A stretch of DNA of 64,000 nt from the NCBI GenBank assembly GCA_038496445.1, contig JALMLS010000612.1, forward strand, positions 760,998-824,997, written 5' to 3'. This DNA is from Trichosphaerium sp. ATCC 40318 (Eukaryota > Protista > Tubulinea). The position numbers were made by a program, and so were the translations under genes. Shown one piece after another: positions 1 to 64,000 of the stretch (its first letter is position 1; the number at the start of each line of letters is the position of its first letter). A model generated the notes under the pieces. That model did not search any database and was not told the origin of the DNA. It saw only the letters and a program-made list of their open reading frames with translations.

Positions 1-1446
1 ACCATCTTTTTTATCTTCAACAACAACAATAGGTGGACGAGACAACTACACAATGCACAGTTAACCAAAATGTCAAAAGCAAATGAAAAAAAAAACACAA
101 CATTGCACATACTTTTTCAGCGTTGTTGCGTATCTTGCTTATCAACTGCATGGCAGCGGACTGATATGAGAAGGACTCATCTTTCTTTGGCTTAGGGAAT
201 TCAACCTTTCTACCACGGATAATCTCTGATTGACCAGCAAAACGTTGAAACTCATCCATCTTTGTTGGTTTTCTAGGCGTTCTAGCTTTTTTTCGTTTTC
301 GGGGTGTCTTTGACTTAGGTCCTTTTGTAGCATTCTGATGACGCTAATAGAGGGTAAGGACATATAATCGATTATAAAGATCCTTTGTAAAATACCTCAA
401 CAGCACCACCACTGGTTATATTGATTGCTGATAAAAATGGATCATCTTGAAAATCTTTTTCAACGATAACTGTTTTGCCTGTTTTTTTCTTCAACGCTGA
501 CACAGGCCCTTTATTTGTAGCAATTTGTTCGTTTTCCCATTTTCTACGCTGTAGTAGATAACGTCAATACATAGTCACAATAAAAGCGCGTAATCAAGCG
601 AGTTTTCTTCAAAACACAAAGAAGAAGAAAAATAAAAAAAACGTACTTGTTTTTCAAGCCATTCGTTATTGCCTTCCTCGTCATCTGATTCCTCACTGTC
701 GCTATCAATAATACCAAATTGCTTTAACTCTGCTAAGCGATTATTCGTCTCAGCAGCTGCTTGCTCTCGGCTACAAAGAAATAATTAGAACCATCTCATT
801 AGATACAATAAAAATCCCAAAAAGTTCTTACTATTCACGTTCTTTGCGTTGTTTACGCTCATCCATAGTTTCTCGTATAGCTACAAGTTCACTTTCATTT
901 TCTGGTAGTGGTACACCTAATTTACGCTTCTTTGCGCTCTGTTTTGGAGAAGAATCTTCTCGTTTACCTTTTGGAAAGTAAGCACGTTTTTTTTGTAACG
1001 TATTTGTCATTATGTTTGAAAGACTCTTTCGTAACTTACGTTTTACAGGTCCTGGTGCGTTTTTCTGGCTTGTTGATTCTTTTTCATCTTCTACCTACAG
1101 ATGTGTAAGTTTCAGACTGTAGAGGCGTATATAGGGCGTATTTCATACTTCGTCGTCTGAAAAGCTTATATCAACATCACTGGAAGCGGGACTCTGCACA
1201 TTTTCGTTTTGCGTCCTGTTTGTGGTCAAAACAGTCTCGTATAAGTATAACAGCTATAGCTGCGTATAATAGGAAAATGCGTACACGTCTTTGTTTACAA
1301 TTGATGTATCAAGTGACTGTGTTACTCTAGATAGCGTTACAACATATACAAAGCGAAAAGAAGTGATTGGCGTACTCAGGTAATCGCAAAGTGTCTGACC
1401 CTATCGCATCTATTGTTGCGATACTAGGAGACTCTATGGAAGTCAT
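1..1446 (-). CDS. Multi-exon hypothetical protein, charged/low-complexity, 3' end runs off the left edge
   Basis: ATG at 1446 (MTSIESPSIATID). Spliced exons give RLAELKQFGIIDSDSEESDDEE and MDEFQRFAGQSEIIRGRKVEF with GT-AG junctions. No family recognised. Confidence 0.5.
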
Positions 1447-1638
1447 AACTTGAGGGTTTATAGTTTGAATTTTAACCGCAAGTTTTAGGCGCCGATTTAA
1501 AAAAGTTTAAATATTGGTTTGTCAACGCCAGTATGCAGTGAACAAAACGCACCACGTTACTCAAGGTTAACAGCAATGCTCTTGTAAAGCGTAATGGTAT
1601 GTTTTTATTAAATTGTAGTTTGAAATAAGTAAACGGTT

Positions 1639-2518
1639 TTATTCTACTTGTACGTCTACAACGTCTTTTTCGGCCATGAGAGGTACGTAAACTCTCAAAA
1701 CACCCTCATTGTACTTTGCAGAAATATCTGTTACATCAGCATCCTTTGGTAGAACAGTAGATTGGAAGAACTCTCCAGTGTAACGCTCTTTTCTAAGTAC
1801 GTGAGATTCTTCTTCTTCATCTTCTTCAAGATCATTTGCGCGTGCGCCACGAATTACTAGAGTGCCTTCGTCTTGTACAGTAATCTTTATATCCTCCTTA
1901 GCAACGCCAGGAACTAGAAAAAACGTTAAGAAAAAAAACCAACGCGAGAAATTTTTTTGTAGATGATCAATAAACGAGCTGCAAACGCGTATGAGATTTT
2001 ATGAGCGTCGGCAGTCTTTTTTGAAAGAAAATAACGTACGATCTACGGTTACTCTAAATTCGTCCTCAGTGAGTGAAATATCCATTGGTGGTTCATGCTC
2101 CATTGGACGCTTACATAATCATGAGTTTTGCCGTTTGCAACAAAAACAAAAATGTCAATGTTGCGTACTTGTGGGGTAAGATCAGGGTAGTCGTATGGGT
2201 ATTCGGCGTCTTCCATCCAGTATGGTAATTCGGGTTCGTATTGTGGTGCTGGCATTGGGTTGTAGCGTGGCCTGTTTTGGTACAAGGCTCTTGGTTGTCT
2301 TCGTAGTCTATTGCCTACTATGTGAGCGTTAAAACAAACCGTTTAATGTCCACCAGTGAAAAACGAACCAGGAATATCGTCTCTGGTCACACCGCTCGTA
2401 TGAATGTATTTAGAGGCCACTTTTGATGCCTACAAATGTATTACTGTCTTTATGTCTTATTTCTGCTTACCTTTGTGGCTGTAGTATATGTAGTACGTAA
2501 AGCGAAGCGTGAGAGCAT
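1639..2518 (-). CDS. Small heat-shock protein (HSP20/alpha-crystallin domain) with probable mitochondrial presequence
   Basis: N-terminus MLSRFALRTTYTTATK. Domain reads PMDISLTEDEFRVTVD-VPGVAKEDIKITV...ERYTGEFFQSTVLPKDADVTDISAKYNEGVLRVYVP. Confidence 0.88.
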
Positions 2519-2906
2519 ATTTTCTCGGGTTTCTTAGCGAATAAAAGCAATTTGTAGCTTAAAACTAGTAAGTCACCACTAATTGGCGTAACCACTTCAT
2601 CATAACCGCGTCAGTGCGCTACTTTTGCTTACTTCACGACAAAAGGACGCTAAAAGAGGCACATCTCAGCCAAGTGAGCTCACTTCGCCTAGTACATCAG
2701 CACTGTAGAAATTCTCGCCGTTACTGCCATTCACTGGCGCTGTTGTCATAGGGAGTGACACGTGAAGGACAAGTATTTTGACGTGGTTCAGTTTTTTCAT
2801 TATAATGTAATCAAAGGTCACAGTTTCATTGTACAATTGTTATTGTTTATGGTTTTGGAGTACAATCAAGCTCTGATTTGTGTATTTTCTTTTATACGGT
2901 GAACAA

Positions 2907-5900
2907 TCAGTTTGCAGTTGACGTAGCTTGAGCCTTGCGATGATCTTGTAGTGTAAATGGAAAGACTACTTTGCGAAGTGATGGCACACAGAAAATAACA
3001 ACAACTATTATTATCGCTGCTAAAATAACCACAGCAACAACAATACCAATGATGACACCCAACGAACTATCATCACCATCGTCATCAGTATCTTGTGGCG
3101 TGCAATCCCCGGCTTTAATTGAAAAAACACCAGCTAATATCAAGTCAACACGTGACAGTTTCTAAGGAAAGGACACTCACGGAAGGTTTGTTTCTTCAAA
3201 GAACATTGGTTCACAAAAATACCACTTTCTGACAGTGATGGAGTACCAGTTATCTCACAATCAGTAGTAGAAGCAATTTTAAGGACTTCACCTTTTGTGT
3301 TGCCGTCAATACCATCAATAAGAATAGTTCCATTAATAAATACGCATCCTGATACAGTAATAGTTGTAAAGACTGGCACTTTAAGAACAGAGTTGGGTTC
3401 CATTGTAAAGTTGCCTATTGCGGTCTTAGTGATGAACAAGTAATTATGATACTAACCTAGGATCTCTACATCTCCTGGTATGAAAAGAGAGGTGCTAACA
3501 ACAACACTTTGAGGTATTTGTACAGGCAGTTGTCTACACATAGGTCTATTCGAACCACTGAAAAAACCAGTGCAATTACAAAGGTAATTATAATCCAAGG
3601 TTGTGGTACAATCATTATCACAATGTGGTTGTCTCGAGTCTGGACACCAAAAGTAATTATCAGAAACGTCTCTATAATAAGTAATATTAAATAATGACTA
3701 CTAGTATTAGATCACGCACACAGTGTTCGACACTGCACCTGCAGGTAACTGCCCATATAAGTTATTGTGTGAAATATCTCTAAAAGATAATCAGCTATAT
3801 TAATGCAGATAAGGTTACATTAATCGTTGCATAGGTTCTCTAATGTCGGCCAAATGACATGTGAAGTTGTTGTTAGATAGGTTAAGGAGTGTAATACTGT
3901 CATCTGATAACAGGCCGGTTGGAATGCATCCTGATAACTCATTATGACTTACGTCACTATAATTTATTAATATCTCAAATAGTGATAAGAAGTACGCACA
4001 GAGCCTCAAGAGTTTGTGTCGGATTTGGTAGCGATCCATAAAATTTGTTGTTTCCCAGGTTGCTTTTTTTCTGGTTAGTTGTATTTGAAGAAAACTGTAA
4101 GTACTTACATCTTGGTTGCGCGAATCCATGTTTGAATTTCGATAATGTCATCACTGAATTGATTACCATTTAGGTTACTACAGCGGTATTCAATACAATA
4201 GATTAAACACTGAGATAATCGTACACTTCTGTATACACAGAAAGAAAGGGTTTGAGAGTACCATGTAAAGAATTACCAGAAAGATCTCTAAACGATGAAG
4301 TGTTATACACAAAGAATGAAATGACTAATACCGTACATTCTATGCGGAGCAGACAGAAGAGTGACATTAGGGAGAGTTCCAGTCAAGTTATTATTTGAGA
4401 GATTTCTAATAATAGGTCAACGTGGTATGTTATTTTCTTGTCCTTGTACATGGTTCCGGGCAGAGATAAAACCCATTCTGGAATTTCACCACTCAAATTG
4501 TTTCCTGATAGGTCTCTACAATGATGTTAGTATTTAGTGCAGAAAGTACGTTGTGGTACAGATTTCTAAATGTGTTATTAAGAGCGGCTGGTATAGAACC
4601 TGTGAGACTTGCGTTTGGGAGAGATCTGAATTTAATTTAATAAATAGTTAAAGATGATTGAATGCAACCAACGTACACAGTTTCTAGTTTTCGATTTAGA
4701 AAGTTGGCAGGAATTTCATCAATTTGTTGCTGTAAGCTCCTAAACAAACAAAAAAATTAGATTCTGTACATAACCAACTATCGCACAGTTGGGTCAACGA
4801 GAGAAAGTAACTTGCAATTTTGGACAAGTTAGCTTTGACGCCAGTATTTTTTAGATTCCTACTCAGTTGGTGAGGTAAGAAAAATCACGTGTACCTTACA
4901 GCACAGTTATATTGTTAAAGTAAAAGTCATCAGGTAATTCCCCCGATAAACGGTGAGAGCCTTCCAATTCACTCAATGGAACATTAGCTAATTAACAGGT
5001 TTCTTTTACCCCTTACAGTTGCCTCAAACTTCCTGGGAGCATAGGTATATCGCCATACATTTGTGTGTGGGGTAGTGCACTAATGTATTAGTATGTTAGT
5101 ATCATAGTATCTACCTGCGCTGGCGTACATTCTATTGAGATTGAGGAAACGAATATTAGAGAATAGCTCAGTAAAATTACCAGTTACTGAAGAGCTTATC
5201 TCGCTAAGACACCTGTGAATAATATTTCTGACAAAGATTCTTTGTACAACGTAACCAAGTTTGAAGGTACTGATTGCAAAAAAAAACTACTGGAGAGTAT
5301 ACCTCCGTGTACAGCTTTAATAACACTAAGTGATATGTTAATTGTACCTGCACTTTACAGCATAGACCGTACAGTGTTTTTAGAGTAGGCATTTTGCCAA
5401 GACAATCAGGCAAGTCGCCACTTGCTCCATTGTTTTCTACCAATGAGCTGTTCGAGTAATAAATAAAGTAAGGTTAAAGTTAGTGTCATCGTACAGTTCT
5501 TCAAGAACACTCATCTCACATATACTTGACGGTATTTCTCCTTCTAGAAGCGTTTTGTATGCGCGGCTGGAAAATAGTGAGAACGAAACGATAACAAAAA
5601 TAGTACATTATCGTTAAACGTTGAAAGTTGGATACGGTGTGAAGTGTCCAGTTTATTTTTTGATCTCTAATATCCCTAGAATGTAATTAAGATACCTATT
5701 ATGACATCGAAGTTATTGTACAATACTACCAAGCTGTTGTTCAATTCTGCGATTGAGTCTGGCAGCTTTCCCTTATAGTTCCCAGCTGCCAATGTACTAA
5801 ATATTAAAAATAAATAACGAAACTGACAACTGGTTGTACATGTTGGTTACCATGTCGTTTCCGTCGCATTCTACACCGGCCACTTGACATACCTGGGTAT

Positions 5901-6046
5901 TGTGAGCATTTATTACTATTCCATTTACGCACGTGCGAAGCAAAGCCAACACTATCTTTAAACGTTTGTAAGAAGTCTCCACTAAAATCTGACACGCATT
6001 GCGATACTACAGCAAGCAGTATTGTACAAACCAAACAGAGTTTCAT
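2907..6046 (-). CDS. LRR receptor-like type I membrane protein, roughly one LRR per exon
   Basis: Signal peptide MKLCLVCTILLAVVSQC, an N-cap (GVECDGNDMVT), and plant-type LRRs (DVSHNELSGCIP, NLSNNNLTGTLP, DLSGNSLHGTL). C-terminal TM LGVIIGIVVAVVILAAIIIVVVIFC with a short tail and no kinase domain. Confidence 0.85.
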
Positions 6047-6908
6047 TTTTAGCTTTATCTAAATCCCGTTACGCCGGTGATGCTTGTTAGATGAATGTTG
6101 GTTCATGAGGGTAGAGAATCTTCTTGATTTTTCAACTAAACAATTACGATTGTGGTACTTTTCTTTAAATTGACGGTAACAGGATACACTAGCCTAATAC
6201 CCTCTTCAATGTTCAATTTATGTGAAATCTAACTATTGTGCTTGGAACTTCAATATTTTTGTTCGCAACTGCGTAGCACGTTGGCTTTAAAAAAAACCTC
6301 AGCAGATTTCAGCTAATATTTTCAAAACGTGTGTAGCAAAACAATTGCAAGTTGCATTTTGGATGGTATTCGCTAAATGTACTCACAAGACAAAGTTATA
6401 TCAGAGCATAATTCTACAAACTATCACGTGTAGAATAAGCCATTACCTAAAAATACTGTTGTTCAGCTTAAAATATTGCCATGTTTAGCCATGCGTAAAC
6501 CAATGACTTTTCAAGCGTTTGAAAATGCTGGGATATGCACATATATATACCTGTTGCACGAACACTATGCTCTATTTAAGAATCAAACCGTGGCAGCCAT
6601 GTCAAAAGAAGACCAAAAACCGATTGACACAAACTAAGTTGTTAGAAATAGCCTACTTCTATTGACACCAACAACAACAATTAAAAGTTGCGATTGTATA
6701 GCTAGTCACGTGAAACGACGATTGGCATTTTATGGAAATGAAGCAAACTAGGTTAAAATTAGAAAAGCCTTGACTTGGACCTAAACACTCTATTAGCTTC
6801 AAAAATAACTAAAAAGTGATGGCAACCACTAAACCTACTACAAAATCGTTTGGCAAGTATGATAAAGTCCGTGTCGGGTTTTTATGTGCTTCACACAAGC
6901 TAGAGCAC

Positions 6909-8285
6909 ATGAAGACAATGTTGGCCGTTTTCAAGGAAGCCTTAGACTTGTAAGTCCCGAATTCACGAGAACACTCTTTTTTGAGCTTAAACGGCATTAA
7001 GTGATCTAAAATACATACACAGCAGCGACTATATCGTTTTAACGCCATTTTAGGACATACGAGTATTCTTTGATCAAAAAAGCTGACTTGAGCGACTATT
7101 TATTCAAGAACACTACTCCTACAACCCTTACAGTACTCTTTGTAAAACTACGCAAAGAACTATCACTCCTACCAACCGATAGTGACCAGGTACGCATTAT
7201 TAGCCTCATACCACTCCACGCCAAAAGGAAGATCAATTAGAATTTAGTTGTGGATTTAATATCCAATTTTGCTTCTTATTACTAACAACACAACAAGGCG
7301 CACGCATATGCTAAGCAGCTCATGACACTCGTAGAAAAAGCGGAGCAAACAGAGAACATCATTGTACTCGACCCTGTAGTGCCTCAAAAAACGTTAACGG
7401 ATCGTGCAGCATGCCTAGCGTTTATAGAGAAAATTACAGAAGCAGTAAACTCAGTACAAGCGTACAAAGGTAACAACATTCAGAAAATTTCAATTCAAAA
7501 AAAAAGATTGAACTCTTTAACGTCTCATTCTGACTTTACGTATTAGATAATCCGCCATTGGAGGCTCCTGCGTCTGGTGTACTAAGGTCTAAAGAGGAAA
7601 AACTCCCAAAAGATGTTTCCTTGCCTATTGTAGTAAAACCTCTATTCGCTGAGGATCATCAATGTGGTGTTTTATTCGAAGAAAAAGAAGTATTAACGAT
7701 AGGTGAAAAATGGAATTATCCTGTTGTTGTACAAAGTTATGTACCTCATGATTCATTTTTAATTAAATTGACATATATTGGTGGTAAATGTCAGACTGCT
7801 TTCCGTGGTTCTATACCTCTTTTTAGAGAAGATACAAAATCGCCAGCAAAAGGTGATGAAATGTTCACGTTTTTAACGAAAGAATACTGTAAGAGATCAC
7901 TAACGGAGGTACCAACATGCTCATATTTCTTGCAATTTTTTTTTTGCACGTGCATGTGATTCATGGTGGATTTCTGTAGGAGGAAAAAGTTGGTAAATTG
8001 GGTATTGGTCCTGAGTTAATGCAAACCATTGCAGATATGACTCGAAAAGTTACAAACTGTGCTTTGGTTGGTCTTGACTTGATTTTAAATAAAGATACTG
8101 GAAAATGGGTTATAATCGATGTAAATCACTTCCCTAGCTATGTTGGTGCGTCAAATACAACTCTTTATTTACACCAAGCGTCATTACCATAATATTAATA
8201 AATGAAATTAGGAGCTAATACAGAGATGGTTTCTAAATCATTTGTGACACTCGTTGAAGAAAGCTTGGCAAAATTCAAACAGTAA
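6909..8285 (+). CDS. ITPK1: Inositol-tetrakisphosphate 1-kinase (ATP-grasp)
   Basis: Motifs VLDP...LTDR, PIVVKP, VVQSYVPHDSFLIKLTYIG and LVGLDLI...IIDVNHFPSY. Start codon uncertain. Confidence 0.8.
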
Positions 8286-8471
8286 AACACAAAATTTATT
8301 TGAAATCATCTTCGCTGTATCACTACAGAACAAATATTGTACTTAGACCTCTCAGGTAAATATGTACCATTTTCGTATTCGCTGATGATTGCTTGAAATG
8401 CACTATTGGCTTCAAGATATTGTACAAATGGTTTTAATAAGAACTGTATTAAGAATGATTTAAATGTTGAA

Positions 8472-9781
8472 CTAATTCCTATTGATTTTCTTTTTGTACA
8501 CGAGTTGAGGTTTATACTCTCCATATATCATTTTCTTTATTGTCCATCGTTCTCTCGGATGACCTAGAGCATGTTGAATGTATCTATAAAAACTTAGCCC
8601 AATAACGACATGCAGATCAATGTTTACCTAATGCCTTTAATTGTGACATCCTTATCAAAATGGCTGTGTCCGAAAATATGAACTTTCGGGTTGATAGTCC
8701 GTATCTGTGTCTCTAATCCAGGTGTGCCAACAACCTATACAATGCAAGAAGTTAGAACTTACATCTTTAAAGCTATCATGAACTACCAGAGGAAGAGTTT
8801 TATTTGGAAGCCAAAATGTTGCTGGTATTAAGTCTCGTCGAGGCAAGAAATGACTGAAAGTTATGACATCCTTTCCAGGATAAGCTTTAACGTGTTCTAA
8901 AGCACAAAATCAAACACACTATTTCTAGCATAGTACAACAGAACAAGACGTATAAAAACTGTCAATCAAGGAAGGTTACCTTCATTCAAATCCAAAAAAT
9001 AATCAGCAGGTGCATCTGGATCACGATCAATATCCAACTCCTCAGGCCAAACTACGCGTCTGAAACAGCTATTAATGCTAACAAAACTTGTATAAGCTTT
9101 CTGTAAATCAGTACCTAAAGTCAAGCCAGCGGCGCTGCAATGTAAGTTAGGTTGAGAAGAAAAAAAGCAGGTGACGAACTCTGAACGATGTGTCTCCTTT
9201 CCAAGTTTTATCAAGTGAAGGAGTATGCCATGCTATAAAACGACCTTGGTTAGCTTTTATCACGTGCTTGACTAAACAAGGAAGGTACTACCGAACAATG
9301 GTACAATGACAACACCATTGAATTCTTTTGGAGAGGTGTATACATCCAACTCATCGCACAGTTTAAGAACTGCTTCAAATTTTTCAACTGAGTTTGAAAA
9401 CTGGCTTCTGCGCTTTCGCAATCGGAGCTCATTGTTCCCTGGAACAAAGAATAGGTTGCTACAGTACGATTTAAGCATAGTCAGGGTTTCTGAGTTCTGT
9501 TGTTAGCTCGTACAATAAAACTAATGATCACGTACCTTCTATAACGTCCATATGACTAGAAATGTCTCCAGCGAGTATTAAAACCTAATTTTACAGATAA
9601 GACAATGATAAAAACAGACCAAAAGCCAATACGTCATCAGGGCGAAAATTAAAGCTGCTCATCGCGTTTATGATGTTATAGTTATCTTCCTCGTCAGTGT
9701 GAATATCTGTTTACAGTTAAACTAGCCAACATAGACTCTAGGTTTACCTGATATTGAAAAAACTCGCTGAGACGAAGCCAT
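8472..9781 (-). CDS. Calcineurin-like metallophosphoesterase
   Basis: Spliced motifs SDIH, LAGDIS, FVPGNNE, TFSHFLPR and HIFGHSH. Confidence 0.85.
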
Positions 9782-9980
9782 GGCTACTGTAGTACTCAGG
9801 TTGAGTATAAATTCGTGTTTTCAGTGAATCGAAGTAAACAATGGTTCAAATAACGCCTCTTTGCTAATGATTGCTGCAGGAGTACATGTTATCAATGGAC
9901 ATCCATATTAATAACTAATGACGTTGAATAAAGCGACTAGTATTTTGATTTTGTACAATTTTGAAAAAGTTGTTCTTTTG

Positions 9981-11628
9981 TTATTGTTCCATTTCTTCAA
10001 CTTCTTTTTTCTTTGGTTCTGGAGGTAGCACTGATTGTTCTTCCATTTTTTTAATTTGTTCTTCTGTAAGTTTACCTGCTTTTATTGCCTTGTCATAAGC
10101 TGTCTTGTGTTTCTTTGATGCGCAGTGTGCAACGAACCTTTAGATTTTGATTTGTTAGGTTACTACTTTTTCAAGGCTTGTGTTGGCGTACGTTTTAGCA
10201 GTTTTGAATTTCTTACGGCAACTGTAACAGTGTACAAATGCTGCCTTTTTAGATGCAGTCTTATTTGATCCAGATTTTTGTTGTTTTTTTTGTTGTTGCT
10301 CCTTCTTCTTGGTAGCTTTTTTATCTTTTTCTTCGTTGTAGCTCTGTAATGTTGCCTATAAAATAATCACGTGAGTACGTCTAGAACGTCGAAACAGGCT
10401 GTCAACAAAGACAACTAGAGGTTTTGTGTGTTATGCTAAGGAGGGTTGTGTGAAAAAATGTAGCAACGCAGTTATGTGTCATAAAAAAAATTTACTTGAA
10501 ATGCCTGTGTACCTCCATTTGTTCCTCAAGTTGTCTCTGAAATTCTTCATCCTCAGCATCTCCATAAACACCTTCTATCTCCTCAACAAGCTCTTCACCT
10601 TTTTCTTTTAGCTCTTCTTCAAAAGCACGTTGTGCTTCCTCTTGTTGTTTCTTAATTTCTTGGATACGTTTTTCTTGTTGCTGTTTCTTTTTTTTAGTGC
10701 TTTGAAGTTTTGACACCAACCCACCTTAACAACATGTCAACCCCCTTGTTTGCTATTAAAATGCAGTACGTTTTGAAGCTTCTTGGTTGAGACCTCTTTC
10801 ATACGCTTGGTACGCATTAGTGGTCTTGTAAACACTCCACAACCAGTAAACACCGCCAGCCTATTATATTTTTAATCAAATAAATACTAGTGAATTGCAA
10901 ACAAAGTAGTTGTTCTGACGTACCCCAAATAAGCCTGCTACAGTTACAGATAGTACAGTACGAACTACATCAAGTTAAAACAACATTTCCGTTAAATACA
11001 AAGAGCGTGTGAAGCAGAAAATTCAGCAAAATAATTCAAAACTGTAAAAAAAAATTGGTACAATACCTAGCTTAGACAGTTCGCTTTCAGGCTCAGGTGG
11101 CGGAGCATCGCGTTTTTCCTGCTCTTCGAAGCGTTCTTCGTCTCTGGCTTTTTTCTTCATTTGGTCCATTGCTATTGTGACACGTCATTATAAGACGTAC
11201 AAAGAATACCTAGAAGGGCACAGGGAACGTACCATCTTCGTGTTCGTAGCTCTCTTCGTTGTACTCAGTTGTACCATATTGTAGCAAGCGCTCATAGCGC
11301 TCTCGCTTTTTAGGAGTGCTTAATACGTCATAAACTGTAAAAGTCAGTCTTTTTTTTGTACAAACAAATTAAAATACGCACTAAATGACAAGCGAGTGAA
11401 TTTTGCTTGTACTTCTGGGTCTGTTTTGAAGTTTTCGTTTTTATCTGGGTGATAGGCTACAATCTTTTTGAAAAACACCTTTTTGATGGCCTTGGTTGTA
11501 GCGTTCTGTTCTACGCCCAATTCATCAAAGTAATTAAGCTTTCGCTTTTTCTTCTTTTTTTTCGCTTGTACAGTGCAAAATAATACTAAAGCGATCACCA
11601 AGAGCGCAATGGCTACCTTTGTGCTCAT
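9981..11628 (-). CDS. Signal peptide + DnaJ domain + TM helix + coiled coil + C2H2 (U1/JAZ-like) zinc finger protein
   Basis: J domain with HPD (YHPDKN), TM VLSVTVAGLFG-AGGVYWLWSVY, and finger HCYSCRKKFKTAKTFVAHCASKKH. Exons join through GT-AG introns. Confidence 0.75.
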
Positions 11629-11945
11629 GTTGACACCAATTCACTCTTTTAAGTTTTGGTCAAACTTGTAAGTTGGATGTTGTGGCTTAGAACATTAGTA
11701 AACGCGAAATGCGCTCGTAATTCTACAGTAGGTGGTTCACACTGAACTTTACAGGCACGTTTATCAAAATCGTTTCAGGCACATCAATGAAAACGGAATT
11801 AGATGTCTCCATAATCTGCAAACAATCTCAAGACATCAGCCATAATGGTTTTTGTTTCTGGCGCGTTTATGTAAAAGTGTAAGGCGCGAAATTTGACTGT
11901 AACTTGACATTTTACAAAAACACAAAAGTTGTACTTGGAATTAAG

Positions 11946-14004
11946 ATGCAGAAGCTACCGCAACCATTACGCACAGAATTAAATGGCTCTATTCACGGCA
12001 TTACAAAAGAGCAGGCAAGACTCATTGTTGAGGAAAACGCTCTAAGGCGTAGAATGGCTTCTGGAGAGAACGTTAGAGAATCTGATATGCTTGTTGATGT
12101 GTTTGACAACGTGCCTCTACTTATTCGTCAACAACGCACTGTTGCCGAACAACAGATACCTTACCTGCTCACACAAGCTTGTAAAAACAATTATAACTGT
12201 TCAACAATTGTTTCGCATCAAGAATTTTTACAACGCTGGAACACCTTCACAAATGGTACGTAGCATTGTAAATACTATATCCACGGCGTTAGTACCTCGC
12301 TATAAAATTCTTAGAAGCTGTTTAACCCACTTTTAGGTTTACTTGACGGACTAAACTGGGACGGTCTCTTCCTAGCTGGTGGATCTATTCTCGCGTGTCT
12401 TTCTCAAGATACGGATTTGGGTAACATTACATGAAGCTTTTTTCGCCAGCTATTCACTCATGTATTGCTTAGCTGACTTTAAACGAAATGACATTGACAT
12501 TTTCTTTGTTGGACATGGAAGAGAAAATTATCAAGGTAAAACCCTTTCAAACTCTTTAACCAAATACTTATTTTACTTCTAGAGCAATGTGACGCAAAAT
12601 TGAACCATATACTAAGCGTTATATCAGCTAACTCGAACACGCAAGGGAGATTGGGTACAGTATACATGATTTTATTGTATCTAACTCAGAATCAGTGTGT
12701 ACAAACAGAGCTATTACAATTCCAAACGTCAAGGAACATAGGCCAGTACAAGTAGTATTAAGATTATTCCAGTCGCCGTTGGATGTACTACTAAGCTTTG
12801 ATGTTGATGCTGGATGTGTTGGTTTTGATGGGGAGAAAGTATGGGCTACAAAACGATGGATAAGGTACTACAAGGTTCAAAGTAAAGCGTGTTAACACCT
12901 TAATAGGGCCATGACAAAAGGCTACAACTTATACATGCCATCTGAGTTAACCATACCAGCACGATATGAATACAGACTCTTCAAATATAGTAAGAGAGGC
13001 TTTGCTGTACGTCCAGTACTTGAAAGAAAAAATTTATCTTACGTTGTACTAGACTGCTGTTCCTCGTTTTGATCCATCTCTTGTTCATCAAGACGTTTGG
13101 GATCGTAAACTAAGAGAAGTTGAGGTGTGGAATCCGAACTGAAAATAGTACTAACTTGAGTTAAGGGCGTCAACAAGCTTGTTCTTTGGGATGTTATTGC
13201 AAAGAGCCCTTGCAGACATTATGTTGTCAATAGATGTGATGATATTGATTTATGCCTGAAGGGAGGAAAGATGTATTGCACTCACTGCAAAAAGCATATA
13301 GATGCTTCAGAAGTTGCAGATAGGCCAGATGTTATTGAGCGCTTTTCTAAGCCTTTACCTTGGATGTCAGAGAATACAGTTTACCAAGACTACGAGAAAG
13401 GAAAGTTTAAAAGGTATGTAGTATTGTAGGCTCAAAGAGACTCTGGAGCCATTGCACTGAAGCTATTAACACCTGGTTTAGAATTTTGAACAGCGCTCCT
13501 ATTGACTTGAACGAGGATTGGTCCCATGGAGTGTACACAGCGCCAAATAGATTTGAGAACCTTGGTAAACACAAGGAACCTGAAGAGGATGAAGAACCTG
13601 CAAAAGAAAATCCACTGTTGTCTACAAAGCGAGGATATACTCGAGACGAGATACGTGATAGAGAGGATGCAATATTAAAAGCTAGAGATGATTTCAGTGA
13701 GCGTATTCGGTTGAGGAAAATACAAGAAGCTGAAGAAATTAAAAAAGCTGGTATTCCACCTTATGTTGCTATGCAAATGAAGAATTGTTTGGCAAAGATT
13801 GAGTTGTGCTACAACTCCAATTATCTAACACAAGATTTACGGTAAGAATGTTCAGTTGAAGAGAATGTCATCTAATTTTGGGGTTTTTTTAGAGAACAAT
13901 TTACAGAAAGAGTGCAACGTGCTGATGCGTCCCTACTTGATATGTCGTTCCTACCAGACGACGTAGATGAGATATGCCAGTATTTGCAAGCATCTCTAGA
14001 ATGA
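11946..14004 (+). CDS. Uncharacterised protein with a pol-beta-type nucleotidyltransferase-like motif
   Basis: FLAGGSILACL...NDIDIFF, VQVVLRLFQSPLDVLLSFDVDAGCVGFDG and RYEYRLFKYSKRGF. Confidence 0.65.
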
Positions 14005-14238
14005 GGACATGATGGTAGTATTCAGTAGTTAACGTTCCGGACAAAAAGATCAAAACGTGTAAAATAAAATAATTTTCTGTAGATCAAAAAACAGAGAAGT
14101 TGCTTCTGTGGTTACAATATCACGTGGTTGTAAAAAAGGCGAAAAAAGGGAACAAATAGCTACTCTATAATAACGGGCTCACAGTTTCAAAATAAGAAAA
14201 AAGCGGAGTCTATTTAGAGTCAATCATTGTGTCACAAC

Positions 14239-17200
14239 ATGGCTGAAGCTCCAAATGACACCGCAAGTGAGGAGGAGAGTATGGTTATACGCCTAACAGA
14301 CTCTTCCAATATAAGTGGTGGGAAAAGTGACAATATACGCTCTTCGCTCTACGTTAGTACCACAGGGCCTAATTTACTAAATGGAGGCGATAAGGACAAG
14401 CCAAAAACTGCAAAGCCAGATAGTGGGCGATTAAACTCATATCACTTGAGCCTATCTGCAAATACCATTCGATTTAATATTAGCGAAGGAAAACGTTTCT
14501 GGGACTCAACCAACAAGGAAGTTATATTTTACACCAAAGAATTATTGACAGTGGTGAGCTACGACCGATTACAGGAGCGTCGTAGAGTGTTTGAAAAATC
14601 TGCGTGCGTCTACTTGTCACCTAAATATTTTTAACCATACAACAGCCTTGTGGGCTTCCCAAAGGCAGATGACATCGAAACGTTGAAGTTTTCACCTGAT
14701 CATACACTATTATGCTATAAACTAATAGATCGATCTACCAATCGTAAATTACGCGATGACATAGTATCCTACACCAAACCTACCATTTTTATAATTTTTT
14801 GTATGATTTTCTAACACTTCCCTAACTCTCAAGTACTTCTATAACCTTTCCGCTGGAAGGAGTACGCGACAAAGCAGTTTAAAAGTAAACAAAACATACA
14901 ATCGCGTGTTGGGATTTTATTGGACGAATCGCTCGAATATCGTTTATGTGACGTCCAATGGACTTGAATTTTATGCGGTACGCATACCCCGTTATCCCTT
15001 TATAATACACATTGCGTTCAAGAGTGTCACATTATTCATTGTGACGCTGGAGGATGTTTTTCGTAAAAAAAGTGACTGAAACTGGAATTTTTTTTGAAGA
15101 ACTTTTCGTGTACTTCTACCTTGTTTGTGGCTTACTCATATGTGTTTTAGTGTCATAAAGGAACTCTTAAATTTGTTAAAGAGTATAAACATCAAGTTAA
15201 TTGGCATGTGTACTCGGTACGAAATGAACATCCTTTTGTTCCCTCAAAAATTTGAGATGCAAGTTAACCTTTTTTGACATTTCGTCTTGATTTTACTTTG
15301 GGTTTTTTTTCGTACGAAGCAGATAATATAAGTCAGTACAATTTTTATACCACATTTTGTGGTTTATTCCATTTTTGATATGTTTTGGCGGTATCTTTTG
15401 GAGATTCTTTTTTTTTTTTTTTTGCTTTTTTTTCTGAGTCCTTTTCTAGCCGCAAGTAAGAATTCTTATGATATCAACTGGGAGTAAGAAAAATGTTTTA
15501 TACGGGTATCATTTTACATTAAGACCAAATAATGTTATCAAACTACCAAAATTTGAAATACAAATGCCAACAAGAAGCGCAACATTAGAGGCCAAACATA
15601 TACGCATAAGTCAAATGTATTACATTAACTTTTTTTTTTTTTTGAGCTTCATGTAAATAACCCCTTTATAGATATAGTCGCGTATTTTGTATCCAAACAG
15701 ACCCACATAATAAGCAGCTTGTGTTGTATAAACTAACAAAAGAAAAAGTATTAAAGTACGCCAATACTACAAACAAAACAATCGATACAACAAAAAATCT
15801 GACTTTTGTTTTTAGGAGCTTAACAATTGATCTCCATGCGCCTGGTATATATTTTTTATTTCATTAAGATATGTACGTATGTATACCTAATTGATATCTA
15901 TAGGTGATGTAAAGATCAACATACTAGATAATCTACTTGTAGTACATAACATTGACCAAAAGGTGATATTGCGCTTTTTGAAAAAACCAAAGTATTGAAA
16001 GAATTAACACTGTTCTTCTAGATCTCTATGATGTTTGATACTAAGCTCAAAGGGAATCCAAAAGATTTAAGATTAGACTTTCCAATCGCAGCACCTCTAC
16101 CTCTAGCACCTACCAAGCTTGATGGGAATCTAGTAGATCTTTGTATCCACAAGTTACCTTTTTTTATCTTCCTCAGATCTTCACCCTTTTTTTCTCCTTG
16201 ACGTTCAGACTCAAAGTGGAATTTCGCTCTGCCAGATTATGTTATCGATTTGAACACTAACGGATGTGTATGGCAACTGGATATGGATCTGAAATTCATT
16301 GCAATCTCCTTCAGTGATAGATACAAACTTGTCAACTTTCTGCTAAGAAGAGAGAATTCAAAACGACAACTTATTGATGTTTTACGGTAACTTTAATAGT
16401 GCCTTTTGTGTTTAATACTGACTACATATAAATAGTATGATAATCCAACAAGGAGAGGAATTACGTGTTATAACAACTATTTTCGATACGCTCAATGGAG
16501 TTCTTGCTAGCTATATTGAAAGTAAAAAGTGAGTCAGCTCTTTTCTTTTAATCTATTTACAGCTCAATCATTCAACATGTTGCTCCTTTCCATACACTTT
16601 CCTATTTTTGCATACTATTGTTACCATGTGAACAGAAACAACGGTTTTTTAGCGGAGTTGAAGGAAGAGCAACTTTGAACTACAAAGTGTGCGACAATTT
16701 TAATACTCACTGGTTTTTTTTTACAGGTCAACCAATAAAACTACACCTGGTTCTCCTAGAAAAGTAAAGTTCTCTCCAGAGCTTATAAGAAGATCAAACT
16801 CTGCAAGCGCTAGTGATCAGGATCTTGCATCATCTACATCAGAACAAATGTATGATGCATTCACAAGAGGGAAAACGCTTGATTTTTGGAACAAATTTAT
16901 TACAACTGAAGAACAAGCACTTAATAATTCGACTGGAAGTAATAAAGATTCGAAAGGGTGCGTATACGATCTGAAAATGATAAATTAGAGTCTTTAAAAC
17001 AAAACACATGTGCCATGTCGGCTGATCTTTTTTGTTTCTTTTTTTTTGTGTTGTTTTTTTTTTGGGTTTGTTATCTGACACGTTTGTTTTATTAAAAGGG
17101 GCCAACATAAATCACAATCTTATGACGTTGATTACGCGTTTCTAGATGAAAAAAATACAATCGATGGGCATGTTATCATTAAACAAGAAGAGATGTATGC

Positions 17201-18347
17201 TTTCGTATTTATGCCAGTAACAGAACGCAGCGTAAGTGTACACTAGCTTCTTCTTTGTACCATCGAAAACTATCTTTTTCTTGTATTCTTCTTTCTTGGT
17301 ACCATCACATATGAAGTCTATTAATGTTATCATTCTTAGGACGTTGATACAAAGTATATGGTTTCAGTACTATTGGAGTATATTCGTAGCTTGAATTTTC
17401 ATCATATTACAGTCCATTCTTTCCTTTATGAGTTATTAATTAATTTACTCGTAAATGCTGAGCGATACTATCAATTAAGACAGTTCTTACAAGTACGTCA
17501 TTCTACAGATAAAAAAAAAAAGAAAACAAAGTCTATTGTTGTTTGTCATTTCTCCAATGCTAGCTCTCTTGTATAGCTGTTAATATTTGACTTAAACCAA
17601 CATTGAGAATGGCTGTGTTTTGTTTTTCCTCTCAAAACGCCGAGTACTCGAGGTTTCGACAAAAACAGTCTTTGTTTTTTTTTGATTTCTTCAAGAATTT
17701 TTTTCTCATTTTCTTCTCATAATAATGGTGTTAGTATCACGTGATTTCTGATTCGATGCATGTTGCTTGTCAATTGTTATCTCTAGAGAATAGTTACCCA
17801 CCAGCATATCAACTAGCACTTGATATGTTAAAAAGGTTATCAAAAACTGAAACAAAAGTTTTAGATCAACTTGTTGATATTTTACTCATAAAAGGACAAG
17901 TACGTACCTTACTCTTCTTCTTTTTTTTTGTACAAAACCTCCTTATCCACCCGTATATTTCTTAAAAAAACCTGCTGTAATCTTTGAGGCCTTCAAATTG
18001 CGACATTCCGAGTCTTGGCATGCACGGCTTGTCAAAACATTTTTGAACAAAAAACCAAGCTCGACATTGTCATGGTTCTTAGTCTGAGCCTCGATTTTTT
18101 TTATAAAGCCTTGGTGTTTTGCAAGTACTTACGTTGTATTTATTAGGTTTTACAAGCTCTACGGTTTGTTAAGACTCATAAAATTCCAGCAGTTGCAAAA
18201 AGATTTTTAGAACGTGCAAAAATGTTGAATGATGATACACTGTTTTATATGGTATACAATTACTTTAAGGCTCGTAAGGAATTGAATGATAGTTGTTCAG
18301 AGTACACTGCTTACTACAAGAAGCAGTTTTCTCGTAAAAATTTTTAA
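14239..18347 (+). CDS. RMC1: Regulator of MON1-CCZ1 complex (Mic1 domain)
   Basis: VLLEYIRSL...LYELLINLLV...YYQLRQFLQYHVISDSMHVACQLLSLE...YQLALDMLKRL is the Mic1/C18orf8 signature. Confidence 0.88.
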
Positions 18348-19260
18348 AAAGAAGCTCATAAGAAAGCGAAACAATAAAAACACAAAAAAAGAAAAAAGCA
18401 CCTTTGCTTGATTATTTTTTTTGACTCAGACACCGATTCCAAAAAAAAAAAGAAGTAAAGGCGGACCGGTAACAGCACAACATTAGTTCGCATTGTGATT
18501 TTCATAATATAAAGAACTGTTAAAAGTAAGTACAATGGACGAAAGGAAATTCACGTTTTTTTTTTGCTCATGTGCAACAAAACAGTTTGAGTTTACACTT
18601 ATTTACAAGAAATCACGTTTTTAGCGAACTACACCACAAAGGATTCTAAAAATAGCCACACAGTCAAATCTTCAGGGTCAAGGAGTGTTCACACAGAATG
18701 TGTACATGCAAACAAACATGTCGTGAAAGGGATGGGTAAGCTAGTACTACAGAAAAGTCTACACAGCCAGTCTAAAAAAGAATGTTTGGTAGGTTTTTTG
18801 GACATTTGAACAGACAAAGACCGAAGCTCTGTTGTATAACTTGGTACAAATTGTAGTTAACAAAATAGTCATAATATGTCAATGAAATGAGAATATACAG
18901 CATTAATATCGTCTTCACCGTGATTCCTTAGTTTGTGTTGTAACATTACTTTGAACCTGGTCACTTGTACAATTGTTTTTTTTTGCACTTTTGCACTATT
19001 TCTCCGACAGTACCCAATATCTAAGTTGCGCTTTTTGTGTTCCTTGTTGTCTCGAGTACAAAATACGCTGAATCGTAACGTATCAGACTAATCGAGTTCC
19101 TAACAAAAAGACACTTAACCTATTTTTATATTAAGTCTTGTTTAATTTTCGTTATGCTTTGGCAGCCAAAGGACTACTATCACGGTTTTTAAGTAATTTT
19201 TTATTATTAATATTGTACAATGTGTGCCTCATTTGTTTGTTTTGTAAGGGTTTTCGTTTC

Positions 19261-20401
19261 TTATGTATTATTGTCTTTATTCTCTTGTTCTTTCTTGGGA
19301 ACGCGACCAATCAATTGTTGTGTAATATCGCCAAAAAAATCTTGTACATTTTCACCTGACTTTGATGACATCTCCATGTTCTGTAAATTCCTTGCATTAC
19401 AGTATTCTGTAGCCTACGTATACAGTAATGAGTATAACATACAATATCATTGATAATAATCACCTCTTCAAGTGTAACTTGGCGATCTTCTTCAACGTCT
19501 ATTTTATTTCCAGCAACAAAAATTAAGCAGTCACCAACTTGGGATCTTAGCTCTTTATACCTTTATTAAAAACCGTCAAAAACATGCATATATTAATACC
19601 ACAGTGTGTATAAAGCTATGCACAATATATCTGGTACAGCTGAGTACGCGTGGAACGTATATTTTCAAGAAAGAAAAAAAATGAACATAAGCCTTTTCGT
19701 ACCAGTAGTTTACCTCGGTGAAACTCTCTTTAGATGTTATATCGTACACAAGAACAGCTGCATCTGCTACCCTATAGTATATTGGCATCATTGCTTTGAA
19801 ACGTTCTTGTCCTGTAAAGGTGTCAACAAAGAAAAAATAAAAAACTGAGTTTTTTGGGGATCTGAGCTAAGATACTGTTGTGTAATATTGTTCATTTGGT
19901 TCGTACCAGCCTATTCAAGTATTAGTGATACTTTAAACATTGATTGGTGTAAGTTTGTATTTTAAAGTCGTTTTGTTTTTATATTTTATTTTAACAAAGG
20001 CGTATGGCGTCTACGTACTGTATCCCACATTTCTATCGTCATCATTTTATTGTCCGGTGTTTTTATGGTTTTAGTTGAAAATACTGCACCAATGGTTGAA
20101 TCAACAGTTGGATGGAATACCTCTACGCATTGTTAGTTGTACAGTGAAACAATTAGAGTCTGTACGACTGATAACATTTTTAATGTACTAACGGTCAGAA
20201 AATACAGCCTGGTCGCTAGGAGTTGAATTGTAGCGTACCTTGAGAGTATCGCATGAGAATAGAGGTTTTCCCAACACCTGACTTCCCCAAAAAAACTATT
20301 TTGTACGTTTTAACATCTAGAGGAGATGCATGTCGTGTTTTGAAAGGTCGGAATCGCGCAGCGACTTGTTCGCTTGTTTCTTTATCGTTTAAGCACCCCA
20401 T
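19261..20401 (-). CDS. Rab5-family small GTPase with N-terminal MGC and no C-terminal Cys
   Basis: GKSGVGKTS, STIGAVF, WDTAGQERF, YYRVADAAVLVYDIT, GNKID and MSSKSG. Ends ...VPKKEQENKDNNT*. Confidence 0.88.
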
Positions 20402-20792
20402 TGTATCAGAACACTCTTAATTTCGTTCGGGGAACCAGTATTAGCCGTATCTATTTAAATTTACGAATAAAAAGCGCTGTCGTTACTCAAAATACTGTCA
20501 GAGTCCACTAAATAAGTATAAAATACGTACAAACGCTCTGCTTCTTGCTATGAAAGTTGTTTTGTGGCTATGTGGAATTCTGTGGACATTTTGGTATAAT
20601 AGCTATCACTGAAGCCGATAAAACAACCTCTGTGTCTAATGCTTTTAATTTTACCCTTGTACGCGTACTAGTACAGCCTAATAATGTAACCTACATGTAT
20701 TCAAAAAACCAAAAAGCAGTTCTATCAGTGAAAGGTAGAAACTAGTTTGTAAGCTAACCGTTGGCAGTTGTAAGGTGTTTATACGAGGTAAC

Positions 20793-22396
20793 TCATTTAA
20801 TGCATGTTTTGACACGGCGAAGCCTGTAGCAAAACAAGTTCTGCACGTTTTCAAGTAAATACCGACCATTGGGTACATGATATCTACTGTGCGATATAAA
20901 TACTAGCCCGCTTGTGCTTACCACTTGAAAGGAATACATGAGTTTTCTCAAAGAAATACATGCCAAGAGTTCCAAATTAGCTAGTACTTCTTGAATATTA
21001 ATCACGTGCGTTGCCAAATATTTATGATCCCTATCATTCTTGCAAAAACAAGAAAGGAGCCAACATGTAATAGCAATCAAAAATATGACTGACAAGGGAA
21101 GCGGTTCACTTGAATGTTTTCAAAGTAGCATTTAGTACTTTTGCCATTTGGACTCTTTCTACTGTTTCTCTATCTGTTTTTTCATCTATAGGCTCTATTC
21201 TCTTATTAATCTCTATCATTGCATCTTGTACTTTATCATATAGTATCTCTCCTGTATCAGATAATAAACCTTCCCTTTTCAAGAGTGTATCCATTGCTGG
21301 AGTTCCTGTGGCTATACAAGAAGCACATGAAGAGTCATTAATAATTGCTAATAAAAAAGTTAGAATTAATGTTGCACAGATTTTGAAAGGTACCTTTAAG
21401 AATGCTGTAGTTAATTTGTTTGGTATTGGAAACATTTACAATCCATTTAGGTAATGAAGTGAAGCCGAGACCTTATTTTTTTGGTTAATCATTAATTACA
21501 CTAAAGAAAAAGTTCAATTTAAAAATAGATTTAAAAAAAACCAAACTAAACAAAGTATAGGTTACCAGTGTCTATGTAATTGATACCATATCCATAACAC
21601 CCAATGATATCAATGCTGAGCAAATAATCTTTATGCATTTGCGCTTTGATAAGTGAGAAAGGCAGCAAAATACCTGTCTGCAGCGTTGCTATTTTTAGCA
21701 GATTAATTTACTAATACATAGACTAAGTTATACTACCTCCCCATGGTATCATTTCACACTCTATAAAGGCTATATGCGTCAACACAGTATACTTTGTTCT
21801 TCGTAACTCTACAGATACTATCGTTAATGAATTATAAACTCGGATTTCTTGATAATGGATTAGGAAGAATATTTTTTAAAACACCTTTTAAAGCTTTGCT
21901 ATTCTCGAATTGTGCAGGATCGTCAATTAACGGTAGTCTCCAGTACTCATCATACTCCCCATATCTACGTTGTGGTTTATAAGGAAAGCGCATTTTGCCT
22001 GTAAATAGCATAGTTCCTGGACATTTTGTAAATAGTACACAACGGCACTTTTTGTACCAATAACGCTGAGCGTGAAGCCGTCCAATTTCTTTTTTCGTAT
22101 CTGCGAGCACAGTAAAACCAGTATTCAACCGTTTATTATTAAATTCAATGTACCGTTATTGAACTGACGTTTGGGAATACTCTGAAGAGCGCATGTAGCT
22201 TTTTAATGCCTTTGGGTATGTAAGGTGACAAATCGAGTTTTGTAGTACTTGAAACAATATACTCTTTCCAATACTTAGATACACGCATACAAGAGCGTTT
22301 AGAACGTAAATTATCAACAAACGACAAGACATGATAAATAACCTCCGGTGGTAACTCTGGAAGAGGCACAGTACTCCGTGACCTTCTGTTACCCAT
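20793..22396 (-). CDS. F-box protein
   Basis: LPELPPEVIYHVLSFVDNLRSKRSCMRVSKYWK near the N-terminus. Downstream exons are uncharacterised and the 3' end is approximate. Confidence 0.7.
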
Positions 22397-22682
22397 AGCT
22401 ACACGCCTGTAAACACAAAACACAATCCAGTTTTTGACCGACAAAACACTGCATGTCAAAAACCACCTTTAATTAAACTGTCCCAAATTGATTCGTAGGT
22501 TTTGTTCTCTTTAGCCAATGCAATTATTTTGTCACTTATGAGACAGACTGACACTGTATATGACTGAACAGAAAGAATAAAACAAAGCAACATTTATGAC
22601 AAGTGGGTAACATCTCTGTTGTATTCACGTATCTGTGCCATAAGAGCTATATCTACAATGAATTCTTAATTAAAAATTTTAT

Positions 22683-23934
22683 TTACAATGCATCTGCAGG
22701 GCGTCTATCATATCTAGATCCAATAAGACCTTCTTGCTCCTTCTAAAAAATTAGATCTTTCCCAGAACAAAAAATGATTGTTGGCCAAGTTTATACGTCT
22801 GACGTACATCATTTATAGATAATTTGCCCTCTGTAGATACGTTACGACTTTTTAAAGCGTCAATGTGGTGTACTTGGTACACAATATACAATTCACGAAG
22901 TTCTGAGGCAAATGTTGCAACATACAGCAAAAATGATAAGCTTAAGCATATCTCGGCGCATGCATTGATTGTGACAAAGAGTTTTGTTAAATTTTGTGTC
23001 TTCGTGAATTGTCTAAGACATGCTACTGCAATAACTTGAAAATTAAGTCAAATACAAGTGGTATAAACAACCCTTTTGTTCAATAAAAAAAAAAGAAAAA
23101 AGAAGGAAAGAATAGAAGGTTGTGGATACATGGAATGAGTGTTAGTGTTGCAACTACCGCTATTGTACATCTCAATACTTTTAATATCCATGAAGCATAT
23201 CCAAGCGCGAAGCCAAGTCGTAAATCAATGAAAATGTATATCTGCCACAATGTGTCACATTTCATGTCATATGGTTTTTCTGTTTTGATTGTTTTTTTTT
23301 TGAATTTTTTTTTGTGAAAACAAATGCTCGTTAGGGACGTACCAATGATCCTCCAAAACAACATGCTATTGATACAACATGTGCATAGAACACAGCCTTA
23401 ATAATACAATGAGATTCTACGCCTATGATGGACGAAGAGGATAAACAACTTTCTAACCAATAAGCCGTACACTGTATTGAAATGATGCCGCACCAACGAG
23501 TGATATAGCAACGAAGAATCCGAGTACGAGTTGAAAAAACGAAACTGACTTCAAAACTGTGAAACGCAGTTAATATTTGAGAATGGTAATTATTTGGAGA
23601 TGTAGATAGTTGTAAGACAACGTACATGCGTCAGGTCTTTGTGAGAGCTTTTCTTTGTAAGCGAATAATGAGTGTAAATGTCTGTATCGACTCAAAACCA
23701 TTATAGATAGAATAAACGCTGTGACGGTGAGTCCGAGAGTGCCTATACAGCTTTCTGGTGCTTTATCAATTACGGAGCTAATGTAAGTTACATCTATTGT
23801 TCTTTTTAGTGTTTATTGATGCTGTAGAACGCACACTGATCCGATGACTTGCGATGAAACGCAATACCCCAACACGCGCCAATCGTTACGACAGGAACGA
23901 TCACTAGCATTATGGGAACCCATATCAAGCGCAT
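22683..23934 (-). CDS. Frag1/DRAM/Sfk1-family multi-pass membrane protein
   Basis: MRLIWVPIMLVIVPVVTIGACWGIAF followed by YISSVIDKAPESCIGTLGL and several further TM segments. Confidence 0.7.
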
Positions 23935-24114
23935 ACCAGACTTCCTGACAGACGCCATCCCATAATTACGGCTTGACATTTGTTAAAGTATCTCGGAGTG
24001 CTTTAAACAAGCACAACCCTACAGAATAAAAAAAGCTACACCATTTTGTGCGTTCAATCAATTTCCTCAAAAAGTCATAACTTTTTGGAACCTCCAAGAA
24101 CCTACAATTGTAAC

Positions 24115-25970
24115 ATGGACGCCGCCACTCTTCAGTCCTTCCAATGCGCTTATGTATTTCAACATGTAAGCGTTTGTTTAATTAAATTATACTCAAAGCG
24201 CATCTAATAGGAGGCACCAGTAAATTCTATAGATTTTTTACCCAATGGGCAGAAAGTAAGCACCCAATACGCATTTCTAGGCTTGTTATTTTTAAACTAA
24301 TAATTACGCTTATTAGATGGTTGTATCAACAAATAACGCTCAAAGTACGCGTATTTCAGCATCTTTAGCCTTTCTTACGTCAGACTAGTTATAACATACG
24401 ACCCAAATGATTCAGAACCTGTGTAAGACTACTTTATATTACCTTGAATCGCCATCGAGTTGTTAACGGAATGTTTTAGTGAAAAGAGAAAGTTTTTCTG
24501 TAAAACGCACGGTGTACAAAATCTAAGGCTCACACACGCTCCGAATACGGTATTTAATAATCTCAAACTTGTATGGTTCGTCCTTAGTCATATATCTATC
24601 TAGGTGCTTACAGCAACAGACCCTAACTTTGATCGCATGGGAACAGGCACGTGGTTTTAAAAGTCTGAGCTTGAGATGTGTTACTTTTGTATGACATCTG
24701 ATTACTGACTCATTGTTCATCTGTAGATGCAATTCGATATTTGTCTTTGCATGATAATACTTATTTACGCATTTTCAGAGGTCATACTGACAAGTACACG
24801 CGGTTTTTATTTTTAGACGGCTGGAAGTAACAAAAGTTTTTTAGAGTTGTTGATTTGGATGTGTCACCAGTAAAAGATACATTTATATCAGCTAGTTTAG
24901 ATGAGACAGTACGGTACGAATACTGCGATTGTACTGGTCATTATATAGCTCAGTTTTACTACAGGTTCTGGGATATCAGATCACCTAGCTGTGAGGTGCA
25001 ATATGACTTATTGTGGTGGTTGTAAACGCTCACTTTTCTTTTTTATCCAGGCAATTCTCAGACGTAAAGGGCGACCTTCTATTGCTTACGGTCCTCAGGG
25101 AAAAGTTTTTGCGTTTGCCACTGGTGTAAACACTATATTGATATACAATTTGGCAGAGTTAGCAAAGGTACAAGAAAATTTGCAAGTTTTTTGCTTTAGG
25201 TTTGTTTTTTTATTTACAAGAATTAGGGACCTTTTAATACAATCACAGTTGATGCTCCTACTCAATTATCATGGGCTGGAATCAAATTTAATAATACTGG
25301 AAAGTTAATAGTTACTTGGTCTACACAAGGACACGTGTTTGTACTTAACGCTTACTCTGGAGAGGCTGTACGTTGACAGGTTCTAAAAATTGACATGATT
25401 TTTTCCTCAAATTTCCACTGGAAAGTTTCTTTTGCAACGCTGTCACGTGAAAGGTCTTAGATAATTCTAAGGTGTTCCAATTTTCTTTGAATACTGAGTC
25501 TCAAGATATAATACCTGCATTACCACAAAGCGATTTAGAATTCACACCAGATGGCAGATTTTTATTGGCTGGTAAGTTGTACACCTAGTTAAAAGTGTTA
25601 ATGTTTTTTTTTGCAGGTCATCATAGTGGTAATATACAAGTACGTCATTTGTAGTTGTGACTATATATTTCATAATAATAATACCTATTCTAGGTGTGGG
25701 ATACAGTCACGCACAATAAGGTACAATAACAGAGTAGCAATACAAAGAAGTTTTTTTCTGATTTATTTTTTTAGATTGCTGAATGGACAGGACATCCTGG
25801 ACCAGTTCATGCTATAAAGTTCCATCCAAAGAGCATGCTTGTACGTTGTTATATATAAAAAATTTGTAAACAGCCATACAGTTAATGACGCATTGATTTA
25901 GGTAGCAGTAGCAGACTTGAACAACACACTGGCATATTGGATTCCAGCCAAACCTCAAAATACAGAGTAG
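24115..25970 (+). CDS. WDR82: WD40 protein WDR82/Swd2 (COMPASS/CPF)
   Basis: [58 protein letters not shown] and C-terminal LAYWIP. Confidence 0.82.
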
Positions 25971-26654
25971 CACGTTGTACCTTAGCTTGTATTTGTACCT
26001 TAATATCAGTCAATAAACATAAAGTTCGCGTACATTCCACCGTTATAAAAGGCTTTTTGGTTGTGTGACATTCCTACGCGATTGAATCTTTCTTGCACAC
26101 TATGACAAAAGTTTTAAGTGTTTATTTGTTAGTAAACGATGTTGTTCGGTTTGGATAGACTTGACTTCTCAACTGCGTAGCCTACTTTTTAAACGCTACC
26201 TCCTATTTGTAGCAAGCACGTGGCTTTCTACTCTTAAAGTCACATTAATAAAGTGCGCCATTGGATACACTAATGGGATAGCTTGCAGAGTTGCACAAGG
26301 CTACCTATGACCAACTGTCCAATACTAACACAAGTCACTGGCCCTCTTTTAAACGCAAACTTCCCTACGTCCAGGATTGATGGTACTACTGTGAGGTCCA
26401 ATTATTCATTACAGAGAACTGCTGAGGTGGTATTTTGAAGCTTGCGCACTAGGCTTTCACAACACGCAAAACCGGTGACAAGTGGCTATACAATGCCTCA
26501 TAGCAGGGATAAAACGAAACAAAGGTAATAAATCATTATTAATACTCGTTTATGTTCCAGGTTTCTACCAAAACAAAATACTATCAAATATACAATAAAA
26601 AAATAAGTCAATATACAAATTAAACGAGTCCATCTTTTGGGGGTGTGAAATAAA

Positions 26655-28893
26655 TCATGAGCTTCTCTTGTAACAACAACGTATTTCTTTTCCTCCTGGA
26701 CAGATACCGATCTTGAACTGTTTTCCATGTTGTACGCAAGTATTAACATTCATACAAACACCTTGGAATCCATATGCATAACAAGTTTGATCGTTATCGA
26801 AATTTCCAGCATAGTAGTTACCAAAATATAATCTGGCTTCTTGGACACGACGCCAAGTAAGACCAGCTACTCTTCGTCCTCTTACTTTGTTGAATAACAC
26901 ATAAGCCTTGGTGAGCTTGGCTATTTAAATGGATTAGATGAGCTACATGCGCGCGGAGAACAACAAACAAAGAAAAAAGTTGGTCAGCGCACCTTCATTT
27001 CTTTCGCCTGCGTTAACCAATTTGAGCACTGTTGATGTTTTGAATTGTTTTGTACCAATGTTGAATGCAAGTGAAACTAGCGAATTAAACTGGTTTTGGT
27101 TTAATTTTTTAGTTACGAGTGTTCTAAAACAAACATCAGCAATTTGATGAGAAAATAACGAGAAAAAAAAAACGGTGTTCGAAAAAAAAAAGTGTGAGGT
27201 ACCTCACAGCATTTGAGTATAACTCAATATCAAGACGAAGAATGTCTTCAGCTTGTCTGAGGGTTATGTGATCATTTGTCATCTTGATAGCGTAATTCTT
27301 AATAAGGTAATAAGTAAAACGGACAATCAAGATTGAGGTTAAAGAAAAAAGCCGTACATGTCCTTTTGAAGTCATTCCTTTGATGTTTTGACAATCTTGA
27401 GCTCTACAACTGTGTCCGAAACCAATGATACGTGTACCACTTACACCATAGTAGAATGATGGTACGAACTTTTCTGTTCCACGCAAAAACTTGATACCAA
27501 AAGCATCAATGTACATTCGTGCGTTAACATTAGTTTTGACTATAGGTCTGTATTGTGTCAACTCTTCTTCTTTCTTATCAAAGTCTGGTTTCGTAGATCT
27601 ACAATAAAACGAATAAGAACAAATACACAACAAGAAAAAACACGTGAGTGACTCCATAAAAAGACCAAAAACAAACAAAAAAAAACGTTCAAAAGGCGAA
27701 AAAACCTGAAGAATAAAGATTTTCTTCTAACTTTTCTTCATAAGTTTAAACTTGATGTTACGTACTTTTTTTGTATGCAACATTGGATGTTAGAAGGACC
27801 AGGACAAAAACCAGGAGAAGGTACTCCTTTTTTAGAATAGCAATCAGAGGTTTTAATGCAAGAACCCTTGCTGCTACCAATAGTGCAAAAACCGTAGGTT
27901 GGCGCATTTGTAGGTCTTGGCTGCCAAGGTTTTTTTGTTGGGTTTGTTGGGTTTGTGGGTTTTGTAGCGCCACCACCGCTATTATCTTCATTATCACCAT
28001 TGGATTGTGAAAGAGGGACGCAAGGAGGTTCGCGAGCAAAGCCAGATGCAGGAGTTCTGAGAATGGCATTATCTGTTTCGCCATTTTCGGTCCATAAACC
28101 GTCTACTTTGATTTGTTCATTTGGGTGGTTGTAATTCCACAATACTTGAAAAACCCTGACAGATTCACCATTAATGCGTTCGCTTGGATTAGGACGAATG
28201 GAGTAATGTGGAACATCACGTGATCCCTTCCATACAAAACCCGCATTCCTTAAAGGATCTTTGACAGAGCTACACCAGCCACAACCCACATCAATGGCCA
28301 TACCAAGCATATGGTCACTGTAACCTACTCACGTACTTAGAACACCACTAGGGAATTAAAAAAAATGATAATACGCACCAGGTCTTGCTGCAAGTGAAAT
28401 GCCGCAACTTCCTTGCCAATGCCAGAACAAAACAGATTGTGGAAAAGATCGGAGTCCTTGTGTTAAAGTAAAACGACCACCAGCGGCAGTAGCTCTTCTT
28501 AATGCTTGTGCAGCACGCGGTTGAAGCCACCTAAAGGTGGTGAGTAGAAATACAGCATCAAAGGCACATACGGATAAGCACTTTCACCAAAGGTTAGGCC
28601 TGGAACATTTGCTATGTTTTCAAATACGCCTGGGAGCCTACACAAAGTATGCTTGATGAGTTGCTCGGTCAACCCTTTGACAACTATAGAACGGCAGGAG
28701 GGTCTAGGCCTTCTAAGAGCATCTATAGCAGCATAATATTAGTATACGCTAAAAACTAATAAAACGCGTATAGCTGCTACGTACACCACCCAACGGTTCC
28801 TGAGATTAACTGCGATTGCGTAGGTAGAGCAGTAGAGAGATGCATGAAAGCTAAAAAGCAAACACACAACCCTAACGTAATAGTTGTCTGCAT
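26655..28893 (-). CDS. Secreted multidomain peptidoglycan hydrolase: M15 Zn-peptidase + PG-binding domain + Cys module + GH24 lysozyme + Cys module
   Basis: Signal peptide MQTTITLGLCVCFLAFMHLSTA. M15 motifs LRSFPQ, SDHMLGMAID and DVPHY. PG-binding VRVFQVLWN...IKVDGLW. GH24 motifs TEKF...IIGFGH, LNQNQFNSLVSLAFNIG and GLTWRRVQEARLY. The two halves splice in frame. Confidence 0.85.
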
Positions 28894-29627
28894 GCGTTGC
28901 AACTTTCGTTTTTTCTTTTTGTTTTTGGTGGAGTGGAGACTATATTCAGTAAGCGGCGGGCATTTTTGTAAATTGAAAGTTATTACGTACTATAGCGCTA
29001 CCTGATACCTTTCTACCTCACTATAGTACCTTTAGGAATTGCGCTTACAGAATTCTTCTCCCTTAACTGAGAATTATGCTTAGCTTTGTCTGGTACCGTA
29101 CCATGAAACTCAATATTAGTAGTTCGACTTATAATGTCTGAACGTTAGCTATTTCAATAAGAACTACCTTTGGTTTTTCGAGAAGAGCGAAAATAACTTA
29201 TCCAAGGGTGTTGTGACAAAGTAATACCTGAAAGGTTTTCGAAACACTTTGTGCACGAAAAGTGTACTCCACTAATTATTACGAGATTTTGGCGAAATTT
29301 GGTCTTTGTTGATTTGAAATCATCGCTTTAACTTTACCCTTCGCTAGCTATTACATTGTAGACATAAAGAGTTTTGTTTTGGGCTATGACTTGGTCATAA
29401 AGTAAAATAGCTTGCTCAAAGTTGTAGGGCACAATAAATTACGCCATCCACTGCAATATATAGAAAAAAACGGAATTAAACATACACCTCAAGTGAATAA
29501 AGAAAGTTTCAATTGAAAAAGGAAACAATGTCAACATAGCTATTGTACATCTTGTTTTAGTTTACACAACCTGTATTTCCGTCATCTCACTCGTAGTGAA
29601 GATGAAAGAAAAAAGCATAAAAGGTTT

Positions 29628-31963
29628 TTAACGGCGAAATTTTGGTAAAACTTTTACATTGCCACCTATTGTGTCACTTGGTTTGTATGCTGTACAAGGC
29701 ATTTTGAAAGGTGTCATTACTTTCCTATCCGTCACAGAACCAGGTTTAAAGTAAACACCAAGTTCAAAGTTCTTTATCGCAGAAGTGGACGAAGTGTTAC
29801 CCCAAGCGCTTAAAAAAAATTCAGAATAAAAAAAAAGTTATTTTGTGGGCTACTGGACGCATAGGTTTTTTGATAAAATGTATAAAATAATACTCTTGAT
29901 GATAGGTCAATGATCTCAAAGATCAAAGATACTCACAAAGCATTGTGACAGAAAGGATTTGATTTGGTTTTGCTTCTTTCTTCAAAAAAAAAACCATGGA
30001 ACGAAAATCCTTAACTGCGTTCGTCTTACCTTCTAGTAAAGTTATGAGAACCAATGTAACACCATTGATCTTCATCCGAGCTATCAATGGGAAATATCAC
30101 CTTGCTATGGAGTAATACTGGCTTATCGGAAATGTCTTCACATTTCATAATGCTAACAGTGTCAAGTTGATCTCTATGTAGAAAAGCGATTGCATCTCCT
30201 TGATAAGAGTCAGTTAGATTGTAGTTTACTTATTTAAACGTACCATAAAGCCGTGTCTTTTTAACATAAGATTCAGTAGGATACACAATCTAAGATAAAC
30301 ATTAAAACTGCAATTGTAACAACTAATTTTTTTTTCACGAATATTTGGAAATAAAATAAAGCTAGGGTAGTAGTACTAGCTTGTAACACCAAATCTTTCG
30401 CTAAGAAGCTGGAACGACAGTCTCAAATAAAAGAGATGAAAAAGAAAGCACTTTCGAGAGCAGAGAAGAGTTTACTTTTAAAAAAATGGTACCTGAGTGT
30501 CACCTGACTTAACACCGCAAACATTCTTTACAAATGCACGGGTCCAACTCACATTAGCTAAGCTTATTGTATTCGCCTATTATAAATAACAATTAGCTTA
30601 TAAAAGCACCAAGAAGTCTGGCTTAAAAAGGTTGTACTTGGTAAAGTAAAGCTGTTGCTTTTGTGCTCTTCTTGTTTTGACTAACCAATTTTTTAAGACG
30701 AAGTGCACCATAGTTACTATCTTTAGTATCTGGTACACTACCCACTAGATTTACTTTAGCCTGAGAAAAATCGTATGTCCTAAAGGAATTCTATTAACAA
30801 AAACATGCTGGTTTGTGTTATTTTTACAAACGTACTTTAGAAGCTTGAGATGGGATGTAGGTATCTTCATACTACCCAAAAATCGATTTAGGTAGTCAAT
30901 AAATTCGCAAGGAGATGATGTATCTGTTGGAGCACAGCGAGGAAAATCTTGATACCAAAGAACCTTAACGTCAACATCAATCTAAAACAAGCATGTACAA
31001 AAAAAAAAAAGGAGTTATTTTCTCAATCAGATATCACGTGATTTGTATCGTACCTGTCTAAGTTGTTTCCACTCGATACGTGTTAGATTGCCTGACATGA
31101 TAATTACGCGAACGCGACTAGGACAAGATGAACAACCGAAAAGAAAAAAAAAGGTGAGGATAAAAAATCGTACTCTGGGTAAAAAAGAATCAAGAACTTC
31201 GAATGCACTAATCCCTTTACAAATAATACTCTCCAAGAAGCACTACCACTAACGTGTTTAGGTACTCCCGTTATGCGATTGAATTGTAATTCATCTGTGA
31301 TGCCACGAATGATGAGTAAGTCTTCGCTTAAACGAAAGAAACTCTGTAAATCGCGATAATCATCCAGCATCCCAGAGGCAATTGCACAATCCAATTTTTC
31401 CTTTTTAGATTGTAAGAACGCAAGCAGCCTTTGGATAGTATGTTCTACCGTACATGATCAATGAGGGATACGAGATCTAGGCGATTTGGTATTGTTACAT
31501 CGTTTTCTCCTATAATATTCATGCAAGGGCCGCTACCCGACCAACAGCGGTTTTCAACCTTTTTTGTAGATTGGCTTGAGTTACTACACCTGTCAGAATT
31601 GGAGACAAGTGTCGTTACGCACGTAAGCTTCGCTCTTTTTGCTGTGGCTGGTGTATTATTAAATTGAGCGTGCTTTTGTTTGCGAATAAGGCGTAATTGC
31701 TCAAAAGGTGACAGCTTGGTAGTTAATGGCTCAATTGGTGGTGCTGTGTCACGTACAGGCACTATACAAATTGTTACATTGTTACACGAATTTGTAGCGT
31801 TACCGTTATTCTCGTCTGCGAAACTCTCAAGGGATAGCTTTATAGCCTCCTGTAGAGCAGCATCTTCGTTGTCAGAATCAACGAGGTCAATGCTGTAAAA
31901 TACGATTACTTAGAGGTATGTAGGCTGTAATACGCACAAGTTACGCCTATTTACTGTTGACAT
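29628..31963 (-). CDS. TDP1: Tyrosyl-DNA phosphodiesterase 1
   Basis: Two HxK motifs (VHSKFLILFY...SGNLT and LHSKVIF...GSHNFT), plus SAWG and KNFELGV. Confidence 0.85.
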
Positions 31964-32168
31964 TCTTAACGCGGGAGAAGACAACTGAGTGTTTAAGTTT
32001 GTGCAGTCCTTAACAGTAAATTTTTTGACACGTGATACCTTTCACTGTTTCCATAGCGCCTCCATAAGTTTAACATCCATATTTCAGTGCTATTGTCTTC
32101 ATTTTTAGTTGCAAGTGCGAGCAAGTATGTTTGAAACTCAAAAAATTTATATGCTTCGAAATCAACAT

Positions 32169-34410
32169 TTACAAAACTTTTATTCGCTTGCTTGTGAATT
32201 TGATATTATTGTTCAACTTAAATGCAGCGTTTTCTTTACATAAGAATGGACCTTTACAACCAGCTTGCCTCTTTGTCAGCTTAAACAGTGCCTTTCTTAT
32301 TACTTTAATATCAAGATTTGTGCCCTTCTTCAGATCAGCAAAGTTATGTGTTTCTTCGTCTTCGAATAGGCATAAAACAATCATAATCGAAGTGGTTGTT
32401 ACTAAAGTACATTTTTGATTTTGCCCCAAGTCTACCTACAGCCACGAGATGAGTAAAACAAAGAAAACATGCGCAAGAACAAATTCAATGGTTGAAGTCA
32501 AAAAATCATACCTGAATTTCACAGTTTCCGTACTGAGGAACTACACAAGTTTTTCTACCTGCATTTTGATTCTCATAGAAGGTTTTGAACTTATGCCATT
32601 GTTGTGCGGCATACAAGGGAAGTATTGGTTTCGATGCAATCAACTGAAGATTAATTGCAACAGACTTATAAATATTCGCTTCAGAAGTGTCTGTTAGGAG
32701 ACTACCCGCAGGCCACACATGTCCAGTTACAACCACGAAGTTAACAGGTAATTTAGACACACTGCCCTGATAAACAAGTTAATAAACAATAAAGGAGAAC
32801 CAAAACACATGACTAGAAGAATTCTTTTTTCATAAAATGGCATGTGCTTTGAAACAAGTACCTTGTATTCGTTCATTGTGTGAGATGATATTACAATATC
32901 TTTACGCATATCATTCAGTTTGTTGCTCAAACCATCGAAGCCTTCCTAACACAAAGGATTAAAAATACTGTACGTTGTCGTCATAAACTCACACTTTTAA
33001 ATCTGTCAATGAAAGCAATCTCATACATTTCTTTGGATGTTCCTTCAAGTAATCTCCGTCCAAAAAAGCTTACGTACTCCGACTCAAACACTCTCGTGTC
33101 TGGCATAAGCAGGACACTTTGTACACTTTTCTGTATGACATCACCTACACGTGATTAAATAGACGTTAATCCATAGTCCGAATAATCCTTACTTGCTTGA
33201 GTTTCGGATAGTTTTTTGAACTGTGCAACAAAGAGATGATGAATATAAACTACAAGGAGTTTTGAACGCTCTCCAGTTGAAAACAAGTATCCAAGCCCTT
33301 GAACTACTGCATTTCTACAACCTTGTGTATCCCCTGGGCTCACCAATCCGCAAGAATCGAGTATACCGTAACATTCTTGTATCAAGGTAAACGCTTTGTT
33401 GATGTAATTTACAGCGACCTTGTAAATTGATGTGTCAATATTCTCTTGTATTCAAGAAACTGTACCTGTACGGATTTGGGCTTATCTTTGAGCTCCTCTG
33501 AGAGAGTTAATGCTTTTTGTTTAACGTGCTCGTACAACGCAAGTCTTAGCATACATAAGATACGTCTCTCACTGCATAGACGTAACGCAATCTTACGAAT
33601 GGCTATTTGGTGTTAATTTTTTAACAAGTATTTATCACGTGTAGTTGTAACCGTACCTAGCCAATCCTGTTTCTCAAACGAAGTTTCGCAATGATAAAAG
33701 AGTGAATTAGCATGTTGTGCAAGTGCTTGGTTTACTAGACTTTGGACACCATCGAAGGGCCTCAAGCCAACAATTTTTGGTGTGAGCATGCGTCTCATTC
33801 CATGTGCTTTGTTCTGTTGTACAAACTTGTTAAAAAAACATTAAACTTGAAACTCGTGCCTCCATTGATGTTGTTTTGAATATTGTTTTTTCAAAAGCGT
33901 GTAGTTGTAGCATAAAGTTTGGGTTTGGATCAACTGAAGGCCTTCTCATCTAAAACATGGTAAGTAGTGAGGTATCGCGATAAAATCACCTTGACATGTC
34001 TGTAGGCTTCGGTTAACGAGCATTTCATATTTTTCATTAAATACGCAATTACAATCGATGAAGACCTTGATTTTCCTGATTTACAATGCACTAGGCATCC
34101 CAGGCCTGCAGTTCGAGCTTTTTCTACAAAGTGTCAGTTCAAATAACAGTAAACGCTTACCTATAAGATTACAGCACGCGTCGAAGTACTGGAGTATGTC
34201 TTGTTCTTTTGTATCATATACACAAGCATACATGTACGTAAAGCTCTTAACTTCGCTAAGGAAATGGTTTTGGCATTGAGGGTAGCCCATATTGATAATA
34301 TAACGAATATTTTGTGCTACAAGCTGATCCTTTGCGCAACAGTTATACTCATCGCCCAGATACAAGTTTGGAAGTATGTATGAAGCCGGTGGCGACTCCT
34401 CTACTTCCAT
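32169..34410 (-). CDS. Dual-specificity phosphatase fused to a cullin-homology region
   Basis: DSP: ILPNLYLGD, VHCKSGKSRSSSIVIAYLM and PNPNFMLQL. Cullin-like: PDTRVFESEYVSFFGRRLL, NKLNDMRKDI, VVTGHVWP and FKTFYENQNAGRK. Confidence 0.72.
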
Positions 34411-34676
34411 GTTAGGCTCACCAAGTACAATACAATCACTTATTCAATAGTAACTTAACGTTCGAACTTGAAACGTGCGCGTCAAAATTTGTGAAATGTC
34501 ACGGACAAGCGAGATAGGCAAAGTGTATAAAGCAAACAACATATTAATTTATGTACAACTTGTTGATACAACAGTGCATTATTGGTGTTTTTAGGCTAAA
34601 TGTTAAGCATGCTGAGGTGCATAAAACACGCCAAACTGATGTGAGAACAAAATCTTCCTTAGCACTAAAGTGCTGT

Positions 34677-35513
34677 TTATGTTTTTGAACCACGCAAACC
34701 ACCACGTCCACCTTGCTTCTGGGATTTGCCCTTCTTTGCTTCTCTGTCCTTTTCTTGCAAAACAGCACGTTTTTTCTGCTTGATCTCTTCCGCGTCTTGT
34801 TGAGCGCCAAGCATCCTCTTTTCGACTTTTTTTAACCATTTAATATCGAGCTTACGCAATTCCGCTGTTGCCACTTTATCCCAAGTTCTTTGTTTGGATC
34901 TAGAAGTGACAGTTAGCAAGATACAAAAAAAAAAGGTGTTATAAAACGTTTACCTTCGCTCTGGTGATTTAGCAAGCTGTTCTTCTTTCCATAAACTGTA
35001 GTCCTTTAGCTTGGCTTGCTTTTTGTCAAGGTTTCTCTTGTGCATAGCTTCATGGTACTTTTCTAAGCCATCCATAATTTCCTGAGCGTGTTAGTACGCA
35101 GAGTGGTAAACGACACCGTAATTAAGCGCCTATCAGTGATAATATAGCAAATTGATCTCACGTACTTCTTTAAGCCAATCTGGTGTTGGTGCTATCTTTT
35201 CGGCATACTTTGGTTCGATTTGAAACTCAGCAGCAAGTTTTACAGCAGTCCATTTCTTTGGGTCTTGCTCTTTGAGCTCTCGAACCAATTGTTCTTCTTG
35301 TGGGCTTATTTTACCGTAAATGGTACTGCCAAGGTATCCTTTTGGCGCTTTCATGCCTTCTACCCATTCGCCATGATCAAAAACGACGGCTCGTTCAGTT
35401 TGAGTACTAGCAGAGCGCACATGTAGCGAGGGAGATACGATTACGCGTTTGTTTTCGCTATGGTGTGTTTTGACACAAGCACATGAACGTGCGTGAGTTC
35501 TAACCAACCACAT
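34677..35513 (-). CDS. Mitochondrial ribosomal protein mL58 (MRP-L20 family)-like
   Basis: ISPQEEQLVRELKEQDPKKWTAVKLAAEFQIEPKYAEKIAP, an Arg/Ser-rich presequence and a basic C-terminus. Confidence 0.6.
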
Positions 35514-35590
35514 GTCCTGCAAGCTTATATTTAAATTAGCTAGGAAAACTTTTGACTTTATCAAGAATCAGGCTTACAGTTGCGTACAGC

Positions 35591-38173
35591 ATGCTAGGTG
35601 TGTTTCATGTCCATGTTTTTGTCTAAATTTGTTAGGAGCCAGGTTGCTACAAAGGTCATGTGCCAAATACAACACAATACGGCGCCGCATGCCGCAGTCG
35701 CGTACAAATATATCATCAACCACGGTTAGGCAACCAGTTAGAACTAATATATGTTTTAAACCAAGAACACCTGTGAGGTGGTATTGTGCTGATACCACCC
35801 TTGAAGTGACTAGCAAAACGACTGAGTTCAAGCAAGAAGACGTTGAACTGAAAATAAAAGCCGAAGCAGCTGAATTGCGCTTAAAAGCATTCTCATATTG
35901 TAAATCAGGCGACACTAACATTGGTATAAAGCTTTACAACGAAGCAGCCGAATTACGCCCAGAATGGCCTGAGCCTTTATGCAACCTTGCAGGTACCTCA
36001 AACCCTTGTCATCAAGTGTCAAATGTATGTAGCGGAATACGAGAGATTGGAACAAGACTCAAAAGCCGTCGATTGCTCAACACGAGCTATAGAGAGAGCA
36101 AAGAAGGAGGAACGAAGCGTTCCAAGTCTTGCTACCATCTCAAAGTAAGTGTCAAATTAGTAATCTTGCAATGTGTCACATTATTTTCTATTATTTTTTG
36201 ATTGTTATCATAGCGAATACTGTCGTATTGCACGAGCTCATATGCGTAAAAAAGAATATAGAGAAGCTATGGGTTGCTTATATGAGGCCAAATTTTATTT
36301 TCCAAATACCCAAGCCGAAGAATTGCTCGCAATTGTATGAGCTCATTAATTGTTTACATTAACAATCTTTCTCACGATTTTTTAGGTTTTTAAAGAAACT
36401 GGAACAATAATTAATAGTCCTACATTCGATGACAAGGTATGTTGGTAATGGATACGCTGCGATATTTAGCAGCTGTTTTGTCCTATAGGCAAAGAAACGT
36501 TTTAAAATGTTGGCATTGCACAAAATCACTCGACTGTTCTAATAACTGTGTTTTATCTATTTCTGTATTGAGTATTTTTTATAGCATGTCGTCGATAAAA
36601 CTTTCACAGAGACACTAGAGGAGATGGGAAATGATATGTTAGAAATCAAAGTGCATCCAGAGAAAGTACGTTCTCGTAGCTAGTGTGTATGCCATTATTT
36701 AATTTTCTAAGGGACGTGGTTTATATGCCAGAAGAGAAATCAATGCAGGTGAAATAATACTTTCAGAGGACTCTATTGTGACTGTATCACACGATGTAAG
36801 TACTACTTTATTATATTGCCATTGTATTAACTCTATCATTAAGAGGCCTGATACTGAAACTTGTTTTGAAAGTATGCGTGTCCTAGGTCCTATAGACTTT
36901 GTTTATATGGATAAAGAAACGGAGGTGTGTTGTAAACTGTTACAGGTTCTTGTTTACAAAGCTTAGAGAATTATCACCGAAGACTATCATCCAGAACATG
37001 CACGACAATTAAAAGAGGAAATGATAAAAGAAGGATGTAAAAATATTGGTGTTCCTGTACCACAAATATACGAATACACAGCTACAAAGTTTGAATGTGA
37101 AGAAAAAGCACAAGAAGCACATGCCAAGTACAACAATTACCATTATCTAAAGCGTACATACTAAAAAGTTCTGTCTTAGGTACATCAATTTATTGACTTT
37201 AATGGGAAAGGGTGAACCACTACTTCGTGTTCTTATGCCAGGCTTGTTTGATAAACGAAGTAAGATATACAATCGATACACGTGATATTTGCTCACCTTC
37301 TTTTTAAGTCTACAGCGACGATATGGAACGTTGGGCTTTAAGAAAAGAGTATGACATCATTGAACTAGTTACAAAAATTGTTGCAGTTATGGATAAAGTA
37401 CGAAGTACTCGTAGAAAGATTAAAGTTAACACTTACTTAGAATGATGAGATATATGATATACTACTCTCAAAGATGATGTATTTTGAAGTTCAACCACCA
37501 CGTGATTTGACAACTGTTGAAAGGGAGCAATTCAATGCACTTTGTTCATTATTCAAAAACCTCAAAGGTATAGTCTTTATGCTGTACCAGTACATAACAA
37601 ACTATCTAGATTTTGATGAGAGGAAATTTTTACGCCTTAAATCGATCATGACTGTTAACAGCGTGAACATTGAAGTTGGTACGTCTAAATTATTTGTACA
37701 AAAGTACATTGTCCTTGCGTTTTCCTCTGTTGCTCTAAGCGCAGTGTTTAGGTAAATTTAAAATTGGATTATCGTCACACGAACCAGAAGGGCCCGATGA
37801 CCAAGGACTGGACATGCATGCTATAATCCAAGAAACAGAAACTATACAAGGCGCTGGTTTCTATCCAATAACTAGTTTTATGAACCACTCTTGTGAGTCA
37901 AATGCAAGGTTTGGTCATCCATCTATTGATAACAGTTTGAGAGTATTGGCTGATAAAGTAATTAAAAAGGTACATCTTTTTTTTTTGCGACAAAACAAAT
38001 CTACTGTTTGGTCACGTTTTTTTTTTCCAAAACAATTTTAATGTTGTTGCAAGGGAGAGGAAGTCACGTTTCCATATGTTAACCATGCCGTTACAGAAAT
38101 GCGTAAACAGGCTCTTAAAATACAATATGGTATTTCTTGTAATTGTACAGTTTGCCCAGAAGCTGAGAACTAA
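35591..38173 (+). CDS. TPR + SET domain (SMYD-like) lysine methyltransferase with probable mitochondrial presequence
   Basis: KGRGLYARREINAGEIIL, FMNHSCESN, GEEVTFPY and post-SET YGISCNCTVC. N-terminal TPR-like helices. The start at 35591 needs a 7-nt first coding exon; the alternative ATG is at 35689. Confidence 0.8.
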
Positions 38174-38272
38174 AGTAATTTTTAAAATAATGACATTTGG
38201 TAAAAAACAGGTTAAGCCTGATCGCCGCTGCTTAAAGTTTGTAGTAATCTTTGGCAAAGAGAAGAACGTAGT

Positions 38273-39127
38273 ATGGCTCAAGCATCATTGCCTAGTTCTC
38301 CTAAAGTACTTACACTGTTATTGATGAAAAAACTCAATTATTTAGAACCCAGTGGTGTTTTTCGATATAACCATAGGCGGACAAGACTTTGGACGTATTA
38401 AGATAGAATTATTCGCAAATGCAGTACCTAAAACGGCTGAAAACTTTCGGTAAGCTCGCTATAACGCTCATTATTAATAATTCGCTCGTTCTCACGCCTG
38501 TTTATAGCCAACTCTGCACAGGCGAATTCAAGTACGTGTAAACGCATTTTGACGCAAACTAAAAGCGTTAGGAAGAATGCCAAGCCAGTAGGCTACAAAG
38601 GTTGTAAATTTCACAGAGTAATCAAAGGTAGCCGTTGCTAAATAATGTAAAACCAATTGACATTAACCCAGGGTTCATGATTCAAGGAGGAGACTTTGTT
38701 CGCGTACGTACAAAGTGACAACAAGCAATTTGTAAAAAAAACTGCCAAAACGTTGACTTTGCAATAGGGTGATGGTAAAGGTCGTATGAGTATCTACGGT
38801 GAAACATTTGCAGATGAATCATTTAAATTGAAGCACGTAGCACCTGGTATTGTTTCAATGGCAAACTCTGGTCCAAACACCAACGGATGTCAGGTACAAA
38901 AATGAAAAATTATCATTTGACACTTTTCACCGTTGTAAACTCTTACTCGGTTTCCATAGTTTTTTATCACATGTGCTGCTGCCGATTGGCTAGATAGTAA
39001 GCATGTAGTATTCGGACAAGTTGTAGAGGGTATGAAAGTAGTACGCTCTATTGAAAATACTCCATTTGGACCAGGAAACAAGCCAAGCATTGACGTAATC
39101 ATTGCAGAATGTGGACAATTTTCATAA
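38273..39127 (+). CDS. PPIH: Cyclophilin H (U4/U6 snRNP PPIase)
   Basis: [12 protein letters not shown]...[15 protein letters not shown]...[23 protein letters not shown]...NGCQFFITC...[10 protein letters not shown]. Confidence 0.85.
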
Positions 39128-39243
39128 GTAAAAAATGTACCAAAAAACGTGTCATCGAAGTTGTGTCTTTGTACAGATTTTTAATTGAATGGTAGTTGGC
39201 ACTTACAACGATGCTCGCGCATCCTGTTAGCCTTGAATACGTG

Positions 39244-50572: not shown

Positions 50573-52940
50573 ATGAGTGGAATTGGCGCCAATTCAGGTA
50601 CACTGTCATTTTGTACCTACTCTAATACCCTCATACAGTGACAAATGCGCCTAGAAGCACTGTACAACAAATTCACGCTTTAAATGGTAAATTACTTGCC
50701 AGCAAACGTACAACTATGGTATTACGAGTTTCTATGCACTCAAAAAAGTAGGTAGCATAGAATTACACGATTTGGCTCAAGTGGCGCGGATAACGCTAAA
50801 TCTAGCTCTATTACAAATACAAAATGCTCCAGAGAGTGCACTCACAACTCTACTGGACTCTATTTCATTCATCAGCATTGCTGCACAACTTCTAGACACT
50901 AAACATACTATCAACGGCCAGGTACATTAACATGCTATCACACCGCGGTCTTGACATTATGCGATAGGTTTATGGCGTTTATGACGGTTCAAAGTTCGCG
51001 TTAACACCCGACAATATCAGGCTTCTAGATACTTGTAAGGACGACTTTATACAATCAACTACACCCCTACAGTCTTGTCAACTTGTAGCAACAACTTTTC
51101 TCAATGTGAGTTGCACAGATATTCTTTTTATGACTTAATCCTAAAATAGAAAGATAACGAATTTTCTAATCTTGTTTGGCATTTACTTCTTCTGTCTTCA
51201 TATTGTTGGATTAGATTAAATAATGGAAAGAGTATATCTATAATTCAGATGCTATTGGCTACTAATTATTGCAAATCAGCAGCTGAACGGTAACTTCTTT
51301 AAAAGCTACTTTTCATTCATTGAAAAAAATTTGACATTCTTCTTAGTGTACATACTATAGAGTACCTTCAGGCTTTTTATTTCTATACTTCGGGTAATAC
51401 AAAGGACGTTGTAAAGGCATTAGATGCAGTTGGTAGTCAAGATATGTTGTCACCTGCTGGTTTTCTTAAAGGTATTGAAAGGTATACTCTATTTTTCGGG
51501 TTTTAAGCTAAAGGTTAGGTTGTTGTTTGTACGATATTGGTGATTATGAGCAAGCTATTAAATGTTTTAATACTTCTCATAAACTTAATTACCGCAGTGC
51601 GGAGTCTCAGAATAATATGGGTTGTATTGATATTGTGCAGGTTTGAAAAAAAAATAAAAAAGCGATAAAAATTGCCCACTTAACTTTTTCTTTAGGGAAG
51701 GATTTCATCTGGCATTTCTAAGTACCAGCGGGCAATTGGTCTAGAATTTGCGCACTTTGAGCCTATATATAATATAGGGCTACAATATCATAGACTAAAC
51801 AAAGCTGAACAGAGTACACAAATGTTTAAACTACTCCTAAAGGCAAATTTTATTTTTCTTCCAAACCATTTTGCGGTTTGTTGTCTAACAGTCAGTTCTT
51901 TAGGCTCAAGATGAAATATCAAATGACACTTTAAACCGATTACCTATGCCAAATGATAACGAATTACTTAATGATACTACTTTAAAGCATATTATAGGCG
52001 TGAGCCTTCTTGGTAAACACAAAGTTCAACTGTAAACAAATTCTCATTTTTTTTCTCCTTTTTTTAGAGCAAAAGGAGTATGATAAGGCTCTTCAAGTTT
52101 TTCTTCCTCTGGTCATGCCCTCACCTACAAACTCTATATCAAAGGTAAAAGCAATTACATTAATAACAAGTCATTAACGTACTTTCTAGGGGCACCAACA
52201 ACACAAGAGTATAAAGAGAACAATTTACCATGATGCATTATTTGCTGCACTTTGCGCAAATGGACCAGTTTTAGATATTTGTAATCAAGCATTAGTGGTG
52301 TTTCCAGATGACCCAACTTGCTTGTTTTACAAGTCTGAAATGTTATTGGTTTCTTGTAAACCAAAGAAAGCTCTAAAGACTGTTAATAAGTGTCTAAAGC
52401 TTTTAAAAGGGAAAAAGGAAACAGGTGAAGCCTATTCTATTGAACTCGAGGTGAGAAATGTAGTTGTTTGAAATCACTTAATGATTGATAGTCTGATGCT
52501 TGTAATAACAAAGGTTTGATGTTACAGTGTTTACAGAGATATGAAAATGCCATAGAGATGTTTAAAAAGAGCGTAGCAATCGACTCAAGTACGGACCTTC
52601 TTCAACAAAGGATTTTTTTGGTATATTAAATCTTTGCTGACTTTACGTGTTTATACAATACACATGGTTACTATAACCTCACTATTCTTTTGCTACGTAT
52701 AGAACGTAAAAAGGAAGCTTGTATTTTTTGGGAAAAGTATCGATCTAAGGATGTACGAGATAATGTTGCAAAAGCCAAAACAAAAAAGGAAATGAGGTAC
52801 TATGGTTTTTTTATTGAATTATTTACTTACTCTTGCATAGTCATCCATTATTAGCACGTGAAGTTTTGGACCCTTTACTTCTCAAACAGTTAGATGAATA
52901 CATTTCTACGTCAAAGAGTACCTTTATGGATTGCGAATAA
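50573..52940 (+). CDS. TPR-repeat protein
   Basis: Repeated TPR-like units (SQNNMGCI, EPIYNIGL, ACNNKGLMLQCLQRYENAIEMFKKS, GYYNLTILL). Many introns; model approximate. Confidence 0.7.
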
Positions 52941-53062
52941 ACCCCAATATTTAATGATGCAAAAGGTCTTTGGATGAGACTTCGAAAATAAATAAGTTTA
53001 AGTCACAGTGTTAAGGATAGTTATCGGTTACAAATGGTCTAAACAATAGGTAGCAGTTATAA

Positions 53063-54614
53063 ATGGTATTTTTTTGGACGTATCCACCGTTTAGACCTCA
53101 TGTTTTAACCACTTGCGTACTTTGTGCGTATAAACCCTTGACATTGTCGTAACTCATTCCAAATAGCTACTGTAAGCTTCATAGGCCTAGTTATTGCGCT
53201 TGTTTTGTATACTTCTTGGGACTCAGATAAGAAACATGCATTGGGCCTTTATAGCGACGGAGTAGACGTAAGTGTAACGATCAAACGCTAATTGACATGT
53301 TGTAGCAATGGAACAGTAAATTTCGTAGTGAATTCGAGAGGTACTTTGAACTCTTATAAAACATACTCATTGTACCAGCCTACGCAATCCGATAGCGTAT
53401 GGAGATACAAAAGCTAATTTAACATTACAAAAAACGGTACTACGGTGTATACACCTGTAATACTCACCCCCTTAGACAGATCCACCTACTATACCTCAAT
53501 ACACATATCAGGGTAATTGTTAAACGTTACAATGCATTATTTTCCTACATTTGCTTAAACACCTCCGAACTGCCTCTAACACGCAAAAGGTGCAATTTTT
53601 ACGAGTACAGAACCTCTTTGGATAGAATCTTGGAACGAATCTGTCATTTCACTCCCATTTACAATCGAATGTAACAAATCTGTTATTCATCAAACTGTCA
53701 GAACACCAATGTATAAAATTAAAGAGCAGGGAGTGTCAAGAGATGGTATGAACACCAAAAAAAACAGTTTTCAGCGAATTTGGCTTCTCGATTGACTTGT
53801 TTTTCTAGCTTGCGTAAAGAAAGGTGGTACGTGGAGAGTAGGAGATATATGTGATATATACCATGTTGCTACTCAAATATGCGTTAAAGTAACGGTAGAA
53901 AATGGCGTCCTTAAAGCAGATGATAGGTACTTAATTGTTTTCTTGCCTTTTTGCGTCGTTTTTACTGATTGTGCACAACTAGTTACCCTGTTCCTGGTTA
54001 TGGTTGTGGGTTATGGTTTATACACGGAGTGAGTCTATGGCATAATGTGAATTATACTGTCATTCCAGAACCAAAAGATGGGAATATTTCAATACCATTA
54101 TCAGTTACTATACGTTCATCGCATGATCCTCATTTGCTCGCTATGTACCTTACACATCACTCTCTCGATTTTGAGTATATAGATTTTGGAAAACGGTACA
54201 ATTTATACTAAAGCAATACTGTTTTCTAACGTAATTGTAGGAACACATCAATTGTCTTGTTTGGTATGAAAAAACTGTGTTACAAAAGCAAAAAAAGAAT
54301 CTATTCTTGACTGACTAATACTTATTTAGCTGTTGTTGCTACAGGAATAATATGTGTCATAATAATATTGGTACAAAACAAACCCACTATTTTTTAAAAA
54401 AAAAAAACACTACAAGCAGCTAAAGTAGTCGCTCAGCAACCAATCTAATGTTTTTTTCAAAAAGGTAATGTGCTGGAGATTAAAAAAGCAGATTGTAAAG
54501 TACAGTGATGTCAATGGTGGTGCACACCATACGACAAATGTAAACAATAATATTAGTTACACGGATTATGCAAACAAAACACCAATCAAGGGATCTCATT
54601 ATCCACAATATTGA
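53063..54614 (+). CDS. Hypothetical membrane protein with two TM segments flanking a Cys-containing ectodomain
   Basis: N-terminal hydrophobic FIGLVIALVL, ICVKV...GCG, VTIRSSHDP and C-terminal AVVATGIICVIIIL. Start uncertain. Confidence 0.55.
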
Positions 54615-54686
54615 AATGAGAAAATACTAAGAATAAAAAAAATCCCCAAATCCAAAAAACAAGCTAGCTTCTTTCAGTTTTTTTTT

Positions 54687-56956
54687 CTAGTATTGATTCT
54701 CAGCCAAGTACTCGGCTAATTCATCTACGACTGTGGCACAGTCAGGGCCTTCTATTGTTGCATCGTATGTTCCAACAACAATACAAGTGCTTGCATGCTT
54801 CATGTGCAAGCCGTGCTTGGTATTCTTTGTATTTTTGGCTGTAAGTGACTTCTTGTTTATTTGCGTCACAATGTACTATTATAAGATAAGAAAAAAACAT
54901 AAAATTTCAGAAGACAAAGAGAGTACCTTCTCTGACGCAAACGAAAATCCACTTTTTTTTATCTCTAGACGCCTTTGTCAGTATAAAGTATCGTCATATA
55001 TGATCGTACTAAAATTATTCTTAAAGCCATCCAGGACAGACGTTATGTCCTGTTCAGTAGGTACCATATCAGCAGTATCCCATACTACAGAAATGAGGAA
55101 CCACACCAAAAGAGGATTCAGTTGCACAAGTCGTACCTAACCCATCCAAACCAAAGATTAGTCCGCTAATACAATAGCCAGTATCAGTAAGGTTTTCTTT
55201 TGCATAACCTAAAAAACTCATGCGTAAGGATACGGTGTTAGCGCAGAAAAAACGTGCCTCTCCATTCATCAGAAATATCATCTAAACCAGCTGCAAGCTT
55301 TATTTCATTTGGAGGCGCACTAAAACGCTTGTTTCTGGTACTTGTTCGTCCCGAAGATGGTTGTGATGATCTAAATAAAACACATGTTACAAAAACCACT
55401 CGTAGGCATTTCAAAAGCTACTGTGGTACCTAGCAGCGATTTTATCTCGTGGTGAAATAGCAATAGGTAGCGCTACAGCCTTTCTGTTCTTTACATCAGG
55501 TGGTGCTATTACCTTACGGTCTTGTACTGATGGTGGCATAACTACCTTGCGATCCTTTACAGATGGTGGTATTACAACCTTTCTATTTGAAAGGGGTGGC
55601 GCTACTGCCTTGCGGTCTTTCACCGGTGGTATTACGTTACGTTGAGAAGGTGAAGGTAAAGATTGACCTGATCTCTTAGCGACAGCTGCTTGTAAGTTGG
55701 CGCGACTATTAGCACGAGGTTGTATGTTTGCGGCACTAGTGTTACCGGCACCTCCAAAGCGCGACTGAGCTTCTGCTAGGCTTATAGTTCCTAGGGACTT
55801 ATTTGTTGATTTGACAAGTTTGACAGTTCCTACATTTAATGTGTTAGTAGTTTAGGAATTCTGTTTTGATAATACCTTCTGTCAATGGTTCCTGCGGCTC
55901 CTTTGGTTTCGCACTTCTCTTAGGTGCTGATTCTCTCGCTGGTGTTCTACGTTGAGGTGAGGAATTTTGTGGTCGTACTGGGTGCTCTTCAGCATCAGGT
56001 GGAGCTCCATCAGGACCTTTAGAACCATCACCAATCTGGCAAGGCTCCTGTGCAATAAATCTGTTAATACACTACTAGCAGTGACAGTTCTACGTACCAA
56101 AAACTCACGCATTGGTTCTGTCGTTACACAGTCTTTCATTGAACAAACAAGATTCAACCAATTCTGCAATGCACTATCTTCTGGTTTTTGTGCAAATTTC
56201 TTGATATCTGAGAATTTTTTAATCTTAATACCACCTCCTCGCAACGTATTATCTGTAGCAGCTAATACACGAAGACGTTTGAGATGCGAATCTACTCTAG
56301 CGAACTATTACGTAGTCAGGCATAGATATTTCTTTGATTTTTTTATAATACATACCTGCTTCCAACGTCGAAAAACAAACCAACTTTGATTAGCTAAAAT
56401 AAAAATTAAAATCATGTTTCATTTTCAAAAAAATAGCTGCAACAGTCGTACACTTTGAAACAAGCAGTTTATATAACTCCACCACCTTGTTTGTATTTGC
56501 ACCGTTCTTCCGTGAGATTGTACCACACATTTCAACTGAGTACTGACCGAGTATTGGCTGCAATAAATAGAAATAAGTATAAAGAGTCAGAAATGGTAGT
56601 TTACGTTTGATGGAATCGTGACCTCTTCTTCTTTAGGCTTTTCTTTTGTACTGGCCGTACTTTTTTTTCTGATGGCTTAGAGGTCAATTTTGGCTGCTGT
56701 ACAGGCTCCTGGTACTGTTATATATTGTTTTTGAAGCGTAGTACCGTTCTTACGGGCGATGACACAACTTGTACAGGTGCAACGCTTGGGGCTTTAATAC
56801 TTGTAACTTCTCCATTGCTAAACTTGCGTATCAATCGCTCTTGTTGTTTTTTAGATAATAAAGCCCATAGCTTTTCAATAACTTCTTCAACCGTTTCAGC
56901 AGCTGTTTGTATTAGTACTACACGACCATTTCAGGCGTACCCTCTAACGATTGCAT
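54687..56956 (-). CDS. PX domain + proline-rich repeats + C-terminal profilin domain protein
   Basis: PX-like WFVFRRWKQFARVDSHL...LQNWLNLV...MREFL. Profilin-like EWRGYAKENL...GLIFGLDG...CIVVGTYD...VVDELAEYLAENQY*. Confidence 0.7.
55465..55630 (-). repeat. Coding tandem repeat, five units of 10-11 aa (PPxVxDRK[AV]V)
   Basis: PPVKDRKAVA PPLSNRKVVI PPSVKDRKVVM PPSVQDRKVIA PPDVKNRKAVA. Confidence 0.85.
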
Positions 56957-57119
56957 AAATAACTCTTCGTGTAACAGTTAGCAACTTGCTAACGCGTTTA
57001 TGATATTGTAGAGCTGCTCACACCTAAGGGTGCTGTCAAATACGTTAACAAAGTCAAATATAGTCTCAAACAGCCACAACCATTAAAACCAACTGCCAAA
57101 TCCCTCACAAGTACCCACG

Positions 57120-59230
57120 ATGGCAGAAGACAGAATGGACATTGATGATGACGCTGACTTGAACCTAAGCGTACAGGCACGTTCAAATAAACATTAAACG
57201 TACTGGTTAATAATAAACATGCTAGCTGCGGCCTATTTCAGAGGAGTTTATGTGTCCAATTTGTTATTGTTCCCTAAGCGAATGTATGATGACTGCATGT
57301 GGCCACAACTTCTGCAAGGCCTGTATTTTCGAATGTCTGAATAGAAAGCATAATTGTCCAGTTTGTAGCACTAAATCAACAAAAGAAACCCTAGTAAGAA
57401 ACCACCAGGTAGACCGCGTTATTGGTAAGTGTAGTTATTTTGGTTCTTATTTTGTTGAATTTCACTTTGGGCGTTTTTAACCGAACGAAACACTGCAGCC
57501 GCGCCTAGAACCGCGATAAAATGCGTATACACATGGACTAAACGCTTTTTAGGGATTATTAAAGTGGAAAAAGAAAAAGCGAGCAAAATGTACTTTGAAA
57601 GCCTCATAAACGGCGGTGGCCCGTCATTGACAGCATCGAATAATACAATACATCGACCGGCAAAGGAACTGTCGCCCATTGAGGGATTATTCCATAAACA
57701 CATGAAAAGAAGCCTAGTGGCGTTTGAAGAGTACTACCAGGTACAGAAAGAACGAAATATTGATTCATGTCTTCTTCTTCGCTTTAAGTTTTTATCAACA
57801 TTATTTTACCTTTGCTCTCCCTTTTAGATTAGCTCTAACCGTTCGTTTTAGAAGCTTGAAAACAAGTTTTCAAAGTCAATTATTGCAACTAAAGAGTCTT
57901 ACGCACAAGACATGGCAGCATCAAGAAGGGAAAGTAAAGTTAATGAACTGAAAGCAGAATGCGAGGGCAAAGTCAACACATTAACGGAGTCTTTTAATAT
58001 GTCAACAGAACATCTCTTAGAATCTTATGACAAGTACGTTATAAATACCGAAAATCACGTGTTAGTGATAAAAAACAAAAAAAAAAATTGCCTTGCTAGA
58101 AGGAAAGCTTTGGTTCGTTTCTTTCGGCATTTTTTGTTCTTCTTTCTTAATTTTTTTGCACATTCCTCCTTTGTTGTGCGTGTTTCTCCCTTTGCTAATG
58201 TTGCTTTTTGTTCAGTTATATGAAGTCTTTTGCACCTGCTCCTGACTTTTTACCTGTCACAGTTACACTTGTTGTAAAGGCAAAGAATAGAGAGTTTCAA
58301 AAAGTTGTTATAAAACCTACAGATAGTTGTGAAGAGTTAAAGAAGATTTTACTTGAAAAAATGGCAGCTGTAGGTGATCCAATAACAAAACTAACAAAAA
58401 ACAATATTTTTGTATTACATAAACAAATGCCTGGACAGAGCGAAGCATCAGAGGTAAGAAGATTCTACAAAAGGAAAAAAAAAAAAATCAAAAAAAAAGT
58501 CAAGATCTCATTTCTCTATGTAGGTTATGATAGCGGATTCAAACAGGCCGTTACTACAGTACGGACCAGAACCGGGAGATTCATTTATACTGATAGGAAA
58601 ATTAAAGACAAAGAGGTACATTAGCAACAGATATTTTTTTTTGTTTTTTGGTGCCAATTCTGTCACTGGCTTTTGGCTTGTAGCGCGTGTGGTATCCACT
58701 TTTTTTTTGTTTCATAGCGAAAATTAATGTTTTTTTTAGTGATCAGCCAAAGATGTGCTTTAAAGGTATGTTTGGGTTTTTTTAGTATTTTGAAGTTAAC
58801 GCTTATTATTAGATGTTTTTTCAAAAAATCAAAGCGGTGACATGGTAATGGATTACTTCACATGTCGTGATTGTAAAGTAAATTGTACGTTCAACGTTTG
58901 AGGTTTTTTTTTACTAATACACTTGCTGTATTTTTAACTCACTTGTTTGATACCTAGGGATATGTAAGAACTGCGCTGAATCATGCCATAAAGAGCATAA
59001 TGTTGTTGAGTATATCAGTGGTCATAAACCTACATGGGCATGCTGTTATTGCGTACGTTACAATTTACGATTTGGGTTTTTCTGAAAATCCTATTTTTAT
59101 TTTGTAGTTTTTTTTGTATGTTTGTTTGTTGTTACCACATGTGAGGTTCCTCCTTTATAAACCCTTACTTATTTTCTTATAGTACAGGAGTAAATGTTGT
59201 GGACTACGTAAAAAGAAGAAGGGTAAATAG
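57120..59230 (+). CDS. RING-HC E3 ligase with coiled coil, ubiquitin-like segment and C-terminal UBR-box-like Zn finger
   Basis: CPIC...CGHNFCKACIFECLNRKHNCPVC; C-terminal YFTCRDCKVNWICKNCAESCHKEH...CCYC. Confidence 0.8.
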
Positions 59231-59322
59231 TTGTAAAAAAAAAGGAAGAAAGAAACGAGATTTCAACCCCAAGAAATGAAACTCCAATCTTTCGTTTGGA
59301 TGATAATAAAAAGAGATTTGAA

Positions 59323-62307
59323 TTAATTCTTCACTTGTGATTCATCTGTTTGTTCTTTTGTATTATCTTCAGTTTGAGTAGTGGCTTCTCCTTCGGCCTT
59401 TGGTTGATCATCTTTCGATGCTTCAGTTCCATTTTGAGCTTTCTTTGTATCTTCATCACCATTTTCTTGCTCAATAGGTTTTGGCACTGGTTTTTTTCTT
59501 TCAGGGTGTTTTACTTTTGTTAGTTTAGGACTCTTTAAAGAAAATTTAAGTCCAGATCTATCATAAGTAGGTGGTGGACTCCACCACCCATAAACAGACC
59601 TATGAAAGAGTTAATCATACATGAGGTAACTGTTTATGTATCTACTCGTACCCAATTAATGGAATAGTACGCATAACGCCATCAACGTATGTTTCGTACT
59701 CTTCTTGACCTTGAACCTGTTTTTGAGCTTTCTCTGCTTGTTTAATACTTTCTGATAGAATATCACCAATAGTTGCAAGCAGCTATACATCCAAGTAAGT
59801 AAAAAACCAAAGGCACTAAAATAGTTTCATACTGGGCTCTTTTTCTCAAGTTCTACAGCTGTATCTCGGATTAAATTAACGTGGTACTCTACTTTTTCTT
59901 TTGTCAAAGGACTTGTATCCTAACGTAAGAATGAAAGGTTAATAAAACTGATCAATGAAGAAAAAAAATCCTCAAAATGCGTACAAGTGCTAATGCAATA
60001 ACAACATCTCCACGAAGATCTTTTGTTTGTGTATAGATTTGATGAGATTCAGACAAATGCTTGCATATCGATTCATTAAGAGTATTCACATCTGCTGCAA
60101 GTTTTTTAGGCATAGCCTCATCGCCTGTCATTACAAGTGAAGGTACATATCTAAAATCAAATACCACGTGAGATGATAAAATAGGTGAAAAAAAAAATCA
60201 CGGGAAGAAAAAAACCAAAAAAAACAAGACGTACCGTACAGCACCAAGTCCAACAAAGTTAGGTAATTGTACGTTGTGTAAGTCCTCTTCATTTTCAACA
60301 AGTTTTTTGAAAACAGGTTGGAGTGTATAAGCGTTTTCAATTAATCCGACTTCTGTACTTAATTTTGAAATATAGCTATCAATCAGTGCTACGGTCATTT
60401 GTGGGATATTACAGCTTGCAAGTGGATGGTATCGAATGCATTGATGACCCTTGAATCTAACTAGTTCAAGATCCAAATCAATAGCTGATGTATGGTTCAT
60501 GTCATGTAGGATTTGTTCGTTTATGGCATCCAAAATGTTCTGAGGGTTCTTTGCAGTGACAGATGATCCTGTAGGTTGATAGCGGAATAACACTTGCATA
60601 GAAAAAGGTGGAGATTCAGTGATAATATGAGGGACATTTTGTAGCTTATTATAAAGATGTGAGACCTACAAAAAGGAGTTAAGATAGAAATAATGTTGAA
60701 AGGGCAAAATAAGAAAAACAAAACGCTTACCAATCGCTTTGATACTTGCATACACTCACGGAAGTGGCTAAGTCCATTACGTTGTAATACTAACCACAAT
60801 GGTAAAGAAATCAACCCATGATCTATGAGTGTATCGACAGGCATGTTAGAGTCATCAATTGCGTTTTGAACAACTGGTTCTGGTGCTTGAACTTGTTCAT
60901 GTCTATGATTCAAATCTGATCTATAGAACACTGTTGTGATCTCGTAAGACGTTGATTGAAAAAACAATGCCGAATTGAAAACAAAACTATTTGCACTTCG
61001 TATTGCAGTTAAAATATCAGGACAATCAGGGCTACTTAGTAAAATAGCGCCTTCACTAAAAAAATATTATTACAATGTAAGAAAAAAAGAAGAAAAATAA
61101 TGTCATGTTTTTGACATTTGACACTTGACACTTACCCTTCAACATGAAGCCATAATTCTTGTCGTTTAGCTATATCACTGTATTTTTTTATGTCATCTGC
61201 GTCACCTCCAATTTCTGAACCGCTACGTGCTACTACAGCAAAAGGTGTATTGTCGCTTTCGTCTCTTAGCTTGGCGAGATCCTAGAAAAAAATTACATGA
61301 CAAAAAACTTCGCAAAACATCTTTTTTTTGATCAACTTCAAAAAAAACCACTGTACCTCTGTAAGCTCTTCTGGGCTCGAAATAAAACGTAAAGAATTCA
61401 AAGGTAATCCTAAGTTTGTTATCAGAACGTATTTGAACAATGTTTAATTCCACAGCATACCAAGAAGATAAAGAGCGTGATTTAATTCCTGTCCTTTCCA
61501 CGCTAAAAAAAAACCAAGTTAACACATAAAATACAGGAAATCTCTGAAGACATACTAGTATACACTATAGGTAGCTTCCCCTTAAACGAACGGAATCCTA
61601 AAGTTCCATGGCTTGCGAATTTTGCACCTAACGCTTCGCGTAATGCCGACACACGAGCATCTTGCATAGTTCGTGTGTACATACCTAGGGTATAATTTAG
61701 CATTCACAAAAAGAGAAGTACTGATAATGTTTTTTTGAAATATTTTCTTACCGCTCATTGCTGGTGGCAGGTTGAGGATAAAGTGGATCCAATTAATTGT
61801 TTGGCCATTTACAATCGAAGCGAACTGGTTTAACTGCGCGCTGCTCATATTTATGCGTAAATAAGCGACAAATGCCTCAGATAGTGCAATGGCGTCAGAT
61901 TGGTCATGGGTGCTACGCAAGGTTATTACAAGCGTGTTTTATAAACGTCAAACAAGATAGCGAACTAAAAAGAAAATGTACCCATCATTTAATAACGAGT
62001 CTCCTGAGGCGATTTTTGTAATATTTACGAGTCTATCTAGCACTTCCTAGCGTGAGTGTCACGTCAATCAAACAAAACAACGGAAGTGGCTGATTCTTTT
62101 GTGTGGGCATTACTTACCTTTATATCTACACTCTCTAACGCTGGTTGAGCTTTTAATTGTGATTTGCTGTAATGTTGTTAAAATCACTACCAGTCGCGAT
62201 GACACATACCTAGCAACATTTCCCTCACTAAGAATGTGCTTTTTGAAGTAATCAAAATAATTATGTAAACCTCCTACGTCTTGTGTGGGTTCCTGCTGTT
62301 CTGCCAT
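59323..62307 (-). CDS. PDXDC1: Pyridoxal-dependent decarboxylase domain-containing protein 1-like
   Basis: WLHVEG, LPLWLVLQ, GLGAVRYVP and C-terminal GVMRTIPLIGSVYGWWSPP. Confidence 0.8.
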
Positions 62308-62415
62308 GATGGTGTGAGGTGTTTGTCAATTTTCACAACAGGCGACGTGTCGCTAACCTCGCTTAGGGTTTGTACAAATAAGTTACACCAACTGTTGATA
62401 CCTCTCAAACTTGGA

Positions 62416-62811
62416 ATGTCAGGCGGTATACCACGTAATCTTGCCCTGGGTGGCGCTGTGATTGTAGGTATAGGTAGCGGTACGTATGAACGTAACAACG
62501 AAACGTATTATGTAAACTTACAAAAATAATAGCTATTTATGCGTACATTCCAATGTTCGAACGTGTTAGGTGCGTAATTGAGCGAAATTATAACTAAATA
62601 AAACAATAGAAACGAGAGAATAGCAGGTGGTTTTATTATACCGCCTGAAACCAAACAAGAGGATCCAAACGTGGCAGAATCAAACATACCAGAACAACAG
62701 GACTTGACACAATTAACAGCACCGCCATCAACACCACTAAGCAGAGCACAGCGACGAGAACGAGACCTGGCACGATTAAGAGAACGCCGACCACCAACAA
62801 GAACCTTTTAG
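62416..62811 (+). CDS. Small single-TM protein, PIGBOS1-like N-terminus (three exons)
   Basis: Spliced MSGGIPRNLALGGAVIVGIGSAIYAYIPMFERVRNERIAGGFIIPPETK...RPPTRTF*, with GT-AG introns at about 62480-62532 and 62570-62609. Confidence 0.6.
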
Positions 62812-62825
62812 TACGCAAGTGCAAT

Positions 62826-64000
62826 TTATTTCCTTATTAATGGTAATACAAAGAAGAAGAACGATAACAGCATTGCTACGATTGCAACAACATATGTGGC
62901 AAGGACATCTGGTTGAAACAAGTAAAAACCGGCCTAAAAATTGAGTGTCACGTGTAGGTATTTATAAAAAAAAATCCACGTACACCTTCCAGTTTTATGA
63001 AAGCTGGTATTTTTTTGACCACGTGCGCATCCAAAGGAGGCCAGTATCTGTACAAAGAATAAGTATAAAAAAGTTTCACTGAGAATGGTTTTTGTTTAAT
63101 GTCAACATACTCAGTTGGTCCCACAACGAGCCATCCTAGACAGAAGTATAAGCAAGTTTTTAATTGTCACAACGTCAAAAAAAAATACGTACTGGATCCA
63201 CCTTTACGTGTAACAGCTCTTTTGCCTGATGTATCCTCAAAAGAAGCTAAGGCACGAACTTGTAGCGCTTCGTCCTCTTCACCATGTGTAAGCATACTAT
63301 TTAAATAATTGCGTCATCGTACCGCCAAGCAAGTAAGCAGTTCGGATACCAGCTGGAATACTCTCTCCAGGTTTCAAGAAGAAATTGGCTTCGCCTTTAA
63401 CAAGTCTGGAATGGCCAAGTTGTATTTTTCCTGAGAATTAGTGAGTTTTTGAAATAGTTGAAACTATGTACCAGTTTCTGGATCTACAGGATTTACGATA
63501 ATACAGTATTGACGCTTTGTTAAAGATGTAATGGCGATTGTACGAACCAACTAACAGAAGTATTAAAAGGCTGTAAAGGAAAAAACCAGAAGTGAGTTCT
63601 GCTTATGCCGATTTTCTTTGAAACTAACCTGCTCATTAACACCAACAATATGGGTTTCTTTACTTTCGTTTGTAATCAGCCATTCATCACCAGGTTGATG
63701 CTCTTTAAAAATATCAGTAAGGTACTTATGCCAATCGACATCAAGCTTACCGTTTCCAAATTCATCAACAAATCGGTTGTTTGCTCTCATGTGTAGAGCA
63801 ATCTTTTCTGTTAGAACTTGAGCTTTTACTGTCCTTACAACGACTTCATCGACAGCCGGCAGATAAGCACCGGTAGCTTTAAAGAGCCACTCTTCACCAG
63901 CCTTACGTTCGTTACCATCTCGGTCTACGAATTGTTTTCTAGCACGCAAATGGATGGCTACGAATTAGGTTATAAAACAACTTACGTAATTCATCTCCCG
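62826..64000 (-). CDS. Major-vault-protein repeat protein with a C-terminal TM anchor (5' part outside window)
   Basis: MVP repeats AIHLRA...RKAGEEWL...[24 protein letters not shown] and WLVVGPTEY. Ends [26 protein letters not shown]. Confidence 0.82.

Follow-up and report, generated by a model that had tools for sequence, protein, structure and literature searches.

An M15 peptidase and a GH24 lysozyme domain in one spliced gene of Trichosphaerium: a probable peptidoglycan hydrolase with one working blade

Introduction

Can one protist gene encode an enzyme that cuts bacterial peptidoglycan at two sites, in the peptide stem and in the glycan? The question is raised by a locus of Trichosphaerium sp. 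ATCC 40318 (assembly GCA_038496445.1, contig JALMLS010000612.1, 760,998-824,997), which a preliminary description made from the DNA letters had read as a secreted double endolysin built from bacterial or phage domains. The whole stretch of 64,000 nt is called the window here, and positions are counted within it. Every sequence feature listed in that description was found again, on the minus strand, and the features were then examined for gene structure, relationship and likely activity.

Gene structure and protein layout

The fusion gene has its complete coding region at 26655..28893 on the minus strand, from an ATG at 28893 to a TGA at 26657-26655. The gene model has 567 codons plus stop in eight exons: exons 1-4 at 28893-28785, 28722-28572, 28530-28379 and 28324-27766, and exons 5-8 at 27598-27358, 27297-27203, 27123-26993 and 26920-26655. 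The seven introns are all of the GT-AG type and measure 62, 41, 54, 167, 60, 79 and 72 nt. All of them are missing from one 1747-nt contig of the public run X1, which maps to 28888..26607 with its joints exactly as modelled (CT..AC on the plus strand, corresponding to GT..AG) and which ends at 26607 after a 3' untranslated stretch (26607..26654, minus strand). The evidence for expression comes from this single small run, the type of which is unrecorded. The locus is a single, intron-containing, expressed eukaryotic gene, and the earlier claim to this effect agrees with both the eight-exon model and the one contig carrying all seven joints. No further copy of the fusion gene was found in the 64-kb window by tblastn, and neither the protein itself nor any relative above 50% identity was present in a library of 1.84 billion representatives (best E 4e-24).

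The 567-aa protein is made up of a signal peptide, an M15/LAS zinc peptidase, a Pro/Thr linker, a Cys repeat, a GH24 domain and a second Cys repeat. The signal peptide is predicted from hydrophobicity to comprise residues 1-22 (MQTTITLGLCVCFLAFMHLSTA; 28828..28893, minus strand), with an inferred cleavage site. Residues 4-19, the only strongly hydrophobic stretch of the protein on the Kyte-Doolittle scale, fit the signal peptide proposed before, and the homologues P0015, P0159, P0160 and P0161 begin with similar leaders. With this leader and 20 cysteines in the mature part, the protein is predicted to be secreted. The low-complexity linker of Pro, Thr, Gly and Asn, which had also been noticed earlier, could be read from the translation at about residues 241-283 (27888..28016, minus strand) and is unconserved when aligned to the P0015 group. 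For the assignment of domains, Pfam was run on the separate exon translations, and the spliced domains were compared by local HMMER and BLAST and by way of homologues.

The M15 peptidase half

The M15/LAS zinc peptidase unit, including a tail resembling PG_binding_1, covers residues 45-240 (28017..28699, minus strand) and is interrupted by introns 2 and 3. Over these residues the spliced protein matched M15 family members with E = 1e-40 to 1e-46 by local phmmer. The separately translated M15 exon pieces of this gene gave no Pfam match, and the 185-aa piece from exon 4 gave no phmmer match to PDB sequences; M15 homologues pass the Pfam VanY model PF02557 at 25-36 bits. All the M15 motifs named in the preliminary description are present: RSxxQ at R114-Q118, SxHxxGxAxD at S140-D149 and DxxH at D174-H177 (D174-V-P-H177). 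The metal and catalytic residues lie within 28206..28313 on the minus strand (H142 at 28313-28311, D149 at 28292-28290, D174 at 28217-28215 and H177 at 28208-28206), and a coordinate check placed R114 and Q118 of the RxxxQ substrate motif upstream of them, at 28451-28437 on the same strand. The zinc ligands H142, D149 and H177, which form the His-x6-Asp pair and the distal His, are all there, as is D174, the catalytic acid three residues ahead of that His; their columns are invariant or nearly so in alignments A1 and A2, and the site aligns to HxxxxxxD...DxxH of Ply500, where the DxxH segment reads KDYPHFE. Judged by its residues, the M15 site of this gene is intact.

The best solved matches of the M15 family profile were Ply500, LysB4 and LdcB, and within M15 the protein comes nearest to the M15C type represented by Ply500. 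The earlier assignment to the L-Ala-D-Glu endopeptidase type, made from the DxxH motif, fits the sequence, and the matches to Ply500 and LysB4 agree with it. Evidence for the LAS fold was taken from the homologue P0015, whose identity to the protein as a whole is about 30%: an AF2 model of P0015:28-236 had a pLDDT of 94.4 and was matched by Foldseek, at a probability of 1.00, to LdcB, Ply500, VanXYc, LysB4, VanX and the N-domain of Sonic hedgehog. The LAS fold and zinc site are common to Ply500 (2vo9), LysB4 (6akv) and the LdcB/VanY carboxypeptidases (4jid, 4mph, 4ox3), whereas identity of the M15 half to these enzymes is only about 20%, their cell-wall-binding domains differ and they do not have the PG_binding_1-like tail. 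The M15 half is itself fast-evolving, with a branch of 2.0 in the M15 tree, and it retains 37 of 45 conserved columns; since 8 of the 45 conserved residues are lost and evolution is fast, its activity is not assured.

The tail, a helix-loop-helix at residues 193-233 (VRVFQVLWNYNHPNEQIKVDGLW...SGF; 28038..28160, minus strand), was recognised by its family motif and by hhalign. It contains VRVFQVLWN...VDGLW (residues 193-215), corresponding to the motif AFQxLWNxNxPxDxIxxDGxYGxxT that is invariant in the bacterial M15 family. Weak matches to PF01471 were obtained for 12 of 40 family segments (best E 0.034), and the tail segment of this gene did not match that 57-position three-helix model at E up to 10. 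When aligned by hhalign to true PG_binding_1 domains, probabilities of 83% and 67% were reached over 35-37 columns only, which correspond to the first two helices, and the AF2 model of P0015 has two helices at the tail position. By these comparisons the tail would be a truncated PG_binding_1-like hairpin that forms an integral C-terminal element of this bacterial M15 family. As that family is found almost only in Myxococcota, the hairpin was probably inherited together with the M15 domain and not added to it. The peptidoglycan-binding module described earlier is thus present as a motif at residues 193-215, but it appears to be a conserved part of the bacterial M15 family and not a separate acquisition.

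Out of no fewer than 551 prokaryotic M15 loci, the 80 best were nearly all from Myxococcota; they were 36-43% identical to this gene in tblastn and up to 45% over the alignment columns of the tree. The phage relatives of the M15 domain were 31-36% identical to the M15 unit of P0015 and covered at most 77% of it. The myxobacterial proteins, annotated as M15 family metallopeptidase, for instance in Sandaracinus amylolyticus (P0173), Labilithrix, Polyangiaceae and Chondromyces apiculatus, have the whole 200-residue unit in common with the protist protein, including the conserved Cys pairs, RxxxQ, SxHxxGxAxD, DxxH and the AFQxLWN...DGxYG tail, but they lack both Cys repeats and GH24 and carry other C-terminal regions. 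The transfer of a ready-made module of M15 and repeats was also considered; it is opposed by the finding that no Cys repeats occur in about 490 kb around myxobacterial M15 genes. In the first M15 tree the neighbour of this gene was a second long branch (P0131 or P0016), possibly due to long-branch attraction, and an AU test did not reject placing its M15 domain in one clade with the repeat-bearing M15 domains (p = 0.30).

The Cys-rich repeats

The two Cys modules of the preliminary description were located by regular expression at residues 284-320 (27777..27887) and 526-562 (26673..26783), both on the minus strand, and could be identified as the published CysRRep/CRR repeats. Their spacing is C-x8-C-x5-C-x11-C-x7-CC in both cases, in compliance with the Cx6-9Cx5-7Cx8-11Cx7-8CC given by Daugavet et al. 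The first repeat ends in CPGPSNIQCC, fits the consensus of 91 repeats (...G.C..T..C....G.S..G.CPGP.NIQCC) and shares 23-57% identity with 89 repeats from other proteins (alignment A3); searches started from it matched many multi-repeat proteins. For repeat 2, the counterpart by alignment in the P0015 group is likewise the second repeat. None of the 12 repeat cysteines is missing from the genome copy. An association of such repeats with PF00959 and M15 domains has been reported (PMC7379824).

An AF2 model of repeat 1 had a pLDDT of 86.5. It gave no significant match in the PDB by Foldseek, and VIA-align placed beta-defensin 4 (Z 3.6), helianthamide (3.5) and a big defensin (3.2) at the top, while the PPAF-II clip domain reached a Z of 2.0; these values are low because the domain is small. 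The repeat profile also matched the PAP-2 clip domain 2ike with E = 0.003. A beta-defensin-like fold is predicted for the repeats from the model.

Relatives with a similar architecture

The preliminary description did not know this architecture from characterised proteins. That no member has been characterised still holds, but the arrangement is not unique, since sequence comparison revealed both colinear relatives and others with reversed order. Residues 45-565 of the protein gave a colinear alignment with P0015 (E = 3e-67). P0015, P0159 and P0160, environmental proteins from JGI of about 800 aa (with the fragments P0161-P0163) named 'GH24 family phage-related lysozyme' in their source, have the same order of leader, M15 with PG_binding_1-like tail, Cys repeat, GH24 and Cys repeat. 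They differ from the protein studied here in that identity is about 30%, the Glu-Asp-Thr site of GH24 is kept, and a third Cys repeat, about 250 more residues and a hydrophobic C-terminal tail are present. The contig L001, which encodes a P0015-type protein with both halves in one uninterrupted ORF, is mRNA-like, with 37% GC as in the window and an AATAAA near its end. The reversed domain order was seen in P0017, also from environmental data. Because colinear relatives with an intact GH24 site occur in other eukaryotic transcripts, the fusion is probably old.

Double wall hydrolases linked by these repeats have been described in silico in eukaryotes (PMC7379824; bioRxiv 10.64898/2026.06.07.730663). 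Two proteins of the rumen fungus Neocallimastix californiae reported by Daugavet et al. (PMC7379824; bioRxiv 10.64898/2026.06.07.730663) are close in design: A0A1Y2FMX2, with GH25, Peptidase M15 (PF08291) and CysRReps, and ORY21964.1, with a glucosaminidase, NlpC/P60 and CysRReps. Like the present protein they are secreted and have prokaryotic-type glycan- and peptide-cutting hydrolases linked by Cys repeats, with an intron right after the repeat and ahead of the second enzyme domain. The families are different, however: GH25 or GH73 takes the place of GH24, and M15_3 or NlpC/P60 that of the myxobacterial VanY-like M15. The order of domains and the host are different too, and the proteins are known in silico alone. 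Rusticalin, found in the ascidian Styela rustica, combines Cys repeats with an M15 peptidase like the L-alanyl-D-glutamate peptidase of phage A500 (PMC6339383, as related in PMC7379824). As portrayed there, it resembles Ply500, which is also the best solved match of the M15 family studied here, but it has a single catalytic domain, N-terminal repeats and an animal source. The sole experimentally studied repeat-bearing enzyme that we found in the literature is the placozoan lysozyme PLys, a GH23 enzyme with N-terminal Cys-rich repeats that serves the extracellular digestion of bacteria (PMC12855814); in contrast to the protist protein it has a single catalytic domain, of the GH23 family. The repeat region of PLys is removed at maturation (PMC12855814).

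The GH24 half and the number of working sites

The GH24, or phage-type lysozyme, domain extends over residues about 345-513 (26820..27537, minus strand) and is interrupted by introns 5-7. Its earlier recognition was borne out by the HMMER check of the separate domains: exon 7 alone, the only exon with a Pfam match, scored 46.9 bits against PF00959 (cut-off 22.3; E = 4.3e-12) and matched the GH24 structures 9kbs, 6et6 and 8b2s. The spliced domain matched the GH24 domains of P0162, P0163 and P0015 with E = 1e-26 to 1e-30, and in the GH24 tree this gene fell in a clade (99*) with the P0015 group. The GH24 domains of that group are 39-41% identical to phage endolysins and 41-53% identical to springtail and fungal GH24s. 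The bacterial or phage origin proposed for the catalytic domains is supported, with the M15 half pointing to Myxococcota and the GH24 half to phage endolysins (about 40% identity). The PF00959 domain and the catalytic Glu are shared with the GH24 class as a whole (T4 lysozyme, phage endolysins, springtail and fungal GH24s), a eukaryotic comparator being the GH24 muramidase of Trichophaea saccata (8b2s; PMC10394673). The present domain differs from the class in having neither the Asp nor the Thr and in standing beside Cys repeats instead of SH3-like domains.

The active-site segment lies at 27427..27474 on the minus strand. The catalytic Glu, the general acid corresponding to Glu11 of T4 lysozyme and found in 53 of 53 homologues, is kept as E366 (27474-27472). 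The column of T4 Asp20, where homologues have Asp (50/53), Cys (2/53) or Glu (1/53), is occupied by G375 (27447-27445), and the column of T4 Thr26, with Thr in all 53 homologues, by I381 (27429-27427); among the 54 aligned domains, Gly and Ile occur at these columns in this gene alone. In T4 lysozyme, Glu11, Asp20 and Thr26 have been assigned roles, Thr26 being termed catalytic (PMC5606550). The absence of this Asp and Thr had not been noted in the preliminary description. The residues around the catalytic Glu are altered as well, from EFEG to GTEK, and 21 of 33 conserved columns are retained, the lowest number among the 54 sequences. The terminal branch of this gene measures 2.85 against a median of 0.25, so the rate of evolution of the GH24 domain in this gene was about tenfold that of its relatives. 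By these measures the copy ranks as the most degenerate and fastest-evolving of the set. Given the loss of Asp and Thr from the Glu-Asp-Thr site and the fast evolution, the domain is probably a weak or inactive muramidase. The earlier claim of an enzymatic attack on peptide stem and glycan alike is at odds with Gly375 and Ile381 at the Asp20 and Thr26 columns and with the 21 conserved columns left out of 33.

With an intact M15 site and a GH24 domain missing two of its three key residues, the protein probably cuts with one blade and not with two. Our preferred reading, to which we give a probability of roughly 60%, is that of a secreted peptidoglycan hydrolase in which the M15 domain is live and the GH24 domain weakened or repurposed. 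The single nuclear gene would belong to an intron-rich, probably bacterivorous protist, and its product would be a peptidoglycan hydrolase that is secreted and rich in disulfides. Of its domains, the N-terminal M15/LAS zinc peptidase is the likely working blade; this peptidase is of a type otherwise almost confined to Myxococcota, and the built-in PG_binding_1-like hairpin would have arrived together with it. Its target would most likely be the peptide stem, and we infer that the specificity is probably for L-Ala-D-Glu, as in Ply500 and LysB4. The GH24 domain would have descended from a phage-type lysozyme, with only the Glu of the Glu-Asp-Thr site left in this copy; probably weak or inactive as a muramidase, it may be kept to bind glycan or to act as a scaffold. 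Both Cys repeats, beta-defensin-like as predicted, would be modules added by eukaryotes and typical of horizontally acquired antibacterial enzymes, and they may stabilise the protein or aid its targeting.

Read in this way, the gene would be a transcript-verified protist case in which a wall peptidase typical of predatory myxobacteria and a phage-type lysozyme are joined by eukaryote-specific defensin-like repeats. It would extend the published pattern of Cys repeats combined with an acquired wall hydrolase to a domain pair and a host group that are both new to it, and, with a lysozyme site that is degenerate next to a peptidase site that is intact, it would be a convenient case for the role of a retained dead hydrolase domain. 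Secreted, disulfide-stabilised lysins of this kind are candidate antibacterial enzymes.

A wider proposal, which we put forward tentatively and consider somewhat doubtful, is that protists have a family of two-blade wall lysins in complementary degeneration, either active site being lost in one paralogue or another and the dead domain turned into a substrate-binding 'handle'. In the present protein the M15 domain would be the live blade and GH24 the handle. If true, such degeneration would be a natural experiment in which an enzyme was turned into its own targeting module.

A true double enzyme, with both M15 and GH24 active and the latter working through Glu366 alone, in the manner of a lytic transglycosylase or goose-type lysozyme, or through a substitute residue, seems unlikely. 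Some lysozyme-like enzymes are active although they have no second carboxylate, as in phi29 gp13 and GH184 (PMC10394673), and activity is likewise known for lysozyme-fold enzymes from which the active-site Asp is missing (PMC10394673; PMC5674055); for this reason the GH24 half may have retained cutting activity. The conserved Glu366 is in favour of this, as are the features that the domain has kept, namely the reading frame, the disulfide pair C388/C393 and most motifs of the C-terminal lobe. Against it stand the loss of both Asp and Thr in this copy alone among the 54, the altered flanks of the Glu, the poorest retention of conserved columns and the tenfold longer branch.

It appears improbable that the gene is a decaying or neofunctionalised paralogue in which neither half is an efficient hydrolase, the product being a peptidoglycan binder or sensor or the gene an incipient pseudogene. 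The very long branches in both domains would suit such a fate, as would an A>G difference at 26678 in the X1 contig, which would turn Cys561 of Cys repeat 2 into Arg. However, the frame of 567 codons is intact across eight exons, splicing is correct and the gene is expressed, and the genome copy has kept every metal and catalytic residue of M15 along with the full set of repeat cysteines.

Intron 4 and the joining of the two halves

Intron 4 (27599..27765, minus strand; 167 nt, GTACGT...TGTAG) connects the half carrying M15 and the first repeat with the GH24 half. As the preliminary description had it, this is a phase 2 GT-AG intron that brings the halves together in frame as CIQKK|STKPDF; the gene model and the spliced contig concur, and at this junction, for which the description had called for an RNA check, the X1 contig joins both halves in one transcript. 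Inside the intron there is an in-frame ATG at 27657 followed by a hydrophobic leader of 19 residues (MESLTCFFLLCICSYSFYC; 27599..27657, minus strand), seen in the list of ORFs, and the intron is two to four times as long as the others. Both features would be expected of two adjacent genes, one for M15 and its repeat ending in ...CIQKKYVTSSLNL at a stop codon, the other for GH24 and its repeat starting from ATG 27657 with its own leader. This model is very improbable and was rejected as the main form on the strength of the spliced X1 contig, in which 27766 is joined directly to 27598 with GT..AG ends, the 167 nt being skipped and the shorter flank of the joint measuring 241 nt. Moreover, no read depth was observed within intron 4 in run X1, and the relatives represented by L001 carry both halves in a single ORF. 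From this ATG a stand-alone protein of GH24 and repeat could alternatively be translated, a start for which run X1 gave no support.

Bacterial or phage contamination of the assembly, suggested by the prokaryotic or phage type of both catalytic domains, is refuted by the spliced contig and has a negligible probability, as seven spliceosomal introns are removed in the RNA, the leader is of eukaryotic type, the Cys repeats are typical of eukaryotes and the same contig also carries two U6 snRNA genes.

Structure and expression of the fusion gene

A model of the minus-strand fusion gene (28893-26655) was built from the three-frame translation together with splice-site landmarks. The modelled gene has 567 codons, ends in TGA and is divided into eight exons (28893-28785, 28722-28572, 28530-28379, 28324-27766, 27598-27358, 27297-27203, 27123-26993 and 26920-26655), separated by seven GT-AG introns of 62, 41, 54, 167, 60, 79 and 72 nt. 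The introns have a GC content of 29-42% and the exons one of 41.5%; a CTNAY-like branch motif is present in most introns. X1, the sole public sequencing run containing this stretch, was aligned to positions 26400-29100 of the window. One X1 contig of 1747 nt spans 28888 to 26607 and skips exactly the seven modelled introns, all GT..AG, including intron 4 (27765-27599), within which X1 showed no read depth. The type of the run is unrecorded. Because of its contig statistics (53,766 contigs, 17.6 Mb in total, the longest 6.9 kb) and the precise loss of seven introns, X1 is almost certainly RNA. Since the contig lacks all seven introns, the fusion transcript is real. The preliminary description had reported one intron-containing, secreted gene with M15 and GH24 domains, joined by an in-frame phase-2 junction, CIQKK/STKPDF. 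The gene model and the X1 contig confirm the gene, and the splicing of 27765-27599 in the contig bears out the junction.

No second copy of the gene was found within the 64-kb window. Inside intron 4, an in-frame ATG at 27657 is followed by a 19-residue hydrophobic leader (27599-27657, minus strand). This ATG could initiate a separate, secreted isoform made of GH24 and the second repeat; no support for a GH24-only isoform starting there was found in X1. At 26678 the X1 contig has G where the genome has A (plus strand). The change would turn Cys561, which opens the closing CC pair of Cys repeat 2, into Arg; its source could be allelic variation, a difference between strains, RNA editing or an error in assembly. 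Elsewhere in the window are two full-length U6 snRNA genes (45780-45887, minus strand; 47989-48096, plus strand; 104.8 bits each with Rfam), in divergent orientation and about 2.1 kb apart.

The M15 peptidase half

Translations of the separate M15 exons gave no Pfam matches. A search of 1.84 billion representative proteins with the exon-4 translation (185 aa) retrieved hundreds of relatives, and these pass Pfam VanY. When the spliced protein was compared with them by local phmmer, the conserved unit comprised residues 45-240 (E = 1e-40 to 1e-46). The motifs LRTLPQQ, SNHxxGLAxD and DxxH are invariant or near-invariant in two family alignments. The fusion gene retains R114, Q118, H142, D149, D174 and H177, as well as 37 of the 45 columns with at least 90% conservation. 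Among solved structures the family profile matched best Ply500 (2vo9, an L-alanyl-D-glutamate peptidase, E = 2e-7) and LysB4; LdcB and VanY-type carboxypeptidases ranked next. The AlphaFold model of an environmental homologue, P0015 (residues 28-236, pLDDT 94.4), matched LdcB, Ply500, VanXYc, VanX and hedgehog N-domains; judged from this model of the homologue's unit, the M15 unit is an LAS fold. The DxxH motif and the Ply500 and LysB4 matches support the earlier guess of an L-Ala-D-Glu endopeptidase, a specificity that we infer.

The segment VRVFQVLWN...VDGLW had been described as a peptidoglycan-binding module. It corresponds to AFQxLWNxNxPxDxIxxDGxYGxxT, a tail motif that is invariant across the bacterial M15 family and was therefore inherited with the peptidase, not added. 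Pfam PG_binding_1 matched 12 of 40 family segments weakly (best E 0.034) and did not match the fusion gene's own segment. Comparison of the segment profile with two genuine PG_binding_1 domains by hhalign gave probabilities of 83% and 67%, the matched 35-37 columns being helices one and two of that domain, and two helices lie at the tail position in the model of P0015. As modelled, the tail is a truncated PG_binding_1-like hairpin packed on the M15 core and not a domain in its own right.

The GH24 half

Exon 7 alone scored 46.9 bits on PF00959 and matched GH24 lysozyme structures. The spliced GH24 domain (~345-513) matched those of the P0015 group (P0015, P0159, P0160 and the fragments P0161-P0163) with E = 1e-26 to 1e-30 and grouped with them in a tree (99* support). 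The P0015-group domains share 41-53% identity with springtail and fungal GH24s, and 39-41% with the endolysins of 1151 phage records; at the sequence level, phage-type ancestry of GH24 is clear.

The active-site residues of T4 lysozyme are Glu11, Asp20 and Thr26 (PMC5606550). In an alignment of 54 domains, every homologue has Glu at the Glu11 column (E366 in the fusion gene). The Asp20 column holds Asp in 50, Cys in two and Glu in one, with Gly solely in the fusion gene (G375), and the Thr26 column holds Thr in 53, with Ile solely in the fusion gene (I381). The P0015 group, unlike the fusion gene, retains Glu-Asp-Thr. Of 33 conserved columns, the fusion gene's GH24 keeps 21, fewer than any other of the 54, and its terminal branch measures 2.85 where the median is 0.25. 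Normal catalysis is probably lost in the lysozyme half, and a weakened or repurposed domain is the simplest reading. Active lysozyme-fold enzymes without the Asp exist (PMC10394673), so this half may still be active. The earlier interpretation, an enzyme assembled from acquired domains that attacks both the peptide stem and the glycan of prey peptidoglycan, is partly right: the fusion is expressed and secreted and its wall-hydrolase domains are of horizontal origin, but Asp and Thr are lost from the GH24 active site.

The Cys repeats and related architectures

Both Cys modules are spaced C-x8-C-x5-C-x11-C-x7-CC, which fits the published CysRRep pattern Cx6-9Cx5-7Cx8-11Cx7-8CC (bioRxiv 10.64898/2026.06.07.730663), and repeat 1 agrees with the 91-repeat consensus ...CPGPxNIQCC. 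CysRReps are associated in the literature with secreted eukaryotic proteins that have prokaryote-type domains; of 124 proteins, phage lysozyme PF00959 occurs in 26 and Peptidase M15 in 6, and a Neocallimastix protein combines GH25 with M15 and has one intron after the repeats (PMC7379824). Ascidian rusticalin, as PMC6339383 is reported in PMC7379824, carries repeats and a Ply500-like M15. In the placozoan lysozyme PLys, the repeat region lends the proenzyme stability and is cleaved off as the enzyme matures (PMC12855814). The fusion gene belongs to this described kind, the Cys-repeat-linked wall hydrolases, double ones included.

The AlphaFold model of repeat 1 (pLDDT 86.5) had no significant Foldseek match. 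In an exhaustive structural comparison the best matches were beta-defensin 4, helianthamide, big defensin and other beta-defensin-fold peptides, with Z of 2.0-3.6, low as expected for 46 residues. Arthropod clip domains also matched weakly (PPAF-II, 2b9l, Z 2.0; repeat profile against the PAP-2 clip, 2ike, E = 0.003). In the CysRRep papers cited here, defensins and a tick carboxypeptidase inhibitor are named, clip domains are not.

The P0015 group (~800 aa for the three longer members) is colinear with the fusion protein over residues 45-565 (E = 3e-67, ~30% identity), and its contig is mRNA-like (2455 nt, 37% GC, AATAAA close to the end). The order is reversed in P0017 (691 aa, metagenome scaffold) and P0152, in which GH24 is followed by several repeats and then a VanY-type M15; P0007, which represents P0152's cluster in truncated form, aligns in the same reversed order. 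In a further protein, P0225, a repeat precedes GH24, and the VanY domain, with ExxH, is C-terminal. GH24 and M15 have thus come together repeatedly in repeat-bearing proteins. The architecture had been described as unfamiliar from characterised proteins; none of these relatives is characterised, but the architecture is not unique. The ENA metagenome scaffold of P0017 (2701 nt, 47% GC) encodes it in one intronless ORF with at least four Cys repeats between GH24 and M15; a (GA)n stretch and a run of A lie close to its 3' end.

Ancestry of the M15 unit

Scanning prokaryotes, with one genome for each species, yielded at least 551 M15 loci. The best 80 of these, in a ranking tied to the query alignment's first, bacterial-like sequence, were nearly all from Myxococcota (taxa: Sandaracinaceae, Polyangiaceae, Labilithrix, Byssovorax, Chondromyces, Kofleriaceae, Bradymonadia). 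The fusion gene's M15 shares 36-43% identity with these loci across ~196 residues (tblastn), and up to 45% over the tree alignment columns. Phage relatives were Microbacterium phage endolysins and six Prochlorococcus phage records, 31-36% identical to the M15 of P0015, and no known phage covered at least 80% of that unit. In a maximum likelihood tree of 48 M15 sequences, eight domains of repeat- or GH24-bearing eukaryote-like proteins formed one clade (98/90) amid myxobacterial sequences. The fusion gene's M15 had a very long branch (2.0; median 0.33) that paired with another long branch; its placement inside the eukaryote-like clade was not rejected by the AU test (p = 0.30). Named eukaryotes with the family include, among others, Brachionus rotifers and species in EukProt transcriptomes. 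The proposed horizontal origin of the wall-hydrolase domains is supported, M15 being Myxococcota-like and GH24 phage-type.

No Cys repeats were found near the 80 myxobacterial M15 genes in ~490 kb, which agrees with addition of the repeats on the eukaryotic side. Bacterial matches to the Cys repeat are mostly from Myxococcota (2026 preprint, bioRxiv 10.64898/2026.06.07.730663), yet no repeat stands beside these M15 genes (L003-L082). Across the same loci, the M15 family with its built-in tail is nearly confined to Myxococcota, whose genomes often contain several copies, and two loci (L017, L041) have two adjacent copies each. In three database proteins (P0021, P0181, P0376) a myxobacterial-type M15 unit is fused to GH114 (PF03537), and from these fusions the unit seems to move as a module and to join with glycosidases of different kinds.

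Follow-up and report, generated by a model that had tools for sequence, protein, structure and literature searches.

Introduction

Few particles of eukaryotic cells are as large or as abundant as vaults, whose function is unsettled. Closure and assembly of the vault require the shoulder domain of MVP and the coiled coil of its cap helix. We know of no assembly formed by the repeats R1-R7 alone.

An earlier survey of MVP (PMC3762200) treated only full-length alpha and beta forms in Amoebozoa. Shorter forms appear in a study published in J Biol Chem in 2025 (PMC12547018), where one column of Table S3 is headed "MVPshort (truncated MVP homolog)". Its entries include D. discoideum XP_640422.1 (DDB_G0282033), which covers residues 6-414 of TbMVP1, the Mastigamoeba proteins MBAL_000468 and MBAL_014565, and a Diplonema entry covering residues 4-393. 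Its authors raise the quality of the genomes as a possible reason for truncations, and neither "membrane" nor "transmembrane" occurs in their text. Our literature search found no description of a membrane-anchored MVP; the co-occurrences that it returned concerned PARP16 and vault PARP.

Here we analyze a gene for such a short form. It lies at the end of the window (the whole stretch of DNA that was analyzed, 64 kb in length, with a G+C content of 36.9%). Taken as a whole, the explanation that we hold to be likely is a short MVP paralog made of R1-R7 and a tail anchor, probably of the endoplasmic reticulum (ER), that acts as a membrane-fixed vault wall.

Results

Gene structure

The minus strand from 63957 to 62826 can be read as eight exons of an MVP-like gene, which join into an uninterrupted frame of 248 residues. 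The seven introns are all of the GT..AG type and measure 48, 78, 41, 46, 57, 63, and 50 nt (range 41-78). The features of the gene are as follows.

63751..63957, minus strand: exon 1 in the window, repeat R4 with the beginning of R5 (Pfam Vault 1.5e-20; PDB MVP residues 173-238)
63629..63702, minus strand: exon 2, R5 (gene model; joints 63702/63751 and 63550/63629 in X2, X1, and X5)
63472..63550, minus strand: exon 3, R5/R6 (gene model and contig joints)
63323..63430, minus strand: exon 4, R6 (gene model and contig joints; weak Vault_2 match)
63193..63276, minus strand: exon 5, R7 (Pfam Vault 3.4e-06; contig joints)
63111..63135, minus strand: exon 6, 25 nt, WLVVGPT motif (gene model and contig joints)
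62984..63047, minus strand: exon 7, end of R7 (gene model and contig joints)
62826..62933, minus strand: last exon, with the first R8 strand AGFYLFQPD, the putative membrane segment, RK, and the stop codon (joint 62933/62984 in X2, X1, and X5; 62826-62853 outside the contigs)
62835..62906, minus strand: predicted transmembrane tail anchor, 24 residues (Kyte-Doolittle hydropathy)
62825..62830, minus strand: AATAAA hexamer over the stop codon, possible polyadenylation signal (read from the sequence)

The smallest exon, 63135-63111, codes for RWLVVGPT and part of the following E. The reading frame is closed by a TAA at 62828-62826. If the AATAAA hexamer over this stop codon were used, the 3' UTR of the MVP-like gene would be very short, which is possible. 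An alternative donor for the last intron (GAAG/GTGTAC) was considered and rejected, as it leads into a frame rich in cysteine that resembles no relative.

Contigs of four public runs were aligned to positions 60501-64000; three of the runs, X2, X1, and X5, come from separate studies. The label of these runs as RNA is a guess, though contigs without introns are hard to account for otherwise. One contig in each of X2, X1, and X5 omits exactly all seven modeled introns (CT..AC ends on the plus strand), and the MVP-like gene is thus transcribed and spliced as modeled. The last intron (62934-62983), on which the reading of the tail rests, is among those confirmed by the spliced contigs.

The contig match ends at 63958, and about 590-600 nt of upstream mRNA continue beyond the window. 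In reverse complement, the first 30 of these upstream letters read ...IKAVVLQPNE, in frame with AIHLRARK. Positions 63958-64000 are therefore intronic, with the N-terminal repeats located outside the window. We rejected the reading of this stretch as an exon, in either the REMNY or the GDEL frame, because it offers no in-frame GT..AG intron and the contigs put the upstream exon outside the window; the range given in an earlier note on this DNA, made from the letters alone, runs on to 64000 and is corrected on this point. The length of the upstream mRNA fits an MVP-like protein of about 430 aa. Within the explanation favored here as a whole, the expressed gene encodes a short MVP paralog and probably has its 3' two thirds in the window.

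A contig of X10, from a differently labeled organism, covers 62925-63228. It skips intron 5, keeps introns 6 and 7, and differs by two substitutions and by two small indels inside introns. Partial splicing of a transcript from another strain may account for it.

Vault repeats and hydrophobic tail

The repeats belong to MVP, as the earlier note had proposed. The Pfam Vault profile PF01505 matches the 70-aa exon at 1.5e-20 and a later exon at 3.4e-06, and PF17794 matches the 36-aa exon of the window weakly (0.17). Compared with the MVP chains in the PDB, the 70-aa exon aligns to residues 173-238 with an E value of about 1e-33, which identifies the repeats in the window as R4 to R7. The first strand of R8 follows and reads AGFYLFQPD in the window protein versus IPLDENEGIYVQD in mammals.

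The MVP part of the ORF ends within this strand; R8, R9, the shoulder, and the cap are absent. The truncation before shoulder and cap described in the earlier note is thus correct in kind, and its extent was underestimated, since R8 and R9 are missing as well. In tblastn with 21 full-length MVPs, matches are confined to 63300-63958, with query residues up to about 450, and no shoulder or cap coding was found in the other 62.8 kb of the 64-kb window. The window protein lacks the shoulder domain PF11978 and the preceding R8-R9, which mark a vault-forming MVP. The coiled coil of the cap helix is absent too, as just two residues follow the hydrophobic helix. With neither shoulder nor cap helix, the short MVP paralog cannot close a vault alone.

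The tail itself consists of 24 residues with a mean Kyte-Doolittle value of 2.63. It ends two residues before the stop codon, so that the protein ends in LIRK. The best 19-residue stretch within the tail reaches 2.91 versus at most 0.93 elsewhere in the 248 aa, a view of signal peptides and second segments that covers the part encoded in the window, the N-terminal third lying outside. Tail-anchored proteins have a single hydrophobic helix no more than about 30-40 residues from the C-terminus, and the window protein has such a segment. The order given in the earlier note (MVP repeats, a hydrophobic helix, RK, and a stop at 62826) is what the sequence reads, with a tail of 24 residues. These features support an MVP paralog that ends in a tail-anchor-like segment. 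Of the membrane-tethered paralog that had been put forward, the real, spliced, and expressed gene with its tail-anchor-like segment stands, and the tethering itself is a prediction from that segment.

Related proteins

A search with the 70-aa exon against 1.8 billion representative proteins gave 517 matches. Many of the best matches are 380-460 aa long and have an ending like that of the window protein. Among all proteins fetched, we collected as the family those 52 that are 300-560 aa long and have the layout of repeats followed by an anchor. The earlier note had suggested looking in proteomes for MVP repeats with a C-terminal transmembrane segment and no shoulder, and these 52 relatives have that layout. 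Their common end consists of the motif W..GP.EYWPP, about 20 residues, the motif E.L.LY.F.P, about 20 hydrophobic residues, and a short end. P0034 (52% identity) and P0014 (50%) come nearest to the window protein, and their alignments reach into the tail. Outside the tail, the maximum 19-residue hydropathy in the 52 relatives has a median of 1.2, and two of the 52 reach 1.6.

The named sources among the 52 are all amoebozoan and span Tubulinea, Discosea, and Evosea. They are Nolandella, Flabellula (two), Rhizamoeba, Pyxidicula, Amoeba proteus (two), Dracoamoeba, Gocevia, Pellita, Paramoeba atlantica, Balamuthia, Mastigella, Heterostelium (XP_020437864.1), Acytostelium, and Tieghemostelium. P0105 from Ceratiomyxa is a short relative without the full hydrophobic tail and stands outside the 52. 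Most members of the family are complete ORFs in transcriptome assemblies. P0118 is an intronless ORF of 391 aa on a contig of 35 kb (locus L001), and the truncation there is consequently no splicing artefact.

The family members examined carry PF01505 and PF17794, both strong where scanned, and never PF17795, PF17796, or PF11978. Full-length MVPs additionally carry these three domains. An unrooted maximum-likelihood tree was calculated for 63 sequences from the region common to all. It places the 21 full-length MVPs on one side of a branch (SH-aLRT 99) and every short form on the other, which shows that the short forms did not arise independently through recent truncation of local full-length genes. 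The window protein groups with members from Tubulinea in a supported clade (95). Being unrooted, the tree gives no date of origin for the short forms; their separate position would leave room for a membrane-bound form that dates back to the amoebozoan ancestor or earlier. A profile search started from an alignment returned so many full-length MVPs that it told nothing new about the short forms, and a search of a protein atlas returned generic MVP clusters only. The "short MVP forms" of Naegleria in PMC12547018 were considered as members of the same family and rejected, as they cover residues 12-754.

Three proteins deserve separate mention. In P0309 (463 aa), a tail-anchored short MVP nearest the dictyostelid members, a CUE ubiquitin-binding domain (residues 27-67; Pfam 25 bits, cut-off 21.1) precedes the repeats; judged by this domain match, the protein is a single hint towards ER quality control. 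P0313 (524 aa), the family member from Balamuthia mandrillaris, is named "Membrane protein involved in colicin uptake" at NCBI, and this name is misleading, being inherited from bacterial TolA-like matches. P0270 (884 aa), from a metagenome bin of a Xenococcaceae cyanobacterium, is a full-length MVP-like protein with a shoulder domain that scores as high as animal MVPs. It agrees with the cyanobacterial MVP homologs discussed in PMC3762200.

Structural model of a family member

We modeled P0156 (439 aa; about 50% identical to the window protein) using AlphaFold2 with the family alignment as input. The model has a mean pLDDT of 92.1 and consists of beta repeats, a last short strand at residues 411-413, and a helix at residues 416-438. 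The repeat stack and the helix are just 2-3 residues apart. In the model, this short linker suggests that the stack would be held close to the membrane with no flexible tether.

Foldseek with this model returned the crystal structures of murine MVP R1-R7 (3GNG and 3GF5) first, with an E value of 3e-42 and a TM score of 0.93 (by target). The rmsd to murine R1-R7 is 2.1-2.4 Å over about 395 columns, with 48% identity. The next matches are whole vault shells. Over R1-R7, P0156 is 46-49% identical to mammalian MVP, and such high conservation argues that the wall surface itself is under selection.

Membrane

In 19 of the 52 family members, at least nine residues follow the hydrophobic helix. An end in D/E-L is found in 14 of these 19 long-ended members versus none of the 33 short-ended ones and 6 of 355 other MVP-family proteins. 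These ends include KDEL, KQEL, KTEL, QNEL, NTEL, and KSDL. A KDEL-type end functions solely in the lumen of the secretory pathway, and such an end is unusual on a tail-anchored protein. For the long-ended members, the KDEL-like ends thus point to repeats in the cytosol, a C-terminus in the ER lumen, and residence in the ER. Judged from these sequence features, the membrane of the family is most likely that of the ER.

The window protein has neither a lumenal extension nor a KDEL-like tetrapeptide and ends in RK. The length and hydrophobicity of its helix make the ER our best guess for this copy as well, and other organelles are possible. The same protein might be anchored in the mitochondrial outer membrane, the peroxisome, or a lipid droplet, or paralogs might differ in organelle. 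The RK straight after the helix and the missing D/E-L end of the window copy favor such a non-ER membrane, and a basic C-terminal flank can favor mitochondria or peroxisomes in other organisms. However, a long and very hydrophobic helix (24 residues, Kyte-Doolittle 2.63) favors the ER in the systems studied, and the relatives with long extensions bear KDEL-like ends. We therefore consider a membrane other than the ER unlikely, though of all alternatives to the ER-anchored paralog it survives best.

The hydrophobic end could instead be a buried or oligomerizing helix of a soluble short MVP that has no anchor. Four short relatives (P0007, P0012, P0035, and P0105) could be read in this way: they end in LE.LGLY.FFFW and a few basic residues, without the full hydrophobic segment. 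P0130 ends likewise, and these relatives could form a tail-less subgroup or be incomplete models. Against this, the tail is kept in length (about 20-24 residues) and hydrophobicity and not in sequence, the typical pattern of a membrane helix, and KDEL-like ends are sensible only with the C-terminus across a membrane. A soluble protein is thus very improbable, and the tail is treated below as a putative anchor.

Convergent gene and 3' end

A small gene on the plus strand converges on the MVP-like gene.

62416..62811, plus strand: convergent small gene, about 100 aa, with one hydrophobic segment (GT..AG joints; translation)
62416-62479, 62533-62569, and 62610-62808, plus strand: coding exons of the convergent gene, with the stop codon at 62809-62811 (contigs and translation)
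62811..62853, plus strand: intron of the convergent gene starting inside its stop codon (alternative acceptor 62811-62856; contig joints)

In the contigs, the coding exons are joined at 62479/80-62531/32 and 62567/70-62606/09, both GT..AG on the plus strand. These joints and the stop codon bear out the convergent gene that the earlier note had seen ending 14 bp away. The stop-codon intron has the joint 62810/62854 in X1 and 62810/62857 in X2, again both GT..AG on the plus strand. The intron interrupts the stop codon at its donor site (TTT TA/GTACGC), and either acceptor, giving an intron of 43 or 46 nt, re-forms a TAA. The 3' UTR of the convergent gene and the last exon of the MVP-like gene overlap in antisense. 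The convergent protein of about 100 aa has a glycine-rich hydrophobic segment and a charged tail. A further spliced gene lies on the minus strand at 61054-62316. Its CT..AC joints are located at about 61281-61355, 61682-61748, and 61913-61981, its start is near 62307 (MAEQQEP...), and its 5' end adjoins that of the convergent gene.

The unstranded assemblies merged the transcripts of the MVP-like gene and the convergent gene. By depth arithmetic, the contigs of X1 and X2 skip 62811-62853, where they follow the 3' UTR intron of the convergent gene, so that the genome alone gives the last nine codons and the stop codon of the MVP-like gene. The earlier note had proposed an RNA check of the last exon; the joint of the last intron is present in X2, X1, and X5, and these final codons lie outside the contigs. 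We attribute the gap to the trimming of short dead ends by the assembler. If the mRNA of the MVP-like gene used the 62854/62810 joint instead, its last nine codons would be replaced by about 60 further, mostly hydrophobic residues. A joint of this type is carried by the sole contigs that cross there in X1 and X2. It is, however, GT..AG on the plus strand and CT..AC on the minus strand and so belongs to the convergent gene, and the contig that carries it runs on into the plus-spliced exons of that gene. Assemblers, it would seem, often trim short ends of mRNAs. Moreover, 0-4 residues separate the helix from the end in family members, which matches the genomic reading, and the roughly 60 added residues resemble no relative. 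Such a splice is hardly credible, and the protein is best read from the genome, with its end at LIRK.

The least plausible account of all is that of a decaying truncated pseudogene, or of an MVP gene with its shoulder and cap exons further downstream, for which the truncation itself speaks and nothing more: the frame is intact over eight exons, the spliced transcripts of three studies answer the earlier note's concern about an unexpressed pseudogene, the repeats-then-anchor layout is kept in relatives, and onward exons, which that note too had thought unlikely, are opposed by an expressed convergent gene 14 bp away and by the tblastn result with 21 full-length MVPs, which leaves no match outside 63300-63958.

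Discussion

The ER-anchored short paralog would work as follows. The protein would be a rigid stack of the MVP repeats R1-R7 (R4-R7 in the window) and the first strand of R8. The stack would be followed, after 2-3 residues, by a single C-terminal transmembrane helix, and two residues beyond this helix the protein would end. By analogy with other tail-anchored proteins, it would be made in the cytosol and inserted post-translationally. Once inserted, the protein would have its repeats facing the cytosol and its C-terminus beyond the membrane. The most likely role would be that of a membrane-fixed copy of the vault wall, binding what the wall binds. Alternatively, the protein might pack beside full-length MVP and hold vaults or half-vaults at the ER. 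For the window copy, we infer membrane insertion, this topology, the ER location, and any contact with vaults.

Specific docking of vaults by a tail-anchored short MVP is a doubtful proposition, and we would put it forward tentatively. The membrane-bound repeat lattice that the earlier note had offered as another possibility is likewise a hypothesis. There is a slim chance that short MVPs, alone or with full-length MVP, form an open repeat barrel on the ER. The free R1 rim of such a barrel could pair with a half-vault, and docked vaults would then enclose a patch of ER. If this were true, the family would be the missing physical link between vaults and membranes.

The family is predicted to be a natural and conserved half of the vault wall on a membrane, probably the ER. 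It would show MVP repeats in use outside closed vaults, which bears on the evolution of the particle from membrane-associated SPFH/TolA-like relatives. The family is found in relatives of Dictyostelium, and the published table lists D. discoideum itself (PMC12547018). It may thus give a direct experimental handle on vaults, their partners, and vault RNA.

Judged by the coverage given in the table, the MVPshort entries of PMC12547018 have the same extent as the short family. Canonical MVP from rat, human, and Dictyostelium (PDB IDs: 4V60, 7PKZ, and 9BW5) has the same repeat fold in the same order. In comparison with it, the short form is without R8-R9 (Vault_3 and Vault_4), the shoulder PF11978, the cap helix, and the cap ring, and it gains a predicted C-terminal transmembrane helix. 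The classical tail-anchored proteins (Sec61 beta, cytochrome b5, and PARP16; GET/TRC40) have no sequence relation to the short MVP. They share with it a single hydrophobic helix at the extreme C-terminus and a functional domain that is cytosolic, as predicted here for the repeats, and they likewise have a short or absent lumenal end. The architecture of the repeat stack is closest to that of the recombinant murine MVP R1-R7 (PDB IDs: 3GF5, 3GNF, and 3GNG), which has nearly the same boundaries as the natural short form. The murine R1-R7 is a laboratory construct, whereas the short form described here is a natural protein to which a putative membrane helix has been added.
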